From NCBI GenBank assembly GCA_046290225.1, contig JBKAGE010000075.1:224001-288000 (forward strand): a stretch of 64,000 nt of DNA, read 5' to 3'. The stretch comes from Bradymonadia bacterium. GTDB lineage: Bacteria; Myxococcota_A; Bradymonadia; UBA7976; UBA1532. Within the stretch, counting starts at the first letter, position 1, and each line of letters opens with the position of its first letter. Shown piece by piece: positions 1 through 64,000 of this stretch. The position numbers and the translations under genes are program-made. Below the pieces are notes generated by a model. That model was not told the DNA's origin. It did no database searches and saw nothing but the letters and a program-made list of their open reading frames with translations.

Positions 1-335
1 TCTTCAACGCCCGCACAGGGACCATCGTCATCGGCCAGGAGGTCCGGGTGCGGTCCGTCGCCGTGGCCCACGGCAACCTCACCGTGACCATCAAGGTGGA
101 CGAGCGGGCCATCCCCGCAGGTGTGGCCACACCGGGTCGTACCGTGAAGACCCGCAACGCCAAATTGAAGGTGAGAGAGCAACCCGGCGGCCTGCGCGTT
201 GTGGCGCCAGGGGTCACCCTCAATGAACTGGTGAGCTCCCTCAACAGCCTCGGGGCCAGCCCCAGAGATCTGGTGAGCATCCTCCAGGCCATCGATCAGG
301 CCGGGGCCCTGGATGCCACGCTGGAGATCCTCTGA
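1..335 (+). CDS. flgI: Flagellar P-ring protein FlgI, C-terminal part (5' end outside window)
   Basis: Frame is open from position 3: FNARTGTIVIGQEVRVRSVAVAHGNLTVTI...LNSLGASPRDLVSILQAIDQAGALDATLEIL, the typical FlgI C-terminus. Stop overlaps the next ATG (TGATG). Confidence 0.93.
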   Translation, partial: FNARTGTIVIGQEVRVRSVAVAHGNLTVTIKVDERAIPAGVATPGRTVKTRNAKLKVREQPGGLRVVAPGVTLNELVSSLNSLGASPRDLVSILQAIDQAGALDATLEIL

Positions 336-1342
336 TGGATCCCACCGCCGCAGCCCATTTGAAGGCGCAGACCGCTCAACGCCCGGAACAGGCCCTGGCC
401 CGGAAGGCCGGCGGTGGTGACGAGACGTTGAAGGCCGCGGCGGCCCAGTTCGAGGCGCTGATGATGCATCAGATGCTCAAATCGATGCGGCAGACGGTGC
501 AGCTCGGCGAAGGGCAGGGGGGCGGCAACGAGCCCAGCTTCGCCCGCAAGATGTACACCGAGCTGCTCGACGAAGAGTACGCCCAGATCGCCGGTAAGCA
601 GGGTGGTCTGGGTCTCGCCGAGTTGATCGTCTCCCAGCTCGGCGGCGATTCGGCCCCTGCAATGGGAGCGAAGCTGCCTGCTCAGCGCATCGGGCCCAAC
701 CCCATGGGGCCGCAGGTCCCGGCGTCCAGCGTCGAGGTTGCGAGTGCGGCGAAGAAGACCGCCGGCGCTCGCCCTGTGCAGCTGGGTGAAGACAGCCCCT
801 ATGTGCATCGTGGCCAGACCATGACCATGCCCGCCACCGGGCGGCTCAGCAGCCACTTCGGCCCTCGCCGACTGCACGGTGGCCCCAAGAGGCATCACAA
901 GGGTCTCGACATCGCTGCCCCCACGGGGCGCCCAATCGGCGCAGCGTTGCCGGGCAAGGTGGCCTTCGCTGGCACCCTCAAGGGTTACGGCAAGGTGGTC
1001 TACCTCGACCACGGCGATGGCCTGACGACGCGTTATGCCCACGCCAGCGCCCTGGAGGTGAAGGCTGGTGACGAGGTGGCCCAGGGCCAGACCATCGCCG
1101 CTGTGGGCAGCACCGGGCGAAGCACCGGCCCGCACCTGCACTTCGAGGTGCGGCGCAACGGCAAAGCCGAAGATCCGCTGCCCTGGCTGGGGCTCTCCCG
1201 AGCCGATCGCCATGTGCACGTACACGATCACGCAGAAGAACGGCCCCTCGAGGGCCACTCACACGAGGAGGAAGAGGCGAAGGCGCAATCACGCGCAGAG
1301 TTGACCCGGCTTGATAAGCTGGCACCCTTGATCACACCTTAA
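335..1342 (+). CDS. flgJ: FlgJ-like rod-binding domain fused to M23 metallopeptidase
   Basis: N-terminal LKAAAAQFEALMMHQMLKSMR...YTELLDEEYAQ...GLGLAELIVSQL (rod-binding domain). C-terminal HKGLDIAAPTG (HxxxD), YAH and STGPHLHFEVR (HxH) M23 motifs. Occupies the flgJ position after flgI. Confidence 0.85.
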   Translation: MDPTAAAHLKAQTAQRPEQALARKAGGGDETLKAAAAQFEALMMHQMLKSMRQTVQLGEGQGGGNEPSFARKMYTELLDEEYAQIAGKQGGLGLAELIVSQLGGDSAPAMGAKLPAQRIGPNPMGPQVPASSVEVASAAKKTAGARPVQLGEDSPYVHRGQTMTMPATGRLSSHFGPRRLHGGPKRHHKGLDIAAPTGRPIGAALPGKVAFAGTLKGYGKVVYLDHGDGLTTRYAHASALEVKAGDEVAQGQTIAAVGSTGRSTGPHLHFEVRRNGKAEDPLPWLGLSRADRHVHVHDHAEERPLEGHSHEEEEAKAQSRAELTRLDKLAPLITP

Positions 1343-1391
1343 CCCCGCGCGGTATTTTTGAGGGGCGCTGAAGATTTTGTGAAAAAAGTCT

Positions 1392-1418
1392 TCAAGTCCC
1401 GGAAAAGGCCGACGATGT
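1392..1418 (+). promoter_or_regulatory. Sigma28 (FliA)-like promoter for flgM operon
   Basis: TCAAG-N14-GACGATGT preceded by an A-tract. The same motif recurs upstream of fliS and variants occur upstream of the flagellins. Confidence 0.7.
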
Positions 1419-1466
1419 GTGGGTTGAAACGACTACAGCCACCACGGTGGTTGACGAGGTGTAAAG

Positions 1467-1799
1467 ATGGCCATTCGGATCGGCGGATATGGACCTGCAG
1501 AGCAGGCTGAGCGTGCCCGGTCCCGTTCTGCCGCCAAAGCAAAAGGCGGCAAGGGCGAGGCCCTCGGGTCGAAAGACGCCCCGGCGGCCAAGGGTGCTGC
1601 GACTGGCATGGACACGGTGAAGCTTCAGGGGAACAGCGCTGCGGTGAACACCGTGCGCGAGGCCACGGACGGCCTCTCTGAAGTCGACGCCGCCAAGGTG
1701 GCCGAGCTCAAGGCGGCCATCAAAGAGGGACGCTACGAGGTGAACCCCGACGCCATCGCTTCGGCGATGGTGGACGAGGCCACGGAGCTCGAGGGCTGA
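1467..1799 (+). CDS. flgM: Anti-sigma28 factor FlgM
   Basis: C-terminal DAAKVAELKAAIKEGRYEVNPDAIASAM motif, small size and position. Confidence 0.92.
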   Translation: MAIRIGGYGPAEQAERARSRSAAKAKGGKGEALGSKDAPAAKGAATGMDTVKLQGNSAAVNTVREATDGLSEVDAAKVAELKAAIKEGRYEVNPDAIASAMVDEATELEG

Positions 1800-1887
1800 A
1801 CTCACCGTTGATGGTCACGGTACCTGCTGTGGCCTCGACGAAACTCTGCACAACATCGCGACTTCGCCTCCCTGAGCAGGAGGCGAG

Positions 1888-2448
1888 ATGCACACCGAAC
1901 ACGCCAGGCAGCGTTCCGACGCTTCGAGGACGCCCCACGAGGGTGCACCGCTCGACCCCCTCGAGCAGGCCCTCGCCGCATTGCTCGACCACCTGATCGA
2001 TGAAGAGGCCGCCCTGAGCAGGATGGCCCAGGCCCTCGCCGAAGAGCAGCGCGCGCTCAGGCATCTCGATCAGGGCATCCTCAGAGCTGCGCTCATCGAA
2101 AAGAAGGTGGTGGCCAACGCCCAGAAGGTGTTGGAGCAGACCCGGGCGATGCGCATGGATCAGGTGATCACGGCGCTCCCCACCTCGGCGCAGTCGCGAT
2201 CGCTCTCGGCCATCATCAAGGCCGTCGAGGAGCCCTGGTGCTCTCAGCTCAGCGAGATCAGGCATCAAATCAGACGACGTCTTGGCGAAGTGCAGCGCAT
2301 GCACGAGGCCAACAAGGCCCTGGCGACGACCGGTCAGAAGACCGTGGCCCGGGCGCTGGAGCACCTCGGCCGCCGGTCCGGGGGCACCTATGGCGCCTCC
2401 GGGCGACGTCAGCCTGCGCGGCCGCCTCGGGCCGTCACCGTGTCCTGA
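1888..2448 (+). CDS. flgN: Flagellar export chaperone FlgN
   Basis: Helical 186-aa protein between flgM and flgK, with ...EANKAL... and the C-terminal TYGASG motif typical of FlgN. Confidence 0.75.
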   Translation: MHTEHARQRSDASRTPHEGAPLDPLEQALAALLDHLIDEEAALSRMAQALAEEQRALRHLDQGILRAALIEKKVVANAQKVLEQTRAMRMDQVITALPTSAQSRSLSAIIKAVEEPWCSQLSEIRHQIRRRLGEVQRMHEANKALATTGQKTVARALEHLGRRSGGTYGASGRRQPARPPRAVTVS

Positions 2449-2457
2449 GGAGTCTGT

Positions 2458-3867
2458 ATGAGTTTGTTTCGCACCCTGGGCATCGGCCACTCGGGCATGC
2501 AGTCCAGCCAGACGGGCCTCAACAACACGGGTCACAACATCGCCAACGCCGGCGTCGAGGGTTTCACCCGGCGCAAGACCGTGCTGGGGATCCAGGAGCC
2601 TCAACGCTACGGCGGCCAGTGGATGGGCCGAGGCAGCAGGGTGGACAACATTCTGCGCAGCTACGACAGCTTCCTCGACGCTCAGGTGCGCCGGGACAAG
2701 AGCGCCTACGCCTACCTCGACGCTCGCGGGCGAACGCTCAACGCCGTGGAGCGGCTGTTCGAAACTGAGGGGGCCAACGACATCGGCGCCCGGATGAGCA
2801 GCTTCTTCAACGCCGCTCGATCTCTGAGCGAGCAGGCCGACGACAACGCCGCTCGCCGAGAATTGCTCCTCGCCGCGGAGCAGACCGCCCTGGCGTTTCG
2901 CAACCTCGACGGCGATCTGCAGAGCATGCAGGGCACCATCGATCGCGAGATCAGCGCCAAGGTGGACGAGATCAACACCCTCACCGGCATCGTCTCGGCT
3001 CTGAACCCCCGCATCGCCGGGGGCGAGCTCGACGAGCAGGAGGCTGCTGATCTGCGCGACCAGCGGGATCAGGCCTTGCGGCGTCTGAGCGAGCTGGTGC
3101 AGGTGAACATCATCACCGAGCCCAGCGGCATGACCTCGGTCCGCCTCGCCAGCGGTGATCTGCTCGTCGACAAGTCTGATCAATTCACCCTGGCCACCTC
3201 GCCAGATCCCGACAACAACGGCCTCATGGCCGTGCAGGTGGTGAACCGGCGTGGTGGAGCGCGCAACGTGACCAGCGCCCTGGGCCAGGGCGAGCTCGGT
3301 GGCCTCGTGAGCGTGCGAGACGACGACATCCCCCAGTGGCGCGCCACCCTCGACCAGCTGGCCTTCAGCTTCGCCACGGCAGTGAATGCCGCCCACCAGG
3401 GCGGTGTGGGCCTCGATGGCGTCGGTGGCAGGGACATCTTCACCGGCGTGGCCGATGTGCAGGGCGCCGCCAGCACCATCGCCGTGGATCCCGACATGCT
3501 GGCCAACCCTGATCGCGTCGCCGCCGCAGCCGATGGGCTGGGCCTGCCTCAAGGGAACACGAATGCCCTGGCCATGGCCGATCTCGACAGCGCCGAGCTG
3601 GCCGATCTCGGCGGAGTGAACGTCCGGGAGGCCTTTGGTGAGCTCGTGTACGCCGTGGGCCGTACCACCGCCGACAATGAAGAGCTGATGAACCGCAAAG
3701 CCGTCGAGGCGGAGCAATCTCAGAGCCTCTTCGACTCGGTGACGGGGGTGAGCATCGACGACGAGATGATCGAGTTGACCAAGTATCAGCGTCACTTCGA
3801 GGCCAGCGCCCGGGTCATCACCACGGTGGACCAGCTGCTCGACTCTGTCCTCGCCCTCGTGGGGTGA
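2458..3867 (+). CDS. flgK: Hook-associated protein FlgK (HAP1)
   Basis: SGMQSSQTGLNNTGHNIANAGVEGFTR N-terminus, LRDQRDQ, and SVTGVSIDDEMIELTKYQRHFEASARVI C-terminus. Confidence 0.96.
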   Translation: MSLFRTLGIGHSGMQSSQTGLNNTGHNIANAGVEGFTRRKTVLGIQEPQRYGGQWMGRGSRVDNILRSYDSFLDAQVRRDKSAYAYLDARGRTLNAVERLFETEGANDIGARMSSFFNAARSLSEQADDNAARRELLLAAEQTALAFRNLDGDLQSMQGTIDREISAKVDEINTLTGIVSALNPRIAGGELDEQEAADLRDQRDQALRRLSELVQVNIITEPSGMTSVRLASGDLLVDKSDQFTLATSPDPDNNGLMAVQVVNRRGGARNVTSALGQGELGGLVSVRDDDIPQWRATLDQLAFSFATAVNAAHQGGVGLDGVGGRDIFTGVADVQGAASTIAVDPDMLANPDRVAAAADGLGLPQGNTNALAMADLDSAELADLGGVNVREAFGELVYAVGRTTADNEELMNRKAVEAEQSQSLFDSVTGVSIDDEMIELTKYQRHFEASARVITTVDQLLDSVLALVG

Positions 3868-3910
3868 GCCTGGAAGGGGGGCCGAACTGGCCCTCTGAAG
3901 ATGTTTCTTC

Positions 3911-3938
3911 TCATGTCACCGGCCGCATAAGCCGATGT
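3911..3938 (+). promoter_or_regulatory. Possible sigma28-like promoter for flgL-csrA-fliW
   Basis: TCATG-N15-GCCGATGT in the 160-bp flgK-flgL gap; spacer is one base longer than in the other four copies. Confidence 0.5.
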
Positions 3939-4028
3939 CTGGGGAGCTTGCCAATGCGCCGCCTCTTCGAGATCGCCTTCACATGAAGGCCAAACGAAGC
4001 GGCGGATAGGGATTTCGGGGAAAACTGC

Positions 4029-4916
4029 ATGCGAGTGTCCGAGCGCAACCGGTTCGAATCACCTCGACGACGTCTCGAGATGCTTCGCAGCCGCATGAAC
4101 GACGCCAGCGACGAGGTGAGCACCGGTCTCAGGGTTCGCCGACCCTCTGACGACCCCCTGGCGGCGAAGCGTCTGCACGATCTCGATCTGCGCATCAGCC
4201 GCCTCGATGGCCACATGCGATCCGCTGAGCGGGTGGACAACCGCCTACGAGAAACCGATGGCGTGCTCGAAGAGGTGATCTCCCTCCTCGACGAGGTGAA
4301 GTCTCTCGGTCTGCGGGGGGCCAACGATACGAACAACGCCGAAGATCGAGCCCTCATCGCCGAGGAGATCAGCAGCCTGATTACGCAGGTGGCCGATCTG
4401 GCCAACACCCGCGATGCCGACGGCTTCCTCTTTACAGGGGCTCTGGGTGACGTAGCCCCCGTGGACGATGCGCTCAACGTCAAGAACGACGATCGGGCCT
4501 TGAGCGTCGAGGTGGGGGAGGGGGTTCGCGTACAGGAAGGTGTGCTGGCGGCGACCATCTTCGGAGATGGCACGCCGGCGACGATTCAGGTCTTCGACAC
4601 CCTCGTGGCCCTGAGAGATGCCGTGGCCAACGGGGATCAGGGCGGACTCGACACCGCCCTCGCCGACATGGACACAGCGACGGAGCAGGTCATCGACGCC
4701 CGGGGCACTGCAGGCATCATCCTCGGTCGCCTGGAAGGTGCCATGACCGTGAACGACCGCTTGCAGGCCTCTCTCCCGCTGGAGCGGGCCAGCCTGGTGG
4801 AGGCTGACTTCGTTGAGGCGGTGAACGAGCTCTCCCGTGCGGAGAGCATGTTCCAAGCCAGCCTCGCCGCCTCGGGGCGGACCGTGGGTGGATCCACGTT
4901 GCTCGACTATCTGTGA
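4029..4916 (+). CDS. flgL: Hook-associated protein FlgL (HAP3)
   Basis: STGLRVRRPSDDP, GANDT, LANTRD..FLFTG and C-terminal STLLDYL; follows flgK. Confidence 0.93.
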   Translation: MRVSERNRFESPRRRLEMLRSRMNDASDEVSTGLRVRRPSDDPLAAKRLHDLDLRISRLDGHMRSAERVDNRLRETDGVLEEVISLLDEVKSLGLRGANDTNNAEDRALIAEEISSLITQVADLANTRDADGFLFTGALGDVAPVDDALNVKNDDRALSVEVGEGVRVQEGVLAATIFGDGTPATIQVFDTLVALRDAVANGDQGGLDTALADMDTATEQVIDARGTAGIILGRLEGAMTVNDRLQASLPLERASLVEADFVEAVNELSRAESMFQASLAASGRTVGGSTLLDYL

Positions 4917-4974
4917 CAGCTCGGGACTCCCCCGGAGCTGAAGACGGCGCCAGGAGGCGCCAGGGAGGGGCGTC

Positions 4975-5391
4975 GTGCTGACGCTGACGCGCAAAATCGG
5001 CGAGGCCCTGTGCATCGGCGATGACATCAAAGTGGTGGTGAAGGAGATCCGAGGCAAGCAAGTGCGCCTCGGCATCCAGGCCCCCACGGAGATCTACGTC
5101 TGCCGTGAAGAACTCTACCGCAAGATTCACACCGCCAACGTGATGGCCGCCGCCGGGGCCACAGACAAACTCGACAAACTCGACGTGCTCGGGGGGCTCT
5201 TCGCCAGGCCCTCAGGCAAGGTGGCCCAGCGCGACCCGTCGAACGCTCAAGGATCCAGGCGCAATGGACAACATGCCGCTGCCCATGACACCGAGCAGGA
5301 CTCGACCGCACCACAGAGCACCGAGAATGGACAGCGAGAGGCCTCGAAGCCCGACGCCGCTGGCCAGGAGGAGCAGAGCAATGCGGGTTGA
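4975..5391 (+). CDS. csrA: Carbon storage regulator CsrA with C-terminal extension
   Basis: MLTLTRKIGEALCIGDDIKVVV...QVRLGIQAP.EI.V.REELY..I..AN; GTG start; adjacent to fliW. Confidence 0.93.
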   Translation: MLTLTRKIGEALCIGDDIKVVVKEIRGKQVRLGIQAPTEIYVCREELYRKIHTANVMAAAGATDKLDKLDVLGGLFARPSGKVAQRDPSNAQGSRRNGQHAAAHDTEQDSTAPQSTENGQREASKPDAAGQEEQSNAG

Positions 5392-5866
5392 GACCTCGAG
5401 GTTCGGGGTCCTCGACATCAACCCCGAGGCGCTGTTCACGTTCCCCATGGGTTTGCTGGGGTTCTCGCGGCACAAGAAGTTCGTGGTCCTCGATCATCGG
5501 GAGGACAGCCCCTTCAAGTGGCTCCAGAGCGCTGAAGACGGTGATCTGGCCTTCATCATCAGCGATCCGCTGTTCTTCAAGCCCGACTATCACATCAATG
5601 TGAGGCGGGGAGAGATCTCCGTCATCGATCCCGAAGACGCCGATGATCTGGTGGTCTCGGTCATCATGACCGTGCCCGATGACCCACATCAGCTGAGCGC
5701 CAACCTCATGGCCCCCCTCGTGTTCAACATGGTCAATCGCCGGGGCATGCAGCTGGTGCTTCATGATCAGCGCTATCCCGTCCGATACAAGGTATTGCCC
5801 GAAGGGGCATCACCGACGGAGATCCCGATGCACGAGCCGGCCATCCGGTCCATCTCGATCAGCTGA
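5381..5866 (+). CDS. fliW: Flagellar assembly factor FliW (CsrA antagonist)
   Basis: MRVETSRFG...FPMGLLGF...PFKWLQS...DPLFFKPDY...SANLMAPLVFN...QLVL. Start re-assigned to ATG 5381 after GGAGGAG. Confidence 0.94.
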   Translation: MRVETSRFGVLDINPEALFTFPMGLLGFSRHKKFVVLDHREDSPFKWLQSAEDGDLAFIISDPLFFKPDYHINVRRGEISVIDPEDADDLVVSVIMTVPDDPHQLSANLMAPLVFNMVNRRGMQLVLHDQRYPVRYKVLPEGASPTEIPMHEPAIRSISIS

Positions 5867-5875
5867 AAGGCCACC

Positions 5876-8800
5876 ATGGCGCCACCGAGACCCGAGCCGT
5901 TTGTCCCGGCAGGGGTGGTGGGCCCGGGTCCCGACGAGCAGGCGGTGGCGGCCTGGTTGAGGGCCCTCGCCCGTGAAGCCGCTCCAGAGGCCTGGGGGCC
6001 TCAGAGTACACCTGCACCGCCGACGGCCCTGGGGCCCGTCGAGCTGAGTCCGGAGGCCGAGGGGGCCGCGGGCACCCTCAACCCCTACGCTGAGGCGTTC
6101 TACCGCGACGCGATGGTGGCAGTGGCCAAGCCCACCGTGGGCATCGAGTCTCGCCACGCAGAGCTGTACGCCCTGCTCAGCAGAAACATCCAGCGCTACC
6201 TCACGTACTCGCGCATGCGCCTGAGCTACATCTACGAGGTGTTGCGCGGTCGGGATCGGGTCACCTTCTCGGTGATCCCGTTCTTGCTGCACGTGAACAT
6301 GCCGACCCTACCGGGGTACGTCACCGCCACCCGGGACGATCCTGCCCCCCATGGCATCAGCGGCTTCGATCTCAACGACACCATCCGACTCGCCGTGGGA
6401 GAGCTGTTCCCCGAGGTCTCCCGGCGCATGCCTGCTTTCTTGAAGCCGGTGATCAAGGCGCTGCTGGTCATGGGCAGCGTGGGCACCATCGGTCACACCG
6501 GCTCGAGCGACATCGACTACTGGGTGGTCATCGACGAGTCACAGCTCAAGCCCGGTGATCTCGAGCGCCTGCAGCAGAAGATCCGCGGCGTGGAGCAGTG
6601 GGCCAACCGCCGTGGTCTCGAGGTGCACTTCTTCATCGTCGACACCGAGCGGGCCCGGCGAAACGACTTCGGCCTCGCCGTGGACGACGCCGAGTCCTCG
6701 GGGAGCGCCCAAGGGCAGCTGCTCAAAGAAGAGTTCTATCGCACCGCCCTCTTCATCCAGGGGCAGCTGCCTTTCTGGTGGGTGGTGCCCATCGGGGTGG
6801 CGCAGAAAGAATATGACCGCCTCGAGAAACGCATCGCCGACAAGCCGCTGTCACCTGCGGTGGGTTTCGTCGATCTGGGCAACGTAGGGCAGCTCGATCG
6901 ACGTGAGTTCTTCGGCGCCGCGCTATGGCAGATCAACAAGGCCCTGAAGAGCCCCTTCAAGAGCCTGCTCAAGATGGCCTTGCTCGCCCGCTACATGGAG
7001 GACGATCACCCCGAGCTGCTGTGTGACACGCTCAAGCGTCGGGTCTTCGAGGGGGAGCGGTCACCACAGTACACCGATCCGTACGTGCTGCTCTTCGACG
7101 CCATCACCGAGCACTTCGCCCGACAGGGTGACTGGCGGGCGTTCTGTCTGGTGCAGACCTGCTTCTATCTCAAGGTGGGCCTCAAGCTCAGCCGCGAGGT
7201 CCCCGAGAAGAGCCGGTTCATCCAGCGGTTCAAGGTCATGCGGGCCTACGTGCTGCGGTGGGGGTGGGACAAGGCCTTGCTGAGCGATCTCGACGGCATC
7301 GACAAGTGGAGCGCCGAGCGGGTGGACCACCTCGGGCTGTCGATCCGGGCCTTCATGCTGGGCATCTATCGCGCCCTCATCGAGCGGATGGAGGCCGACG
7401 CCCACACGCCGGCCATCGAGCGGGAAGACGTCACCTTGCTCGGTCGACGCCTCTTCGCCTGTTTCGCCGACGAGTCGGGCAAGATTCATCACCTCTACAC
7501 CTACTTCCTCAAAGAGCTGGTGCCCGAGGAGCGGATCACCGTGCTCGAGGTGCCCGACAACACCCACATCTGCCGGTGGGAGGTACACCGCCGTCTCGAT
7601 CGGGACGGTCTCGTGGGCCGCGGTGAGCCAGTACGGGCCGGATCTGATCTGGCAGAGATCGCCGCCTGGCTGTGCTTCAACGGTCTCTTTGGCCGGGGAT
7701 CGACGGTGAGCCTGCTCACCCGCCACAGCCGCATCACCAACAACGACTTCCACACCATGCTCACCCGCTTCGAGGGTCACTTCGCGCGGCCTGATCCCTT
7801 CAGCCTGCCCACCCGGCAGCTGCTTGAGGGTCGCCGCGTGGTGGGGTCGATGCTGGTCATCAACTTCGACGAGCGATCTTTGAAGTGGGCCCAGGAAGAG
7901 CAGGGAGAGACGGTGTACATCCCTGCGAACTGGGATGTGCTCAACTACGGCCGCAAGCGAGAGAGTCTCGTGCGCCATGTGGCCCTCATCACCCTCAACA
8001 GCTGGGGGGAGATGTTCTGTGTGCGTCACGACGGCACCCACGCCCTCACCAATGCGCTGAGCGATCTCTTCGGCCGCATGTCCGATCTCCCGCGGGCCAC
8101 CCGCCCCGAGATTTTGGTGCCTCAAGGCCACAAAATGCAGGCGGTGAAGAGCCGCCTCGCGCGCTTGATGGGCACGATGGAGCAGATGTGGATCGACGAT
8201 GTCGAGGATCGTGTCGAGCGGGTCTTCGTCTACGAGTCCGCGGGCAAATTCCAGATCTTCAGGCGGCGCAGCCAGCAGGGCTGGGTGATCAACGCCGAGG
8301 ATCTCTCAGGTGTGGTGCGGCAGCTCGGGCGCTCGGGTCCGCAGAAGCTGGAGCCAGTGATCGATCACCTCTCGGTGCCCCTCGGCGATCTGCGTACGCT
8401 CGTAGAAAAGCGCAGCCGGGATCGTGAGAGCTTGATCTATCTGGCCTGGCGTCGCGGTGAGCGCGAGTCGGTGATCTACACCTACGACGAGCAGCACAAG
8501 TTCCACCTGACGCGTTGTAGCCACCGTGCCCTCGAAGACACCCTCGCCGATCTGGTGCGCAAGGCCACCTGGCACCTCAAGGGTCGAGTACAAGACGCCC
8601 GTGGCTTGTGGCGGGCGGTCCGCGTGTACGAGCTCAGAGATGGCAGGGTGCTCGATCAACCGACCACCTTGAGAGACGACACCGGCCGCGCCTTTCAGAG
8701 CATGGTGAAGAATCAGCCCCAGGGATCACAGCTGTGGCTCAAGGGTGATCTGCGTCAGGGCCGCATGGGCGTCAGCCTCAAATGGGGTCGGGATGTCTTC

Positions 8801-9031
8801 AGCCCCAGGCGGCTCGGCTCGGCCTTCGTCTACTCGGTGGTGCGTCACATCCTCAAAGATCACACCCTCTACGAGACGGCCCCCTTCCTTCTCAAGGGCT
8901 CCGACGTACGTATGCCCTGGGGTGAGGCGGGCCTGGTGCAGCATCTGAGGCTGATGGAGATCTACCAACGCCGAATCCACCGCGAACTGTCGGCCTACCA
9001 GGGCACCCGCGGCCCCCAGCGCAGGAGCTGA
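5876..9031 (+). CDS. cyaA: Class I adenylate cyclase (CyaA-type), 1051 aa
   Basis: PFLLHVN...PGY, MGSVGTIGHTGSSDIDYWV (nucleotidyltransferase DxD motif), EVHFF, SSGSAQ..LLKEEFYRTA, FFGAALWQINKALKSPFKS, CFYLKV and NSWGE all match class I adenylate cyclases. Confidence 0.88.
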   Translation: MAPPRPEPFVPAGVVGPGPDEQAVAAWLRALAREAAPEAWGPQSTPAPPTALGPVELSPEAEGAAGTLNPYAEAFYRDAMVAVAKPTVGIESRHAELYALLSRNIQRYLTYSRMRLSYIYEVLRGRDRVTFSVIPFLLHVNMPTLPGYVTATRDDPAPHGISGFDLNDTIRLAVGELFPEVSRRMPAFLKPVIKALLVMGSVGTIGHTGSSDIDYWVVIDESQLKPGDLERLQQKIRGVEQWANRRGLEVHFFIVDTERARRNDFGLAVDDAESSGSAQGQLLKEEFYRTALFIQGQLPFWWVVPIGVAQKEYDRLEKRIADKPLSPAVGFVDLGNVGQLDRREFFGAALWQINKALKSPFKSLLKMALLARYMEDDHPELLCDTLKRRVFEGERSPQYTDPYVLLFDAITEHFARQGDWRAFCLVQTCFYLKVGLKLSREVPEKSRFIQRFKVMRAYVLRWGWDKALLSDLDGIDKWSAERVDHLGLSIRAFMLGIYRALIERMEADAHTPAIEREDVTLLGRRLFACFADESGKIHHLYTYFLKELVPEERITVLEVPDNTHICRWEVHRRLDRDGLVGRGEPVRAGSDLAEIAAWLCFNGLFGRGSTVSLLTRHSRITNNDFHTMLTRFEGHFARPDPFSLPTRQLLEGRRVVGSMLVINFDERSLKWAQEEQGETVYIPANWDVLNYGRKRESLVRHVALITLNSWGEMFCVRHDGTHALTNALSDLFGRMSDLPRATRPEILVPQGHKMQAVKSRLARLMGTMEQMWIDDVEDRVERVFVYESAGKFQIFRRRSQQGWVINAEDLSGVVRQLGRSGPQKLEPVIDHLSVPLGDLRTLVEKRSRDRESLIYLAWRRGERESVIYTYDEQHKFHLTRCSHRALEDTLADLVRKATWHLKGRVQDARGLWRAVRVYELRDGRVLDQPTTLRDDTGRAFQSMVKNQPQGSQLWLKGDLRQGRMGVSLKWGRDVFSPRRLGSAFVYSVVRHILKDHTLYETAPFLLKGSDVRMPWGEAGLVQHLRLMEIYQRRIHRELSAYQGTRGPQRRS

Positions 9032-9033
9032 GT

Positions 9034-9786
9034 ATGTGGAGCATACTGTTGATGGTGGTCTCACTGGCGAGTCCGCCCGCAGCGTCGAAGGCCGCGCCGA
9101 GCAGCCAGCCAGTGGAGAAGGCAGAAAAGAAGGGGCCACCTGCATCCCAGCCTGCAGAGACTCCACAGCCTTCATCTCAGCCCTCCTCAGCCCAGAGCGT
9201 AGAGTCGGAGCCAGAGGATATGGCCGACGAAGACACGCCTCCGATGACGTCGACGGTCCGGAAGCGCAGCAGAGTCGGCAGGATGCCTCGACCGAGCGAG
9301 ATGCCACTCAAGATTCTTGGGGTTGGCCGTGCCGTCGACCTTGGCGATCGCACCATCAAGACCCCACCGGAGCTCTACCTCGGCCCAACGAAGTATGCCG
9401 AAGGCACCGAGGACTTCATCCAGAGCATCGAGCTCGGCAGCCGGCTGATCGTGTATCGAAGGGAAGGCATCCCACCCTTCGGGAACACGCCGGACAAGAA
9501 GTCGGGGATGGAGCACATGTTGGTGAAGGTTGGTGAGGCAGAGGTGATGGAGATACGCCGGGTGGTGATCGTGGCCCGCCTGGTGGAGACCACTGATGAT
9601 CCGGCCCTCACCATCCCCAGCGCCCTCGTGAACGACTTCGCGCAAGTGAAGCGCCGGCCGGCGCCACCTCCGCCGCCACCCAAGCGCATGGTCAAGCGGC
9701 CAAAACGCAAGAAGATGAAGTCGAAGCCCGAGCCTGCAGCCCCAGCACCGAAGTACACCCGGCCCAACCCGAGGTACACGCTGTGA
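9034..9786 (+). CDS. Secreted Pro-rich hypothetical protein, possible FlgT C-terminal-like domain
   Basis: Signal peptide and Pro/Ser-rich linkers. Core IELGSRLIVYRREG...VKVGEAEVMEI...ARLV resembles the FlgT_C pattern; similarity judged by eye only. Confidence 0.55.
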   Translation: MWSILLMVVSLASPPAASKAAPSSQPVEKAEKKGPPASQPAETPQPSSQPSSAQSVESEPEDMADEDTPPMTSTVRKRSRVGRMPRPSEMPLKILGVGRAVDLGDRTIKTPPELYLGPTKYAEGTEDFIQSIELGSRLIVYRREGIPPFGNTPDKKSGMEHMLVKVGEAEVMEIRRVVIVARLVETTDDPALTIPSALVNDFAQVKRRPAPPPPPPKRMVKRPKRKKMKSKPEPAAPAPKYTRPNPRYTL

Positions 9787-9871
9787 GCAAAGGCTGGGGC
9801 CAGAAAGAAGGCTGTGTGTCTGTCTTCAAGACGGCGAGCCGAAAAAAAACGAGGTCGACGAAATTTTCTGT

Positions 9872-9898
9872 TCAAGAAAGCCCCGACCACGACGATGT
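9872..9898 (+). promoter_or_regulatory. Sigma28-like promoter for fliS
   Basis: TCAAG-N14-GACGATGT, identical boxes and spacing to the flgM promoter, with upstream A/T tracts. Confidence 0.7.
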
Positions 9899-9957
9899 GC
9901 CTTGTGTAAGGCGATGATTTCACCACCGACTGCTGATCGCTGATTTCGAGGAGCCAA

Positions 9958-10461
9958 ATGTACGCCAAAAGCGGATATGGACAGAGCACCCACCAGCGAT
10001 ATCGGGCCGTCAAGGTGCAGACTGCGTCACCGGCGCAGGTCATGCTCATGCTGTTCGATGGCGCCATTCGTTTTGCACGCACTGCCCGGCAGAAGATCGA
10101 AGAAAAGGATCTCGCGGGGAAGGGCACCTACATCGGGAAGGTGCAGGCCATCGTCACCGAGCTGATGAGCAGCCTCGACTTCACCTTGAATCCCGAGCTG
10201 TGCTCTCAGCTTCAGCAGCTCTACGTCTACATGATCGAGCGCCTCACCGCGGCGAACATCAAGGTGGACGTCGTGCCCCTCGACGAGGTCATCAGTCTGC
10301 TCACCGATCTCCGGGACACGAACAAGAAAGCTCTGGAGAGCCTGCCTCAAGATCCCACCCTCAAGGCCCGGGACAAGGCGCCGGCGGCTGCACGCCCCGT
10401 GAACCCTGTGCGTCCGGTGCCCACGGGCGGCCCACGCTTCGGCGGTGGCCCCAAGGCATGA
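9958..10461 (+). CDS. fliS: Flagellin chaperone FliS
   Basis: Y..VKVQTASPAQVMLMLFDGAIRF...KVQAIVTELMSSLD...LQQLYVYM..RLTAAN. Confidence 0.95.
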   Translation: MYAKSGYGQSTHQRYRAVKVQTASPAQVMLMLFDGAIRFARTARQKIEEKDLAGKGTYIGKVQAIVTELMSSLDFTLNPELCSQLQQLYVYMIERLTAANIKVDVVPLDEVISLLTDLRDTNKKALESLPQDPTLKARDKAPAAARPVNPVRPVPTGGPRFGGGPKA

Positions 10462-10838
10462 GCGCACCACACACCATCACTGATCACATCGAGGTCCTCG
10501 ACGGCCTGATCCGGCTGTATGAGGTGCACCTGGGTCAGTTTCATCGCGATCCCAAGCTCGACTGGTCAGCCTTTGGCGAGGCACGCCAGACCATCATCGA
10601 CGCCTGGCGTCTGATGACCCCTCTCACCGAGTTACTGCCCGACGAGGCTCAGCAGGCCCGGATCAGAGAGCGCATGGAGCGTCTCGAGGCGTTGAACGTG
10701 TCTGTGGTGGAGGCTGCCGAGAGCAGCCGCGCGGATTTAAATCGCCGTTTGGGCGCTTTGCGGACGGGCCGGAAGGGGCTCAAGGGCTACCAACGCCACT
10801 TGGGTCCGGCGCGGCGATCACAGCTCGGCCGGGGCTGA
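10458..10838 (+). CDS. FliT/FlgN-like helical flagellar chaperone (putative)
   Basis: 126-aa helical ORF coupled to fliS by ATGA overlap; C-terminal RTGRKGLKGY motif is typical of FliT-like proteins. Confidence 0.6.
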   Translation: MSAPHTITDHIEVLDGLIRLYEVHLGQFHRDPKLDWSAFGEARQTIIDAWRLMTPLTELLPDEAQQARIRERMERLEALNVSVVEAAESSRADLNRRLGALRTGRKGLKGYQRHLGPARRSQLGRG

Positions 10839-10851
10839 GCGGCTGGCGGCT

Positions 10852-11262
10852 TGAGCGGACGGCCGTGCCTTTGGCACCGCCTGTAGCGGACGGTCATCGC
10901 CTGGCGGCGACAGCCTGTAGCGGACGCCTCGCCTTCGGCGAGAGCTGTAGCGGACGCTCATTTGCCTACGGCAAATTCCCTGTAGCTTTTTTGAAGATCA
11001 GTTGAGGGGGGCGTGTGTAGATTCATCCTCCGCAGACGCTGTTGGCCCCTGACGCACCAGTTCCGGCGTAAGCCCCTACCTGGGTTGAGAAACCCACCAG
11101 CAACACCATAACTCTCTGAAAAAGCTACAGCTCAGCCTGCCGAAGGCAGACTCGGCGTCCGCTACAGCTCTGTAAGGCGAAGCCGCAGCAGGCGTCCGCT
11201 ACAGGCGGCCCGAAGGGCGGCCGTCCGCTACAGATCGCGCCGCAGGCGGGATCGTCCGCTCA
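10852..11262. repeat. Symmetric inverted array of CTGTAGCGGACG repeats with hairpin spacers (REP/REPIN- or MITE-like element)
   Basis: Left arm: TGAGCGGACG 10852, CTGTAGCGGACG at 10881, 10915 and 10945, then CTGTAGC+T6 at 10980. Right arm mirrors it: A5+GCTACAG at 11119, CGTCCGCTACAG at 11156, 11193 and 11222, then CGTCCGCTCA 11253-11262. All eight spacers (17-25 nt) differ and each contains a hairpin. Confidence 0.92.
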
Positions 11263-13494
11263 TCAGCCGCCACCGGAGAGCGACGACAGCGCCGAGAGCT
11301 GCTGACTCACGTAATCCCCGAGGGCCTGCAACTCCGCGAGCTGCACCTCGAGCCCCACGAATTGTCGGCGTAGTCGCTCTTCCACACGGGAGACACGCTC
11401 GTTCTGCACGTCGATCTGCTCTTCGAGGCGGGTCACCTGAGAGCGGATGCCGTCAGTGCGAGAGCCGATCACGTCATCGGTGAGGCTGTCGATGAGGTCT
11501 GGCAGCGTCTCGCCGAGGCCGTCGGACACGCGCACCCTGCCGAGGATGCCGGTTTGAGAGTCATCAGGGATCTCGATGAGCATGCCTTCGGAGCCGAAGC
11601 CTCGAGCGCCACGGAACACATTGCCGTCGATGACCTCTGCCTGGATCCCGCCGATGCGGCCCGAGAGATCAGTCCCTGTGGCTTCGCTCTCGACGTTGCC
11701 GATGCCCGAGTTCGCGCCAGCGGCTTGATCGGAGATCACCGTGAAGGTCTGCTCCGAGCCGTACAATGTGGTGCGGATGTTGATTCGACCATCTGATACG
11801 AAGGCCGCCATGCCCACATTGTTGTCGGAGAAGGCCTGGTTGAGCCGACCAACCTGAGTGTCCACATCGTCACCGGCGAGCAAGTTCACGTCGAAGGTGC
11901 GGATGCCATCTTGGAAGTTGAAGCTCAAGGTCTCGTCAGCGCCGATGACCTGGGCGTCCGCGCCGGCGGTGAACGACGCTCGGGTACGAGCAGTCTCCAC
12001 TTCGACGGTGTATTCCCCCGGCTGAGTCCTTGAGTTCCGTGAGCGGAAGGTGAAGTCGCCGGTGATCACCTCACCGACGCCGGTGAGCAGTCGTTCCACG
12101 GCTTTCGAGTCGGAGTTGAGGGCTGAGCTGAGGGTGCCGCTGTTGAGCGACAACAGACCGGTCTCGCTGTTGGACTCGATGCCGAGCTCCGAGAGGGCGG
12201 AGATGGTGGACCCGTTGAGCCCGGGCACCCGGCCGAGGGTGAGGGCCTTCAAACGTCTCTGCACATTGCGCACGGCGGAGTCGCCGTTGAGCGCCGGGGC
12301 CGCGAGGCCGCTCGCCGGATCGTAGTCGAACTGGCCGTTGATGAAGCCCACGACGGAGTTGTAGGCCCCGATGAAGCTCGTGAGCGAGCCCTCTACATCG
12401 CCGATTTGATCATCGATGCTCAGGGTCACTGTCTTGCTCGGATCCACGTCGGCGATGGAGAAGGTCATGCCTTCGAAGACGTCGGTGAAGCTATTGCTGC
12501 CGTTGGTGATCGTGATGCCGTTGATCTCCACCATGGCGTCTTTCGCCTCTTGCAACACGGGATCGACTGCGTCGATGCGGAAGGTGTCGCCGGTGGTGAG
12601 GCTGCCGTTGTCGGTGAAGTTGATCTCCACGCCGTCGGCGAGGGCGATGGGGCCACCGCTGGTGACTTCGAAGCCCGAGCCACCGTTGTCGTCGAAGGTG
12701 AGCCCTCCATCTGTGGAGAACCGATAGCGGGCGGCGCCGGCGCCGCCTGCTGCGGTGCCGTCTTGGATGATCTCCACCACGAAGTTGGCGTTCCCTGTGC
12801 CCGTGTACGTGCCAGAAGCAGTGGCTGCGCCGAGGTAGGCGGCGTTGTTGGTGGTGTCGGCCGTCGCTGCCTCGATTTGCTTGTTGGCGAAGTCGAGGGT
12901 GGTGTCGTTCTGCACCACCTTCACCTCGTTATCGGTGCCGCCCTTCACCCCCGACAAGATCAGTCGAAAGGGGTTGGTGGCGGTGCCGTCGTTCACGATC
13001 TCTGCCCGCACATCGCTCGAGGCGTCGTTGATGGCGTCAGCGAGCTGACTCAGAGTCGTCGATTCGTTGACGTCGATCTCGATCTCGGAGCCGTCGCCGA
13101 TCTGGAAGCTGAAGGTGCCCGCAGCGGCGGCCACCGCCGTGGCGTTGTCGTCGACGAAGCCCTGGGCGCCGAGGCGATTGGTGGTGGCTTTCTGCAGCGC
13201 TTTCACCGTGTAGGTGCCGTTGCTCGCCTTGTCGGTGGCGTTCACCGTCACCAGGCTGCTGTCGGAGCTCGTCGCCGTCTTGCTGCCGAAGAGGCTGGAG
13301 GAGTTCAGGTCCCGGGCGGCGGAGCGCAAGCTGCCCAGCCGTCCGCTGAGATCGCTGTACGAGGCGTTTCTCTGCTCAGCGTCGACGATCTTTTGCTGCA
13401 AGCTGGTGATCGGCGCCCGCTCGAGGGTGAGCAACTGGTTGATGATGCCGTCTACGTCCAGGCCACTGGCCAGGCCGCTGATGCTGATGGACAT
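11263..13494 (-). CDS. fliD: Flagellar filament cap FliD (HAP2), 743 aa with internal insertions
   Basis: MSISISGLASGLDVDGIINQLLTLER N-terminus, AKDAMVEING..SNSFTDVFEG, FIGAYNSV, and LRRQFVGLE C-terminus. Start set at ATG 13494 after AGGAGG. Confidence 0.94.
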   Translation of the reverse strand: MSISISGLASGLDVDGIINQLLTLERAPITSLQQKIVDAEQRNASYSDLSGRLGSLRSAARDLNSSSLFGSKTATSSDSSLVTVNATDKASNGTYTVKALQKATTNRLGAQGFVDDNATAVAAAAGTFSFQIGDGSEIEIDVNESTTLSQLADAINDASSDVRAEIVNDGTATNPFRLILSGVKGGTDNEVKVVQNDTTLDFANKQIEAATADTTNNAAYLGAATASGTYTGTGNANFVVEIIQDGTAAGGAGAARYRFSTDGGLTFDDNGGSGFEVTSGGPIALADGVEINFTDNGSLTTGDTFRIDAVDPVLQEAKDAMVEINGITITNGSNSFTDVFEGMTFSIADVDPSKTVTLSIDDQIGDVEGSLTSFIGAYNSVVGFINGQFDYDPASGLAAPALNGDSAVRNVQRRLKALTLGRVPGLNGSTISALSELGIESNSETGLLSLNSGTLSSALNSDSKAVERLLTGVGEVITGDFTFRSRNSRTQPGEYTVEVETARTRASFTAGADAQVIGADETLSFNFQDGIRTFDVNLLAGDDVDTQVGRLNQAFSDNNVGMAAFVSDGRINIRTTLYGSEQTFTVISDQAAGANSGIGNVESEATGTDLSGRIGGIQAEVIDGNVFRGARGFGSEGMLIEIPDDSQTGILGRVRVSDGLGETLPDLIDSLTDDVIGSRTDGIRSQVTRLEEQIDVQNERVSRVEERLRRQFVGLEVQLAELQALGDYVSQQLSALSSLSGGG

Positions 13495-13633
13495 GATCCC
13501 CTCCTGGGTGGATGAGGGTGGCGTTCGAATGCTCGAGCGGTCAGTCCGTGGACACACCGTTCGAAATTGCGAAACGCCCCTTTGGCCGAAGCGGTGTGCA
13601 CAGGGGTCGCACCGCCCGTTTGCACGGAGGTGT

Positions 13634-13651
13634 ATGCACACTGCAGGCCAA
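13634..13651 (-). promoter_or_regulatory. Possible sigma54 promoter upstream of fliD
   Basis: Minus strand TTGGCCTGCAGTGTGCAT has GG-N10-GC spacing but is an imperfect match to TGGCACG-N4-TTGC. Confidence 0.35.
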
Positions 13652-13686
13652 AGAGGCGCCGTCTCGCGTTCAGAGCGTGAAGTCGA

Positions 13687-14136
13687 TCAGGCGCTCACGT
13701 TCACCAGGGCCGGGGCGCGCTTGGCGTCGCGCTCCCCGCGGGCCTCTTTCAGACGCTCCAGCATCTTCAAGAATGCCTCTGGCGGCAGTTGACGGACTGT
13801 CTCCTCTCCGCTCTCCTTCTCCTTGATGGTCATCACCAGCCGACCGCTGGCCTCGTCCCGTGAGAAGCGCACCGAGCGCTCGCTCTGGTCATAGGCGACC
13901 TCGGCGAGGCTGTTGGCCTCCTCGACTGCCTTGGTGAGGCTGACCTCGTTCTTCGGCAGTATCCCTTCGGCGGGGGTCCCCAGGGGCCCCGCGCCCTGAC
14001 GGGCGGGATCGGACAGATCGGTGGCGGTGCTGGGCGCTGCGGCATTTCGAGGGTTGCTTCGAGCTGCAGCGCTCTCCGCAGTCGGCGGCCGGGTGGCCTG
14101 GCCGCCGCCCAGTCTGTTCAGGACGTCTATGGCCAT
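13687..14136 (-). CDS. flaG: FlaG family flagellar protein
   Basis: AVEEAN...RSVRFSRDEASGRLVMTIKEKESGEETVRQLPPEAFLKM; lies between flagellin and fliD. Confidence 0.88.
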   Translation of the reverse strand: MAIDVLNRLGGGQATRPPTAESAAARSNPRNAAAPSTATDLSDPARQGAGPLGTPAEGILPKNEVSLTKAVEEANSLAEVAYDQSERSVRFSRDEASGRLVMTIKEKESGEETVRQLPPEAFLKMLERLKEARGERDAKRAPALVNVSA

Positions 14137-14168
14137 GATTTACCTCCTCGATGTGTCCTCAGCGTCCA

Positions 14169-15593
14169 TTACAGCAGTGACAACGCGATCTGAGACGACT
14201 GGTTCGACTGCGCCAGGATCGAGGTCCCAGCCTGCTGCAGGATCTGCGTACGGGTGAGGTCCGCGGTCTCCTGCGCGAAGTCGGCGTCCTGAATCCGGCT
14301 ACGTGCTGCAGCGAGGTTTTCAGAGGTGGCCGACAAGTTGTTGATCGTCGATTCGAGGCGGTTCTGCGTCGCACCGAGTGAAGATCGGGTCTCAGACAAA
14401 TAACTGAGCGCTTGATCCGCGATATCGATGGCTCTGTTGGCGCCATCTCTCGAGGTGATGTCGATGGTACTCACCGACGACGACGAGTTCTTGCCCAACA
14501 CGATGTTGCCTGCACCACCACCGAATCCGATGGCGCTTGACCCGTTCGCCGTGAGGGTCGCCGAGATGTTCTCGGACGATTGCAGCGTGACCGTACCTTG
14601 ACTCACCCCTGCGCCGAGACCCGTTCGGGCAGCCCCGGCCCCGGTGGCGGTCACCTCGATGTTTCGACCATCCACGGCGGTGAGCACCACGTTGTTACTT
14701 GAGTCCAGCGAGGCGATGACGCCCGTACTGTCCGCGTAGCTGTTGATGGTGTCCACCAGGGTGCCGTCGGCGTCGTCTGCCGATACCGTGACCCCCGTGA
14801 TGTCCTGGCCGTTGATGGTGATGAAGTTCGTGGCGTCGAGCGCACCACCGGCGACGTCGGCGTTGCCGTCATCGACGGTGGAGTTGGCGATGGCGGTGAC
14901 GTTGGTGAACTCCGAGGAGTCGTTGATGGCTGCAGCCTTGGCGATGGCCGAGCTGGTGGCCAGCGAGGTCGACACCGTGTCGTCCACGGCGTTCGTCGCC
15001 CGGATCGACACGTTGTTGATCACCACGTCGTTCGCCGCGATGGCCTGCGTACCGGCGGTGGAGCCGGTCTCTCGGGCGCTGGCGCCGAGGGCGGTGGACC
15101 GTGCGTCGCTGATGTTCACCGAGAGCGACTGGTTGGAATTGGCCCCGATTTGGAACCGCGCTCCGTTGAAGCTGCCGTCGAGGATGTTCTGGTTGTTGAA
15201 CGTGGTGTTGTTGCCGATGCGGTCCAGCTCGCTCACGAGCTGATCCACCTCGTCTTGCAGGTTCTGACGGTCGGCATCGGTGTTGGTATCGTTTGCCGCC
15301 TGCACGGCGAGCTCACGCATCCGCTGCACGATGTCGGTGGATTCCTGCAGGGCACCTTCAGCAGTCTGCACGAGACTGATGCCGTCGTTGGCGTTTCGCA
15401 CCGCCTGGTTGAGGCCGCGGACCTGAGCGGTCATGCGGTTCGAGATGGCCAGACCGGCGGCGTCGTCTTTGGCGCTGTTGATGCGCAGACCGCTGGACAA
15501 CCGCTCGAACGAGGTGCTCAGCTTCTTGCTGGTCTTGTTGAGAGTGTTCTGAGCGCCCAGGGATCGAGCGTTCGTGTTGACGAAAAGACCCAT
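14169..15593 (-). CDS. fliC: Flagellin 1 (474 aa)
   Basis: MGLFVNTN...ERLSSGLRINSAKDDAAGLAI...QTAEGAL...SRIQDADFAQE...QQAGTSILAQSN. Start re-assigned to ATG 15593. Confidence 0.97.
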   Translation of the reverse strand: MGLFVNTNARSLGAQNTLNKTSKKLSTSFERLSSGLRINSAKDDAAGLAISNRMTAQVRGLNQAVRNANDGISLVQTAEGALQESTDIVQRMRELAVQAANDTNTDADRQNLQDEVDQLVSELDRIGNNTTFNNQNILDGSFNGARFQIGANSNQSLSVNISDARSTALGASARETGSTAGTQAIAANDVVINNVSIRATNAVDDTVSTSLATSSAIAKAAAINDSSEFTNVTAIANSTVDDGNADVAGGALDATNFITINGQDITGVTVSADDADGTLVDTINSYADSTGVIASLDSSNNVVLTAVDGRNIEVTATGAGAARTGLGAGVSQGTVTLQSSENISATLTANGSSAIGFGGGAGNIVLGKNSSSSVSTIDITSRDGANRAIDIADQALSYLSETRSSLGATQNRLESTINNLSATSENLAAARSRIQDADFAQETADLTRTQILQQAGTSILAQSNQSSQIALSLL

Positions 15594-15596
15594 GTG

Positions 15597-15636
15597 ATCC
15601 TCCTTGGATACAAAAATCGGGCAGACTTCCGCGTCT
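15597..15636 (-). promoter_or_regulatory. CsrA-type GGA hairpins at flagellin 1 leader/RBS
   Basis: mRNA sense ATCC-AAGGA-GGAT (15597-15609) overlaps the SD; a second hairpin AGAC-GCGGAA-GTCT lies at 15623-15636. Confidence 0.6.
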
Positions 15637-15815
15637 CCCCGGCGATCCCGCCCGACCCCTCGAGCGTTCACGCAACCGTTTCAGGCTGACCAGGGACCCT
15701 CCCGAATCAGCCCTCACGAGCTGTGGTCTCCAACACTGCCGACCCATGGCAGGCTCAACGCAGTCGACCCAAAAATGACCGCGTCAGAGCACGTGGAGTC
15801 CACCTCTCAACGCTG

Positions 15816-15842
15816 ACATCGGCGGTCTCAAACGGGAGTTGA
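15816..15842 (-). promoter_or_regulatory. Sigma28-like promoter for flagellin 1
   Basis: Minus strand TCAAC-N14-GCCGATGT preceded by a T-tract. Confidence 0.7.
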
Positions 15843-16081
15843 GAAAAAAAAGAAGAAGGCGCCATTTTGGGGTCGCCACGACCCGGGTGGGTCATGACGG
15901 ATACGCCTCGAATTGGGCGGGGTCGACAACAGACAAAAAAGGGGAGATCTCGGGGCAGGCGCGCGGAGCCGCAGGCGCGGCAGCGGTGCAGTCGCCTCAG
16001 GCGACAAACGGGTGTCGAGTGGGGTGTTGAATACGTAGCGAGCTACGCCGCCACCGCGCGCCTCGGTTGAATCCGACCCGA

Positions 16082-17509
16082 TTAACCGAGGAGGTTCAGG
16101 GCGATGTTCGGCCCCTGGTTGGCCTGAGCGAGAATCGAGGTGCTGGCCTGCTGCAGGATCTGGTTTCGCGTCATCATCGCCGTCTCAGAGGCGAAGTCGG
16201 CGTCTTGAATCCGGCTTCGAGAGGCGGCGAGGTTCTGACTGGTGGCCGACATGTTGTTGATGGCCGATTCCATCCGGTTCATGAAGGCGCCGAGCCCGGA
16301 TCTCTGTTTCGACACTTGATCGATGGCCACATCGAGGATGTCGATGGCCGTATTGGCCCCATCTCTCGAGGTGATGTCCACCGCGCTCGTGGCGAAGTTG
16401 CTGTTGACCCCGAAGACCACGTTGCCCGCACCACCGCCGAAGCCGATGGCCGTCGAGCCGTTCGCCGTGAGGGTCATGTCGATGTTCGCTTCCGATTGCA
16501 ACGTGATGCTGCCTTGGGTGACCCCGGCGGCGAGGCCCGTTCGGGCTGCCCCGGCCCCTGTAGCCGTCACTTCGATGTTTCGACCATCATTGGCCGTGAG
16601 CACCACGTTGTTGCTGTCGTCGAGAGACGCCACCACCCCCGTCGTGTCGGTATATGCGTTGATCGCATCCACCAGGGTGCTGTCGGCGTCATCTGCCGCC
16701 ACCGTGATCCCGGTGATGTTCTGACCGTTGATGGTGATGAAGTTCGTGGCGTCGAGCACACCACCGGCGACGTCGGCGTTGCCGCTGTCCACCGAGGAGT
16801 TGACGATGGCCTTCACATTGGTGAACTCCGAGGAGTCGTTGATGGCTGAAGCCTTGGCGATGGCCGAGCTGGTGGCCAGCGAGGTCGACACCGTGTCGTC
16901 CACGGCGTTCGTCGCCCGGATCGACACGTTGTTGATCACCACGTCGTTCGCCGCGATGGCCTGCGTACCGGTGGCCACGCCGTCGTTGCGTGACTGCTTC
17001 CCCAGAGCGGTGGAGCGGGCGTCGGAGATGTTCAGATCGACGGTCTGACGTGAGTTCGATCCCGAGTGCACCCGCATCCCGATGAAGCTGCCATCGAGGA
17101 TGTTCCGGTTGTTGAACGTGGTGTTGTTGCCGATGCGGTCCAGCTCGCTCACGAGCTGATCCACCTCGTCCTGCAGGTTCTGACGGTCTGCAGTGGTGTT
17201 GGTGTCGTTTGCCGCCTGCACAGCGAGCTCACGCATTCGCTGCAAGATCGAGCCGGTTTCGTCCAGGGCACCCTCTGCGGTCTGGGCCAGAGAGATGCCG
17301 TCGTTCGAGTTTCGGACTGCCTGGTTCAGTCCTCGGACCTGTGAGGTCATTCGGTTGGCGATGGCCAGGCCAGCGGCGTCGTCTTTGGCGCTGTTGATGC
17401 GCATACCGCTGGAGAGACGTTCAAAAGATCGGCTGAGGCCGTTGCTGCTCTTGCGAAGCTGCCGTTGTGCGTTCAGCGAAGAGGCGTTGGTGTTGACGTA
17501 AAGACCCAT
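16082..17509 (-). CDS. fliC: Flagellin 2 (475 aa)
   Basis: Canonical flagellin N- and C-terminal motifs; close paralogue of flagellin 1. Confidence 0.97.
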   Translation of the reverse strand: MGLYVNTNASSLNAQRQLRKSSNGLSRSFERLSSGMRINSAKDDAAGLAIANRMTSQVRGLNQAVRNSNDGISLAQTAEGALDETGSILQRMRELAVQAANDTNTTADRQNLQDEVDQLVSELDRIGNNTTFNNRNILDGSFIGMRVHSGSNSRQTVDLNISDARSTALGKQSRNDGVATGTQAIAANDVVINNVSIRATNAVDDTVSTSLATSSAIAKASAINDSSEFTNVKAIVNSSVDSGNADVAGGVLDATNFITINGQNITGITVAADDADSTLVDAINAYTDTTGVVASLDDSNNVVLTANDGRNIEVTATGAGAARTGLAAGVTQGSITLQSEANIDMTLTANGSTAIGFGGGAGNVVFGVNSNFATSAVDITSRDGANTAIDILDVAIDQVSKQRSGLGAFMNRMESAINNMSATSQNLAASRSRIQDADFASETAMMTRNQILQQASTSILAQANQGPNIALNLLG

Positions 17510-17511
17510 GA

Positions 17512-17524
17512 ATCACTCCTTGAT
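17512..17524 (-). promoter_or_regulatory. CsrA-type GGA hairpin over flagellin 2 RBS
   Basis: mRNA sense ATCA-AGGAG-TGAT, ending 2 nt before the ATG. Confidence 0.55.
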
Positions 17525-17773
17525 GGGCATGAAGGAGACGAACCTTGTCTCCTCGTTGGCGGAAACTGTCAGGGCCAGCGGCCTCCGCCCCGGTCCGACG
17601 GGTCCCCACGTGGGGGGCGTCGCTTCGGGGAAGGGGGGCTGTCTCGCCCGGAGTCCGCCGGATGGCCTCGACTCAGGGCGGGGAATCTGCTCCGGTACGT
17701 CCGGCGCCGTCGTCGGCTGCCCGGGCCCGGGGGTGTCTTACGGGGGGCGCGCATCTTCATGTGTTCGACTCCC

Positions 17774-19204
17774 TTAGCCGCCGATGAGGGAGAGGGCGGC
17801 CTGGGGTGCCTGGTTGGCCTGCGCCAGAATCGAGGTGCTCGCCTGCTGGAGGATCTGGTTCCGAGTCATCATGGCCGACTCAGAGGCGAAGTCGGCGTCC
17901 ATGATGCGGCTGCGAGAAGACGACAGGTTCTCGGAGATGGCCGACAGGTTGGCGATGGTGCTCTCGAACCTGTTCTGCAGGGCGCCGAGGCTGGACCGGG
18001 TGCTGCTCACCTGCTCCAGGGCGCGGTCCACCACGTCGATGGTGCGGTTCGCTGCCTCTCGAGTGAGCACATTGGTCGTCGACACCGAGTTCGCCGTGTT
18101 CACCCCGATGATGGAGGCGGCGGCGAAACCGACGCGGTCTGTGTTGTTTCCGGTGATGGAGACCTGGTTGTCACTGCTCAGCTCAAGCTCGGCCAGCGTC
18201 ACCGACGCCCCCGCTGCACCACCGTTCAAGCCCGTGATGTTGCCGCCGTTGCCTACGGTGATGACCTCGATGTTGCGTCCATCCGAGGCTGTGAGTTGCA
18301 GCTGGCTGTTCTGGTCGAGGGAGGCCACGACCCCCGTCTGGTCAGTGACGGCGTTGATTTGTTGGATCAAGGTGTCGCTGGCGTCGTCGGCGTCGAGGGT
18401 GAAGCCGGTGACGATGACCCCGTTGAGCTGGATGTAGTTGTTGGCGTCCAAGGTGCCGCCGGCCACCGCGGTGCCGGAGCTGATCTGAGTCTCCAGGGCT
18501 CGAGCGGTGACGCCGGTGAAGGCGGAGCTGTCGTTGATGGCGCTGGCCTTGGCGATGGCGGAGCTGGTGGCCAGCGAGGTGGACACCGTGTCGTCAGAGG
18601 CCGCCGTGGCGCGGATGCTGGTGGTGTTGATGACCAGATCGTTGGCGGCGAGGGTCTGACTGGACACCGCGTTGGTCTGGGCCACCGCGGCGCGACCCAG
18701 AGCGGTGGCTCGGGAGTCGTTGATGCTCATGCGCAGCCCCTGGCGGCTGTTGGAGCCGAGCTGCACGAAGTTGTCGATGAAGGTGCCGTCGAGGATGTTC
18801 TGGTTGTTGAACGTGGTGGTGTCCCCGATGCGGTTCAGTTCGGAGATGAGCTGCTGGATCTCGTCGTCGATGCTCTGCCGGTCGGTGGCAGTGTTCACGT
18901 CGGAGGCCGCCTGGATGGAGAGCTCGCGCATCCGCTGCAAGATGTTGGTGGTCTCGTCGAGGGCGCCTTCAGCGGTCTGAGCGAGGCTGATGGCGTCGTT
19001 GGTGTTCCGGATCGCCTGGTTCATGCCCCGAATCTGGGCGGTCATCCGGGTGCTGATCGACATACCGGCGGCGTCGTCTTTGGCGCTGTTGATGCGCAGA
19101 CCGCTGGACAACCGCTCGAAGGACCGGTTCAGGCCGTTGGTGCTCTTGAGAAGGCGGCGCTGACCATTGAGGGATGCAACGTTGGTGTTGACGTAGAGAC
19201 CCAT
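17774..19204 (-). CDS. fliC: Flagellin 3 (476 aa)
   Basis: Canonical flagellin motifs (ERLSSGLRINSAKDDAAG, SRIMDADFASE); more diverged central region. Confidence 0.97.
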   Translation of the reverse strand: MGLYVNTNVASLNGQRRLLKSTNGLNRSFERLSSGLRINSAKDDAAGMSISTRMTAQIRGMNQAIRNTNDAISLAQTAEGALDETTNILQRMRELSIQAASDVNTATDRQSIDDEIQQLISELNRIGDTTTFNNQNILDGTFIDNFVQLGSNSRQGLRMSINDSRATALGRAAVAQTNAVSSQTLAANDLVINTTSIRATAASDDTVSTSLATSSAIAKASAINDSSAFTGVTARALETQISSGTAVAGGTLDANNYIQLNGVIVTGFTLDADDASDTLIQQINAVTDQTGVVASLDQNSQLQLTASDGRNIEVITVGNGGNITGLNGGAAGASVTLAELELSSDNQVSITGNNTDRVGFAAASIIGVNTANSVSTTNVLTREAANRTIDVVDRALEQVSSTRSSLGALQNRFESTIANLSAISENLSSSRSRIMDADFASESAMMTRNQILQQASTSILAQANQAPQAALSLIGG

Positions 19205-19206
19205 GA

Positions 19207-19268
19207 TTTCTCTCCTTGAGAAAAACCGCTGAGTCCCGTCAAAGACTCATTGGCCGGCGTCCGTGCCG
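19207..19268 (-). promoter_or_regulatory. CsrA-type GGA hairpins at flagellin 3 leader/RBS
   Basis: mRNA sense TTTCTC-AAGGA-GAGAAA (19207-19223) over the SD, and CGGC-ACGGAC-GCCG (19255-19268). Confidence 0.65.
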
Positions 19269-19365
19269 TAGGTTGGGTGTATTCGATATGGCATTGGCTA
19301 AATGCCAGTGCCTATGTGATGAAATGACTGTTTCTGTTTCTCTCAGTTCGGTCGTTTCATGCACT

Positions 19366-19392
19366 TCATCGTCGGTGATGTTGGATAGGTGA
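19366..19392 (-). promoter_or_regulatory. Sigma28-like promoter for flagellin 3 (probably also flagellin 2)
   Basis: Minus strand TCACC-N14-GACGATGA preceded by an A-tract. Confidence 0.55.
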
Positions 19393-19683
19393 GAACTGTT
19401 TTTGTGTTGGGTGTTCGTTGTGAAATAAGGTGTGAAACAGTTCTGTAATGCGTGTGTTTAACTGTGTGCGATAGGTTGGGTGGTAACCTCGCACGGGTAA
19501 TCTTTGGGGCGCCTTCAAGGGGGGCTGCAAAGCGTCAGCGGTTTGACGTGCAAGCGCCAGAGGCTCAACGAGTGACAAAGGGGGATGGCGGCAAAACGGC
19601 CTGAGCGCTCACTGAGCCACTCTGGCACGCTCCGTGAAGAGTAAGGCGCAGCGACACCGCTCAGACTGGAGAGGAATGCCCTG

Positions 19684-20709
19684 ATGGAGCCGCAACACGC
19701 CAATCACGCAGTGGAAGATGTTGAGCAACTCGGCAAGCTCCTGAACTTTGCCGACGTGTGTACCCAGTCCTTGGAGATAGACACCGTGCTCGCCCGAGCA
19801 TCGGCCACCATCATCGAGTGGGGGCTCGCCGACGCCGTGGGCATCGCCTTTCCCGAAGGCATGCTGGGGTCGGAGCCCGTTCTGCACGTTTCCAGCGGCA
19901 CACCTCTGGTGTCGACCAGCGAGCAGCAGATTCACAGTGGCCTGCTTGAGGGCCTCGTAGAGACCGGGTTGTGCCACGAGCGCCCCGAGCGGTATCGCTG
20001 TGTCCCTGGCCCCAGTCTGACACCCATCCGCGAGGCTGTGCGGCAGGATCAGGCCTTCACGCTGTTTCGGATCACGCTGGGTACGGACGACGTGCACTAC
20101 GCCACGTTGACCCTCTATGGGTTCCAGGACTGGATCCTGTCACCTCGATCCATCCGCTTGATCAAGCGGGCCGCCATGTTTCTGGGCCGAGCCCTGCAGA
20201 ACGCGCTGTGCCTGATCGACCTCGAGCGCTCCACCACCGAGGATCACCTCACGGGGGCGCTCAACCGCCGCGGGTACGAGCGCTCGATCAACCAGGAGTT
20301 CGAGCGGGCGCGCCGGGCCCGTCGGCACGTGGCGTTGATCTTGATTGACGTCGATCACTTCAAACAGATCAACGACACCCATGGTCACCCGTTGGGGGAC
20401 GAGGTCCTCGTGTCGATCGTCGCGCAGTCCAAAGAGGCGTTGCGGTGCAGTGACATCATCTGCCGGCTCGGCGGCGACGAGTTCGCCATCATCCTGCCCG
20501 AGGTGGGCGCCGAGGTGGCGGCTCAGGTGGCTCGCCGAGTGGCGGAGTCGTGCCAGAGCATCGAGATCGAAGGCACCCACATCACCTTGAGCATGGGGGT
20601 GGCGGCCTTTCAGCCCGACTGGTCGGCGACGCCGGAGTTGTTGCTCGAGGCCGCAGATCAGGCGTTGTACGCCTCAAAACGCAACGGTCGTGCACAGGTC
20701 AGTCTCTGA
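19684..20709 (+). CDS. Diguanylate cyclase (GAF-like + GGDEF)
   Basis: DHLTGALNRR, DVDHFKQINDTHGH..GD, RxxD I-site (RCSD), RLGGDEF, SMGVA and ADQALYASK. Confidence 0.93.
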   Translation: MEPQHANHAVEDVEQLGKLLNFADVCTQSLEIDTVLARASATIIEWGLADAVGIAFPEGMLGSEPVLHVSSGTPLVSTSEQQIHSGLLEGLVETGLCHERPERYRCVPGPSLTPIREAVRQDQAFTLFRITLGTDDVHYATLTLYGFQDWILSPRSIRLIKRAAMFLGRALQNALCLIDLERSTTEDHLTGALNRRGYERSINQEFERARRARRHVALILIDVDHFKQINDTHGHPLGDEVLVSIVAQSKEALRCSDIICRLGGDEFAIILPEVGAEVAAQVARRVAESCQSIEIEGTHITLSMGVAAFQPDWSATPELLLEAADQALYASKRNGRAQVSL

Positions 20710-20772
20710 TTCTTGAACCACTCGCCATCCGCCCCCTAATATCGCCCTCCAGCGCACAGCGTGGAGAAAGAT

Positions 20773-22236
20773 ATGCGATCTCGGGTGCTCAGCACATGTT
20801 TGGCCATCAGCGGTTTGTTGGTGGGATGTGGTGGTGATGACAGTGGTGGTGACGAGCAGGGTCCGCCGGATGCTTTCGTCGGCGGTGGCGCCGGCGGAGG
20901 AGAGGGCGGCGCCGGTGGCGGTGGCGAAGGTGGAATGGCCGGAGGCGGCGGCGGTGAAGAGCGCGTCCGTATGTCGTTCGTCCGCCGAATCGAGCCTCGA
21001 GACGGGGGCAGCCTCACCAATGACCTCGTGGTCTTCGACATCCAGGATGGCGTAGAGCACAACCTCACCGCAGGCCTCGATGGCGAGGTGGACTGTGGCG
21101 CCCGCCTCTGCGCCCTCAACGCCTCCATGACCACCCTGGGCTGGCTGCAGCGGGGTGACTCCGGTCGCTTCTCTCTCTTTGTGGCCCCTGTGGAGGTCAC
21201 CTCCAACGTCGAAGACATGCGCGTGCTCATCGATCAGAAGCGCGAGGTCGACACCGACGTGATCTCCTTCGCCTTCACCGGTGACGATGTCGTGGGTGAT
21301 CTGGTGGTCTACAGCCGCGGCACTGCCGCAGGCGCTCAGGATCTGCTCGATGTGATCGCCGTACCTGTGACCGGCGAAGACGAGGCGGCTTGTCCGAGCA
21401 TTGAAGAGCCTTACAAGTGCAAGCAGATCGTCGGCAGCGTGAACGTCAACGGCGGCTTCAAGGTGGGCTCCCGGGGTCGGGTGGTCATTCGGGCCACCAC
21501 TGATCTCTCGTCGATGACCATCGGTTTCACCAACCTGGTCACCGGCGCACAGCAGGACCTCTACATCTTCGGTGAAATGGGGGGCACCGGCTCGATGTTC
21601 TCCGGCACCCTGCCCATCGGCCTCTCTCCTGATGGCTCCTACCTTGCGGTCTTCACCGACAGCAACTTCATGTGGCGCATGAACATCCTGCAGGTGGTGC
21701 CCAACCCGCCGCCGCCCGAGGTGATCGATCTCTTCGAGAGCCCCACCAACCCCGACGGCACGTGTGCACGTCAGGCGCCCTTCAACTTCAACCAGGTGCG
21801 TTTCGACCCCCGCTTCACCGCCAATGGGGAGCAGATGTTCTTCCTGGCGACGGGCGATTGCTCCATCCGGAACACCGCTGGGGCCAGCCGCGACGACTTC
21901 GACATTCTCTCCGTCGATCCCTCGACCCCGAGCACCGATGCCATCGCCAACATCACCAACAACCCCCGGGCCAACCACTGGAGCAACCACTCGATTCAGT
22001 ACTACGACCTGTCGCCCGACGGCTCCCAGGTGGCCTTCATCGCCCCCCGGGAGTTCGACATTCAGAGTCACTCGATTTGGGTGATGGACGTAGAGAGCGG
22101 TGAGTTCGATTGCACACAGGGCACCTCCTCACCGGGCATCGATGGCCGAGATCGTTGCGAGTTCGTCAGCGGCGAGGTTCAGAACGCTTCAGTGAAGCAT
22201 CGCAACCTGCAGTATCACACCGTCACGGCCCGCTGA
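20773..22236 (+). CDS. Lipoprotein with Gly-rich linker and TolB-like beta-propeller
   Basis: Lipobox LLVGC, poly-Gly linker, and SPDGSYLAV / PRFTANGEQMFF / LSPDGSQVAF repeats. Confidence 0.75.
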   Translation: MRSRVLSTCLAISGLLVGCGGDDSGGDEQGPPDAFVGGGAGGGEGGAGGGGEGGMAGGGGGEERVRMSFVRRIEPRDGGSLTNDLVVFDIQDGVEHNLTAGLDGEVDCGARLCALNASMTTLGWLQRGDSGRFSLFVAPVEVTSNVEDMRVLIDQKREVDTDVISFAFTGDDVVGDLVVYSRGTAAGAQDLLDVIAVPVTGEDEAACPSIEEPYKCKQIVGSVNVNGGFKVGSRGRVVIRATTDLSSMTIGFTNLVTGAQQDLYIFGEMGGTGSMFSGTLPIGLSPDGSYLAVFTDSNFMWRMNILQVVPNPPPPEVIDLFESPTNPDGTCARQAPFNFNQVRFDPRFTANGEQMFFLATGDCSIRNTAGASRDDFDILSVDPSTPSTDAIANITNNPRANHWSNHSIQYYDLSPDGSQVAFIAPREFDIQSHSIWVMDVESGEFDCTQGTSSPGIDGRDRCEFVSGEVQNASVKHRNLQYHTVTAR

Positions 22237-22990
22237 GCGGTAGATCGAAGCTGACGCCTGTCGGCTGACCCTCAGCTGAGGCGCCCTCGATGAAGGGCCC
22301 TCGAGCCCAGCCCTCCAAAAGACGCCGAGCGACGTAGAGCCCGAGACCGTGCCCTGGGGCATGGGTCAACCTGAGGCCCATCTCAAAGGCCCGCTCATGA
22401 TCCTCAGAGGGGATCCCTGGTCCATCATCCCAGACTGTGAGTCGACACCATCCAGGCTCGCCTGTGGTGTCGAAGGTGATGCGCACAGGTGGGGCACCGT
22501 GCACCACCGCATTCTTCAGGATGGCGTTCAGGGCCGCGAGCGCTCGCTCAGGCGCAATCCGAACATGCACGTCAGAGAGGGGCGCTGGTTCGATCGGGTG
22601 CTCAGGGTGAGCCTTCCGTAGAGACTTCAGCGCCTGTCGGGCGAGCATCTCAACGGGGTGTGTGCTCAGCCGTGGCGAATGCCGCGCATCTCTGAGCAGC
22701 AACAAGCTCATGGCCACGAGATCGTCGATGCGATCGATGGCACCAGAAATGCGATCGAGGCTATCCTTGGCCTCACCTGTCTCTGGATCACCGAGCAAAT
22801 CGGAGAGCTCATCCCGATCACAATCGATCGATCTCAGCCGAGCCCGCAAATCATGAGACAGGAGAGATGAGAGCTGCCCGATCTCCTGCTCCGTGGAGAT
22901 GAGTCGTACACGCAAGCCTTCGTAAGCCTTGCGAAGCGCATCTACATCATCTGGAGGGGGAGGTGGTGGCGGGGGTGGGGTGTAGGGCAA
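22223..22990 (-). CDS. Cytoplasmic histidine kinase (HisKA + HATPase, no sensor domain)
   Basis: SHDLR H-box, NAVVHG N-box, DDGPG G1 and GHGLGL G2; poly-Pro N-terminus; TTG start. Confidence 0.8.
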   Translation of the reverse strand: MPYTPPPPPPPPPDDVDALRKAYEGLRVRLISTEQEIGQLSSLLSHDLRARLRSIDCDRDELSDLLGDPETGEAKDSLDRISGAIDRIDDLVAMSLLLLRDARHSPRLSTHPVEMLARQALKSLRKAHPEHPIEPAPLSDVHVRIAPERALAALNAILKNAVVHGAPPVRITFDTTGEPGWCRLTVWDDGPGIPSEDHERAFEMGLRLTHAPGHGLGLYVARRLLEGWARGPFIEGASAEGQPTGVSFDLPLSGP

Positions 22991-23034
22991 TGGTCGTGGT
23001 TGGAAAAAGAGGAGAGCCCAGAGGGCTCAAATGC

Positions 23035-23220
23035 TCATGCCTCGTCGTCGTCGGGCTCGTTGATCGAGGGGTACTTGCTGATCTCCTTGCGGGCGATCTT
23101 CCAGGCTTTCTGCACGATCCAGGACAGCGAACGGTCCTGGCGAGCGGCTTCAGCCTGGATTTCCTTGAGCATTTCCTCGGGGAAGTAAAGGCTCTGCTTA
23201 CGCTTATCTGAACCCCCCAT
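23035..23220 (-). CDS. MXAN_4361/MXAN_4362-family small ribbon-helix-helix-like protein (TIGR04563-type)
   Basis: SDKRKQSLYFPEEMLKEIQAEAARQDRSLSWIVQKAWKIAR is recognised from memory as the myxobacterial small-protein family; GAGGAG SD. Confidence 0.85.
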   Translation of the reverse strand: MGGSDKRKQSLYFPEEMLKEIQAEAARQDRSLSWIVQKAWKIARKEISKYPSINEPDDDEA

Positions 23221-23435
23221 GTGCTCCTCTCTATGGTGTGTGGGTGGTGGTTTTTATCTGCCCGCGGTCATCCCGTGAGCAATCGATGTCCTAGTCTGAC
23301 CACAATTGGCCGCTCGGCTCAACTTTTTATGAGATCGAAGGGCGAACAGGTGGGGATTTCGACGGTCCGGGCGGCGAGAGGTTTCGCGTGGTTGAGCCGT
23401 CGTGGCGCCTCGGCAGAGGGGAACGACCGCGTGTG

Positions 23436-24710
23436 TTATTGCGGCTTCACGAAGTTCAGGCGGCCGAACCGCTTGAGGGCGTGAAAGTCGGGTACGATGG
23501 GCGGAGAGAAGGCCGAGGCCACCTGCCGACCGCTCTTGGGCTTGTCCCACCGGAACAGGTTCACCCGCCAGTGCTGACCATGGGCGAGGGGATTCATGGC
23601 CCCAGGGACCTCGGCGATGGGGATGGCCATCTCCACCGAGTAACTGCGATCGCGATCGTCTCGCTTGTTGACGGTGCCGTCCACGTGCACGGCGGTCTCG
23701 AAGCCCTTCATGTTCCAGGCCCGGGCTGTGGCGAGATCGCTCCGGTGACGGGCGAACCGGGCGTCGAATACGACGTTGGCAGGGGTGACCTGCAACTCGA
23801 GGTAGTCCTTGGCGTCGCCGTCGGCGTCGATGAACAGCTCGATGACTTCCTGCTCCCAGGTGTTGCTGTCGCGATCGGTGAAGTCGCTCCACACATCTTC
23901 ATCTTCGGCAAAGACGCCGACGTAGAGGTGAGTGTCACTCCAGAGGAATCGCGCCCGGGTCTTGGGCGAGGGCGCGCCCCGGCCTCGAGGATCGGTCCAG
24001 TAAGGGGTCCAGACCGCTCGGGACCAGGCGGCCTCGTTCATCTGCCCGTCGAGGGTGATGGTCTCACCGGGGTTCAGCGCCGTGGCAGAGGCCGAGGGGA
24101 GCTTAGGTTTGGCCCGGGGATCACCCTTGATCTTCACCTTGGCGCCGAGGACTCGGCCTTCCTTGTCGTGGGGCACCGCGTCGATGTTGGAGATCTTGAG
24201 CCGGTGGTTGCCCCGCCACAGCCCCCAATAGAGGCCTGCATCACCGGGGGTGAAGTCGGGGCGGATGGTGAAGGTCTGCACGTCTTTGACGATTTGACCC
24301 TTCTTGAGCTTGCGCAGTGGCAAGAGCCCCTCGACGGGGTGGTGATCGAGGTTCATCCACGCCTGAGAGTCGTTCGGGCGCCCCTGCAAGTGCACGAAGA
24401 GCATGTTGTCTTCACGACCATCCACCAGGGCCTCGATGTACCAGGTCACCGTCAGCTGATCGCCGGGCTTGAACTCGGTCCGATCGAGGTCGAGGCCGAT
24501 GAGCTTCACCTGATCTTCGATGATGGCGCCGATGGGGAATTTGGGCGTTGGCGCTTCGGAGAGCAGGTGGGCGTCGACCTTCTTCTGCTGTGCAGGGGTG
24601 ATGGTGGCCTCAAGGTGCTCCGAGCAGCCCGAGGTCATGAGCGCCCCAGCCCCTGTCACGAGAGAGCCGATGAGCAGGCCACGGGTGAAGAGAGGCGAAA
24701 GACCGACCAT
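23436..24710 (-). CDS. Lipoprotein with carbohydrate-binding family 9 (DOMON-like) domain
   Basis: Lipobox MTSGC; ITLDGQMNEAAW, T.ARFLWSD..LYV, WEQEVIELFID, YLELQVTP and WRVNLFR..FH...FG motifs. Confidence 0.8.
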   Translation of the reverse strand: MVGLSPLFTRGLLIGSLVTGAGALMTSGCSEHLEATITPAQQKKVDAHLLSEAPTPKFPIGAIIEDQVKLIGLDLDRTEFKPGDQLTVTWYIEALVDGREDNMLFVHLQGRPNDSQAWMNLDHHPVEGLLPLRKLKKGQIVKDVQTFTIRPDFTPGDAGLYWGLWRGNHRLKISNIDAVPHDKEGRVLGAKVKIKGDPRAKPKLPSASATALNPGETITLDGQMNEAAWSRAVWTPYWTDPRGRGAPSPKTRARFLWSDTHLYVGVFAEDEDVWSDFTDRDSNTWEQEVIELFIDADGDAKDYLELQVTPANVVFDARFARHRSDLATARAWNMKGFETAVHVDGTVNKRDDRDRSYSVEMAIPIAEVPGAMNPLAHGQHWRVNLFRWDKPKSGRQVASAFSPPIVPDFHALKRFGRLNFVKPQ

Positions 24711-24791
24711 GTGATGTTCTCCGATGGGCCCCGGTGGTACGGGCACGGGACTGTAGTCTCATGTGAGACAGGGGTGCAAGAGTTTGCACAC

Positions 24792-25403
24792 TCACGGCAC
24801 GGGGAGTGGCCGGGCGCCCTCGACGTGGAAGACGAGCTCCATCTGCTCGGTGTGGGGGTCCTGTCGCAGCTCGATGCGGTGATTCAGCTCGGACCAGACT
24901 TCTCCGCTGTATCTCGGGTGGTCGAGGGCCTTGCCATCTTGCAGCTTTGCCCGAGCGGCCTCGAAGAGTGCATCTCGGCGTACGGGGTGGCTGTATCGAG
25001 GATCGAGGTGCAGCGTGATCGACCGTACGCGGCGGGCGTCATCGATCAGATAAGTCACCAGAGGGAACGCCCCACCAGGATAGCGGCCCTGCAAGATGCG
25101 ACTGCTCACTGGTGAGCGGGTGATCTCGCGATGTCCGTCGGTGACGGCGGAGACCGGATCGCCGGGCCGGGCCACTGCCGGTGGGGGCGGGTTGGGCAGG
25201 CTCTTGAAGATCTCCGTTGGGCTCTGGGGCACATCCTGGGGTGGGGCGGCGTCTGGTGGCCCTGCGTCGAGGCTCTTCTTCTTCGCCGCCTCGGCCTCGG
25301 GCTCATCGCTGCAGCCTGCAACGAGAGCCATCAGGGCCACCAGAGCAAGGAGGAGCACGTTGCGTCGGGTGGACCCTGGACCTATGCTCAGCGGCCCCCG
25401 CAC
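24792..25403 (-). CDS. Hypothetical lipoprotein (possible Tat signal); start uncertain
   Basis: STRRNVLLLALVALMALVAGC lipoprotein signal followed by a Pro-rich linker and small globular domain; alternative GTG start at 25358. Confidence 0.6.
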   Translation of the reverse strand: MRGPLSIGPGSTRRNVLLLALVALMALVAGCSDEPEAEAAKKKSLDAGPPDAAPPQDVPQSPTEIFKSLPNPPPPAVARPGDPVSAVTDGHREITRSPVSSRILQGRYPGGAFPLVTYLIDDARRVRSITLHLDPRYSHPVRRDALFEAARAKLQDGKALDHPRYSGEVWSELNHRIELRQDPHTEQMELVFHVEGARPLPVP

Positions 25404-25430
25404 CAGCGCTCGCGGGGAGGAGGAAGCCAG

Positions 25431-26825
25431 ATGTCGGATCGCATACATTTCATCGGGATCGGGGGCATCGGGGTCAGCGCCGTGGCCCGCGTGCTGCACC
25501 AGCAGGGTCACAGCGTCCAAGGGTCCGACGTCCGGGAGAGCCAGCTCACAGAGGGCCTCAGGGCCTTGGGGATCCCCGTGACCATCGGCCATGCCCGGGA
25601 GAACATCGAGGGGGCCTCGGTGGTGGTGCACTCCACAGCGGTGCCTCAGGACAACCTCGAGCGGGTGGCCGCTCGGGAGACCGGCGTGCCCGAGGCACAC
25701 CGCAGCGAGATGCTCGGCAAGTGCATCGGCGCCGCCGCAGACTCCGTGGGTGTCACAGGGACGCATGGCAAGGGCACCGTTTCGGCCATGATCACCCACG
25801 GACTGATCTGTGCTGGCAAAGACCCGACCTTCGTCATTGGTGGCCTGCTCAACAATTACCGGACGAACGCCCGCGCCGGAGAGGGCCCCGTCGCCGTCGC
25901 CGAAGTCGACGAGAGTGATCGCAGTCACCTGAACCTCACGCCCAATCATGTGGTGGTCAACAACCTCGAAGTCGATCACCTCAACTTCTATTCTGATCTC
26001 GATGACATCATCGGCACGATGGCCCGTTTCATCGAAGGGAATCCGCACCTGCAGACGCTGGCGCTCAACTGGGATGACACCGGTGTGCGTCAGCTGGCGA
26101 GTCGCCTGAGCCCCGAGTTGAAGGCGCGGGTGCTGCGCTATGGCACTGATCTGGTCGACGCCGAGGGGGCAGAACTGCACTTCGCCGCCCGTTCGGTGGA
26201 AGACCTGGGTGACAGGGTCAGGTTCGAGGCGTGGGCGCACAATGAGCGCCTCGGCGAGATTACGTTGCCGATCCCCGGAGCCTACAACGCGGACAACGCC
26301 GCTGGTGCCCTGGCCATCACCCTCGGCGCCCTGGGCCTGAGCTTCGAGCAGATGCAGCAGGCCCTCGACACCTATCAGGGCCTGGAGAACCGCTTCACGG
26401 TGCGCCGAGCCGGCGGCCTCACCCTCGTCAAGGACTACATCTCTCACCCCACGGGCATGCGCCGAGTGCTGCAGAGCGCCCGGAAGATCCCCCACGGCAA
26501 GGTGTGGTGTGTCTTCAAGCCCTACCGGTTCACGCTGATGCGCTACCACGGTGAGGAGTACGCCGAGGCTTTCACCCTCGCCGACGATGTGGTGATCACC
26601 ACGATGTACGCCGCGGAGGAGCGCCCCATCGACGGCATCGACACTGAGTGGTTTGTCGACGTGCTCCGAAAGGGTGGCAACACCGTGCATCACGTGCCCG
26701 AAAACGATCAGGTGGTGGGACATCTCACCGGTCGTGTGCAGCCCGGAGACATGGTGATCTTCTTCGGTGGCGACGATTTCTTCCGCATGGCCGACGCCTG
26801 GGCCGATGCCCTGGAGGCGCGGTGA
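25431..26825 (+). CDS. murC: UDP-N-acetylmuramate--L-alanine ligase (MurC family)
   Basis: IHFIGIGGIGVSAVA, VQGSD, GTHGKGTVS, EVDESDRS, NLEVDHL, RF and DYISHPT; start ATG 25431 after GGAGGA. Confidence 0.88.
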   Translation: MSDRIHFIGIGGIGVSAVARVLHQQGHSVQGSDVRESQLTEGLRALGIPVTIGHARENIEGASVVVHSTAVPQDNLERVAARETGVPEAHRSEMLGKCIGAAADSVGVTGTHGKGTVSAMITHGLICAGKDPTFVIGGLLNNYRTNARAGEGPVAVAEVDESDRSHLNLTPNHVVVNNLEVDHLNFYSDLDDIIGTMARFIEGNPHLQTLALNWDDTGVRQLASRLSPELKARVLRYGTDLVDAEGAELHFAARSVEDLGDRVRFEAWAHNERLGEITLPIPGAYNADNAAGALAITLGALGLSFEQMQQALDTYQGLENRFTVRRAGGLTLVKDYISHPTGMRRVLQSARKIPHGKVWCVFKPYRFTLMRYHGEEYAEAFTLADDVVITTMYAAEERPIDGIDTEWFVDVLRKGGNTVHHVPENDQVVGHLTGRVQPGDMVIFFGGDDFFRMADAWADALEAR

Positions 26826-28186
26826 GCCCGCTCTGGCCCAAAGATCGCGCCGAGCAACGTGAGCCCCTGGATCCCTCCGCCCTCGTCGGGGAGATCGTGG
26901 CGGTCTGGGGGGCCGCTCGGAGTGGTCGCGCCGCCGCCAATCTGCTGCAGAAGATCGGTGCCCACGTGGTGCTCTCCGACAACCGGCCGGAGTCCGAGCT
27001 CGATCTGGAGGGGATTCACCCCGAGGTAGAGGTGCGTGGGGGTGGCAACGTGCTCGCAGGGGCACGCTGGCTGGTGCCCAGCCCGGGCATTCGCCCTGGG
27101 GCCAAGATCCTCGAAGGGCTCGAGGGCGTCCGATTGATCAGCGAGATCGAGCTCGCCGCTGCCGTGGCACAGGCTCCCGTGGTGGCCATCACCGGCACAG
27201 ATGGCAAGAGCACCACCACGTTGATGTGCGCTGCGGCCATTCGCGGTGCTGGGCGGCCTGTAGTCGTCGCCGGAAACATCGGAGATCCGCTCTGTGATCA
27301 CATCCACGATGTGGGGCCCGATGGCGTGGTTGTGGCTGAAGTGAGCGCCTTTCAGCTGTGGTCTTGTGGGCACTTTCGCCCCCAGGTGGCCATCATCACC
27401 AACGTCGCTGAAGATCACGGCGACTACTTCGACCACGATCGATCTGCCTATGCCCTGGCCAAGGCACGCCTGCTCTGGGATCTCGAGCCTGGCGATACGG
27501 CGATCCTTCGGCGAGACGATCAAGTGGTCTGGTCAATGCCCAACAACCCTGGGGTGGCCCAGGTGGGGTTCTCGATTCACCCTCAAGCTGAGGGCTGGGG
27601 CTATGCCGAGGGCCAAATCACCCTTGACGGCCATCCGGTGATGCCCGACACGGCCGTGCCTGCTCCAGGCGTGCACAATGTGGCCAACGCACAGGCCGCC
27701 CTCGCTGCGGGTCTGGCCCTCGGGCTGCCCCTCGACGGCCTGATCGCAGGCCTCGCTGACTTCGAAGGTTTACCCCACCGGCTGCAGCCTGTGGCAGAGA
27801 TCGCCGGCGTCTCGTGGTTCGACGATTCGAAAGCCACCAATCCCCACGCCGCCGCTGTGGGTTTGCGCTCGCTGCCCGGCCCCATCGTGGCCGTGGTGGG
27901 GGGCTACGACAAAGGCCTCGATCTCGACCTGATGGTGCAGGCGCTTCACGCGCAGGCGCGGGCGGTCATCTACATGGGCCCCGCGGGGCAGCGTGTGGCC
28001 GAGGCGCTGGGTGAGGGGCTGCCGCTGTATCCCGCCGAAGACATGACTTCGGCGGTCGAGCAGGCGCAGCGCCTTGCACAGCCTGGAGATCAGGTGGTGT
28101 TGTCACCGGGGGCATCTTCATTTGACGCGTACACGTCATATGCCCACCGTGGGCGGGATTTTCAGCGCGCCGTGAAGGCGCTCTGA
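26822..28186 (+). CDS. murD: UDP-N-acetylmuramoyl-L-alanine--D-glutamate ligase
   Basis: GAARSG, SPGI, AITGTDGKSTTT, GNIG, EVSAFQL, GLPHRLQ, DDSKATN, GGYDKG, LSPGASSFD and RG.F; GTG start overlaps the murC stop. Confidence 0.92.
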   Translation: MSPLWPKDRAEQREPLDPSALVGEIVAVWGAARSGRAAANLLQKIGAHVVLSDNRPESELDLEGIHPEVEVRGGGNVLAGARWLVPSPGIRPGAKILEGLEGVRLISEIELAAAVAQAPVVAITGTDGKSTTTLMCAAAIRGAGRPVVVAGNIGDPLCDHIHDVGPDGVVVAEVSAFQLWSCGHFRPQVAIITNVAEDHGDYFDHDRSAYALAKARLLWDLEPGDTAILRRDDQVVWSMPNNPGVAQVGFSIHPQAEGWGYAEGQITLDGHPVMPDTAVPAPGVHNVANAQAALAAGLALGLPLDGLIAGLADFEGLPHRLQPVAEIAGVSWFDDSKATNPHAAAVGLRSLPGPIVAVVGGYDKGLDLDLMVQALHAQARAVIYMGPAGQRVAEALGEGLPLYPAEDMTSAVEQAQRLAQPGDQVVLSPGASSFDAYTSYAHRGRDFQRAVKAL

Positions 28187-28203
28187 ACGAGAGCGCTGAA
28201 GGA

Positions 28204-28419
28204 TCAGTCTTCGTCCATGGTGGCAACGACCTGACCCTCGGTCACGGCCTCGCCCTCTTTGACCTTGATGGCCGTGAGGGTGCCGTCGGCGGGGGCTTCG
28301 ATGGGCATCTCCATCTTCATGGACTCGAGGATGATGATCACGTCGTCTTCTTCCACCTCGTCGCCCACCTGAGCTTCAATCTTCCACACTGTGCCGGTGA
28401 TGTGCGCCTTGATGTCCAT
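28204..28419 (-). CDS. Biotin carboxyl carrier protein (71 aa)
   Basis: MDIKAHITGTVWKI...ILESMKMEMPIEAP biotinylation motif. Confidence 0.9.
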   Translation of the reverse strand: MDIKAHITGTVWKIEAQVGDEVEEDDVIIILESMKMEMPIEAPADGTLTAIKVKEGEAVTEGQVVATMDED

Positions 28420-28429
28420 GGATCTCCCT

Positions 28430-29785
28430 TCATTTACCCTTGGCGAAACGCTCCAGCCACGTGGTGTCGAAGTCGGCTGTCGCGAAGGTCTCTGTGTCCA
28501 ATACTCGGCGGAGGAAGTCCACATTGTTGGACACCCCCTCGATCTGAAAGTCACCCAGCGCTGTCTGGGTACGGGCCGTGGCCGCCTCACGGGTCTCGTG
28601 GTGCACCGTGAGCTTGGCCAGCATCGGATCGTAGTATGGGGTCACCGTCTGATCGGCCCTGTACCCGGCATCGACGCGCACACCCTCGCCCTCGGGGGGT
28701 GAGAAGGCGGTCAGGTGACCCGGGCTGGGCATGAACTTCCGATCCGGATCCTCTGCGTAGATGCGGCACTCGATGGAGGCGCCCTGGATGCCCACCTCGT
28801 CTTGCTGAATTGTCAGTGCTTCACCTGCCGCGATGTCCAGCTGCCAGCCGATGATGTCCACACCGGTGATGGCCTCGGTGACAGGGTGTTCCACCTGCAG
28901 ACGGGTGTTCATCTCGATGAAGTAGAAGCTGCCGTCGGGGGCGACGATGAACTCCACTGTGCCGGCGTTGTGGTAGCCGATGGCCTGGGCGAGCTTGACC
29001 GCCGCCTCGGTGAGGCCAGCGCGGAGCTCGGGGTGCGCGCTGGCGAAAGGCGAGGGGGCTTCTTCGATCACCTTCTGATGGCGTCGTTGCAGGGTACACT
29101 CCCGCTCGAACAGATGCACGACATGACCATGATGATCAGCGAGGATCTGCACCTCGATATGCCTTGGCCGCTCCACGAACTTCTCGAGGTAGACCTCGGG
29201 GTTGGCAAAGCTGCTGCGCCCGCGATCACGACACGAGGCGAGGCCCCGAGCGAGCCTCTCGGGCTTCTTCACCACGGTCATGCCGATGCCTCCACCACCA
29301 CCGGCTGCCTTAATCAGCACGGGGTAGCCGATCTCCTCGGCGATGGCTGCGGCCTCGTCGTCGTTCACTGGTCCAGGTGAGCCAGGGACCACAGGTACGC
29401 CGGCCTCGGCGGCGATGGCCCGGGCCTTGGCTTTGTCGCCCATGGCGTCGATGGCCTCGGGGGTGGGTCCGATGAAGGTGATGCCCGCGTCGGTGAGCCG
29501 CTTGCAGAAGCCAGTGTTCTCGGAGAGCAGACCATAGCCCGGGTGCACGGCGTCCACGCCCAGGCGGGCGCATGCCTCGAGGATGGCGTCCTGGTCGAGG
29601 TAGCTGTCCTTCACCGGGGGCGGCCCCACGCAGACGGCCTCGTCGGCGGCGTGGCGGTGGGGCGCATCGGCATCAGCTTCGGAGTAGATCGCCACGGAGG
29701 GGATCCCCCGGGCCTTCAGGACCTCGGCGATGCGGCAGGCGATCTCGCCGCGGTTGGCGATCAGGACCTTCTTGAACATGGGCAT
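28430..29785 (-). CDS. accC: Biotin carboxylase subunit of an acyl-CoA carboxylase
   Basis: FKKVLIANRGEIA, HPGYG.LSEN, KAAGGGGGIG, RECTLQRRHQK, EMNTRLQVEHPVTE and YYDPMLAKL. Confidence 0.9.
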   Translation of the reverse strand: MPMFKKVLIANRGEIACRIAEVLKARGIPSVAIYSEADADAPHRHAADEAVCVGPPPVKDSYLDQDAILEACARLGVDAVHPGYGLLSENTGFCKRLTDAGITFIGPTPEAIDAMGDKAKARAIAAEAGVPVVPGSPGPVNDDEAAAIAEEIGYPVLIKAAGGGGGIGMTVVKKPERLARGLASCRDRGRSSFANPEVYLEKFVERPRHIEVQILADHHGHVVHLFERECTLQRRHQKVIEEAPSPFASAHPELRAGLTEAAVKLAQAIGYHNAGTVEFIVAPDGSFYFIEMNTRLQVEHPVTEAITGVDIIGWQLDIAAGEALTIQQDEVGIQGASIECRIYAEDPDRKFMPSPGHLTAFSPPEGEGVRVDAGYRADQTVTPYYDPMLAKLTVHHETREAATARTQTALGDFQIEGVSNNVDFLRRVLDTETFATADFDTTWLERFAKGK

Positions 29786-29881
29786 GGGCTCTCGCGGTTG
29801 AGGCGGGTGTGATCGCCCGCTGGGTGTGACGTTCTGACGTGTTTGACACATGCGCGCCAGAGCAGCAATCAAGTCCTGGCC

Positions 29882-30421
29882 TCACAGGCCCTTTAGCAAC
29901 CCCATGAAGAAGCCTCTGGCGTTGTCCGCAGGTTGGGCACCTCGATACACATAGTCGCATCGCATCTGCCCCAACAGGGGATCTCCGATGGGGGCGCACT
30001 TGGGGTTGTGCAGCCGCCACCACGCCACATCGACGCGAAAGGCTGCCCCTTCACCGGGCCGCTCTGGATCGTCGACGGCCTGAATGGTGGCCTGGAACAA
30101 CTGCGGACATTTGGTGCGGGCTGTGTCCTGATCGGACATGGGTCCTTCGATGACAAAGCCGATGGGCCCCGGCCGGGTGTCGGTGAAACTGCGATCCCAG
30201 TGTTGTCCCTGGCGATCTGGAGTTTTGTAGCAAAAGTGCGCAGTGCGTACCTGGTCGGGCCGACGACCTGCTGCATCGAGGGTGATGTGACGGTCGACGA
30301 GGCGTGCCTCGGCAAGGTCGGTGGCCTGTGGCGGGGTGTGCTTGACCCTCACGGTACTCGGGGTGCACCCCCCGAGGCTGACGAGGGCAACGAACGATAG
30401 AGCTGAGGGGAAGATGTGCAT
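29882..30421 (-). CDS. Hypothetical lipoprotein
   Basis: Lipobox LGGC; fills the gap between ruvB and the biotin carboxylase on the same strand. Confidence 0.55.
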   Translation of the reverse strand: MHIFPSALSFVALVSLGGCTPSTVRVKHTPPQATDLAEARLVDRHITLDAAGRRPDQVRTAHFCYKTPDRQGQHWDRSFTDTRPGPIGFVIEGPMSDQDTARTKCPQLFQATIQAVDDPERPGEGAAFRVDVAWWRLHNPKCAPIGDPLLGQMRCDYVYRGAQPADNARGFFMGLLKGL

Positions 30422-30474
30422 GGCTGCACTATGAGCGTTGAGGCGGGTAGATCAAGCGTGGTGGGGCTGTCGGC

Positions 30475-31548
30475 TCAGATCAGCCCCATCTGGCCATCGC
30501 CTCCGGGACCCCCATAGGGTCGACCGAAGTGCTGATAGGCCCGCCGAGTGGCCACGCGACCACGATGGGTGCGCTTCAGGAAGCCCTCTTTGATCAGGTA
30601 GGGCTCGTAGACATCTTCGAGGGCGTCCTTCTCTTCACCGATGGCGGCGGCGAGGGTGTCGAGGCCCACGGGCCCACCCTCGAACTTGTCGATGATGGTG
30701 AGCAGCAGCTGCCTGTCCATGCGATCGAAGCCCGCCTGATCGACCTGCAACTGGTCGAGGGCCCTGGCGGCGACCTCGGCGGTGATGTTGCCGTCGGTGA
30801 GCACGTCGGCGAAGTCCCGCACCCGCCTCAGCAGGCGGTTGGCGATGCGCGGCGTGCCACGGGCCCGGGCGGCGATGGCGTCAGCGGCCTCGGACTCGAT
30901 GGTGGCCCCCATGACCCCCACGGAGCGCATGACGATGTGGCGCAGCTCGGCGAGCGTGTAGAAGTCGAGGTGCTCGACGATGCCGAAGCGATCGCGCATG
31001 GGCGAGGTGAGCAGGCCCGCACGCGTGGTGGCCCCGATCAAGGTGAAGGGCTTGAGCTGAATGGGGTAGCTGCGGGCATACACCCCCTCGCCGATGACCA
31101 CGTCGAACCGACCGTCTTCCATGGCGGGGTAGAGGTTCTCTTCGACAATGGGGCTGAGCCGGTGGATCTCGTCGATGAAGAGCACGTCCTGCTCGTCGAG
31201 GTTGGTTAGGATGCCGGCGAGATCGCCCTTCTTCTCGAGGGCAGGACCGCTGGTGACGTGCAGCCGACTGCCGAGGTGGTTGGCGATGATGTGAGAGAGG
31301 GTGGTCTTGCCGAGGCCTGGGGGGCCGCTGAAGAGCACGTGATCGAGGGCCTCACCCCGGCGCCGCGCGGCCTCTACGTAGACCTTGAGGTTGGCTTTGA
31401 TGCGCTCCTGCCCCACATATTCGTCGAAGTGGGTGGGGCGCAGCGCGTTCTCGAGGCTTTCTTCATTCTGGTTTGCAGCGTCGATGAGGCGCTCGTCGGC
31501 TGCGGTCTTCTTATCACCCTTCTGGGCATCGGGATGGCGTTCGGACAT
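30475..31548 (-). CDS. ruvB: Holliday junction branch migration helicase RuvB
   Basis: [50 protein letters not shown] and YEPYL. Confidence 0.98.
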
Positions 31549-31578
31549 GGGGCCTCCTCACATTGACAGCACTGATCT

Positions 31579-31608
31579 TTGTACGTCTGTTCTGTACGTT
31601 TGTCCAGT
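31579..31608. promoter_or_regulatory. Two overlapping M. xanthus-type LexA (SOS) boxes upstream of ruvB
   Basis: TTGTACGTCTGTTCTGT (14/17) and CTGTACGTTTGTCCAGT (15/17) versus consensus CTRHAMRYBYGTTCAGS; abut a minus-strand CATACT -10-like box. Confidence 0.6.
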
Positions 31609-31658
31609 ATGGTGCTTTTTACTCCCTTTCCCTCTCGGCGGCCGCTATTGTCCCGCCC

Positions 31659-32579
31659 ATGCGATACACCAAACTTCTGTTCGTGACCGCCTGTGCTCTG
31701 GGACTCTCCGCCAGCGTCGCCGCTGCCCAGACCACTGATCCCGTAATCAAGCTCATCGACGCCGGAAAGGGCGAGAAGAAGACCCTGCGCTTCGCCGTGA
31801 AGAAGGGCGACAAGCAGTCGATGGACATGGTGATGAAGATGGGCATGGAGACGCAGGTGGGTCCCAACAAGATGCCCAAGATGGATCTCCCCGGCATCAA
31901 GATGACGATGTCCATGGAGGTCCTCGACGTCGCCGCCGAGACCTTCGATTACCAGTTCAAGCTCACCGCCGCCGAGCCCATGAAGTCTTCGGGGCCCATG
32001 GCGGACATGATGATCGAAGCGATGAAGAAGCCTCTCGCCAACCTGGTGGGCCTCGGTGGCAAAGGTAAGATGACCAACCGCGGCATCAACAAGGGCATGG
32101 ATCTCCAGCTGCCCAGCACCCTCGATGCCCAGACGAAGCAGATGCTCGACGGCATGCAAGACGCCATGTCCCGCATGTCGGCTCCGGTGCCCGCTGAGCC
32201 CATCGGCGTCGGCGGCAAGTGGTCCGTGGAGCAGACGATCGCTCAGAACGGCATCACGGTGCAGCAGAAGACGACCTACACCGTGAAGAAGTTCGAGGGG
32301 CAGAAGGTGGTCCTCGGCGTGGCGGTGGACATGAACGCCCCCAAGCAGGAGATGAAGGCCCCAGGCATGCCCCCGAACGTGAAGGTCATGCTCGACAAGA
32401 TGGGCGGCAGCGGTGAGGGTGAGACCACCCTGGTGATGACCCAGGTGCTGCCCTCAACGGCCACCGCCAACATCAACACCGACATGAAGGCCAACATGAA
32501 CATGGGGGGCCAGCAGCAGCCCATGAACATGAAGATGTCCATGAAGGTGGATCTCAACTCCGGGACTCCGGCCCCGTAA
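31659..32579 (+). CDS. Secreted Met-rich protein (DUF6263-like)
   Basis: Signal peptide ending AAA-Q; LRFAVKKGD and P.EPIGVGGKW motifs; very high Met content. Confidence 0.7.
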   Translation: MRYTKLLFVTACALGLSASVAAAQTTDPVIKLIDAGKGEKKTLRFAVKKGDKQSMDMVMKMGMETQVGPNKMPKMDLPGIKMTMSMEVLDVAAETFDYQFKLTAAEPMKSSGPMADMMIEAMKKPLANLVGLGGKGKMTNRGINKGMDLQLPSTLDAQTKQMLDGMQDAMSRMSAPVPAEPIGVGGKWSVEQTIAQNGITVQQKTTYTVKKFEGQKVVLGVAVDMNAPKQEMKAPGMPPNVKVMLDKMGGSGEGETTLVMTQVLPSTATANINTDMKANMNMGGQQQPMNMKMSMKVDLNSGTPAP

Positions 32580-32813
32580 GCGGCCGCCTCTGCCGCGATC
32601 TGCGGCGCCTGGCCGGCGCTTCCCTCCTCGACGATGCTTTGGCATCGCCTGCGGGTGAATCACCACCCAGCCACCACACCTCACGACAGAGTCGACCACT
32701 TCCGGGGCCTCCGTCCCTCCGCGGGGATGGTGCGAGCGTGGTTGGTGTTGGAGGGTGATGAAGGAGGGCTGGGTTGGGGAAGGGGAGAGGATGGGGTTGA
32801 GGGGGGATGGAGA

Positions 32814-33401
32814 TCAGAGGCGTTTGAGGGACTCTCGGAGCAGCTCTTCGAAGGTCATGTTGCCCGCCTCCTTTGCGAGATCGGCGATGAGGGACTCCAC
32901 ATCTTTGGGGCGGTAGCCCAGGTTGCGCAGGGCGCTCTCGAGATCGTCGAGTCGTGGGGCTGCCCCTGGAGAGGCCGCGGGGCGGCCGGAGGGGGTGCGT
33001 TTGCGTAGCTTCTCTTTGAGATCGAGGATCATGCGCTCTGCTGTGCGTTTACCGATGCCCGGAACGCCCGTGAGCCGTTTGACGTTCTCGTCGAGGATGG
33101 CCCCGGTGAGATCGTCGGCGCTCAGGCCCGAGAGGCATGCCACGGCGAGGCGGGGGCCTACGCCTGAGACTGTGATGAGCAGGCGGAAGAGGGCGCGCTC
33201 CTCGAAATCGTTGAAGCCGAAGAGGGTGAGCTGATCTTCACGGACGTGGGTGTGGATCGAGAGTGTGCACTCTTCGCCTTCCGGGGGCAGGCGATCGAGC
33301 ACGGTGAGGGGGCAGTGGATCTCGTAGCCCACCCCTGCAGCCTCGACGATGATCGTCTCGACGTTCTTGAGAGCGAGCTGACCGCGGATGCGACCGATCA
33401 T
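32814..33401 (-). CDS. ruvA: Holliday junction DNA-binding protein RuvA
   Basis: MIGRIRG...GVGYEI...HVREDQLTLFGF...VSGVGPRLA...PGIGKRTAERMILDLK...ALRNLGY; ATGA-coupled to ruvC. Confidence 0.97.
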   Translation of the reverse strand: MIGRIRGQLALKNVETIIVEAAGVGYEIHCPLTVLDRLPPEGEECTLSIHTHVREDQLTLFGFNDFEERALFRLLITVSGVGPRLAVACLSGLSADDLTGAILDENVKRLTGVPGIGKRTAERMILDLKEKLRKRTPSGRPAASPGAAPRLDDLESALRNLGYRPKDVESLIADLAKEAGNMTFEELLRESLKRL

Positions 33402-34147
33402 GGGTCCTCCTGTGGGATCTTCTTCCCAGGTCGTTGATGCACCGGGCGAGGGGCGATGATGCGCACCTTGCTCGAGATGGGCCCCGCGGGCCCGGGGGTT
33501 ACGCCAGGGGGCAGGCCCGGAGGCATGCCGGCGGGGCCGGGGCTGGGGAACGGGGCGCTTTGGTTTCGCGGGGGAGGGGCGCCGGCGAGGGCCGCCAGCG
33601 CTGCTCGGCCCCTGAGATGCCGTGGCCGGTGCGGGATCTGAACGTTGGGGCGTACGTCGGCGCCGAAGGCCAGGTTCTGGCCATGACACAGCGCCACGGC
33701 GACGGCGTCGGCGGCGTCTTCCTGGGGCACCTCGTTGAGCCCCAACCGCATCGACACCATGTGCTGGACCTGTAGCTTGCCAGCACGACCGTGGCCACAG
33801 ACCGCCTTCTTGATCTGCATCGGGGTGTACTCTTTGACGTCGAGGCCTGCCTTGGCCATCACCGCCAGGGCCACACCTCGGGCGTGACCCAGAATCAAGG
33901 CGCTGCGGGCGTTCTTGTGCTGGAACACACCCTCACAGGCGGCGGCTGTGGGCTGGTATTCGTCGATGAGCGCGGAGAGGCGGTCGAGCAGAATGCTCAA
34001 CCGTTTGGCCAGGGGGGCGGAATCCCCGAGCACCACCACCCCGTTGTCCACGTGGGACATGTGAGGCCCGTCGGCGTCGACGATGCCCCAACCGCAGAAG
34101 CGGGTCCCCGGGTCGATGCCCAGCACACGTTGAGGGGTGGTGCTCAT
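33398..34147 (-). CDS. ruvC: Crossover junction endodeoxyribonuclease RuvC with Pro-rich C-terminal tail
   Basis: RVLGIDPG...GWG, E.VF..N..SAL.LGHARG, YTP.QIKKAV.G.GRA.K.QV and DAADAVAVALCH. Confidence 0.96.
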   Translation of the reverse strand: MSTTPQRVLGIDPGTRFCGWGIVDADGPHMSHVDNGVVVLGDSAPLAKRLSILLDRLSALIDEYQPTAAACEGVFQHKNARSALILGHARGVALAVMAKAGLDVKEYTPMQIKKAVCGHGRAGKLQVQHMVSMRLGLNEVPQEDAADAVAVALCHGQNLAFGADVRPNVQIPHRPRHLRGRAALAALAGAPPPRNQSAPFPSPGPAGMPPGLPPGVTPGPAGPISSKVRIIAPRPVHQRPGKKIPQEDP

Positions 34148-34232
34148 GAGCGGCCTTCTGGAACAGGATGAGGGGAGCACTGGTACAGCAGTCGAGTCTG
34201 ATGTGCCAGGCCATTTCCCATATGGGTCTACC

Positions 34233-34249
34233 ATGAAAACGTGTTCAGT
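34233..34249. promoter_or_regulatory. M. xanthus-type LexA box upstream of ruvC-ruvA
   Basis: ATGAAAACGTGTTCAGT (15/17 to CTRHAMRYBYGTTCAGS), overlapping a minus-strand TTGCCT-N16-TATACT promoter-like sequence. Confidence 0.6.
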
Positions 34250-34368
34250 ATAGAACCGCATTGTTTTCAGGCAAAAACTTCTCGCTGTTCAGCTGTTTAT
34301 CATCATGGCGTGGTGTGGAGAGATTGAGGCCTGTGAGTTGGGGGGTATGGTGGGGCGAGGAGAGCGCG

Positions 34369-36663
34369 ATGCACAGGTGGATCACATACGCCCTCGGGCT
34401 GTGGCTGGGGTGTGGGGCAGGCCTCGCACATGGCGAGACCCGAGCCATCACCCTCGAACACCCCGAGCAGTTGCTCAAGGGCCCCGAGGCCTCGGGGAAG
34501 CTCGGGGACTTCAAGATCAGCAATGCTCATCTGCAGGCTGTGATCACCGCCCAGCGGCCAGATGGCCGCGGTGGCCGGTTGGTGGACTTCGTGCCCACGG
34601 GAGGTGCGGATGGTCTCGGAGAGATGGGGCCGGCCTTTGATCCGGCTGGCCGTCGCCAGCCTCTGATTCAGAGCGTCAAGGTGACCCAGGCGGGGGGGCA
34701 GGGGGCTGCCATCATCCAGGCCACTGGGGTCGACGCCCTCGACGAAGAGGTGAAGATCTCCATCAACTATGTGCTCGAGCCTGACTCCACCTACCTCAAA
34801 ATCATCACCACCGTGCACCACCGTGGTCGCAGTCACTATCAGGACTTTGCCCTCGGGCGCTTCATCCTCTGGGGTGATCTCACGCCCTTTGCCCCTGGCG
34901 TCGGCGCTGATCCCGTGGGTCGTCGGGCGCGCTCACCCTGGATCGGCGCCAGCTCACCCTCTGCAGCCATGGTGCTCGCACCCTATGATGGGCTCATCGA
35001 GTCGTTCCATGGCCGCGGCTGGACGGTGACCCGAGAGACCGAGCCCTATCTACGGCCAGGGAGCACCTTGACGCTCGAGAGCTGGCTGTGGGCCGAAGCT
35101 ACAGGTGGGGTGGCGGGCCCCGTGGCCCAGCTCAACACCCGGCGCAAGAGCGTCGTGGGTCAGATCGAGGGGCGGGTCTTCGACGCTCAGGGCCCAGTGG
35201 CCGGGGCGCGAGTGACCTTCATCGATGGCACCCGGGCGCCTGCGCATCAAGCCCGCACCAATGCCGAAGGACGCTACACAGTGACCTTGTCTCCTGGCCG
35301 CTACAGCGCTGTGGCTTTGGCGCCCGGGCGATCGGAGGCGAGTACGCGGTGGTTCCGCGTCCAGGCCGATCAGCGGGCCAGCCTCGACGTCGAGCTCGGG
35401 GGTCAGGGGCAGGTGGAGGTGCGCATCAGCGACGAGGCCGGGCAGCTGCGGCCTGGCCGGGTGCGTTTGATCCCCAAAGGCAAGGCGCCACTTGCGCTCC
35501 ATGCGGGGGATGCGCCGCAGATCGTCGACGGCACCACTGCTCAGGACGATCAACTCTATCTCTCCACAGGTGCGGGGGTATGGCCCGTAGCGCCCGGGCA
35601 GTACACCGCAGTGATCTCCGCAGGTCCCACGGCGAGTGTGGAGCGCGTCCCTCTCACCGTGAAGGCAGGTGAGGTGGCGCAGCTGCGTGCCACGCTCAAG
35701 ACGGTCATGGTGCCTGGTGCGTGGCGGGCCCTCGACCTGCGGGTGCACACGCGGGAGACGGTCGCCAGCGCCATCTCGCCGGACATTCGGGCCCTCACCT
35801 GTGCCGTAGAAGGGGTCGATGTGATCTTCGCCGATGGCCCCGCAGGTGAGATCGAGTCACCCATGATGATGACCAGTCTGCGGACCCCAGCTGATCAGTG
35901 GGGGTGGTTCGGCGCCTTGCCCCTGGCTGCGCCCCTCAGTGCCGATGACGTCAAGAGCACGCGACGCCCACGGCCCGCGGGCCGGCTGGAAGCCCTCAAG
36001 GGACTCCCGGGAGGGCCTCTGGTGGCGGTCTTCGACCCCCGGAACCCACGGACGGGCTATTTCGAACACTTCGCCTTCGACCCCGCAGCTGAGGCGCTGC
36101 CTCGGGGGGGCTTCACCCTCAATTTCGATTTGATCGAGATCGCCTCAGGTACTCTGCAGCGCCGGCTCGACGCCGCGGGCGCCGATGTACACGGCCTGCT
36201 CGCACGGGGTCAGCGGGTCAGGCCATTCGCCACCAGCGGCATCACCGGGCTCGGGGCATCGCCCTGCGCCATGCCCCGGACCTGGATTAAAATCCCCGAG
36301 GGGGCTGAGCTGACGCCGGACGCCGTGCTCCTGGGGTTGTCGAAGGGGCCAATGGTGGCTTCCTTCGGACCCATCATCGATGCCGACATGGATACAGAGC
36401 GCTTGAAAGTGCGTGTGCTGGCCCCGAGCTGGCACCGACCCGACACCCTCACCGTGCGCATCGACGGCAAGCCGTGGAAGTCGCTCAAACTCAAGCGACG
36501 CAAGGGTCCCCTCGACGTCGAAAAGACGATCTCTCTCAAGGGAGCCACCGGCCGCTGGCTCACCGTCGAGGTCGATGGTCGACCGGCGGCGGAGCAGGTG
36601 TACGACATCAAGGTTCGACCCTTCGCCCTCACCGCGCCTATGGCCATGGGCGCCGCCCGCTGA
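34369..36663 (+). CDS. Secreted CehA/McbA-like protein: carboxypeptidase-regulatory-like domains plus degenerate PHP domain
   Basis: Signal peptide; GKLGDF.ISN, GGRLVD, IEGRV.D.GPVAGARV...G.Y, APGQYT; DLRVHT in place of DLHVH; PRTW and GP motifs. Confidence 0.7.
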   Translation: MHRWITYALGLWLGCGAGLAHGETRAITLEHPEQLLKGPEASGKLGDFKISNAHLQAVITAQRPDGRGGRLVDFVPTGGADGLGEMGPAFDPAGRRQPLIQSVKVTQAGGQGAAIIQATGVDALDEEVKISINYVLEPDSTYLKIITTVHHRGRSHYQDFALGRFILWGDLTPFAPGVGADPVGRRARSPWIGASSPSAAMVLAPYDGLIESFHGRGWTVTRETEPYLRPGSTLTLESWLWAEATGGVAGPVAQLNTRRKSVVGQIEGRVFDAQGPVAGARVTFIDGTRAPAHQARTNAEGRYTVTLSPGRYSAVALAPGRSEASTRWFRVQADQRASLDVELGGQGQVEVRISDEAGQLRPGRVRLIPKGKAPLALHAGDAPQIVDGTTAQDDQLYLSTGAGVWPVAPGQYTAVISAGPTASVERVPLTVKAGEVAQLRATLKTVMVPGAWRALDLRVHTRETVASAISPDIRALTCAVEGVDVIFADGPAGEIESPMMMTSLRTPADQWGWFGALPLAAPLSADDVKSTRRPRPAGRLEALKGLPGGPLVAVFDPRNPRTGYFEHFAFDPAAEALPRGGFTLNFDLIEIASGTLQRRLDAAGADVHGLLARGQRVRPFATSGITGLGASPCAMPRTWIKIPEGAELTPDAVLLGLSKGPMVASFGPIIDADMDTERLKVRVLAPSWHRPDTLTVRIDGKPWKSLKLKRRKGPLDVEKTISLKGATGRWLTVEVDGRPAAEQVYDIKVRPFALTAPMAMGAAR

Positions 36664-36944
36664 GCCTGCTGAGGCCCCGAGCACATCTTTTTCGGTGAAT
36701 AAGTCACACTGAAAATGCGACGAGGCTGGCGGTGCTGTATCTATCCCGCCGAGAATACAAAACCCCTTGTGCGCTGGGATTTTGCTCGTGATTTTAACCT
36801 CGCGCACCGCGGGTCGACGTTGACTGCGTCGCCCGTTCGGGGCATCTACCCATTTCGCTTTCTTCGGGGGTTCATCACCCTCCTAATTGAAAGCAGATGT
36901 CAATCTCGCTTGACTGGGTCGTCGCCGACCTGCCTGGGAACCGC

Positions 36945-37619
<675 letters not shown>

Positions 37620-37622
37620 GCA

Positions 37623-38198
37623 GTGGCTGGCGGCAACCTCGGAGGGGGCGGTGACGACGAAGGCATCGTCGGCATCAACGTGACCCCGCTCGTCGACATC
37701 ATGCTGGTGCTGCTCATCATCTTCATGGTGACCGCCACCTACATCGTGAAGCCCGCCATCGAGGTGGATCTGCCCAGCGCAGCCTCTGGCGGCGAGACGG
37801 TGGACACGACCATCTCCATCGTCGTGGGCAAGAACGGCGAGCTGTTCCTCGACGGTGAGCCCGTCGACGAGGCGGCCATCGCGGAGCGCTGCCGCGAGAA
37901 GTCGAAGAAGAACCCCCAGATTCAGGCCATCGTCGCCGCCGACAGCAAGTCGCTCCACGGCGGGGTGATCCGCATCATCGACATCATCCGGTTGAATGGC
38001 GTCACCAAGTTCGCGTTCAACATCAACCCCGCAGCGGTCTCCGACATCCGCCCGGTGGATGATCCGAACCTCCCGGCGCCGCCCCCCACCGAGGGCGGCG
38101 AGACGGGGTATGAAGATCCTGGCGCGCCGCCGCCCGTTGATGCACCTGAGGCCCCCGGTGGGGCCGCGCCCGAACCTTCACCGGAGGCGAACCCCTGA
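37623..38198 (+). CDS. ExbD/TolR family protein with Pro-rich tail
   Basis: INVTPLVDIMLVLLIIFMVT...VDLP.A...ADSK..HG.V..IID...G. Confidence 0.93.
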   Translation: MAGGNLGGGGDDEGIVGINVTPLVDIMLVLLIIFMVTATYIVKPAIEVDLPSAASGGETVDTTISIVVGKNGELFLDGEPVDEAAIAERCREKSKKNPQIQAIVAADSKSLHGGVIRIIDIIRLNGVTKFAFNINPAAVSDIRPVDDPNLPAPPPTEGGETGYEDPGAPPPVDAPEAPGGAAPEPSPEANP

Positions 38199-39064
38199 TG
38201 TTCTCCCTACAGCACGAGCCCGAGAAGAGATCCCGTCCGATGATCCTCGCTGGCGCGGCGGTCATCGCCCTGGTGATCCAGGGCGGCGGGCTGTGGGCGG
38301 CCAATCAGTACGAGGCGCCCAAGAAGGTGAAGCCCGTCAAGATCGAGTTCGAGCTGGTGAACAAGGCGCCTCCGCCCAAGAAGGAGAAGCCCAAGAAGGT
38401 CGAGGTGGAGAAGCCCAAGCCGAAGCCGCCAGAGCCTCCTAAGCCACCCGAGCCGCCGAAGCCGCCACCAAAGAAGGAAAAGCCGAAGCCCAAGAAGGTT
38501 AAAAAGAAGCGCGTCAAGAAGCGCAACAAGCCCAAGCCGAAGCCACCATCTGATCCCATCGACGTGCCGCCAGAGCCGCCGAAGCCGACGCCTGCGGAGC
38601 CGCCAAAGGCGGTTCAGGGTATGAGCAAGGACAGCGTGTTGAAGAACGGGAATGGGCCCAAGTTCAAGATGGGCAACACCCGTATGGCGGCTGACGATGG
38701 CTCGAAGGCCCTGGGCAAGCCCGTGGACCAGCTCGCGCCCCGAGCATACGAGCCTCCGGAGCCCGAGAGCGAGGAGCCGGCCCGCAAGGCGGTGGTGAAA
38801 CAGGCCAAGGCGATCAAGACGGTAGAGCCGAAGTACACCAAGGCCGCTGAGGCCGCCGGTGTGGAGGGCAAGGTGATCTTGCGGGTCTTCATCAACGAGA
38901 AGGGCAAGGTCTACAAGATCAAGCGCATCGGGAAGAAGATCGGCTTTGGCCTCGATGAGGAGATCATCAAGGCCCTGAAGCAATGGCGCTTCTCTCCCAA
39001 GACTGTTGATGGCAAGCCGGTCAAGAGCAGCAAGAAGCAGACGTTCGTTTTCCGCCTGCCCTGA
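38198..39064 (+). CDS. tonB: TonB family energy transducer
   Basis: N-terminal TM, Lys/Pro-rich spacer, and P.YT..A..AGVEGKV.L...I...G.V...GFGLDE....ALKQWRFSP...DGKPV. Confidence 0.9.
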   Translation: MFSLQHEPEKRSRPMILAGAAVIALVIQGGGLWAANQYEAPKKVKPVKIEFELVNKAPPPKKEKPKKVEVEKPKPKPPEPPKPPEPPKPPPKKEKPKPKKVKKKRVKKRNKPKPKPPSDPIDVPPEPPKPTPAEPPKAVQGMSKDSVLKNGNGPKFKMGNTRMAADDGSKALGKPVDQLAPRAYEPPEPESEEPARKAVVKQAKAIKTVEPKYTKAAEAAGVEGKVILRVFINEKGKVYKIKRIGKKIGFGLDEEIIKALKQWRFSPKTVDGKPVKSSKKQTFVFRLP

Positions 39065-39129
39065 GAGTCTCCACACCTTCTGCTTTAAAAATCTGCGATT
39101 GATTTTTGCGCCCAACTGTATGGGAGGGC

Positions 39130-40746
39130 GTGAATGCATTTTCCACCAGCCTGATCTGCCTTGCCCTCCTCGCGGGCCCTGCCTGGGGGCAGCTCGATCA
39201 CTCGACCTCCTATTGGGCACAGGTGTTCGAGGGGCCACTGGGCCCTGTCGTTGCGCTCGCGAGTGGTCCCGACGACACACTCTTTGCCGCCTCCGAAGGT
39301 GCGTTGTGGCAAGGGCCGAGTCCCTGGCGCGTCGTGTGTCGCTACGCACCTGCGCTCACCGCACACCCGCATGGGATAGAAGCCTCAGGTGGGCCGAGGG
39401 CCGCCATCGAAGCCAAAGTTGTCGAAGATGTCACTCTGGCCCTCGCCAGCGCCGGGATCAGCGTTGCTGATCTGAGCCAGAGCGAGCCCTTCGTGGCGCG
39501 CTACGTTGCCGAGCCCTCACCACGCCTCGACAGCCCCTATGCCGTCGTGGCCATCGACGCTACTGGACCATGGGTGCATACGGGCGCGGGGGCTGTGTGG
39601 TGTGGCACCGGTACACCACCCGACTACACACCGTGGCCGGGGGAAATCGCCGATGGGGACTGGTGGTGGCGCCTCGAGGGGCAAAGCCTCGAAGCGATCC
39701 AGGTGATTTCGGGACGCAGGCGAGCACCTCAGCTATGGCGAACGCCGGAGCCGGTCACTCAAATGGTGTGGGGTGGAGGAAGGCTGTGGGTCGCGGGGCG
39801 CGGTCTGTATGCCTTGCGCAAAGGCGAGTGGGTGTCTTGTCCGCTGCCTTCACTCGAAGAAGGTCGCCTGGTGGGTCACGCCGCCGGGGTGATGTGGCAG
39901 ACATCGGAGAGCATCCTCTCCATTGATCGTCATTGTCGTAAGACACAACGTGTACCCACCATCTCCGAGAGGCCGATGCCTCTGGCCGTCGCCGGTCGCA
40001 GCATGTGGGTTGCAGGGGAGACAGGGCTCTTTCAGCGGGCGCGCCGGCTCCACTTCACGGAATCAGATGTAGAACAATGGCGCCGAGCCGTCGCTTCGAG
40101 CGCACTTCAGCGTCCGCTGCCCAGAGAGGCGCACAACTTCGATGGCATCACAGCCCGGTGGCGATGGCGACAAGTCATGCCCGAGGTAGGGGCCTTCCTC
40201 AGCGCCGCTCAAGGCAAAGGATGGCCAGAGGAGGTCATTCAACGCGAGCGTGCGTGGTCGGTGACGTTCAGCTGGCCTCTGAGCTGGGCGCCACCCTCAG
40301 CGCTGATCACCGAGCGGCTGAACTGGGACGAGCACCAACGTCGTCGGCGCCATCTACGGCTCCAGCTTCGCCGTCGGCTGCGGACGTTGCTGCGTCGCCG
40401 CTGGTTGCCCGCCCCCGAAAAGCCTCAATCCCGCCTGTCTCTCGACCTTCGAATCACAGCCACTGAGTACGCCCTCGCCGCCCTCGATGACGAGGGAGAG
40501 GGTGTGCCCCTCACCACAGGAGCACCACATGCGTTGTCCGCCGACCCTTCTCAAGCTGCCCATCTGTCTCGGCCTCCTGCAGCCCGCCCACGGCGCGCCG
40601 CCAGAGGCCCCACCGCTCCCGCAGCTGATCGCGCGGGCCCTGAGCGTGCAGCGCCTTCAGCCCCAACACCTTCAACAGTCCCTGAGCCGGGCCCGGTGGG
40701 GCACCGCCACGCCCGAGATCACCCTGAGGGCCACGTGGGGCGATGA
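39130..40746 (+). CDS. Secreted protein: beta-propeller-like N-terminus plus half OEP/TolC-like repeat (3' end doubtful)
   Basis: GTG start after GGGAGG; signal peptide; W-rich beta repeats; C-terminal RWRQVMPEV...WSVTFSWPL. The last ~70 codons overlap the next gene. Confidence 0.55.
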   Translation: MNAFSTSLICLALLAGPAWGQLDHSTSYWAQVFEGPLGPVVALASGPDDTLFAASEGALWQGPSPWRVVCRYAPALTAHPHGIEASGGPRAAIEAKVVEDVTLALASAGISVADLSQSEPFVARYVAEPSPRLDSPYAVVAIDATGPWVHTGAGAVWCGTGTPPDYTPWPGEIADGDWWWRLEGQSLEAIQVISGRRRAPQLWRTPEPVTQMVWGGGRLWVAGRGLYALRKGEWVSCPLPSLEEGRLVGHAAGVMWQTSESILSIDRHCRKTQRVPTISERPMPLAVAGRSMWVAGETGLFQRARRLHFTESDVEQWRRAVASSALQRPLPREAHNFDGITARWRWRQVMPEVGAFLSAAQGKGWPEEVIQRERAWSVTFSWPLSWAPPSALITERLNWDEHQRRRRHLRLQLRRRLRTLLRRRWLPAPEKPQSRLSLDLRITATEYALAALDDEGEGVPLTTGAPHALSADPSQAAHLSRPPAARPRRAARGPTAPAADRAGPERAAPSAPTPSTVPEPGPVGHRHARDHPEGHVGR

Positions 40747-41086
40747 AGATGACCTGCGCAGCGTCACCCGATTCCAGAGCGCAGCCCCCGAGCCGGTCTC
40801 GTACACGTACGCCCGAGATGATGGGTTCGAGTTCAGAGCCGAAGCGCGGTGGCGCCCCGGAGGTTTGATCTACAGCGATCAAGAGACCCAGCTCATCAGA
40901 GAGCGGCGGCTCATCGGCGCGCGCCGAGATGCTGTGATCACAGAGGTGACGCGCCTCTGGATCCGGCGAGAGCAGTCACGTGTGGCCTGGCAGAGCGCCG
41001 AGCCTGCTCAGCGACAGCGCATCGAGGTGGAGATCGAGGCCCTCGACGCTCAACTGCAGGCGCTTGCCGGGGAGGAGGCCCGATGA
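40529..41086 (+). CDS. Secreted single-repeat OEP/TolC-like protein
   Basis: AGGAG SD; signal peptide; LPQLIARAL...ARW..TPEITLRA...FEFRAEARW...EVTRLW...IEALDAQLQALAG. Confidence 0.6.
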   Translation: MRCPPTLLKLPICLGLLQPAHGAPPEAPPLPQLIARALSVQRLQPQHLQQSLSRARWGTATPEITLRATWGDEDDLRSVTRFQSAAPEPVSYTYARDDGFEFRAEARWRPGGLIYSDQETQLIRERRLIGARRDAVITEVTRLWIRREQSRVAWQSAEPAQRQRIEVEIEALDAQLQALAGEEAR

Positions 41087-42414
41087 AGATGCTCATGCTT
41101 GCGTGCGCCCTGAGCATGTTCGGAGCTGGATGCTCGACGGCGTGCCCTGTCGGTGCGCCCTGTGAGCGCACGTGCTCCACAGAAGAGATCGCGCTGTGTA
41201 GCCTCGACGAGGTGTGCATCTGCGCGCCCATGCTCACACCTGACGAGTTGAACCTCGAGCCGCCCACCGCCATTGGTGAGCAGGCTGGCTCAAAGGCACA
41301 AGACAGCGCATGCGCTGAGGCTGTACCCGGCACTTTGAGGATCAGCGAGGTCATGATCGACGCCCCGACCCCAGAGGCGGAGCACGAGTTCGTGGAGATC
41401 GTGAACCTGACCGATGCGCCCGTGCGATTGTCGGGCGTTCAGCTACTGGCGCTCCGAGGGCAGTCGCTCAAGCCCAGGGTCAGCTTCTCTTCAGGGTGCC
41501 TGCCGAGCCGGGGTGCCGTGGCGCTGTACGCCGACCAGACACGTTGGCGATGGGATCCTGCCCCCGAGTCCGTTGTGGGGGCCGCGACAACACAGTTTGC
41601 CTTCAGCAATCAGGCCGACTTTCACTTTGAGTTGCAGAGCCCGAGCGGGATCACCCTCGACCAGCTCAAGGGCCCAGGCAGCACCATTCCCGAAGAATCC
41701 AGCATCGTGAGGTATCCCGATCTCGAAGGCAGCGCTCTGGCCATTCATCATCGAGTGGCGCCGGAGGGGGAAGCCAGCTCTCCTGGTGTCTGCACTGAAG
41801 GTACACGGTTCGTAGATGGATGCCCCCAGAGGGGGGAAGAGGCCCGATCCGGGTCGGAAGAGCCCGAACCGGAGAGCGACGCAGAGCCCGCTTCACAGGC
41901 CGTCGATCCCCCGATTTGCCGATCGCCCGAGGTTCAGGAATTGGCGATCAATGAGATCTTGATCGATGGTGAAAGCCCGGACGACGAGCACGAGTTCGTC
42001 GAGATCATCAATCGAACCGGCACCCCTTTGAACCTCGCCGGGCTCACCATCGTGGGCAATCGAGGCGCGCTGTGGGTGGATCGGGTGGTCTTCGAAAGCG
42101 GGTGTTTGCCTGCCTTCGCAGGGGTAGCGATCTTCAAAAACGAGGTCCGGACATCGACAGCTGTCGAGGATCTCGAGATCAGCACTCGCCGGTTCGGCAT
42201 CAACAACGACGCGCCCTTCGAGTTCAAACTCGTCGACCCCCAGGGCGTTGTCATCGACCAGGCCTCCGGCCCTGGCGACTTGGATGAGGAGGGGGTGAGC
42301 CTCACGTGGGGTGCTGATGGTTTTGTCGATCATCTACACGCCACTGAGGGTGCGCGGCCCAGCTCGCCTGGCACGTGCGCTGACGGCTCACCTCGCTTCG
42401 AAGGGTGTCGTTGA
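41083..42414 (+). CDS. Lipoprotein with two lamin-tail (LTD) domains
   Basis: ATGA-coupled start; lipobox GAGC; Cys-rich N-terminus; two repeats of I(S/N)E(V/I)(M/L)ID....EHEFVEI(V/I)N.T..P..L.G...SSPG.C. Confidence 0.8.
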   Translation: MKMLMLACALSMFGAGCSTACPVGAPCERTCSTEEIALCSLDEVCICAPMLTPDELNLEPPTAIGEQAGSKAQDSACAEAVPGTLRISEVMIDAPTPEAEHEFVEIVNLTDAPVRLSGVQLLALRGQSLKPRVSFSSGCLPSRGAVALYADQTRWRWDPAPESVVGAATTQFAFSNQADFHFELQSPSGITLDQLKGPGSTIPEESSIVRYPDLEGSALAIHHRVAPEGEASSPGVCTEGTRFVDGCPQRGEEARSGSEEPEPESDAEPASQAVDPPICRSPEVQELAINEILIDGESPDDEHEFVEIINRTGTPLNLAGLTIVGNRGALWVDRVVFESGCLPAFAGVAIFKNEVRTSTAVEDLEISTRRFGINNDAPFEFKLVDPQGVVIDQASGPGDLDEEGVSLTWGADGFVDHLHATEGARPSSPGTCADGSPRFEGCR

Positions 42415-42657
42415 ACGTGAGCATCTCCTCCCCGACGTCGGGCATCTCTACCAAGGGTGGAGTGTACACTCGTCGTGTTCTCTCACAGAGAGGCCCGAAA
42501 ACTTCGGTGAGAGGCGCTGACGACACCACATCTGGCGAAGTCTGGCGTTGTCAGACCAGTACACTCCAGAGTTTCAACGGTGAGTCGACTGATGTGTCTG
42601 CGTGACGTATACGTCTGCCCGAGGGCCCGTGGAGCGGGCTGCGGATCGTCGGCCCGG

Positions 42658-42687
42658 TTGACACTCAGGCCTGTCGATCTCTATAAG
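42658..42687 (+). promoter_or_regulatory. Sigma70-like promoter upstream of ParA-like gene
   Basis: TTGACA-N18-TATAAG, with a 12-bp palindrome GACGTATACGTC at 42604-42615 upstream. Confidence 0.45.
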
Positions 42688-42737
42688 CGAAGTCTGGACA
42701 GGTGCATGTCACATCTGACCGAAAGCAGGGGTCCTTC

Positions 42738-43811
42738 ATGGTGACCAAGCTGTTACATGAGTGCTCCATCTGTGGCACCCGCTTTGCCCCGCGGTTTGCC
42801 TATCAGATTCAGAAGACCTCCGAGGGTGAGATCTACATCTGCTCTCAGGGGTGTCATGAGCGCTACCTCTTCGCTGCCCAGCAGAAAACCTGCGATGTGT
42901 GCAGCACCCGCTTCGTGCCGCAGTTTGCATACCAGCAAGCGGTCATCGACGGCGACACCCGCCACTACTGCTCCCAGCCGTGTCGAGACAACGACATGCA
43001 GGCCCGCAACCCCAAGGGGCTGGGCCATCGCATCGCTGTGCTCAACCAGAAGGGGGGCACCGGCAAGACCACCACCAGCGTGAACCTCGCCGCGGGCCTC
43101 GCCGAGAAGGGGTTCAAGACGCTGCTCGTCGACATGGACGTGCAGGGCAACGTCGCCGTGTCGTTGGGGTTGAGATCTCAGCTCACCCTGTATCACGTAC
43201 TCGCTGAAGGGGTGCATCCCAACGACTGCGTGGTGAAGGTCAACGACAACCTCGACGCCATCGTAAGCGACAACAACCTCGCCAAGGCGGAGTTCGGGCT
43301 GGTCAATCAGCGCAACCGCGACATGCACTTGTCCCAGGCGATGAAGAGCATGACCCAGTATGACTTCATCATCCTGGACTGCGGCCCGAGCTTGTCGATG
43401 CTCAACCAGAACGCTCTGGCGTTCTCGGAGCACATTCTTATCCCGGTGTCGTGCGACTACCTCTCTCTCGTAGGGGTGAAGCAGATCCTGCGTACTCTGA
43501 AGCGGCTCAATCAGAGCCTGCTCAAGCCAGTGAACATCCTGGGGGTGGTGCCCACCTTCTTCGACGTGCGCACCAAGGTCTCCCTCGACTCGGTGAAGAC
43601 GCTCCGGGCGTACTTCAACGATCGGGTGTTGCCGCCCATCCGCGTGAACACGCGCCTCAAAGAGGCCCCGAGCCAGCGCAAGACCATCTTCGAGTACGAT
43701 CCGGACTGCAACGGTGCTGTGGACTACCACCGCCTCGTAGATCGAGTGGTGGAGCTGTGCAGCCTGCCCCCATCGGAGGCGCCCGCCCCCGACATGGCCA
43801 ACTTCGGCTAA
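42738..43811 (+). CDS. ParA/Soj-family ATPase with two N-terminal TRASH-like Cys fingers
   Basis: CSICG..F...YICSQGC and CDVCS..F...HYCSQPC, then NQKGGTGKTTT, DMDVQGN, DCGPSL and L.EAPS. Confidence 0.88.
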   Translation: MVTKLLHECSICGTRFAPRFAYQIQKTSEGEIYICSQGCHERYLFAAQQKTCDVCSTRFVPQFAYQQAVIDGDTRHYCSQPCRDNDMQARNPKGLGHRIAVLNQKGGTGKTTTSVNLAAGLAEKGFKTLLVDMDVQGNVAVSLGLRSQLTLYHVLAEGVHPNDCVVKVNDNLDAIVSDNNLAKAEFGLVNQRNRDMHLSQAMKSMTQYDFIILDCGPSLSMLNQNALAFSEHILIPVSCDYLSLVGVKQILRTLKRLNQSLLKPVNILGVVPTFFDVRTKVSLDSVKTLRAYFNDRVLPPIRVNTRLKEAPSQRKTIFEYDPDCNGAVDYHRLVDRVVELCSLPPSEAPAPDMANFG

Positions 43812-43928
43812 GAGGTCCTCACACAACGGCGGACCTCTCAGAATCTTTCAGCAGCTACATCCCACCAGAAATCTCTGGTGGACTGGTGTCGTGTGGGTGG
43901 ATGCCCCGAGTCGGGTGTAGGGGTACGC

Positions 43929-44255
43929 TCAGCGCGTGCGGGGCTTGGGCATGGGGAAGAAGAGCGACTCTTCAAGGACGAGCTCGGCCTCGACCCCCCG
44001 CATCTCGAGAACCAGCCCCTCGTCGAGGGTCTCGCCGCTGTTCATCATCTGCCCGAGACGTTCGCCCAGGCCCATGTAGCGTTCGACGCTGTTTTCAAAC
44101 TGCGCTTCGGTCATACGGGGCACGAGGCGGTTACGGAACCGCCCATATTGCCCGGGCTTCATCTCGCCGACGAGGCGCGTGAAGCGTTCGATGTAAGTGG
44201 AGTACTGCTTGGCATCTTCAGTGGTCATCAACACCACGCCCGGTCTGTTGAACAT
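43929..44255 (-). CDS. Hypothetical protein (start uncertain)
   Basis: 108-aa ORF with protein-like composition filling the gap between ParA and TolC genes. Confidence 0.55.
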   Translation of the reverse strand: MFNRPGVVLMTTEDAKQYSTYIERFTRLVGEMKPGQYGRFRNRLVPRMTEAQFENSVERYMGLGERLGQMMNSGETLDEGLVLEMRGVEAELVLEESLFFPMPKPRTR

Positions 44256-44382
44256 TCAGGAGATCAGGGCGTTGAACGTTACGCGCACCAGGGCGGGTTG
44301 ACAATGGCCATCACCGCTTCTAAGACGTCGTATCCTCTCTAGAGGACCGCCGACGGCCTGCATTCACTGAGGAGCCCACAGC

Positions 44383-45870
44383 ATGACCAGCCCCTGGCGC
44401 AGGCCCCTCTCTCAGATTCCGCTCACCTGGGGTCTGATGGTTTGGGCGGCCCTGGCCGTGCCTTCGACCCCTGCAGAGGCCGAAGAGACCGAGCAACAGG
44501 TTCCGGTGGTCACCCTCGATGGCTTGCTTCGGCGTGCATCGGAACGGAACCCTGTAGTCGACGTCGCCCGGGCTGATCTGGCGAGGTACGAGGCTTTGTT
44601 CGACCGGGCCTACTACGCCTGGACGCCTCGCCTCCGAGTGGAGTCTCTCCTGGCGCCGCTGCCTGAGCGACGTCTGCTCCAGCAGTGCGTGAACGTCGAC
44701 ACCCTCGACCCCAACTCCGGGCTGCCCGTCGTCTCGCCGTGCCCTGGTCAGGACATCGCCGATGACGAGGCGCTCACCGCGGACACCGAGATCGGCATCC
44801 TCACCCGAACCACCGCCCGCCTGACCCTGCCCATCTACACCTTCGGCAAGATCGACTCGGCTCAGCGGGCTGCCCGTGCGGGGATGGAGGTGGGCCGCGC
44901 CGGGGTCCGGGTGGCTCAGAACCGCCTCGGCTTCGAGATCAAGCGGGCGTACTACGGGGCCCAGCTGGCCCACAGCGTGCTCGACATCATCAACGATGGC
45001 CGCAAGCGCCTGAAGAAGGCCAAAGAGCAGACCGAGAAAGAGCTCGACAAAGAGACCGGTAAGTTCACCCGAAACGACCTGCGCCAGCTCATCGTGCAAG
45101 AAGCCACCCTCGAGGCTCGATACCTCGAGACCGAGGCCCTCTCCGGGGTGGCCTGGGAGGGTCTGCGCATCGCTGGTGGCTTCGCCCCTGGGGAAGCCTT
45201 CACCCTCGATCGCATGAAGCTGCTCCCGGTGCAGATCGAAGAGCGGACCCAGGAAGCTTACATCGAGCTGGCGCTGCTCTCCCGACCAGATCTGCAGCTG
45301 GCCCACGCCGGCGCAGAGGCTGAGGCGGGCCGCGTGGGCATGGCCGTGTCCAATCTGTTCCCCGACATCGCCCTTGTCGGCGCCTTCACCTTTGCCAAGG
45401 GCACCTCTGCAGACGACAACCCTGATCCCTTCGCCAACGACCAGTACAACGTGCTGGGGTGGGGGGTCGTGCTGGCGGCGAGCTGGAACATCAACCTCGC
45501 TGATCGCCTCACCAAGGTGCACGAGGCCGAGGCCCGTCGTATGAAGGTCGAAGCCCAGCGAGATGCGTTGCTGATGCAGATCAGGCTTCAGATCGCCGAG
45601 CACCTCGGCCAGGTGAAGCGGTATCAGGGGGCCATGAAGGCCCGCCAGATGGCCCTGAAGGCCTCCAAGGGCTGGCTGGTGTCCAACAGCCTCAACTACG
45701 GCTTGGGGCTCACCAAGACCGACCAGCTGCTTCAGAGCCTGGTGGCCTTCAGCCAGAGCCGGGTGGAGTTCTTCAGCTCGATCTACGAGTACAACCTGGC
45801 AGTGGCCCGCCTCTCACAGGCGGTCGGCACCGAGCTGGCGCTGCCCCCCATCATCGAAGACGACGAGTGA
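44383..45870 (+). CDS. TolC family outer membrane protein
   Basis: TLDGLLRRASERNP, LPIYTFGK, IKRAYY, AL..RPDL, FPDIAL and YEYNLAVARLSQAVG: two OEP repeats. Confidence 0.88.
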   Translation: MTSPWRRPLSQIPLTWGLMVWAALAVPSTPAEAEETEQQVPVVTLDGLLRRASERNPVVDVARADLARYEALFDRAYYAWTPRLRVESLLAPLPERRLLQQCVNVDTLDPNSGLPVVSPCPGQDIADDEALTADTEIGILTRTTARLTLPIYTFGKIDSAQRAARAGMEVGRAGVRVAQNRLGFEIKRAYYGAQLAHSVLDIINDGRKRLKKAKEQTEKELDKETGKFTRNDLRQLIVQEATLEARYLETEALSGVAWEGLRIAGGFAPGEAFTLDRMKLLPVQIEERTQEAYIELALLSRPDLQLAHAGAEAEAGRVGMAVSNLFPDIALVGAFTFAKGTSADDNPDPFANDQYNVLGWGVVLAASWNINLADRLTKVHEAEARRMKVEAQRDALLMQIRLQIAEHLGQVKRYQGAMKARQMALKASKGWLVSNSLNYGLGLTKTDQLLQSLVAFSQSRVEFFSSIYEYNLAVARLSQAVGTELALPPIIEDDE

Positions 45871-45979
45871 GCGCACCCGAATGTGCCCGGAGTGGGCAAA
45901 TCTACGGGCCCTGGTGCGCTGAATAGGCCCCGATAGGGGTCGTCTCACCGCCCGAACACGCATTGAAGGAGAGAGGACC

Positions 45980-46642
45980 ATGAACAAGACTTCACGCATC
46001 GCGATGACCGTGTGTGCCAGCCTCATCTGGATGGCCGGTGTGGCCCAGGCTCGCCCCCCGCGGCCCACGAAGTACGTGAAGCAGCAGGTGACCGCCGTGC
46101 GCACCCTGCTCAAGATCAAGCCCGCCACCCCCGCCGAGGGTGTGGAGCTGGACACCAAGCTCAAGGCCGTGGTGTCCCCGGTCATCGACTTCAAGGGCAT
46201 GAGCAAGCGTGCTCTGCGCAAGCACTGGGATGGCCTGAACGAAGAGCAGCGCAGCACCTTCGTCACCCTGTTCCAGGATCTGGTCTTCGAGAGCTACTTG
46301 AGCCAGGTGCGCTCTGCCGACGAGCAGTACACCATCAAGTACGAAGACGAAGAGGAGAAGGGCGACAAGGGCGAGGTCACCGCCATCGCCAAGACCGCCA
46401 AGGCCGAGGTGGAGCTGGTCTTCAAGCTCGACGCCAAAGACGGCAAAACCTGGGTGACCCGCGACGTGGTCATCGACGAGGTGAGCCTCGAAGAGAACTA
46501 CCGCGAGCAGTTCAACCAGATCATCGCCAAAGACGGCTTCGAAGAGCTGCTGAACAAGATGCGCAAGAAGCTCGACAAGCTGCGTGGCAAGAAGGGCGGC
46601 GCTGCTGCCCCCGAGAAGGCGCCTGAGGCACCCAAGAAGTAA
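45980..46642 (+). CDS. MlaC/Ttg2D-family periplasmic binding protein
   Basis: Signal peptide; IDFKGMSKRALRKHW......QR..FV.LF, W...DVVIDEVSL..NYREQFNQII.KDGFE.LL..M. Confidence 0.88.
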   Translation: MNKTSRIAMTVCASLIWMAGVAQARPPRPTKYVKQQVTAVRTLLKIKPATPAEGVELDTKLKAVVSPVIDFKGMSKRALRKHWDGLNEEQRSTFVTLFQDLVFESYLSQVRSADEQYTIKYEDEEEKGDKGEVTAIAKTAKAEVELVFKLDAKDGKTWVTRDVVIDEVSLEENYREQFNQIIAKDGFEELLNKMRKKLDKLRGKKGGAAAPEKAPEAPKK

Positions 46643-46702
46643 GCAGCGCTTCAGAGCGCTCATCCCCCCTAACAGGGTCGCGCTCTGCGATCCTCGACCT
46701 GC

Positions 46703-47449
46703 CTACTGCACCACCCAAGAGACCAGCGCGCCGAGGACCATGGCCACCACCACGGCGCCGGCGTAGAGCATCCAGTGGGGCATGGGGCGCTTGCGCGAAC
46801 TCTTGCCCCGCACGTCGAGCAACATGCACTCCACATTGCCGAACTGCACCCGATCACCATGCCAGACCTTGGCTGTGGAGAGCGGGCGATCGTTGAGCAT
46901 GGTGCCATTGCTCGACTTGAGATCGTTCAGGGTGTAGCCACCGTCTTCCAGGCGCTTGAGCCGGGCGTGATGTCGCGAGACCGAGGCGTCGGCCAGGGTG
47001 ACATCGTTCTCGTCGGTGCGGCCGATGCGGGTGACAGGCTCGAAGAGCAGGTGCTCCCGGCCCGCCTGGGGACCGCTCACCACCACCAGCTTCCCGTGGG
47101 CTTGCTCGGGGTGCACGATGGCGGTGCTGATGTTGTCCTGAGAGGGCCGAAGGCCTGCAGGGTTGGGCTCGAGGTAGAGCCGAAAGTCGCCAATGCGCAC
47201 TTGAGTGCTGTCGGTCAGAGGGGCGGGGCCGTCGATCCGGCGCTCATCGACGATGACCCCGTTGGCGCTGCCCATATCGGAGATGTTGGCGCCGCGCTCG
47301 TCCATGAAGAGACGCGCGTGTGAGCGACTGATCATGTCGCTGGCCAACACGATGTCATTGTCGGGTGTGCGGCCCACAGAGAGCTCGCGATCGAGCGCGT
47401 ACTCTCCGATCAGAGCACCGCGGGCGTCCTCGACGACGACGATGTACAT
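46703..47449 (-). CDS. Double FHA-domain protein with C-terminal TM anchor
   Basis: GRTPDND...ISRSHA...D.GSANG and GRTDEND...VSRHHA...DLKSSNG; hydrophobic C-terminus. Confidence 0.88.
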   Translation of the reverse strand: MYIVVVEDARGALIGEYALDRELSVGRTPDNDIVLASDMISRSHARLFMDERGANISDMGSANGVIVDERRIDGPAPLTDSTQVRIGDFRLYLEPNPAGLRPSQDNISTAIVHPEQAHGKLVVVSGPQAGREHLLFEPVTRIGRTDENDVTLADASVSRHHARLKRLEDGGYTLNDLKSSNGTMLNDRPLSTAKVWHGDRVQFGNVECMLLDVRGKSSRKRPMPHWMLYAGAVVVAMVLGALVSWVVQ

Positions 47450-47458
47450 CGTCGTCCT

Positions 47459-49114
<1,656 letters not shown>

Positions 49115-49289
49115 AGGGACTCCCAAATTGTGCATCTGTCGAGCAGTGAACGGAGTTTATCTAGATTCAGGCTCCGGCGGGTGTCAAGAAGTCCTTTGCC
49201 CCATTTGTCTCACCAGGGCGACCCCCTCGACGACTCGGGTCGAGCGCCGGACTGCTGCATGATCGGCCGGGCCCGCAGTGCCCTTGAAC

Positions 49290-50474
49290 TCAAGTGCTCT
49301 CGGAGCCTTCTCTCATCTTCGGCAGACGATGCTCCAGGAGCACCCACGGGAGGAGGCCGGCGAGGGCCCAAATCGCTCCTGCGGCGAACATGGCCTGATC
49401 ACCCAGGGCGTCGGCGAGGGCGCCGAAGGCCGGGGTCATGGCCAGGGCGGAGAGCTCCCAGAGGCCGGTGAAGCCCGCCATGGCCGAGCCTCGCATGGCC
49501 ACAGGGTGTCGGGTGATGGCCTGGGCGGTGAGGATCGGGAAGCAGAAACCGTGGCCGAGGCCCCCGAGGAGCCCGGCCCACATGAAGGCCGAGGGTTGCG
49601 AGGCTTCGGCGACGATCACACACGCCGCGGCGTAGGCGCCCAGGGCCGGGGCGATGAGGTTGGCGGGGCCTACCCTCGCCGGCAGACGAGCGCCGAAGAC
49701 GCGCACCGCCACAGCGCCCCCGGCGTAGGTCAGCCAGATCGACTCCGGCCAGGGCAGGCCTCGATCCCGGGCGGCCACGGTGGCGAAGGCCATGAGCAGG
49801 GCCACCAGCCCCGAGAAGCAGATCGTCATGAGCCAGACCGGCCTCACCTCGGGCCGAGTGAAGGCCCGCAGCACCTGCTGTAGAGGGAGGGCGTCGCGGC
49901 GCCCTTCGGCGGGGCCAGGCTCTTTCAGGGAGAAGATGACCCACAGAGAGGTGAGGATGATGGCGCCGATGATGGGGAACACCCATCGCAACTCTTCAGG
50001 GGCGAGGTCGAGGGTACCCACGAAGGGGTTCACTGCCAGCGGGAGCAGGCCCGAGATGCCGAAGAGGGCGATGCCTTCTGTGCGGCGGCTCGGGGGGATG
50101 ATGTCAGCGGCGAAGGTGAAGTAGCCCGTGAAGAGGGTGCCCACCCCGATGCCGATGATCACGCGGATCACGTAGACCCAAGGGCCCATGGTCTCCACCA
50201 GGCCCAGCAAGCCCATGCCCGCACACAAAATCAGGGTGCCCACCACCAGGGTGGGCCGGCGACCGATGGTGTCGAGGGCCCACCCCACCGCGGGGCGCAG
50301 GGCGATGCCGCCGATGCCCGCCGCGGCCATGGCGGCGCCGATCTCCGTACGGCTGGCCCCGATGTGATCGAGATACAGGGGCAGCAACAGCATCGAGGCA
50401 TAGCCCAGAGCCTGCAGCAGATGCCCGAGAACCAGGGCGAGGAAGGGGCCAGTGACGAGGGGGGGCATGGTCAT
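49290..50474 (-). CDS. MFS transporter
   Basis: About 12 hydrophobic segments; RPAVGWALDTIGRR motif A; DIIPPSRRTEG. Confidence 0.88.
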   Translation of the reverse strand: MTMPPLVTGPFLALVLGHLLQALGYASMLLLPLYLDHIGASRTEIGAAMAAAGIGGIALRPAVGWALDTIGRRPTLVVGTLILCAGMGLLGLVETMGPWVYVIRVIIGIGVGTLFTGYFTFAADIIPPSRRTEGIALFGISGLLPLAVNPFVGTLDLAPEELRWVFPIIGAIILTSLWVIFSLKEPGPAEGRRDALPLQQVLRAFTRPEVRPVWLMTICFSGLVALLMAFATVAARDRGLPWPESIWLTYAGGAVAVRVFGARLPARVGPANLIAPALGAYAAACVIVAEASQPSAFMWAGLLGGLGHGFCFPILTAQAITRHPVAMRGSAMAGFTGLWELSALAMTPAFGALADALGDQAMFAAGAIWALAGLLPWVLLEHRLPKMREGSEST

Positions 50475-51130
50475 CCCAGGGCGTGGAGCAGCCAGAGGCT
50501 GAGGTGCGCGCCACCAAAAGCCAGCGCCCCCACGATGAGGGCGCCGAGACTCCGGAGAGGTGCTGGGGCACCCCACAGCGCCAGCAGGGCGAACGTAGCC
50601 CAGGGCCAGGGGAGTACCCAACGCCAGAAGGGCGCGGAGGCTTCGAGAGATGCCGCCGGCGCAGGGAGGTCGCTCATTTTCGGAGGCGGCAGAGTCGAGA
50701 ACACTGCGCTCGTGTCGAGGCGGGTGGCGCCATTGGGGCCCCAGGTTACGATCAGAGGCACATCGCCCGTGGGTATGACCAGCCGATCTGTGGTGATGAC
50801 CGGTGCGGGGAGATCTGATCGAGGAGCAGCGACACCCGACCACCAGGGGAGGGGCATCAACGCCACGACACAGAGTAGAGGTCCAGGCCTCAACCCTGCT
50901 GAGCCCGCCACGGTGAGGGCGCCGTCCTGTCGCCACCGAAGCGCCGCCCAGCACAGACCCCAGAGCCCCGCCAGGGGGCAGACCACCGTGAGCGTCGTGG
51001 AGAGGGTGAGGCTTCTACCTTCAGTGAGAGCCGCCCCCCAGGCGATGATGAGGAGTACCGCCAGGGCCCCGAACTGCGCCTTGACGATCCGGAGCGCGAG
51101 GCTCCGAAAGAGAGTCGACATGGCTGACAT
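50471..51130 (-). CDS. Hypothetical membrane protein
   Basis: Multiple TM-like segments; ATGA-coupled to the MFS gene. Confidence 0.5.
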   Translation of the reverse strand: MSAMSTLFRSLALRIVKAQFGALAVLLIIAWGAALTEGRSLTLSTTLTVVCPLAGLWGLCWAALRWRQDGALTVAGSAGLRPGPLLCVVALMPLPWWSGVAAPRSDLPAPVITTDRLVIPTGDVPLIVTWGPNGATRLDTSAVFSTLPPPKMSDLPAPAASLEASAPFWRWVLPWPWATFALLALWGAPAPLRSLGALIVGALAFGGAHLSLWLLHALG

Positions 51131-51185
51131 GGTGCCAGCGGCTCAGAGGATCTACAATGAGCCGCCTCACCCATGGGGGAATGCA

Positions 51186-52616
51186 TTGCGCAAGACCAAG
51201 ATCATCGCCACCGTTGGTCCCCGGACACGCTCACCTGAGATGCTCCAGGGCCTCTTCGACGCCGGATGCAACGTGATCCGGCTCAACATGAGCCACGCTC
51301 AACACAGCGACTCGGCGGCCATCATCGCCGACGCCCGCACGCTGTCCGATCGCGTGGGCATCCTCATCGACACCAAAGGGCCGGAGATTCGCACCACAGA
51401 GGTGGAGAAGCCCTTTACCCTCAACCGCGGCGAGAAAGTCATCGTCCGCGGCGAGGAGGGCGTCACCACACCTGACCTGATTCGCGTCACCTACGCCGGC
51501 ATGGCCCGGATCATGGACGAAGGGTCGATGATCCTGCTCGACGACGGCCGCATCGAGCTCGAGGTCGACGCCGTGGGCCCTGGCGAGCTGCAATGCACTG
51601 TGGTGCGCGGCGGCCCGCTGTCTTCGCGGAAGGGCGTGAACGTGCCCAACGTGAACGTGAAGCTGCCCTTCATGTCCGAGAAGGACGAGTCCGACATCGT
51701 CTTCGCCGTGCGCCAGCAGGCAGACTTCATCGCCGCCTCTTTCGTGAGCGACTCCGAGGACGTGCTCAAGGTCAAGGAGATCGTCGAGCGCGAGGGTGGC
51801 CGCTGTAAGATCATCTCGAAGATCGAGAGCCGTCTCGCTCTGAAGAACCTCGCGGAGATCATCCAGGCCTCGGACGGCATCATGATCGCCCGCGGTGATC
51901 TGGGCGTGGAGATCCGGGCGGAAGAGGTGCCCATCGTCCAGAAGCGGATCATCAACGCCTGCCGCCAGGCGGGCAAGCTGGTCATCGTGGCCACCCAGAT
52001 GCTCGAGTCGATGACCTACAACCCCCGGCCCAGCCGGGCGGAGACCAGCGACGTGGCCAACGCCATCTTCGAGGGGGCCGACGCGGTCATGCTCTCCGGC
52101 GAGACCACCGTTGGCGAGTACCCCCTCGACGCCGTGCGCACCATGAGCACCATCGCCGGGTACGCCGAGCGCGAGAAGGCCCGCCACGACGAGCCCGTGA
52201 ACCTCGGCAAGGCGCACCACGTCTCCGACCTGATCTGCAAGTCGGCTTCTCTCGCCGCCCGAGAGCTCAACATCAAGGCGATTCTGGTGCCCACGAGCTC
52301 CGGAAATACCGCCATCCGCATGAGCCGCTATCGCCCCACCGTGCCCATCCTGGCCACGACCCCGGAGATGGCTGTGGCCCGGAGTCTGGCCCTGAACTTC
52401 GGCGTGTATGCGCTGCCCACCCGCCACTTCGGTCGGGTGGAGAGCATGGTCAGGCGTTCGTGTCAGCTCATGGTGGACGAGGGGCTGCTCGAGCGTGAAG
52501 ACGTCATCGCAGTCGTGGCCGGTGTGCCCGTGGGTCGGTCTGGCAGCACCAACCTGCTCACCATCCAGCCCGTGGCCAGTTTGCTCGGGAAATCCTTTGG
52601 TGGTGGGGGCGGGTAA
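51186..52616 (+). CDS. pyk: Pyruvate kinase
   Basis: TTG start; RKTKIIATVGP, RLNMSH, DTKGPEIR, KIE, MIARGDLG, ATQMLESM, DVANA and MLSGET. Confidence 0.98.
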   Translation: MRKTKIIATVGPRTRSPEMLQGLFDAGCNVIRLNMSHAQHSDSAAIIADARTLSDRVGILIDTKGPEIRTTEVEKPFTLNRGEKVIVRGEEGVTTPDLIRVTYAGMARIMDEGSMILLDDGRIELEVDAVGPGELQCTVVRGGPLSSRKGVNVPNVNVKLPFMSEKDESDIVFAVRQQADFIAASFVSDSEDVLKVKEIVEREGGRCKIISKIESRLALKNLAEIIQASDGIMIARGDLGVEIRAEEVPIVQKRIINACRQAGKLVIVATQMLESMTYNPRPSRAETSDVANAIFEGADAVMLSGETTVGEYPLDAVRTMSTIAGYAEREKARHDEPVNLGKAHHVSDLICKSASLAARELNIKAILVPTSSGNTAIRMSRYRPTVPILATTPEMAVARSLALNFGVYALPTRHFGRVESMVRRSCQLMVDEGLLEREDVIAVVAGVPVGRSGSTNLLTIQPVASLLGKSFGGGGG

Positions 52617-52694
52617 GAAAAATACCTACAAATTTGCCTTCGGTGGGTATGTGTATGACAGTGCCTACACATCCTACACGCCACGGAGGCCACC

Positions 52695-53111
52695 ATGACC
52701 GATCCTTTCGATCCCCAGATGCCCGCTCTGCCCCCCCGGGTCCACGGTGAGACCGCTGATCCTTTTGGTCCTGCGTCGCCGACGCCCATCGGTCGTGACG
52801 ACCTGCGCAGCTGTGGCCGGGTGCCCCTCGACATCTATGTGAACCAGGTCATCGACGGTCAGCCCTTCATCGCTCGGGCCCGTGACTTGAGCCCCTTCGG
52901 CCTGCGGGTGGGCTCGATTCTGACCCCCGAGACGCGTGATCGGGCGCGAATTGCCCTGGAGTTTATGCTGCCAGGGTCCGATGAGGTCATCTGGGCCCCT
53001 GTGGAGCCAGTGCACCGCAAGGGCCCTCCGGGAACCACGGGTTTTCGCTTCGTGCGCATGGCCCGCCGTCACGCCCGGATGATCGAGTCGTACATTCAGG
53101 CCGCAGCCTGA
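52695..53111 (+). CDS. PilZ domain protein
   Basis: RSCGR (RxxxR) and DLSPFG (DxSxxG) motifs, plus GFRF. Confidence 0.8.
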   Translation: MTDPFDPQMPALPPRVHGETADPFGPASPTPIGRDDLRSCGRVPLDIYVNQVIDGQPFIARARDLSPFGLRVGSILTPETRDRARIALEFMLPGSDEVIWAPVEPVHRKGPPGTTGFRFVRMARRHARMIESYIQAAA

Positions 53112-53163
53112 GCGATTGCCTCTCTTATGAGGCGTCGAGCTGGCCCGGTCGAGGTCAGCCATC

Positions 53164-53478
53164 TTGCCCGTCTATACCCACCTCACCCCGCCGGGGTTTG
53201 CACTCGCTGAAGCGGCTTACGCGGCCGATGGCGCGTTGATCTTCGGTCGAGGGACCACCCTCACCCCCAGACATCTGACGGCGCTCATCGAAGAAGGGGT
53301 CACCCTCATCGAGGTGGAGCCAACGGGCGCGCAGCCGGAGATCCCCCCGTGGATCGAGGCCCCTGAGTTGTCCCGATGGCTCGAAGATCTCGAGCGACGC
53401 TTTGAGCGCGTGAAGGGCGATCGGCGGATGAACGCGCTGAAGCAGGCGCTGCGCAAGACGATGGAGGCCCGCCGATGA
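53164..53478 (+). CDS. Small hypothetical protein resembling the N-terminal module of HD-GYP proteins
   Basis: PGFALAE...GALIF.RGTTLT...L..L.E.GV..IEV; ATGA-coupled to the HDOD gene. Confidence 0.6.
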   Translation: MPVYTHLTPPGFALAEAAYAADGALIFGRGTTLTPRHLTALIEEGVTLIEVEPTGAQPEIPPWIEAPELSRWLEDLERRFERVKGDRRMNALKQALRKTMEARR

Positions 53479-54392
53479 CCGCCCTGGCATTGGAGCGGGA
53501 AGAGACGGGAGGGGCGCTGCTCGATCGCATGGGCCGCCGATTGCTCAAGCGGCAAATCGAAGCCCTGAAGAGTCTGCCGAGCTTCCCGAGATCGGTCCTC
53601 AAGATTCAGTCGCTGGTGGCTTCTGAAGGCGTACCCGAGACGGCCTTCAAGGAGATCGCCGCCATCATCGAGTCTGATCCGGCGCTGTGCGCCCGGGTGC
53701 TCAAGATGGTGAACGCTGCGTTCTACGGCACTCGCGGGCCCGTGGTCTCGGTCCTCGACGCCCTGGTGATGCTGGGCTTCGAAGTGGTGCGGGGGGTTTT
53801 GTTGAGCGCAGGCGCTCTGGAGGCCTTCGGCGCGAGCGGCGGCTTCCAGGCAGATCTCGACGGGCTCTGGGCCCACTCATTCGGCGCAGGCGTGGCGGCC
53901 TCTGCCCTCGCTCGGGTGCTGCGGATGCCAGAGCCGGGCATTCTGGCCTCGGCGGCGTTGATGCACGATTTGGGGAAGGTGGCCCTGATCACCCAGCTGG
54001 GGGACGACTACAGCGGGGTCGTGGCCTCGGCTGTGGAGCGCGGGGTACCGATTCGACAAGCAGAAGCGGAGATCATGGGGGTGACCCATGACGAGATCGG
54101 CCGCTGGCTGGTGACGCGGTGGCGGTTCCCCGAGCCCCTGGCCATGCCCATCGCCTGGCACCACACCCCAGAGCAGGCGGGCCGCTATGCAGAGTCGGCG
54201 GCGGTGATCCATGTGGCCGATTTGATGATCAGAGGCCTCGGCTTCGGGTTCCCCGGTGACTACGTGATGCCTGATCTCGACGTGAAGGCCTGGAAGCTGC
54301 TGAGCCTCAACGGCCGGAAGATCGAGCAGGCGGTGTCCATCATGCAGCGAGAGCTCCATGGCGCCATGGCTGCGGCTCAGAGGGTGGCCTGA
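53475..54392 (+). CDS. HDOD domain protein
   Basis: LPSFP, DPALCARVLKMVNAAFY, LWAHS, LMHDLGK, E..IMGVTHDEIG..L..W.FP and HH.P. Confidence 0.92.
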   Translation: MTALALEREETGGALLDRMGRRLLKRQIEALKSLPSFPRSVLKIQSLVASEGVPETAFKEIAAIIESDPALCARVLKMVNAAFYGTRGPVVSVLDALVMLGFEVVRGVLLSAGALEAFGASGGFQADLDGLWAHSFGAGVAASALARVLRMPEPGILASAALMHDLGKVALITQLGDDYSGVVASAVERGVPIRQAEAEIMGVTHDEIGRWLVTRWRFPEPLAMPIAWHHTPEQAGRYAESAAVIHVADLMIRGLGFGFPGDYVMPDLDVKAWKLLSLNGRKIEQAVSIMQRELHGAMAAAQRVA

Positions 54393-56029
54393 TGCAGCGC
54401 CCGGACCTCGAAACACTGACCCGGGAGCGGGACGAGTTCGCCCGGGCGGTGGCTGATCTGACCACCCGCTACGAAGAGAAGGTGGAGGAGCTGTCGCTGA
54501 TCCGTCAGGTGGGCGATGTGCTCGGCGACACCCTCGATCTGCCCACGGTCTGTGTCCGCATCGTCGATCTGGTGGTGGAGGCGGTGGGCCCCGAGCACGC
54601 CTCGCTGATGCTGGTGGACGACGAGGGCGAAGGCTTGCTGCTCGCTGCGGCCCGGAGCGCCTTTGACGACGAGACGCAGCTCTATGAGGTGGCAGCGGAG
54701 CAGCCCCGGTTCGCCCTCGGCGAGGGGGTGGCGGGGACTGTGGCAGTGGAGGGCAAGTCAGTCCGGTTGGAAGACGCCCGCTCAGATCCGCGCTTCGCCC
54801 AGACTGCAAACGCGGACGCCGTGGTGCCCGTGTCGCTCCTCGTGCTCCCCCTCAAGGTGCAAGAGCGGGTGGTGGGGGTGATGAACCTGTCCGACTCGCT
54901 GCCCGGGGCCTTCGAGGCGCGACACGAGCGCCTGCTGACCATCGTGGCCAACGTGCTGGCGATGACGGTGGAGCACGCCCGGGTACACGACGCTCTCCGG
55001 CGCAGCCAGGAGGTTCTGGCGGTGGAGAATCGCCAGCTCAAGGCGGCGATCACGTTGGGGGCCGAGCGCTCGGGCCCCGTGGCGGATCTGGTGGGGTCGA
55101 GCCCGGCTTTTCGCCGGGTGGTCTCCCTCATCGAGCGCGTGGCCGATACCACAGCGAGCGTGCTGGTACAGGGGGAGTCGGGCACCGGCAAGGAGATGGT
55201 GGCCCGGGCGCTCCATGGATCAAGCGAGCGTGCCGAGGCGCCTTTTGTGGCCATCAACTGCGCAGCGCTCCCCGAGAGCCTGCTCGAGGCGGAGCTGTTC
55301 GGCATCGAGCAGGGCGTAGCGACTGGGGTGGACGCTCGACCGGGCACCTTCGAGCGGGCCCACGGCGGTACCCTCTTTCTCGATGAGATCGGCGACATGC
55401 ACCCCTCGGTGCAGGCCAAGGTGCTCCGGGTGATCCAGGAGCGCCAGGTGGTCCGCCTCGGGGCACGGCAGCCCACCCCCGTGGACGTACGCCTGATCTC
55501 GGCGACCCACCGTGATCTGCTTCAAGCGGTGGAGGACGGCAGTTTTCGGCAAGACCTCTACTATCGGTTGAAGGTGGTGCAGATCGAGCTGCCACCGCTG
55601 CGGGCCCGCCGAGAGGACATCGTGCCTCTGGCTCGCCACTTCATCGACCGCCTGTCGGCCCGCCATCGTCGCCGGGCCCCGAGACTGAGCCGAGCCGCGG
55701 CGCAGGCCCTGCTGGCTCACCCCTGGCCCGGGAACATCCGCGAGTTGGAGCACACCCTGGAGCAGGCGGTGATCGTCGCCGAGGGCACAGAGCTGGCCCC
55801 TGAGGATCTCGGCCTGGCACTGACGTCGGGGGAGGGGGTACGCCTGGAGCTGCCTGCAGAGGTAGAAGGGTTCCACGAGGTGATGCAGGAGGTGCAGGCC
55901 CTGGCGGAGAAGGCTCTGGTGGAGCGAGCCCTCTCAGAGGCCCGGGGCAACCGGACGCACGCGGCCCAGGCCTTGGGGATCGCCCGGCGCACCCTCATCT
56001 ACAAAATGCACGACTACGGCTTGGGCTGA
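54392..56029 (+). CDS. GAF-AAA+-HTH sigma54-type enhancer-binding protein (GVATGV loop variant)
   Basis: GAF domain; GESGTGKE, INCAA, ELFG, FLDEIG, FRQDLYYRL and WPGNIREL; Fis-type HTH. Confidence 0.92.
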   Translation: MQRPDLETLTRERDEFARAVADLTTRYEEKVEELSLIRQVGDVLGDTLDLPTVCVRIVDLVVEAVGPEHASLMLVDDEGEGLLLAAARSAFDDETQLYEVAAEQPRFALGEGVAGTVAVEGKSVRLEDARSDPRFAQTANADAVVPVSLLVLPLKVQERVVGVMNLSDSLPGAFEARHERLLTIVANVLAMTVEHARVHDALRRSQEVLAVENRQLKAAITLGAERSGPVADLVGSSPAFRRVVSLIERVADTTASVLVQGESGTGKEMVARALHGSSERAEAPFVAINCAALPESLLEAELFGIEQGVATGVDARPGTFERAHGGTLFLDEIGDMHPSVQAKVLRVIQERQVVRLGARQPTPVDVRLISATHRDLLQAVEDGSFRQDLYYRLKVVQIELPPLRARREDIVPLARHFIDRLSARHRRRAPRLSRAAAQALLAHPWPGNIRELEHTLEQAVIVAEGTELAPEDLGLALTSGEGVRLELPAEVEGFHEVMQEVQALAEKALVERALSEARGNRTHAAQALGIARRTLIYKMHDYGLG

Positions 56030-56616
56030 GGCGTCTTGGGCGCGGGTTTGGTCGGGGCTGGCTTCCGGGGCTTTCCGGGAACAGCTGCCTTGCCCTTGCC
56101 GAGCAGAGCGTCGATGGCCGCTCGCCCGCTCAGGGGCTCCATGGCGTCTTCTACGGCGTACTGCCAGAAGCCCTGCCCCTGGAAGTTGCCTTGTCGCAAA
56201 AAGAGGATGGCTGGGGCCTCCCACTTCACCGGAGCCGACGGGGTGTAGGCGGGGAAAATCGGCGACTTCCTGATGCCCTCCCGGTGGTAGCGGATGTGCA
56301 GATCGTACATGTCGGTCCACACGCCCGAGGCCACCTGCAGCGTCTCGCCCTTCGCGGGCACCGTGCCGCTGAGGGTGGTGTGGATCACCTCATCGATGAC
56401 CCAGCGGTCGTCATGGCGCACAAAGGCTTCGACCGCGGGGGTGCCCGGCACGGGCACCTCGAGCTTCACCCGGGTGGGATCAGCGCGATGGGCCACCACG
56501 ATGAGGCTGGAGTGTCCGACGAGCTGGTCGAGGGGCACCTGGTCGTAATGAATGCGGCTGGCCATTGCGGTCCCCAAGAGGCAGAGCGAGAGCGACAGAG
56601 CGAGGAGTGGCTTCAT
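56014..56616 (-). CDS. Secreted hypothetical protein (paralogue of 56613-57224)
   Basis: Signal peptide; collinear sequence similarity to the neighbouring ORF. Confidence 0.75.
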   Translation of the reverse strand: MKPLLALSLSLCLLGTAMASRIHYDQVPLDQLVGHSSLIVVAHRADPTRVKLEVPVPGTPAVEAFVRHDDRWVIDEVIHTTLSGTVPAKGETLQVASGVWTDMYDLHIRYHREGIRKSPIFPAYTPSAPVKWEAPAILFLRQGNFQGQGFWQYAVEDAMEPLSGRAAIDALLGKGKAAVPGKPRKPAPTKPAPKTPQPKP

Positions 56617-57224
56617 TTGGACGCGCCCTTCGGTGTGGGGGCTGGGGTGATCGTGGACGTGGGCCCCGTCTTGAGGGCCGCTTCGATGGCCGGGCGGCCG
56701 CTCAAGGGCTCCTGAGCGCCCGTGAGGGTGTAGCGCCAGCTGAGCTTGCCCTGAGACTTCTCGGGGCTGAGCATCAAGATCACCTTGGCTCCAGGCTCAC
56801 GGGGGATCGCCCCCGACGGTGTGTGGCTGAGCAGGGCCGGCGACTCCATGATGCCGTGTCGCTCGTACTCGACGTGCCCCGCCATCATGTCGCTCCACTC
56901 CGCTGGGGCCACCTGAATGGCCTCGCCCACCTGGGGCGCCGGCGCAGGGATGAGCTTCGTGGTGTGGTGCACGATCTCGTCCACCACCCACCGTTCGTCA
57001 TAGCGGGTGAAGGGCGGGATCTTCGGCGTGCCCTCTACAGGGATCTTCACCTCGACGGTGTGTGGCTCGGCCCGATGGGCCACGACGATGAGGGCGCTCT
57101 GCCCGACGACCTCGTCGAGGGGCAGGGGCGTCAGGAAGATCTGCGAAGCCATGAGGTACACCGGGGCGAGGGTGAGGAGCAGCCCGGTGAGCGCTGTGGT
57201 GCAAAGGCGTGTTCTGCGGTGCAT
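56613..57224 (-). CDS. Secreted hypothetical protein (paralogue of 56014-56616)
   Basis: Signal peptide; shared PLD..VG.S.LIVVAHRA.P, RWV.DE..H, GE..QVA...W.DM and EPLSGR.AI.A motifs; ATGA-coupled. Confidence 0.75.
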   Translation of the reverse strand: MHRRTRLCTTALTGLLLTLAPVYLMASQIFLTPLPLDEVVGQSALIVVAHRAEPHTVEVKIPVEGTPKIPPFTRYDERWVVDEIVHHTTKLIPAPAPQVGEAIQVAPAEWSDMMAGHVEYERHGIMESPALLSHTPSGAIPREPGAKVILMLSPEKSQGKLSWRYTLTGAQEPLSGRPAIEAALKTGPTSTITPAPTPKGASK

Positions 57225-57286
57225 CGGTCATCCAGGGCGGTGGGCACAGCCCGTTCGGGCCTGCTGCAGACCGATTTGTAGCTCAA

Positions 57287-58696
57287 TCATTCACCGGCGG
57301 CGACGGTGTTGCCCGCAGGCAGCCCCTCGGGCCCGCTGAGCGGGTAGCGCAAGATCACCCCGTCGGCAGGCTCGTACCGCGCAGGGCCTTGGGCTCGGGG
57401 CAGGCCCTCGAGAGATCCGGCGGTCCATCCGATGAGCGCGACGCCTCCGAGAGAAGCTGTCACGGAGGTGGGCTCGTCGCTGCCCTTCGAGCGCACCGTG
57501 CGCCGCCACCGCATCTTGCCTTCAGTGGTGAAGCTGTAGAGCAGCCCGTCGGGCTTGTCGTGCAGGCCCGCAGCGCCGCCGACGTAGAGGTGTCCGTCAG
57601 GGCCCACGACGAGGCCGGCGCCGTACTCCCGCCGAGGTGTGCCGAAGCGCACGCTCCACTGGGGCGAGTTGGTCCGAGAGATGCGCTCGAGCACGAGATC
57701 GGCGGCGCCGAGGGGACCTTCGATGGCGCGGTGCCCCTTTTGAGCGAGGCCGAGCTGGTAGAGGTGGCCGTCGTCATCGAAGGTCAGGTGCTGGGGGGTG
57801 ATGTCGTCGAGAGCGCGATAGTGGGCCTTGGCCCGCTTACCCTTGGGGTCGAGGGTGAGCAAGAACGCTCGGTGCCCCTTGCGCTTACGTCGCTTGATGA
57901 GATCGCCGTCGGTGGTGCCGTTGACGTAGATGCGCCCCTCGGCATCTACGGCGATGCCCTTGCCATAGTCGTTGAACTGCGTGGGCACCCGCTCTGGATC
58001 GGGATCAGGTACGCCATAAATGTTGCTGAACGCCACCTCGCCCTTGGGCGTGAGCTTCAACACGAAGACATCCCAGCCGTTGTGGGCGCCGTTGTAGTTC
58101 TTGCCGGTGTGTGAGGTGCCGGCGATGTCCCCGCCGGTGTCGCCCACGAGATGGATCGAGCCATCAGGGCCCAAGGCGATGTCGGTGACAGTGGCGCGAT
58201 CGGACCGTGAGTCGGTGTGGTCGAAGTCCTTGCGCCAAATGGGCTTGCCCTCGGTGGTGTAGGCGGCAACGAAGACGTTCACCTGGAACCCGGGCCCGTT
58301 GGGCGGGCGATAGGCTCCAGCGACGATGACGCGGTCGCGGATGGCGTCGTAGACCACCTCGCTGGCGCCATTGGCTCGCCCGCTGGGGCTGATGGCCCGG
58401 CCCCACATGGGATTGCCGTGCACATCGAGCTTGAGCAGAAAGCCCCGGGAGCAGGGTTGATCTTCGGGGGCGCAGCGCGTCTGCCGGACCCACCGGCTGC
58501 CGGTGCTGCCGACGATGTAGAGGTGGCCCTGGTGGTCGAGGGCGCCGCCGAGGGTGAAGTCGAGGCCTTCGCCGCCGAGGGTGGTCACCCGGCCGCCGTC
58601 GTCCTGGGTGGTGTGATAGAGGGGTTGAGCGCTCGCGGTGAAGCCCGTGAGGCCGACCGCTGCGCTGAAGAGCGTCAGGAGGGTAGTGCGCATCAT
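57287..58696 (-). CDS. Secreted beta-propeller protein with SBBP-like repeats
   Basis: Signal peptide; repeats D..G.LY.VG.T, D.F.LKL...G...W and GIAVDAEGRIYVNGTT. Confidence 0.8.
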   Translation of the reverse strand: MMRTTLLTLFSAAVGLTGFTASAQPLYHTTQDDGGRVTTLGGEGLDFTLGGALDHQGHLYIVGSTGSRWVRQTRCAPEDQPCSRGFLLKLDVHGNPMWGRAISPSGRANGASEVVYDAIRDRVIVAGAYRPPNGPGFQVNVFVAAYTTEGKPIWRKDFDHTDSRSDRATVTDIALGPDGSIHLVGDTGGDIAGTSHTGKNYNGAHNGWDVFVLKLTPKGEVAFSNIYGVPDPDPERVPTQFNDYGKGIAVDAEGRIYVNGTTDGDLIKRRKRKGHRAFLLTLDPKGKRAKAHYRALDDITPQHLTFDDDGHLYQLGLAQKGHRAIEGPLGAADLVLERISRTNSPQWSVRFGTPRREYGAGLVVGPDGHLYVGGAAGLHDKPDGLLYSFTTEGKMRWRRTVRSKGSDEPTSVTASLGGVALIGWTAGSLEGLPRAQGPARYEPADGVILRYPLSGPEGLPAGNTVAAGE

Positions 58697-58761
58697 CTCG
58701 CCTTGTAGCTGGGTGTCGACAAGGAGAGGACGTCAGGTACGAGAAGAGATTCCGGAGGATT

Positions 58762-59220
58762 TCAGCTGTGCACCCAGGTGAACCGGATCCCCCCGAGCGT
58801 CATCCCAACGCCGAACAACAGCGAGATCCAAATCCACGCCCCAGCTCCGCTCACCTCCAGCGCCGCCTTCGTCGGATCGATAGGGTCGAAGTGCACTTGC
58901 ACAGCATCACCCACCTCGAAGCGATCCACCCCCTTGCTCGGCGAGCCACTTATGGCTGACATGTCATAGCGTTTTGACGTGTACGCTTTACCCGCCACCT
59001 CGTACCGATACGCAAAGTTGAAGATCGTACGGGGCTTCTCCCCGGAGATGACTTTCTTGTTCGAAGTCACCACCTCACCGGGCACGGTCTGCCATGTGTC
59101 CAGCTGGCTGCTGTCGTTGATCGTCCCCACAGCTCGGATGATGAAGAACACCCCGATGGCCACGAGGAAGGCGCCGCCCCCGAGAAAGTTCTGCAGTCTG
59201 GTACTGGCCTTCGACATCAC
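58762..59220 (-). CDS. DUF3592-type membrane protein
   Basis: TM - W.TVPGEV..S...YRYEVAGK.Y...G..V.V.FDP.DP..A.L - TM. Confidence 0.78.
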   Translation of the reverse strand: MMSKASTRLQNFLGGGAFLVAIGVFFIIRAVGTINDSSQLDTWQTVPGEVVTSNKKVISGEKPRTIFNFAYRYEVAGKAYTSKRYDMSAISGSPSKGVDRFEVGDAVQVHFDPIDPTKAALEVSGAGAWIWISLLFGVGMTLGGIRFTWVHS

Positions 59221-59574
59221 ATGCTCCTCTCTTTCAAGAGGACGGTCTGGTGCATGCTGACCTTGATGTCTGGACCCTCTCCGTGGGCCTCATACCCTCA
59301 TCGGGCCCCCGGGCCAGAAAGCGCACGCACGATAAATCGCAGGCACCACACGTTGTGCTCTGAACACGCAATGTCCGCAGAAAGCCCCGACATGGCACGC
59401 ATGTATGTAGGATGTGTACCTACGTGGGGCAGATGTGCCCGGCTTTGGTACGTGCAGAGTCACTGTGGGTGTCGATTCGCCCTAAAGCAGGCAAGGCGCA
59501 CACAGCCCTGAAGCCGAGCAAGTTCGACGCCGATAGAGTACAGTGTCGCATCCCCAAAGACGCAGGAGAGCTTC

Positions 59575-60642
59575 ATGAACCAACCTCGTCGTCAGAACAT
59601 GATCCGGCTCATGAGCTCAGTGGTCCACGGCTACCTCGGCCGTCAGCGTACGCTGAACCACCCGCCTTTCCGACTCTGGGTCGAGCCCACGAGTCACTGC
59701 AACATCGCCTGTCAGATGTGCCCTACGCCGGATTTCACCCGGGACATGAAGGGCTATATGTCGATGGAGGTGTTCCGGCACATCGTCGATCAGGTCTCGC
59801 CGTTCTTGAACGAGATCTACCTGTTCCATCGCGGGGAGAGCCTGCTCAACCCGAACATCAGCGACATGGTGGCCTACGCCAAGGCCGCGGGTATGTCGAC
59901 GAAGATCAACACCAACGTCACCCTGCTCACCGAGAAGCGGGCCCAGGCGTTGCTCGACGCCGGCCTCGATCTCATCAGCTTCAGCGTCGACGGCTACAAC
60001 AAAGAGGTCTACGAGAAGATCAGGCGCAAGGCGAAGTGGGACAAAGTGCTGCCCAACGCCCGGCGGTTCCTCGAGATGCGCGAAGAGGGTGGCTACAAGA
60101 CCCTCGCTCAGATGGAGGTCCTCGAGTTCCGCCACCTTTTCGAGTCCGACGCCGCCTTTGAAGAGGCTCAGAAAGACTTCTGGGCCTACTTCGAGCCCTA
60201 CGAGTGGGACAAGCAGATCCGCCGAGATCTGCACAACGTCGGGGGGAACGTCGATCTCGACGTGAACGACGGCTACACCCGCGAGAAAGAGGTGTACCAG
60301 CCCTGCTCCTACCCCTGGTATGCGCTGGCGATTCTGTGGAACGGCAAGGTGCACCCGTGCCCCCGCGATTTCATGGGCAAGATGCCCATCGGCGACGTGC
60401 GCACCGAGCACATCCTCGACATCTGGAACGGCGATCGCATGCGGCAGATCCGCGACGGGGTCATCCGCAAGGACTTCGCAGATCAGGAAGTCTGCGCGAG
60501 CTGTGATCAGCCCTACAAGTACACCCAGGTCTACATGGGCGTGCCTCTGGACTACATCCCCGCTTACTTCCGGGACAGCCCGCTGCGGTATGGCGTGAAG
60601 CGCATGCTGCAGGGCGTGCCCGGCCTGGGCGCTCGTTTGTAA
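59575..60642 (+). CDS. Radical SAM protein with SPASM domain
   Basis: EPTSHCNIACQMC (CxxxCxxC), GESLLNP, TN..LL, FSVDG; C..PW...I.WNG.V.PC..D...IG and C..C. Confidence 0.92.
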   Translation: MNQPRRQNMIRLMSSVVHGYLGRQRTLNHPPFRLWVEPTSHCNIACQMCPTPDFTRDMKGYMSMEVFRHIVDQVSPFLNEIYLFHRGESLLNPNISDMVAYAKAAGMSTKINTNVTLLTEKRAQALLDAGLDLISFSVDGYNKEVYEKIRRKAKWDKVLPNARRFLEMREEGGYKTLAQMEVLEFRHLFESDAAFEEAQKDFWAYFEPYEWDKQIRRDLHNVGGNVDLDVNDGYTREKEVYQPCSYPWYALAILWNGKVHPCPRDFMGKMPIGDVRTEHILDIWNGDRMRQIRDGVIRKDFADQEVCASCDQPYKYTQVYMGVPLDYIPAYFRDSPLRYGVKRMLQGVPGLGARL

Positions 60643-60665
60643 TTTAGCCGCAGAGCTGTGGGATC

Positions 60666-61655
60666 TCAGACCCGCCCGGTCTGAATGAACCACTTCACTG
60701 TCTCGGGGATGCCCATCTCCGGGCTCACCGCCGGGCTATATCCCAAATCGCGATGGGCCCTGCTGATGTCGAAGCGGCGATCATAGATCGTGTTTTCGAT
60801 GTTGCGCCGCGTGACGATGGGGGTACCGCCCGTGCGCACCGCCCACTGCTCCACACCAGTGGCGGCCAACCGCATCGCCCAACCCGGCACATAGACGAAG
60901 GGTCGAGGGCCTACGTTGAGGGCCTTCAGGATCAATCGCCGCATGTGGGCCAGGTCCAGGCTGTCTTCACCACAGATGAGGTAGGTCGACCCTGGCACGC
61001 CCTTGGTGAGGGCTTTCTCGATGCCTTGCACCACATCAGCCACGTGGACCAGAGGCGTCAGGTTCTTGCCGAGGCCCACTCGGGGAAACACACCCTTCTT
61101 GATGAGGCGTGTCTGCTTGAGGAACTCACCCTCACCCCCGATCCCGTAAACCATGCAGGGCCGGATCACGCACACCGGCACCTCGGCATCGGACCAGTGC
61201 GACAGCGCCTCGATCTCGCTCTGGTGCTTGCTCTTTTGATAGGGCGTCGCCGGTTGGGGTGGGTGATCTTCCGAGACGAGGGGGGCCTTGATGAGACCCA
61301 TGGCCGCCGTGCTCGACACGTGGATGAACTTCGAGATCTGTGTGCCGTGAAAACGGCGGAGCAGGTTCGCCGTGCCCTCGACGTTCACCCGCCTGAAGTT
61401 CTCAAAGGCCTCTTCGCTGATGGCGGAGACGTGGCCCAGGGCGGCGAGGTGCACCACTACGTCGACGTTCTCCTCCACGCCCTCCAGGGTCTCGGGCTGC
61501 GTCACGTCGCCCACGAAGGGCGCCACGCGATGCTCCAGCAAGCCCAGGCGGCTCGGATCTCGAACCAGCGCTCTGATGAAGTGTCCGGCGTCGAGGAGAC
61601 GCCGACAGAGAGTTTGACCGATGAACCCTGTGGCTCCGGTGACCAGAATCTGCAT
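60666..61655 (-). CDS. NAD-dependent epimerase/dehydratase (extended SDR)
   Basis: ILVTGATGFIG, HLAA, NV.GT, SS, YQKSK and RP..VYG. Confidence 0.92.
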   Translation of the reverse strand: MQILVTGATGFIGQTLCRRLLDAGHFIRALVRDPSRLGLLEHRVAPFVGDVTQPETLEGVEENVDVVVHLAALGHVSAISEEAFENFRRVNVEGTANLLRRFHGTQISKFIHVSSTAAMGLIKAPLVSEDHPPQPATPYQKSKHQSEIEALSHWSDAEVPVCVIRPCMVYGIGGEGEFLKQTRLIKKGVFPRVGLGKNLTPLVHVADVVQGIEKALTKGVPGSTYLICGEDSLDLAHMRRLILKALNVGPRPFVYVPGWAMRLAATGVEQWAVRTGGTPIVTRRNIENTIYDRRFDISRAHRDLGYSPAVSPEMGIPETVKWFIQTGRV

Positions 61656-61741
61656 GGTGGTGCCCTGAGAAGTGCGTTGCGTCACTCTCTCCTTAGGCGG
61701 CAGAGCGGTCAAATCACGTGAGGCGGTTTCGAGGGCGGGCT

Positions 61742-62056
61742 TCAGGCAGCGACGTCGAGTCGGCCCCCGACGGTCTGGCCTTCCTGAAAGACGATTTGCC
61801 CGCGGGCGGAGTACATCGGGGCAGGGGTGCCGGCCCTCACCCGAGGACGGCGGGGCAGTCGAGGGGCTTCCCGCCTGCTCTGAGTGCTGGCCCCCTGGGC
61901 GTCGGCCTCGGCGTGCGTGCTCTCCTCTGCGGTGGAGCCCGTTGCGTCGAAGATGCCGTCAGTGGCCTCTACGGGCACCGTGCCCTGGCGGCCCAGCCAC
62001 GCGCCGAGACGCTCCGTCACTCCCCAGATGCCACTGCCGTGAATCGCCACAGACAT
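61742..62056 (-). CDS. Small hypothetical protein
   Basis: ATG 3 nt after the dnaJ-like stop with GGGAG SD; ends YSARG...GGRLDVAA. Confidence 0.45.
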   Translation of the reverse strand: MSVAIHGSGIWGVTERLGAWLGRQGTVPVEATDGIFDATGSTAEESTHAEADAQGASTQSRREAPRLPRRPRVRAGTPAPMYSARGQIVFQEGQTVGGRLDVAA

Positions 62057-62059
62057 CGA

Positions 62060-63085
62060 TTACGCTCCCATGGCTTGAAGGGTGAGGATCAAGTCGCCGC
62101 GATCGTCGCCGCCCCAGGTGGGCAGACCTTGACCGCGCAGGCGCAGTCGAGTGCCCGGGCGGCTTCCGGCGGGCAGGCGCACCTTGATCTGGCCGTCCAC
62201 GCCCTGGGCCTCGACGATGCCGCCTTCACTCAGGGTGGCCTGAGGCACCCGGGCCCTGCTGTGCAGATCGGCGTCCATGCGCTCGAAGCCCGTGAGCGGC
62301 GCAGGATCCAGTACCAGGAAGAGATCGCCGGCGCCGTGGGGCCCTTCGTGGCCTTTGCCCTCGAGCCTGATCTTGTCACCGCGGCGAGCGCCTGGGGGCA
62401 CCTGAACCCGCAGCGTCTCGCGGACCTCTCGCTGACCGTCAGCGGTCATGACGCGACGACGCATGGCGAAGTGGATCGAGCCGCCATGGCGCACGTGCTC
62501 CGCCCGGACAGGGAGTCGGCGGGAGATGTCCAGGGTCCGGCCCCGGCGGCCGCTGGCGAGTCGGCTCCACCAGCTCTGGGTGTCAGCGCCCACCTCTGGC
62601 GGGGGCACCGGCGCTGCAGGGATGGGCTCGTGCGAGCGCTGAGCGGCTGCCTCTGCGGCACGGGCGGCGCGGGCGGCCTTCTCGGCGGCTTCGGCGGCGA
62701 CGCGGGCTGCCCGGGCGGCCTTCCACGAGGCGGCCTGCTGACGCCAGCGGGCTCGGGCGGCCTCTCGATCCTTGGTGCTGCGAGTGCGCTGGGCCCTCGG
62801 CGCCTCGGTCTTGGAGGGCTCGGGGGCGGGCTGTGGCGCAGGGCGTGACGCTGGACGGGGCGAGGCCTTTGGCGAGGCTTTGGCCTGGGCTTTGTTGCTC
62901 AGATGGGCCACGAGGTGGTTGTAGGCCGCCGTGATCGACTTGAACTTCTCCACACTCTCGGGCCGGGGATCCACATCAGGATGCATCTTGAGGGCGAGGC
63001 TCCGATACGCCTTGCGGACCTCAACGAGGCTGGCCCCCGGCATCAACCCCAGGGCGCGGTGGCTTTGGCGAAGACTGAGGGTCAT
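62060..63085 (-). CDS. DnaJ/CbpA-like co-chaperone (J domain + DnaJ C-terminal domain, no Zn finger)
   Basis: LGL...EVRKAYRSLALKMHPD...FKSITAAY; VPPG...G.KIRLEGKG..G...GDL; LRLRGQG.P...RGDL. Confidence 0.88.
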   Translation of the reverse strand: MTLSLRQSHRALGLMPGASLVEVRKAYRSLALKMHPDVDPRPESVEKFKSITAAYNHLVAHLSNKAQAKASPKASPRPASRPAPQPAPEPSKTEAPRAQRTRSTKDREAARARWRQQAASWKAARAARVAAEAAEKAARAARAAEAAAQRSHEPIPAAPVPPPEVGADTQSWWSRLASGRRGRTLDISRRLPVRAEHVRHGGSIHFAMRRRVMTADGQREVRETLRVQVPPGARRGDKIRLEGKGHEGPHGAGDLFLVLDPAPLTGFERMDADLHSRARVPQATLSEGGIVEAQGVDGQIKVRLPAGSRPGTRLRLRGQGLPTWGGDDRGDLILTLQAMGA

Positions 63086-63451
63086 GTGGTTTCTCCCTAC
63101 GGGCCGGTGGACGCACGGAGACATTGCCAGCGCCGTGCCAGACCCAATGTAGGCGTTTTCGGGCGTTCGGTGCGCACAGGCTTGCAGCCTCTAGAGCGGG
63201 GCGGTGAGTCAGGTTGAGAGGCTTTACTTGTGTTTTCTGATGTTTGGCCAGTGTGCACGGTGGTGCATGGGCCAAACCAGTCACTGTGCATCACTGTGCA
63301 CAGTGAAGGGGAAGGACGCCCTCCTGTATCCGGGCCTGCTTCACCCCAAAATGCGTCATCGAAGAAAAAGTGCGCTTTTGTCCGATCCGGTGACCAGAGG
63401 TGTCACGGGGGGTGGATAGATTGCCTGTGTTCACTCCACAGGAGGTCTCTC

Positions 63452-64000
63452 ATGAACCACACGCCACTCTTCCAGGTGATCGACGATTTGCGACACTTCA
63501 TCGAGTACACCCTGCTCACGGGGTTCACGCCGGAAGACGAGCTCGTGGACGCTGCTGTTGGTGCTTTCACCGGCGCGGCGCCCGAGGCCACCTTGAGGCC
63601 CTATGCCCTCAAGCTCGCCGGTGAGATCGCCCAGGCACAGAAGGTCATGCGTCGCGGCTGGCCGGAGCACACCGATTGTGATCGCCTCGACGCGGCCTTC
63701 GAACAGCTCAAGCAAAGCGGGATCCTCAGCCGCCAACACTTCACGTGTTGTGGCACCTGCGGGGCCTTCGAGATGCAAGACGAGATCGCCCGCTCGCTGA
63801 GCCTCGGCGAGCGCACTCGAGGTTATGTTTTTTATCACGAGCAGGATACTGAATCGGCGGTGGACGGCTATGGGCTCTATTTGAGCTATGGGGCCACCGA
63901 AGCGGGGGAGGCGGCGGCCCTCGGTGTCGCCGAAGAGATCGTCGACGCCTTGCATCGAGCGGGCCTGAAGACGCGCTGGAACGGCAAATGGTCTGCCCGC
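63452..64000 (+). CDS. DUF6891-like protein (3' end outside window)
   Basis: AGGAGG SD; MNHTPLFQ...WPEHTDCDRLDAAFEQL...GI..RQHFTCCGTCG...GYVFYHEQD...GLYLSYG...GL...WNG; frame open to the window end. Confidence 0.75.
   Translation, partial: MNHTPLFQVIDDLRHFIEYTLLTGFTPEDELVDAAVGAFTGAAPEATLRPYALKLAGEIAQAQKVMRRGWPEHTDCDRLDAAFEQLKQSGILSRQHFTCCGTCGAFEMQDEIARSLSLGERTRGYVFYHEQDTESAVDGYGLYLSYGATEAGEAAALGVAEEIVDALHRAGLKTRWNGKWSAR

Follow-up and report, generated by a model that had tools for sequence, protein, structure and literature searches.

A lineage-restricted family of hairpin-armed, REP/BIME-like repeats in a Bradymonadia genome and its possible relation to four-helix-bundle gene cassettes

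REP-like repeats fill many bacterial genomes without the transposase thought to spread them. The mark of REP and REPIN sequences, according to the available portions of four papers, is GT[AG]G located 5' at the foot of a hairpin or 1–2 nt from it (PMC3733652, PMC3116915, PMC6006769, PMC8266576). Such systems also comprise a cognate RAYT gene with the repeat on its flanks, and TnpA-REP cleaves at CT/CA. Four-helix-bundle proteins of the TIGR02436 type are likewise widespread and have no assigned function. In ORF-bearing 23S rRNA intervening sequences (S23p; accessible text of PMC4990558), which lie within rRNA genes and are excised by RNase III, terminal inverted repeats close a stem around the four-helix ORF; free-standing genes of this kind are TIGR02436/PF05635. 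DGR Avd is described, in the available part of PMC6182149, as binding RNA and assisting the reverse transcriptase, while alone it yields no cDNA. Mini-hairpins with GNA and GNNA loops are exceptionally stable in DNA and far less so in RNA, as far as the accessible part of PMC13037366 goes.

The window analyzed here is a stretch of 64,000 nt from a Bradymonadia assembly (G000; 8.58 Mb, 83 contigs, 64% GC, 99.4% complete). It contains a 411-bp element (10852–11262, without assigned strand), a full copy of the repeat family hereafter termed family A, in the gap between two convergent genes: a FliT-like gene located after fliS (10461–10838, plus strand; weak Pfam FliT match, E 0.0015, below the cut-off) and fliD (11263–13494, minus strand). 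The first-pass annotation had described two inverted arms, each with a terminal 10-mer, three exact 12-mers and an inner half-copy adjoining a T- or A-run, and this architecture was recovered with the 12-mers at the positions reported. The left terminus (10852–10861, plus strand; conserved part GA-GCGGACG, the base before it being variable) is followed by the slot-1 module (10862–10880, minus strand; class A, AAA loop), a 12-mer (10881–10892, plus strand), the slot-2 module (10893–10914, minus strand; class A, GCCA loop), a 12-mer (10915–10926, plus strand), the slot-3 module (10927–10944, minus strand; class B, GAA loop), a 12-mer (10945–10956, plus strand), the slot-4 module (10957–10979, minus strand; class C-L, GTA loop, the loop base alone varying among 24 copies) and the inner half-repeat (10980–10986, plus strand), after which a T-run occupies 10987–10992. 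The non-coding directional core, 137 nt here (10987–11123, plus strand), contains three motifs of fixed spacing at about 11024–11037, 11065–11074 (a GNNA mini-hairpin) and 11104–11113. The right arm consists of the inner half-repeat (11124–11130, minus strand), the slot-4 module (11131–11155, plus strand; class C-R, GAA loop), a 12-mer (11156–11167, minus strand), the slot-3 module (11168–11192, plus strand; class B, nested hairpin, GAA loop), a 12-mer (11193–11204, minus strand), the slot-2 module (11205–11221, plus strand; class A, GAA loop), a 12-mer (11222–11233, minus strand), the slot-1 module (11234–11252, plus strand; class A, GCA loop) and the right terminus (11253–11262, minus strand), which abuts the fliD stop codon (11263–11265) directly.

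Six 12-mers in the window compare with 0.33 expected, and none of 100 shuffles reached six. All eight spacers fold, with the hairpins and loops listed earlier, and the calculated fold of the element is a rod with side hairpins (z against shuffles of −10.3 and −9.7 for DNA and −10.3 for RNA). The copy begins with TG and finishes with CA. No credible Rfam match to it was found, and the unique foreign spacers in one orientation that characterize CRISPR arrays are not seen, since the spacers recur genome-wide. Two further features of the window were noted: three tandem ORFs of 475–500 aa upstream of fliD (14169–19204, minus strand), two of which, those whose translations were inspected, are close flagellin-like paralogues; and a 1051-aa ORF between a FliW-like gene and fliS (5876–9031), which resembles class I adenylate cyclase when the translation is judged by eye.

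The 75 parsed arms yielded 263 modules, representing 85 sequences and about 19 stem families. The slots are ordered: in the 54 four-slot arms, slot 4 is occupied by class C (or one variant), slot 3 always by class B, and slots 1–2 by class A with one exception. Folding was found for 261 modules, 251 of them closed by C-G; the loops are GNA (166), GNNA (43), AAA (35) and other (17), the first three types making up 244 of 261 when read on the strand named in the first-pass annotation. AAA loops close similarly to GNA and GNNA loops in DNA. The spacers had been presented as variable; their sequences do differ and all fold, but they are not free, being alleles of a genome-wide library of the module families. 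One slot-4 module is identical at 22 of 23 positions across 24 copies, the middle loop base varying (T in 9, G in 8, A in 7), and another has a basal G-C pair in 16 copies but A-T in 8, these variants being alleles and not independent events. The data support the earlier view that hairpin structure is kept while stems vary, with loops of the DNA type. Longer modules consist of shorter ones plus a further mini-hairpin, which suggests growth by fold-back synthesis. Every 12-mer carries GTAG, located in the arm units 6 nt from the hairpin foot; collapsed copies form GTAG-to-CTAC ‘double-foot’ hairpins, and in these and in the sister family B described below GTAG lies at or near the foot.

The element is not single-copy: a pattern search of the assembly revealed 197 exact 12-mers, which form 45 clusters. 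A looser census, drawn from 62 clusters of which two are attributable to chance, gave 60 family-A loci. Of these, 28 are full and 10 are half copies, 2 lack the core and measure about 200 bp, and 20 are collapsed (mini) palindromes with junctions at short words common to both sides. The idea of a dedicated cruciform signal at a single locus is ruled out because of this copy number. Family A is extragenic, multi-copy and lineage-restricted, and the window copy and the other loci lie outside rRNA genes. The family pattern occurs 185 times in this genome and in none of 27 genomes of the same taxonomic family; in 112 genomes of the class, match counts were at control level and the family was not found. 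Comparison of the element with 40 relatives gave a single 40-bp match (E 5e-4) in one of them. A search for related arrays across a collection of genome contigs returned five matches, all to unrelated tandem repeats; a metagenome scan returned at least 120, those listed being chance-like, and a viral scan 26 chance-like ones, with no BLAST match to the element in either. A related strain is present in a marine metagenome run (gene pieces about 94–99% alike), in which arm pieces have a summed depth of 169–189 versus 2–4 for the flanking genes. No empty site of the same species was seen, and no contig bridging one was found in the marine run, where cover is thin.

The gap between fliT and fliD measures 424 bp here versus 4–63 bp in 11 and 309 bp in one of the 12 measurable relatives (17 relatives have fliD). 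The window copy is an insertion into this gap without target duplication, and the description of a non-autonomous inserted element holds for a family of 60 loci. Target duplications of 2–9 bp were absent from 41 two-ended copies under five end definitions. Family-A termini are degenerate, with no fixed terminal inverted repeat: the terminal 10-mers are present as described, but their terminal T is not fixed, TGA preceding 54 of 109 listed ends, in 21 of these 54 as the neighboring gene's stop codon. The four bases preceding the ends are A, G, T and T in 99, 89, 59 and 60 cases, respectively, in the same list, of whose entries about ten are inner repeats mistaken for ends and one is a chance match; for 36 of the 109 entries, the distance to a stop codon is between −1 and +3 nt. 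Full copies are located between convergent genes in 16 of 28 cases versus a background of 19% (p 7e-6, with crude gene calls). The orientation of the core shows no replichore polarity (15 versus 13), and outside the termini the host flanks are no more symmetric, in inverted sense, than shuffles. At the window copy itself, the flanks 10843–10851 and 11263–11272 form an 8-bp inverted repeat, as if the copy had been inserted into the loop of a small pre-existing hairpin, which is not general across copies.

The modules are reshuffled between copies. All 24 parsed full copies (27 aligned) have distinct module combinations, and the ten closest core pairs, 92–95% identical, have at most one third of their modules in common. 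Module sharing is weakly predicted by core identity, and so is not fully independent of it: the Mantel rho is 0.16 (p 0.018) when modules are compared exactly and 0.12 (p 0.09) when they are compared by family. Four-gamete violations within cores rise with distance, from 0.43 for sites no more than 5 nt apart to 0.72 for those more than 40 nt apart. No two full copies have an exact string of more than 113 nt in common, making assembly chimeras unlikely. Slot-1 modules are identical on the left and right in 6 of 19 copies, compared with 0.064 between copies (p 9e-4). For slots 2 and 3 the tendency, if any, is towards lower similarity inside a copy (p 0.06 and 0.03, respectively); we read these two patterns as end-to-end copying in a folded intermediate combined with loss of over-perfect palindromes.

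Family-A cores measure 128–141 nt (nominally 135 nt), are directional and have a mean identity of 79%; the spacing of their three motifs is near-fixed, being 38 nt in 22 of 26 cores for one interval and mostly 32 nt for the other. A core peptide was considered and rejected, no codon-position or synonymous bias being seen in any frame. A sister family, B, is represented by 56 loci, 36 of them full, of about 520 bp (for example, G000:C9:13008-13476). Its arms differ from those of family A, are headed by GTAG and carry exchangeable GNA hairpins, all 23 parsed combinations being distinct; conservation of its outer tails fades over about 40 nt, and the tails are more alike within than between copies, which we read as copying between a copy's two ends. 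The B-core profile matches all 27 A cores at 7–28 bits, compared with at most 1.9 bits in 270 shuffles, and by this profile comparison the two cores are homologous. One A/B hybrid (G000:C82:48337-48770) combines an A left arm, the common core and a B right arm. A MITE of 160–175 bp with terminal inverted repeats of about 20 bp is present in two genomic copies (G000:C78:372744-372905 and G000:C34:360961-361136), once within a family-A core and once within a family-B core. A third hairpin family, C, with 32 apex-motif matches, was also noted (G000:C20:15440-15700, C34:562250-562500 and C43:16700-16880); at C34 and C43 it is adjoined by family-A half arms, as hybrids or neighbors.

The arms of family B lead to a gene. 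The assembly contains two four-helix-bundle genes, both inside matched arms. At G000:C77:107024-107840 a frameshifted TIGR02436 gene lies between two B arms, replacing the core; the second is enclosed by arms of a third family. No gene was found between the arms of any A copy of this assembly, so the link to four-helix genes, found in place of one to a RAYT, runs through family B. Core profiles gave no match at 91 four-helix loci, including the C77 cassette, and the core is therefore not a visible remnant of that gene. Class-wide, four-helix-bundle genes are present in 48 of 113 genomes. Among the 89 loci examined, 81 had both flanks, and inverted arms were found at 57 of these versus 13 for a direct-repeat control. 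Arrays of a repeat plus variable C-GNA-G hairpins with the polarity of the window element occur at 5 of the 81 loci, one in genome G070 and four in G062, representing two other genera, and at none with the opposite polarity; their repeat is not GTAG-based. In G062 such arrays are present at 4 of 10 four-helix loci versus 4 of 360 background windows, the background not being gene-centered. The same genome has a gene-less two-arm form, the same arm type alone beside other host genes, and inverted repeat-plus-GNA-hairpin arms around a thioesterase gene (L347, G062:C106:39100-40700), which suggests that arms can enclose host genes.

The four-helix proteins match the PDB pentamer XCC0516, and we take the TIGR02436 proteins to be akin to DGR Avd; for the free-standing ones we know of no nuclease or polymerase activity. 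As a separate observation, a promoter-like motif (AAC, 16–17 nt, CGWA), which presumably resembles ECF-sigma promoters, precedes four-helix-bundle genes at 17 of 88 loci (for example, L233, L260, L265, L292 and L299), whereas shuffled sequences gave 1.45 (at most 5) and the antisense strand 4. Two similar words, 28–29 nt apart, are present in the A and B cores, which lack the AAC/CGWA motif itself.

Our preferred reading, to which we assign a probability of about one half, is that family A is a gene-less, REP/BIME-like and likely empty form of a hairpin-armed four-helix-bundle cassette, copied as folded single-stranded DNA and moved in trans. Its basis is the core shared with family B, the A/B hybrid, the B arms around a TIGR02436 gene and the same arm design in two other genera. 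Copies would move as single-stranded DNA folded into a rod, with stable C-GNA-G mini-hairpins capping its 3' arm. The modules may be reshuffled by template switching or in-register gene conversion, both between arms and between copies, with slot-specific flanks preserving their order, and slippage across the palindrome would give the collapsed forms. The mover would act in trans, probably with the four-helix-bundle protein as mover or helper together with a host or lost nuclease, and copy survival would be biased to 3' gaps between convergent genes. Family A may in this way spread without the transposase known for similar repeats. Against this reading stand the lack of a gene in all A copies, the lack of core matches at four-helix loci, the frameshift in the C77 gene, the occurrence of G062 arms around a non-four-helix gene or alone, the partial dependence of module sharing on core identity and the failure to see a same-species empty site; a REP origin would also explain the GTAG tags and the double-foot forms of collapsed copies just as well.

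The main rival, which is compatible with the cassette reading and which we consider possible though doubtful, is a REPIN/BIME population of a lost or unassembled RAYT (TnpA-REP), the capture of four-helix genes by arms being incidental. The presence of GTAG in every repeat, the inverted doublet, the absence of target duplication, the intergenic location and the excess of convergent gaps are as this rival predicts, and the collapsed A forms, together with a mini B copy, are ‘double-foot’ hairpins like subclass 2.4 in the available part of PMC6006769. This mini copy, a 33-bp double-foot palindrome (G000:C79:179915), was noted between two convergent type XIII retron reverse transcriptase genes (L231 and L232, G000:C79:178175-181442). 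The REP/RAYT partner proposed in the first-pass annotation is not supported so far: searches of the assembly with Pfam and NCBIfam models and with a profile derived from relatives yielded no Y1, RAYT or Y2 enzyme, and the arm GTAG stands 6 nt off the hairpin foot. Four TnpB-only IS200/IS605-type elements (L205–L208; G000:C35:142955-144112, C35:40094-41233, C64:12607-12810 and C45:37185-38411) are present and TnpA was not found in the assembly, which makes missing Y1 enzymes plausible; the ends of these elements are unrelated to family A. Y1 genes occur in 9 of the 27 family genomes, but at the 17 of 20 relatives' Y1 loci inspected the flanks lack such hairpin arrays, and the arrays of G062 and G070, being based on a repeat other than GTAG, also speak against this rival. 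Other candidate movers gave no better link: a single GIY-YIG match does not adjoin a family-A copy, none of eight tyrosine recombinase matches lies within 50 kb of one, and no transposase-like gene was reached from the arms among the arm clusters and half arms examined. Family A might still match one of the 24 GTAG families of PMC3733652.

An extension of the cassette reading, unlikely as a whole, is a RAYT-independent mobile class in which an Avd-like pentamer would recognize C-GNA-G arrays and drive fold-back copying of single-stranded DNA. Combinatorial assembly from several donors, end-onto-end copying and arms exchangeable between families would be its properties, and its arms could enclose the helper gene or a host gene, or else an empty core under spacing constraint.

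A host-maintained 3'-end signal (a bidirectional terminator, an RNase III/RNA-stability element or an ssDNA/cruciform mark), spread passively by recombination without a mover, is improbable. The strong bias to convergent gaps, the listed ends close to stop codons, the stable RNA rod and the T-runs at the inner arm ends would suit such a function. The loops, however, are of the type favored in DNA and not in RNA, by the available part of PMC13037366; a terminator scan gave 1 site versus 0.4 expected; a conserved RNA fold of the core was not supported (14 of 27 cores, covariation term −0.75); and the family was not found in the 112 class genomes, where the fliT–fliD gap is short. Retro-copying of a structured RNA, in which an enzyme of the retron or DGR type would act with an Avd-like helper and template switching would give the mosaics, is very unlikely: the pentamer match, two reverse transcriptases in the assembly and ends abutting stop codons are in line with it, but both enzymes belong to type XIII retrons, not to a DGR, and the regions upstream of them resemble none of the copies, adenine is the least mutated base in A cores, the reverse of adenine-specific variation, and the loops are of the DNA type. 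The least probable explanation, a MITE of a DDE transposase with several binding sites per end (IS21/Tn7-like ends), is suggested by the inverted arms with repeated 12-mers and the TG...CA of the window copy and is already largely refuted by the lack of target duplication, the degenerate termini, the absence of any two full copies that are alike and the finding that no transposase-like family recurs beside copies, where no gene family beyond ordinary paralogues does so.

The genome supplies a defined substrate: about 60 natural variants that reveal free and fixed positions, a sister family that has kept a gene between its arms, and parallel cases from two other genera. With these, both RAYT-less spread and the function of TIGR02436 proteins become testable by a simple binding and cleavage assay. 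A literature search, conducted mostly among non-subscription sources, listed no work describing mini-hairpin arms that are shuffled and ordered by slot, or four-helix cassettes with repeat arms.

Among known systems, REP/BIME/REPIN sequences with RAYT, as presented in the available parts of PMC3733652, PMC3116915, PMC6006769 and PMC8266576, resemble family A in being intergenic, multi-copy, GTAG-tagged and arranged as an inverted doublet that gives a long hairpin, and in their mosaic build, lack of target duplication, double-foot central deletions and bias to convergent gaps. Unlike them, family A has arms with four hairpin slots that draw on a module library, every parsed full copy being different; its arm GTAG is not at the hairpin foot and no RAYT was found in the assembly; and it counts about 60 copies, not hundreds, with a core that recurs between the different arms of another family. 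Bacterial MITEs and Neisseria intergenic mosaic elements are similarly short, non-coding, inverted at the ends, lineage-restricted and mosaic (PMC3733652 in its accessible part, with details from general knowledge), whereas family A has no target duplication and no fixed terminal bases, and no parent IS was found beside its copies. S23p-like features are represented here by family B at C77, by the inverted arms at the class loci and by the sporadic distribution; family A differs in its location outside rRNA, its lack of an ORF and its arms branched by DNA mini-hairpins. The phage G4 origin, ssiA and the N4 vRNAP promoters, in the available part of PMC13037366, share with it GNA/GNNA loops that are closed by C-G, leave the middle base free and occur on one strand only. 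In family A such loops form arrays of interchangeable modules within a dispersed repeat, a natural conservation of DNA mini-hairpin geometry at genome scale.
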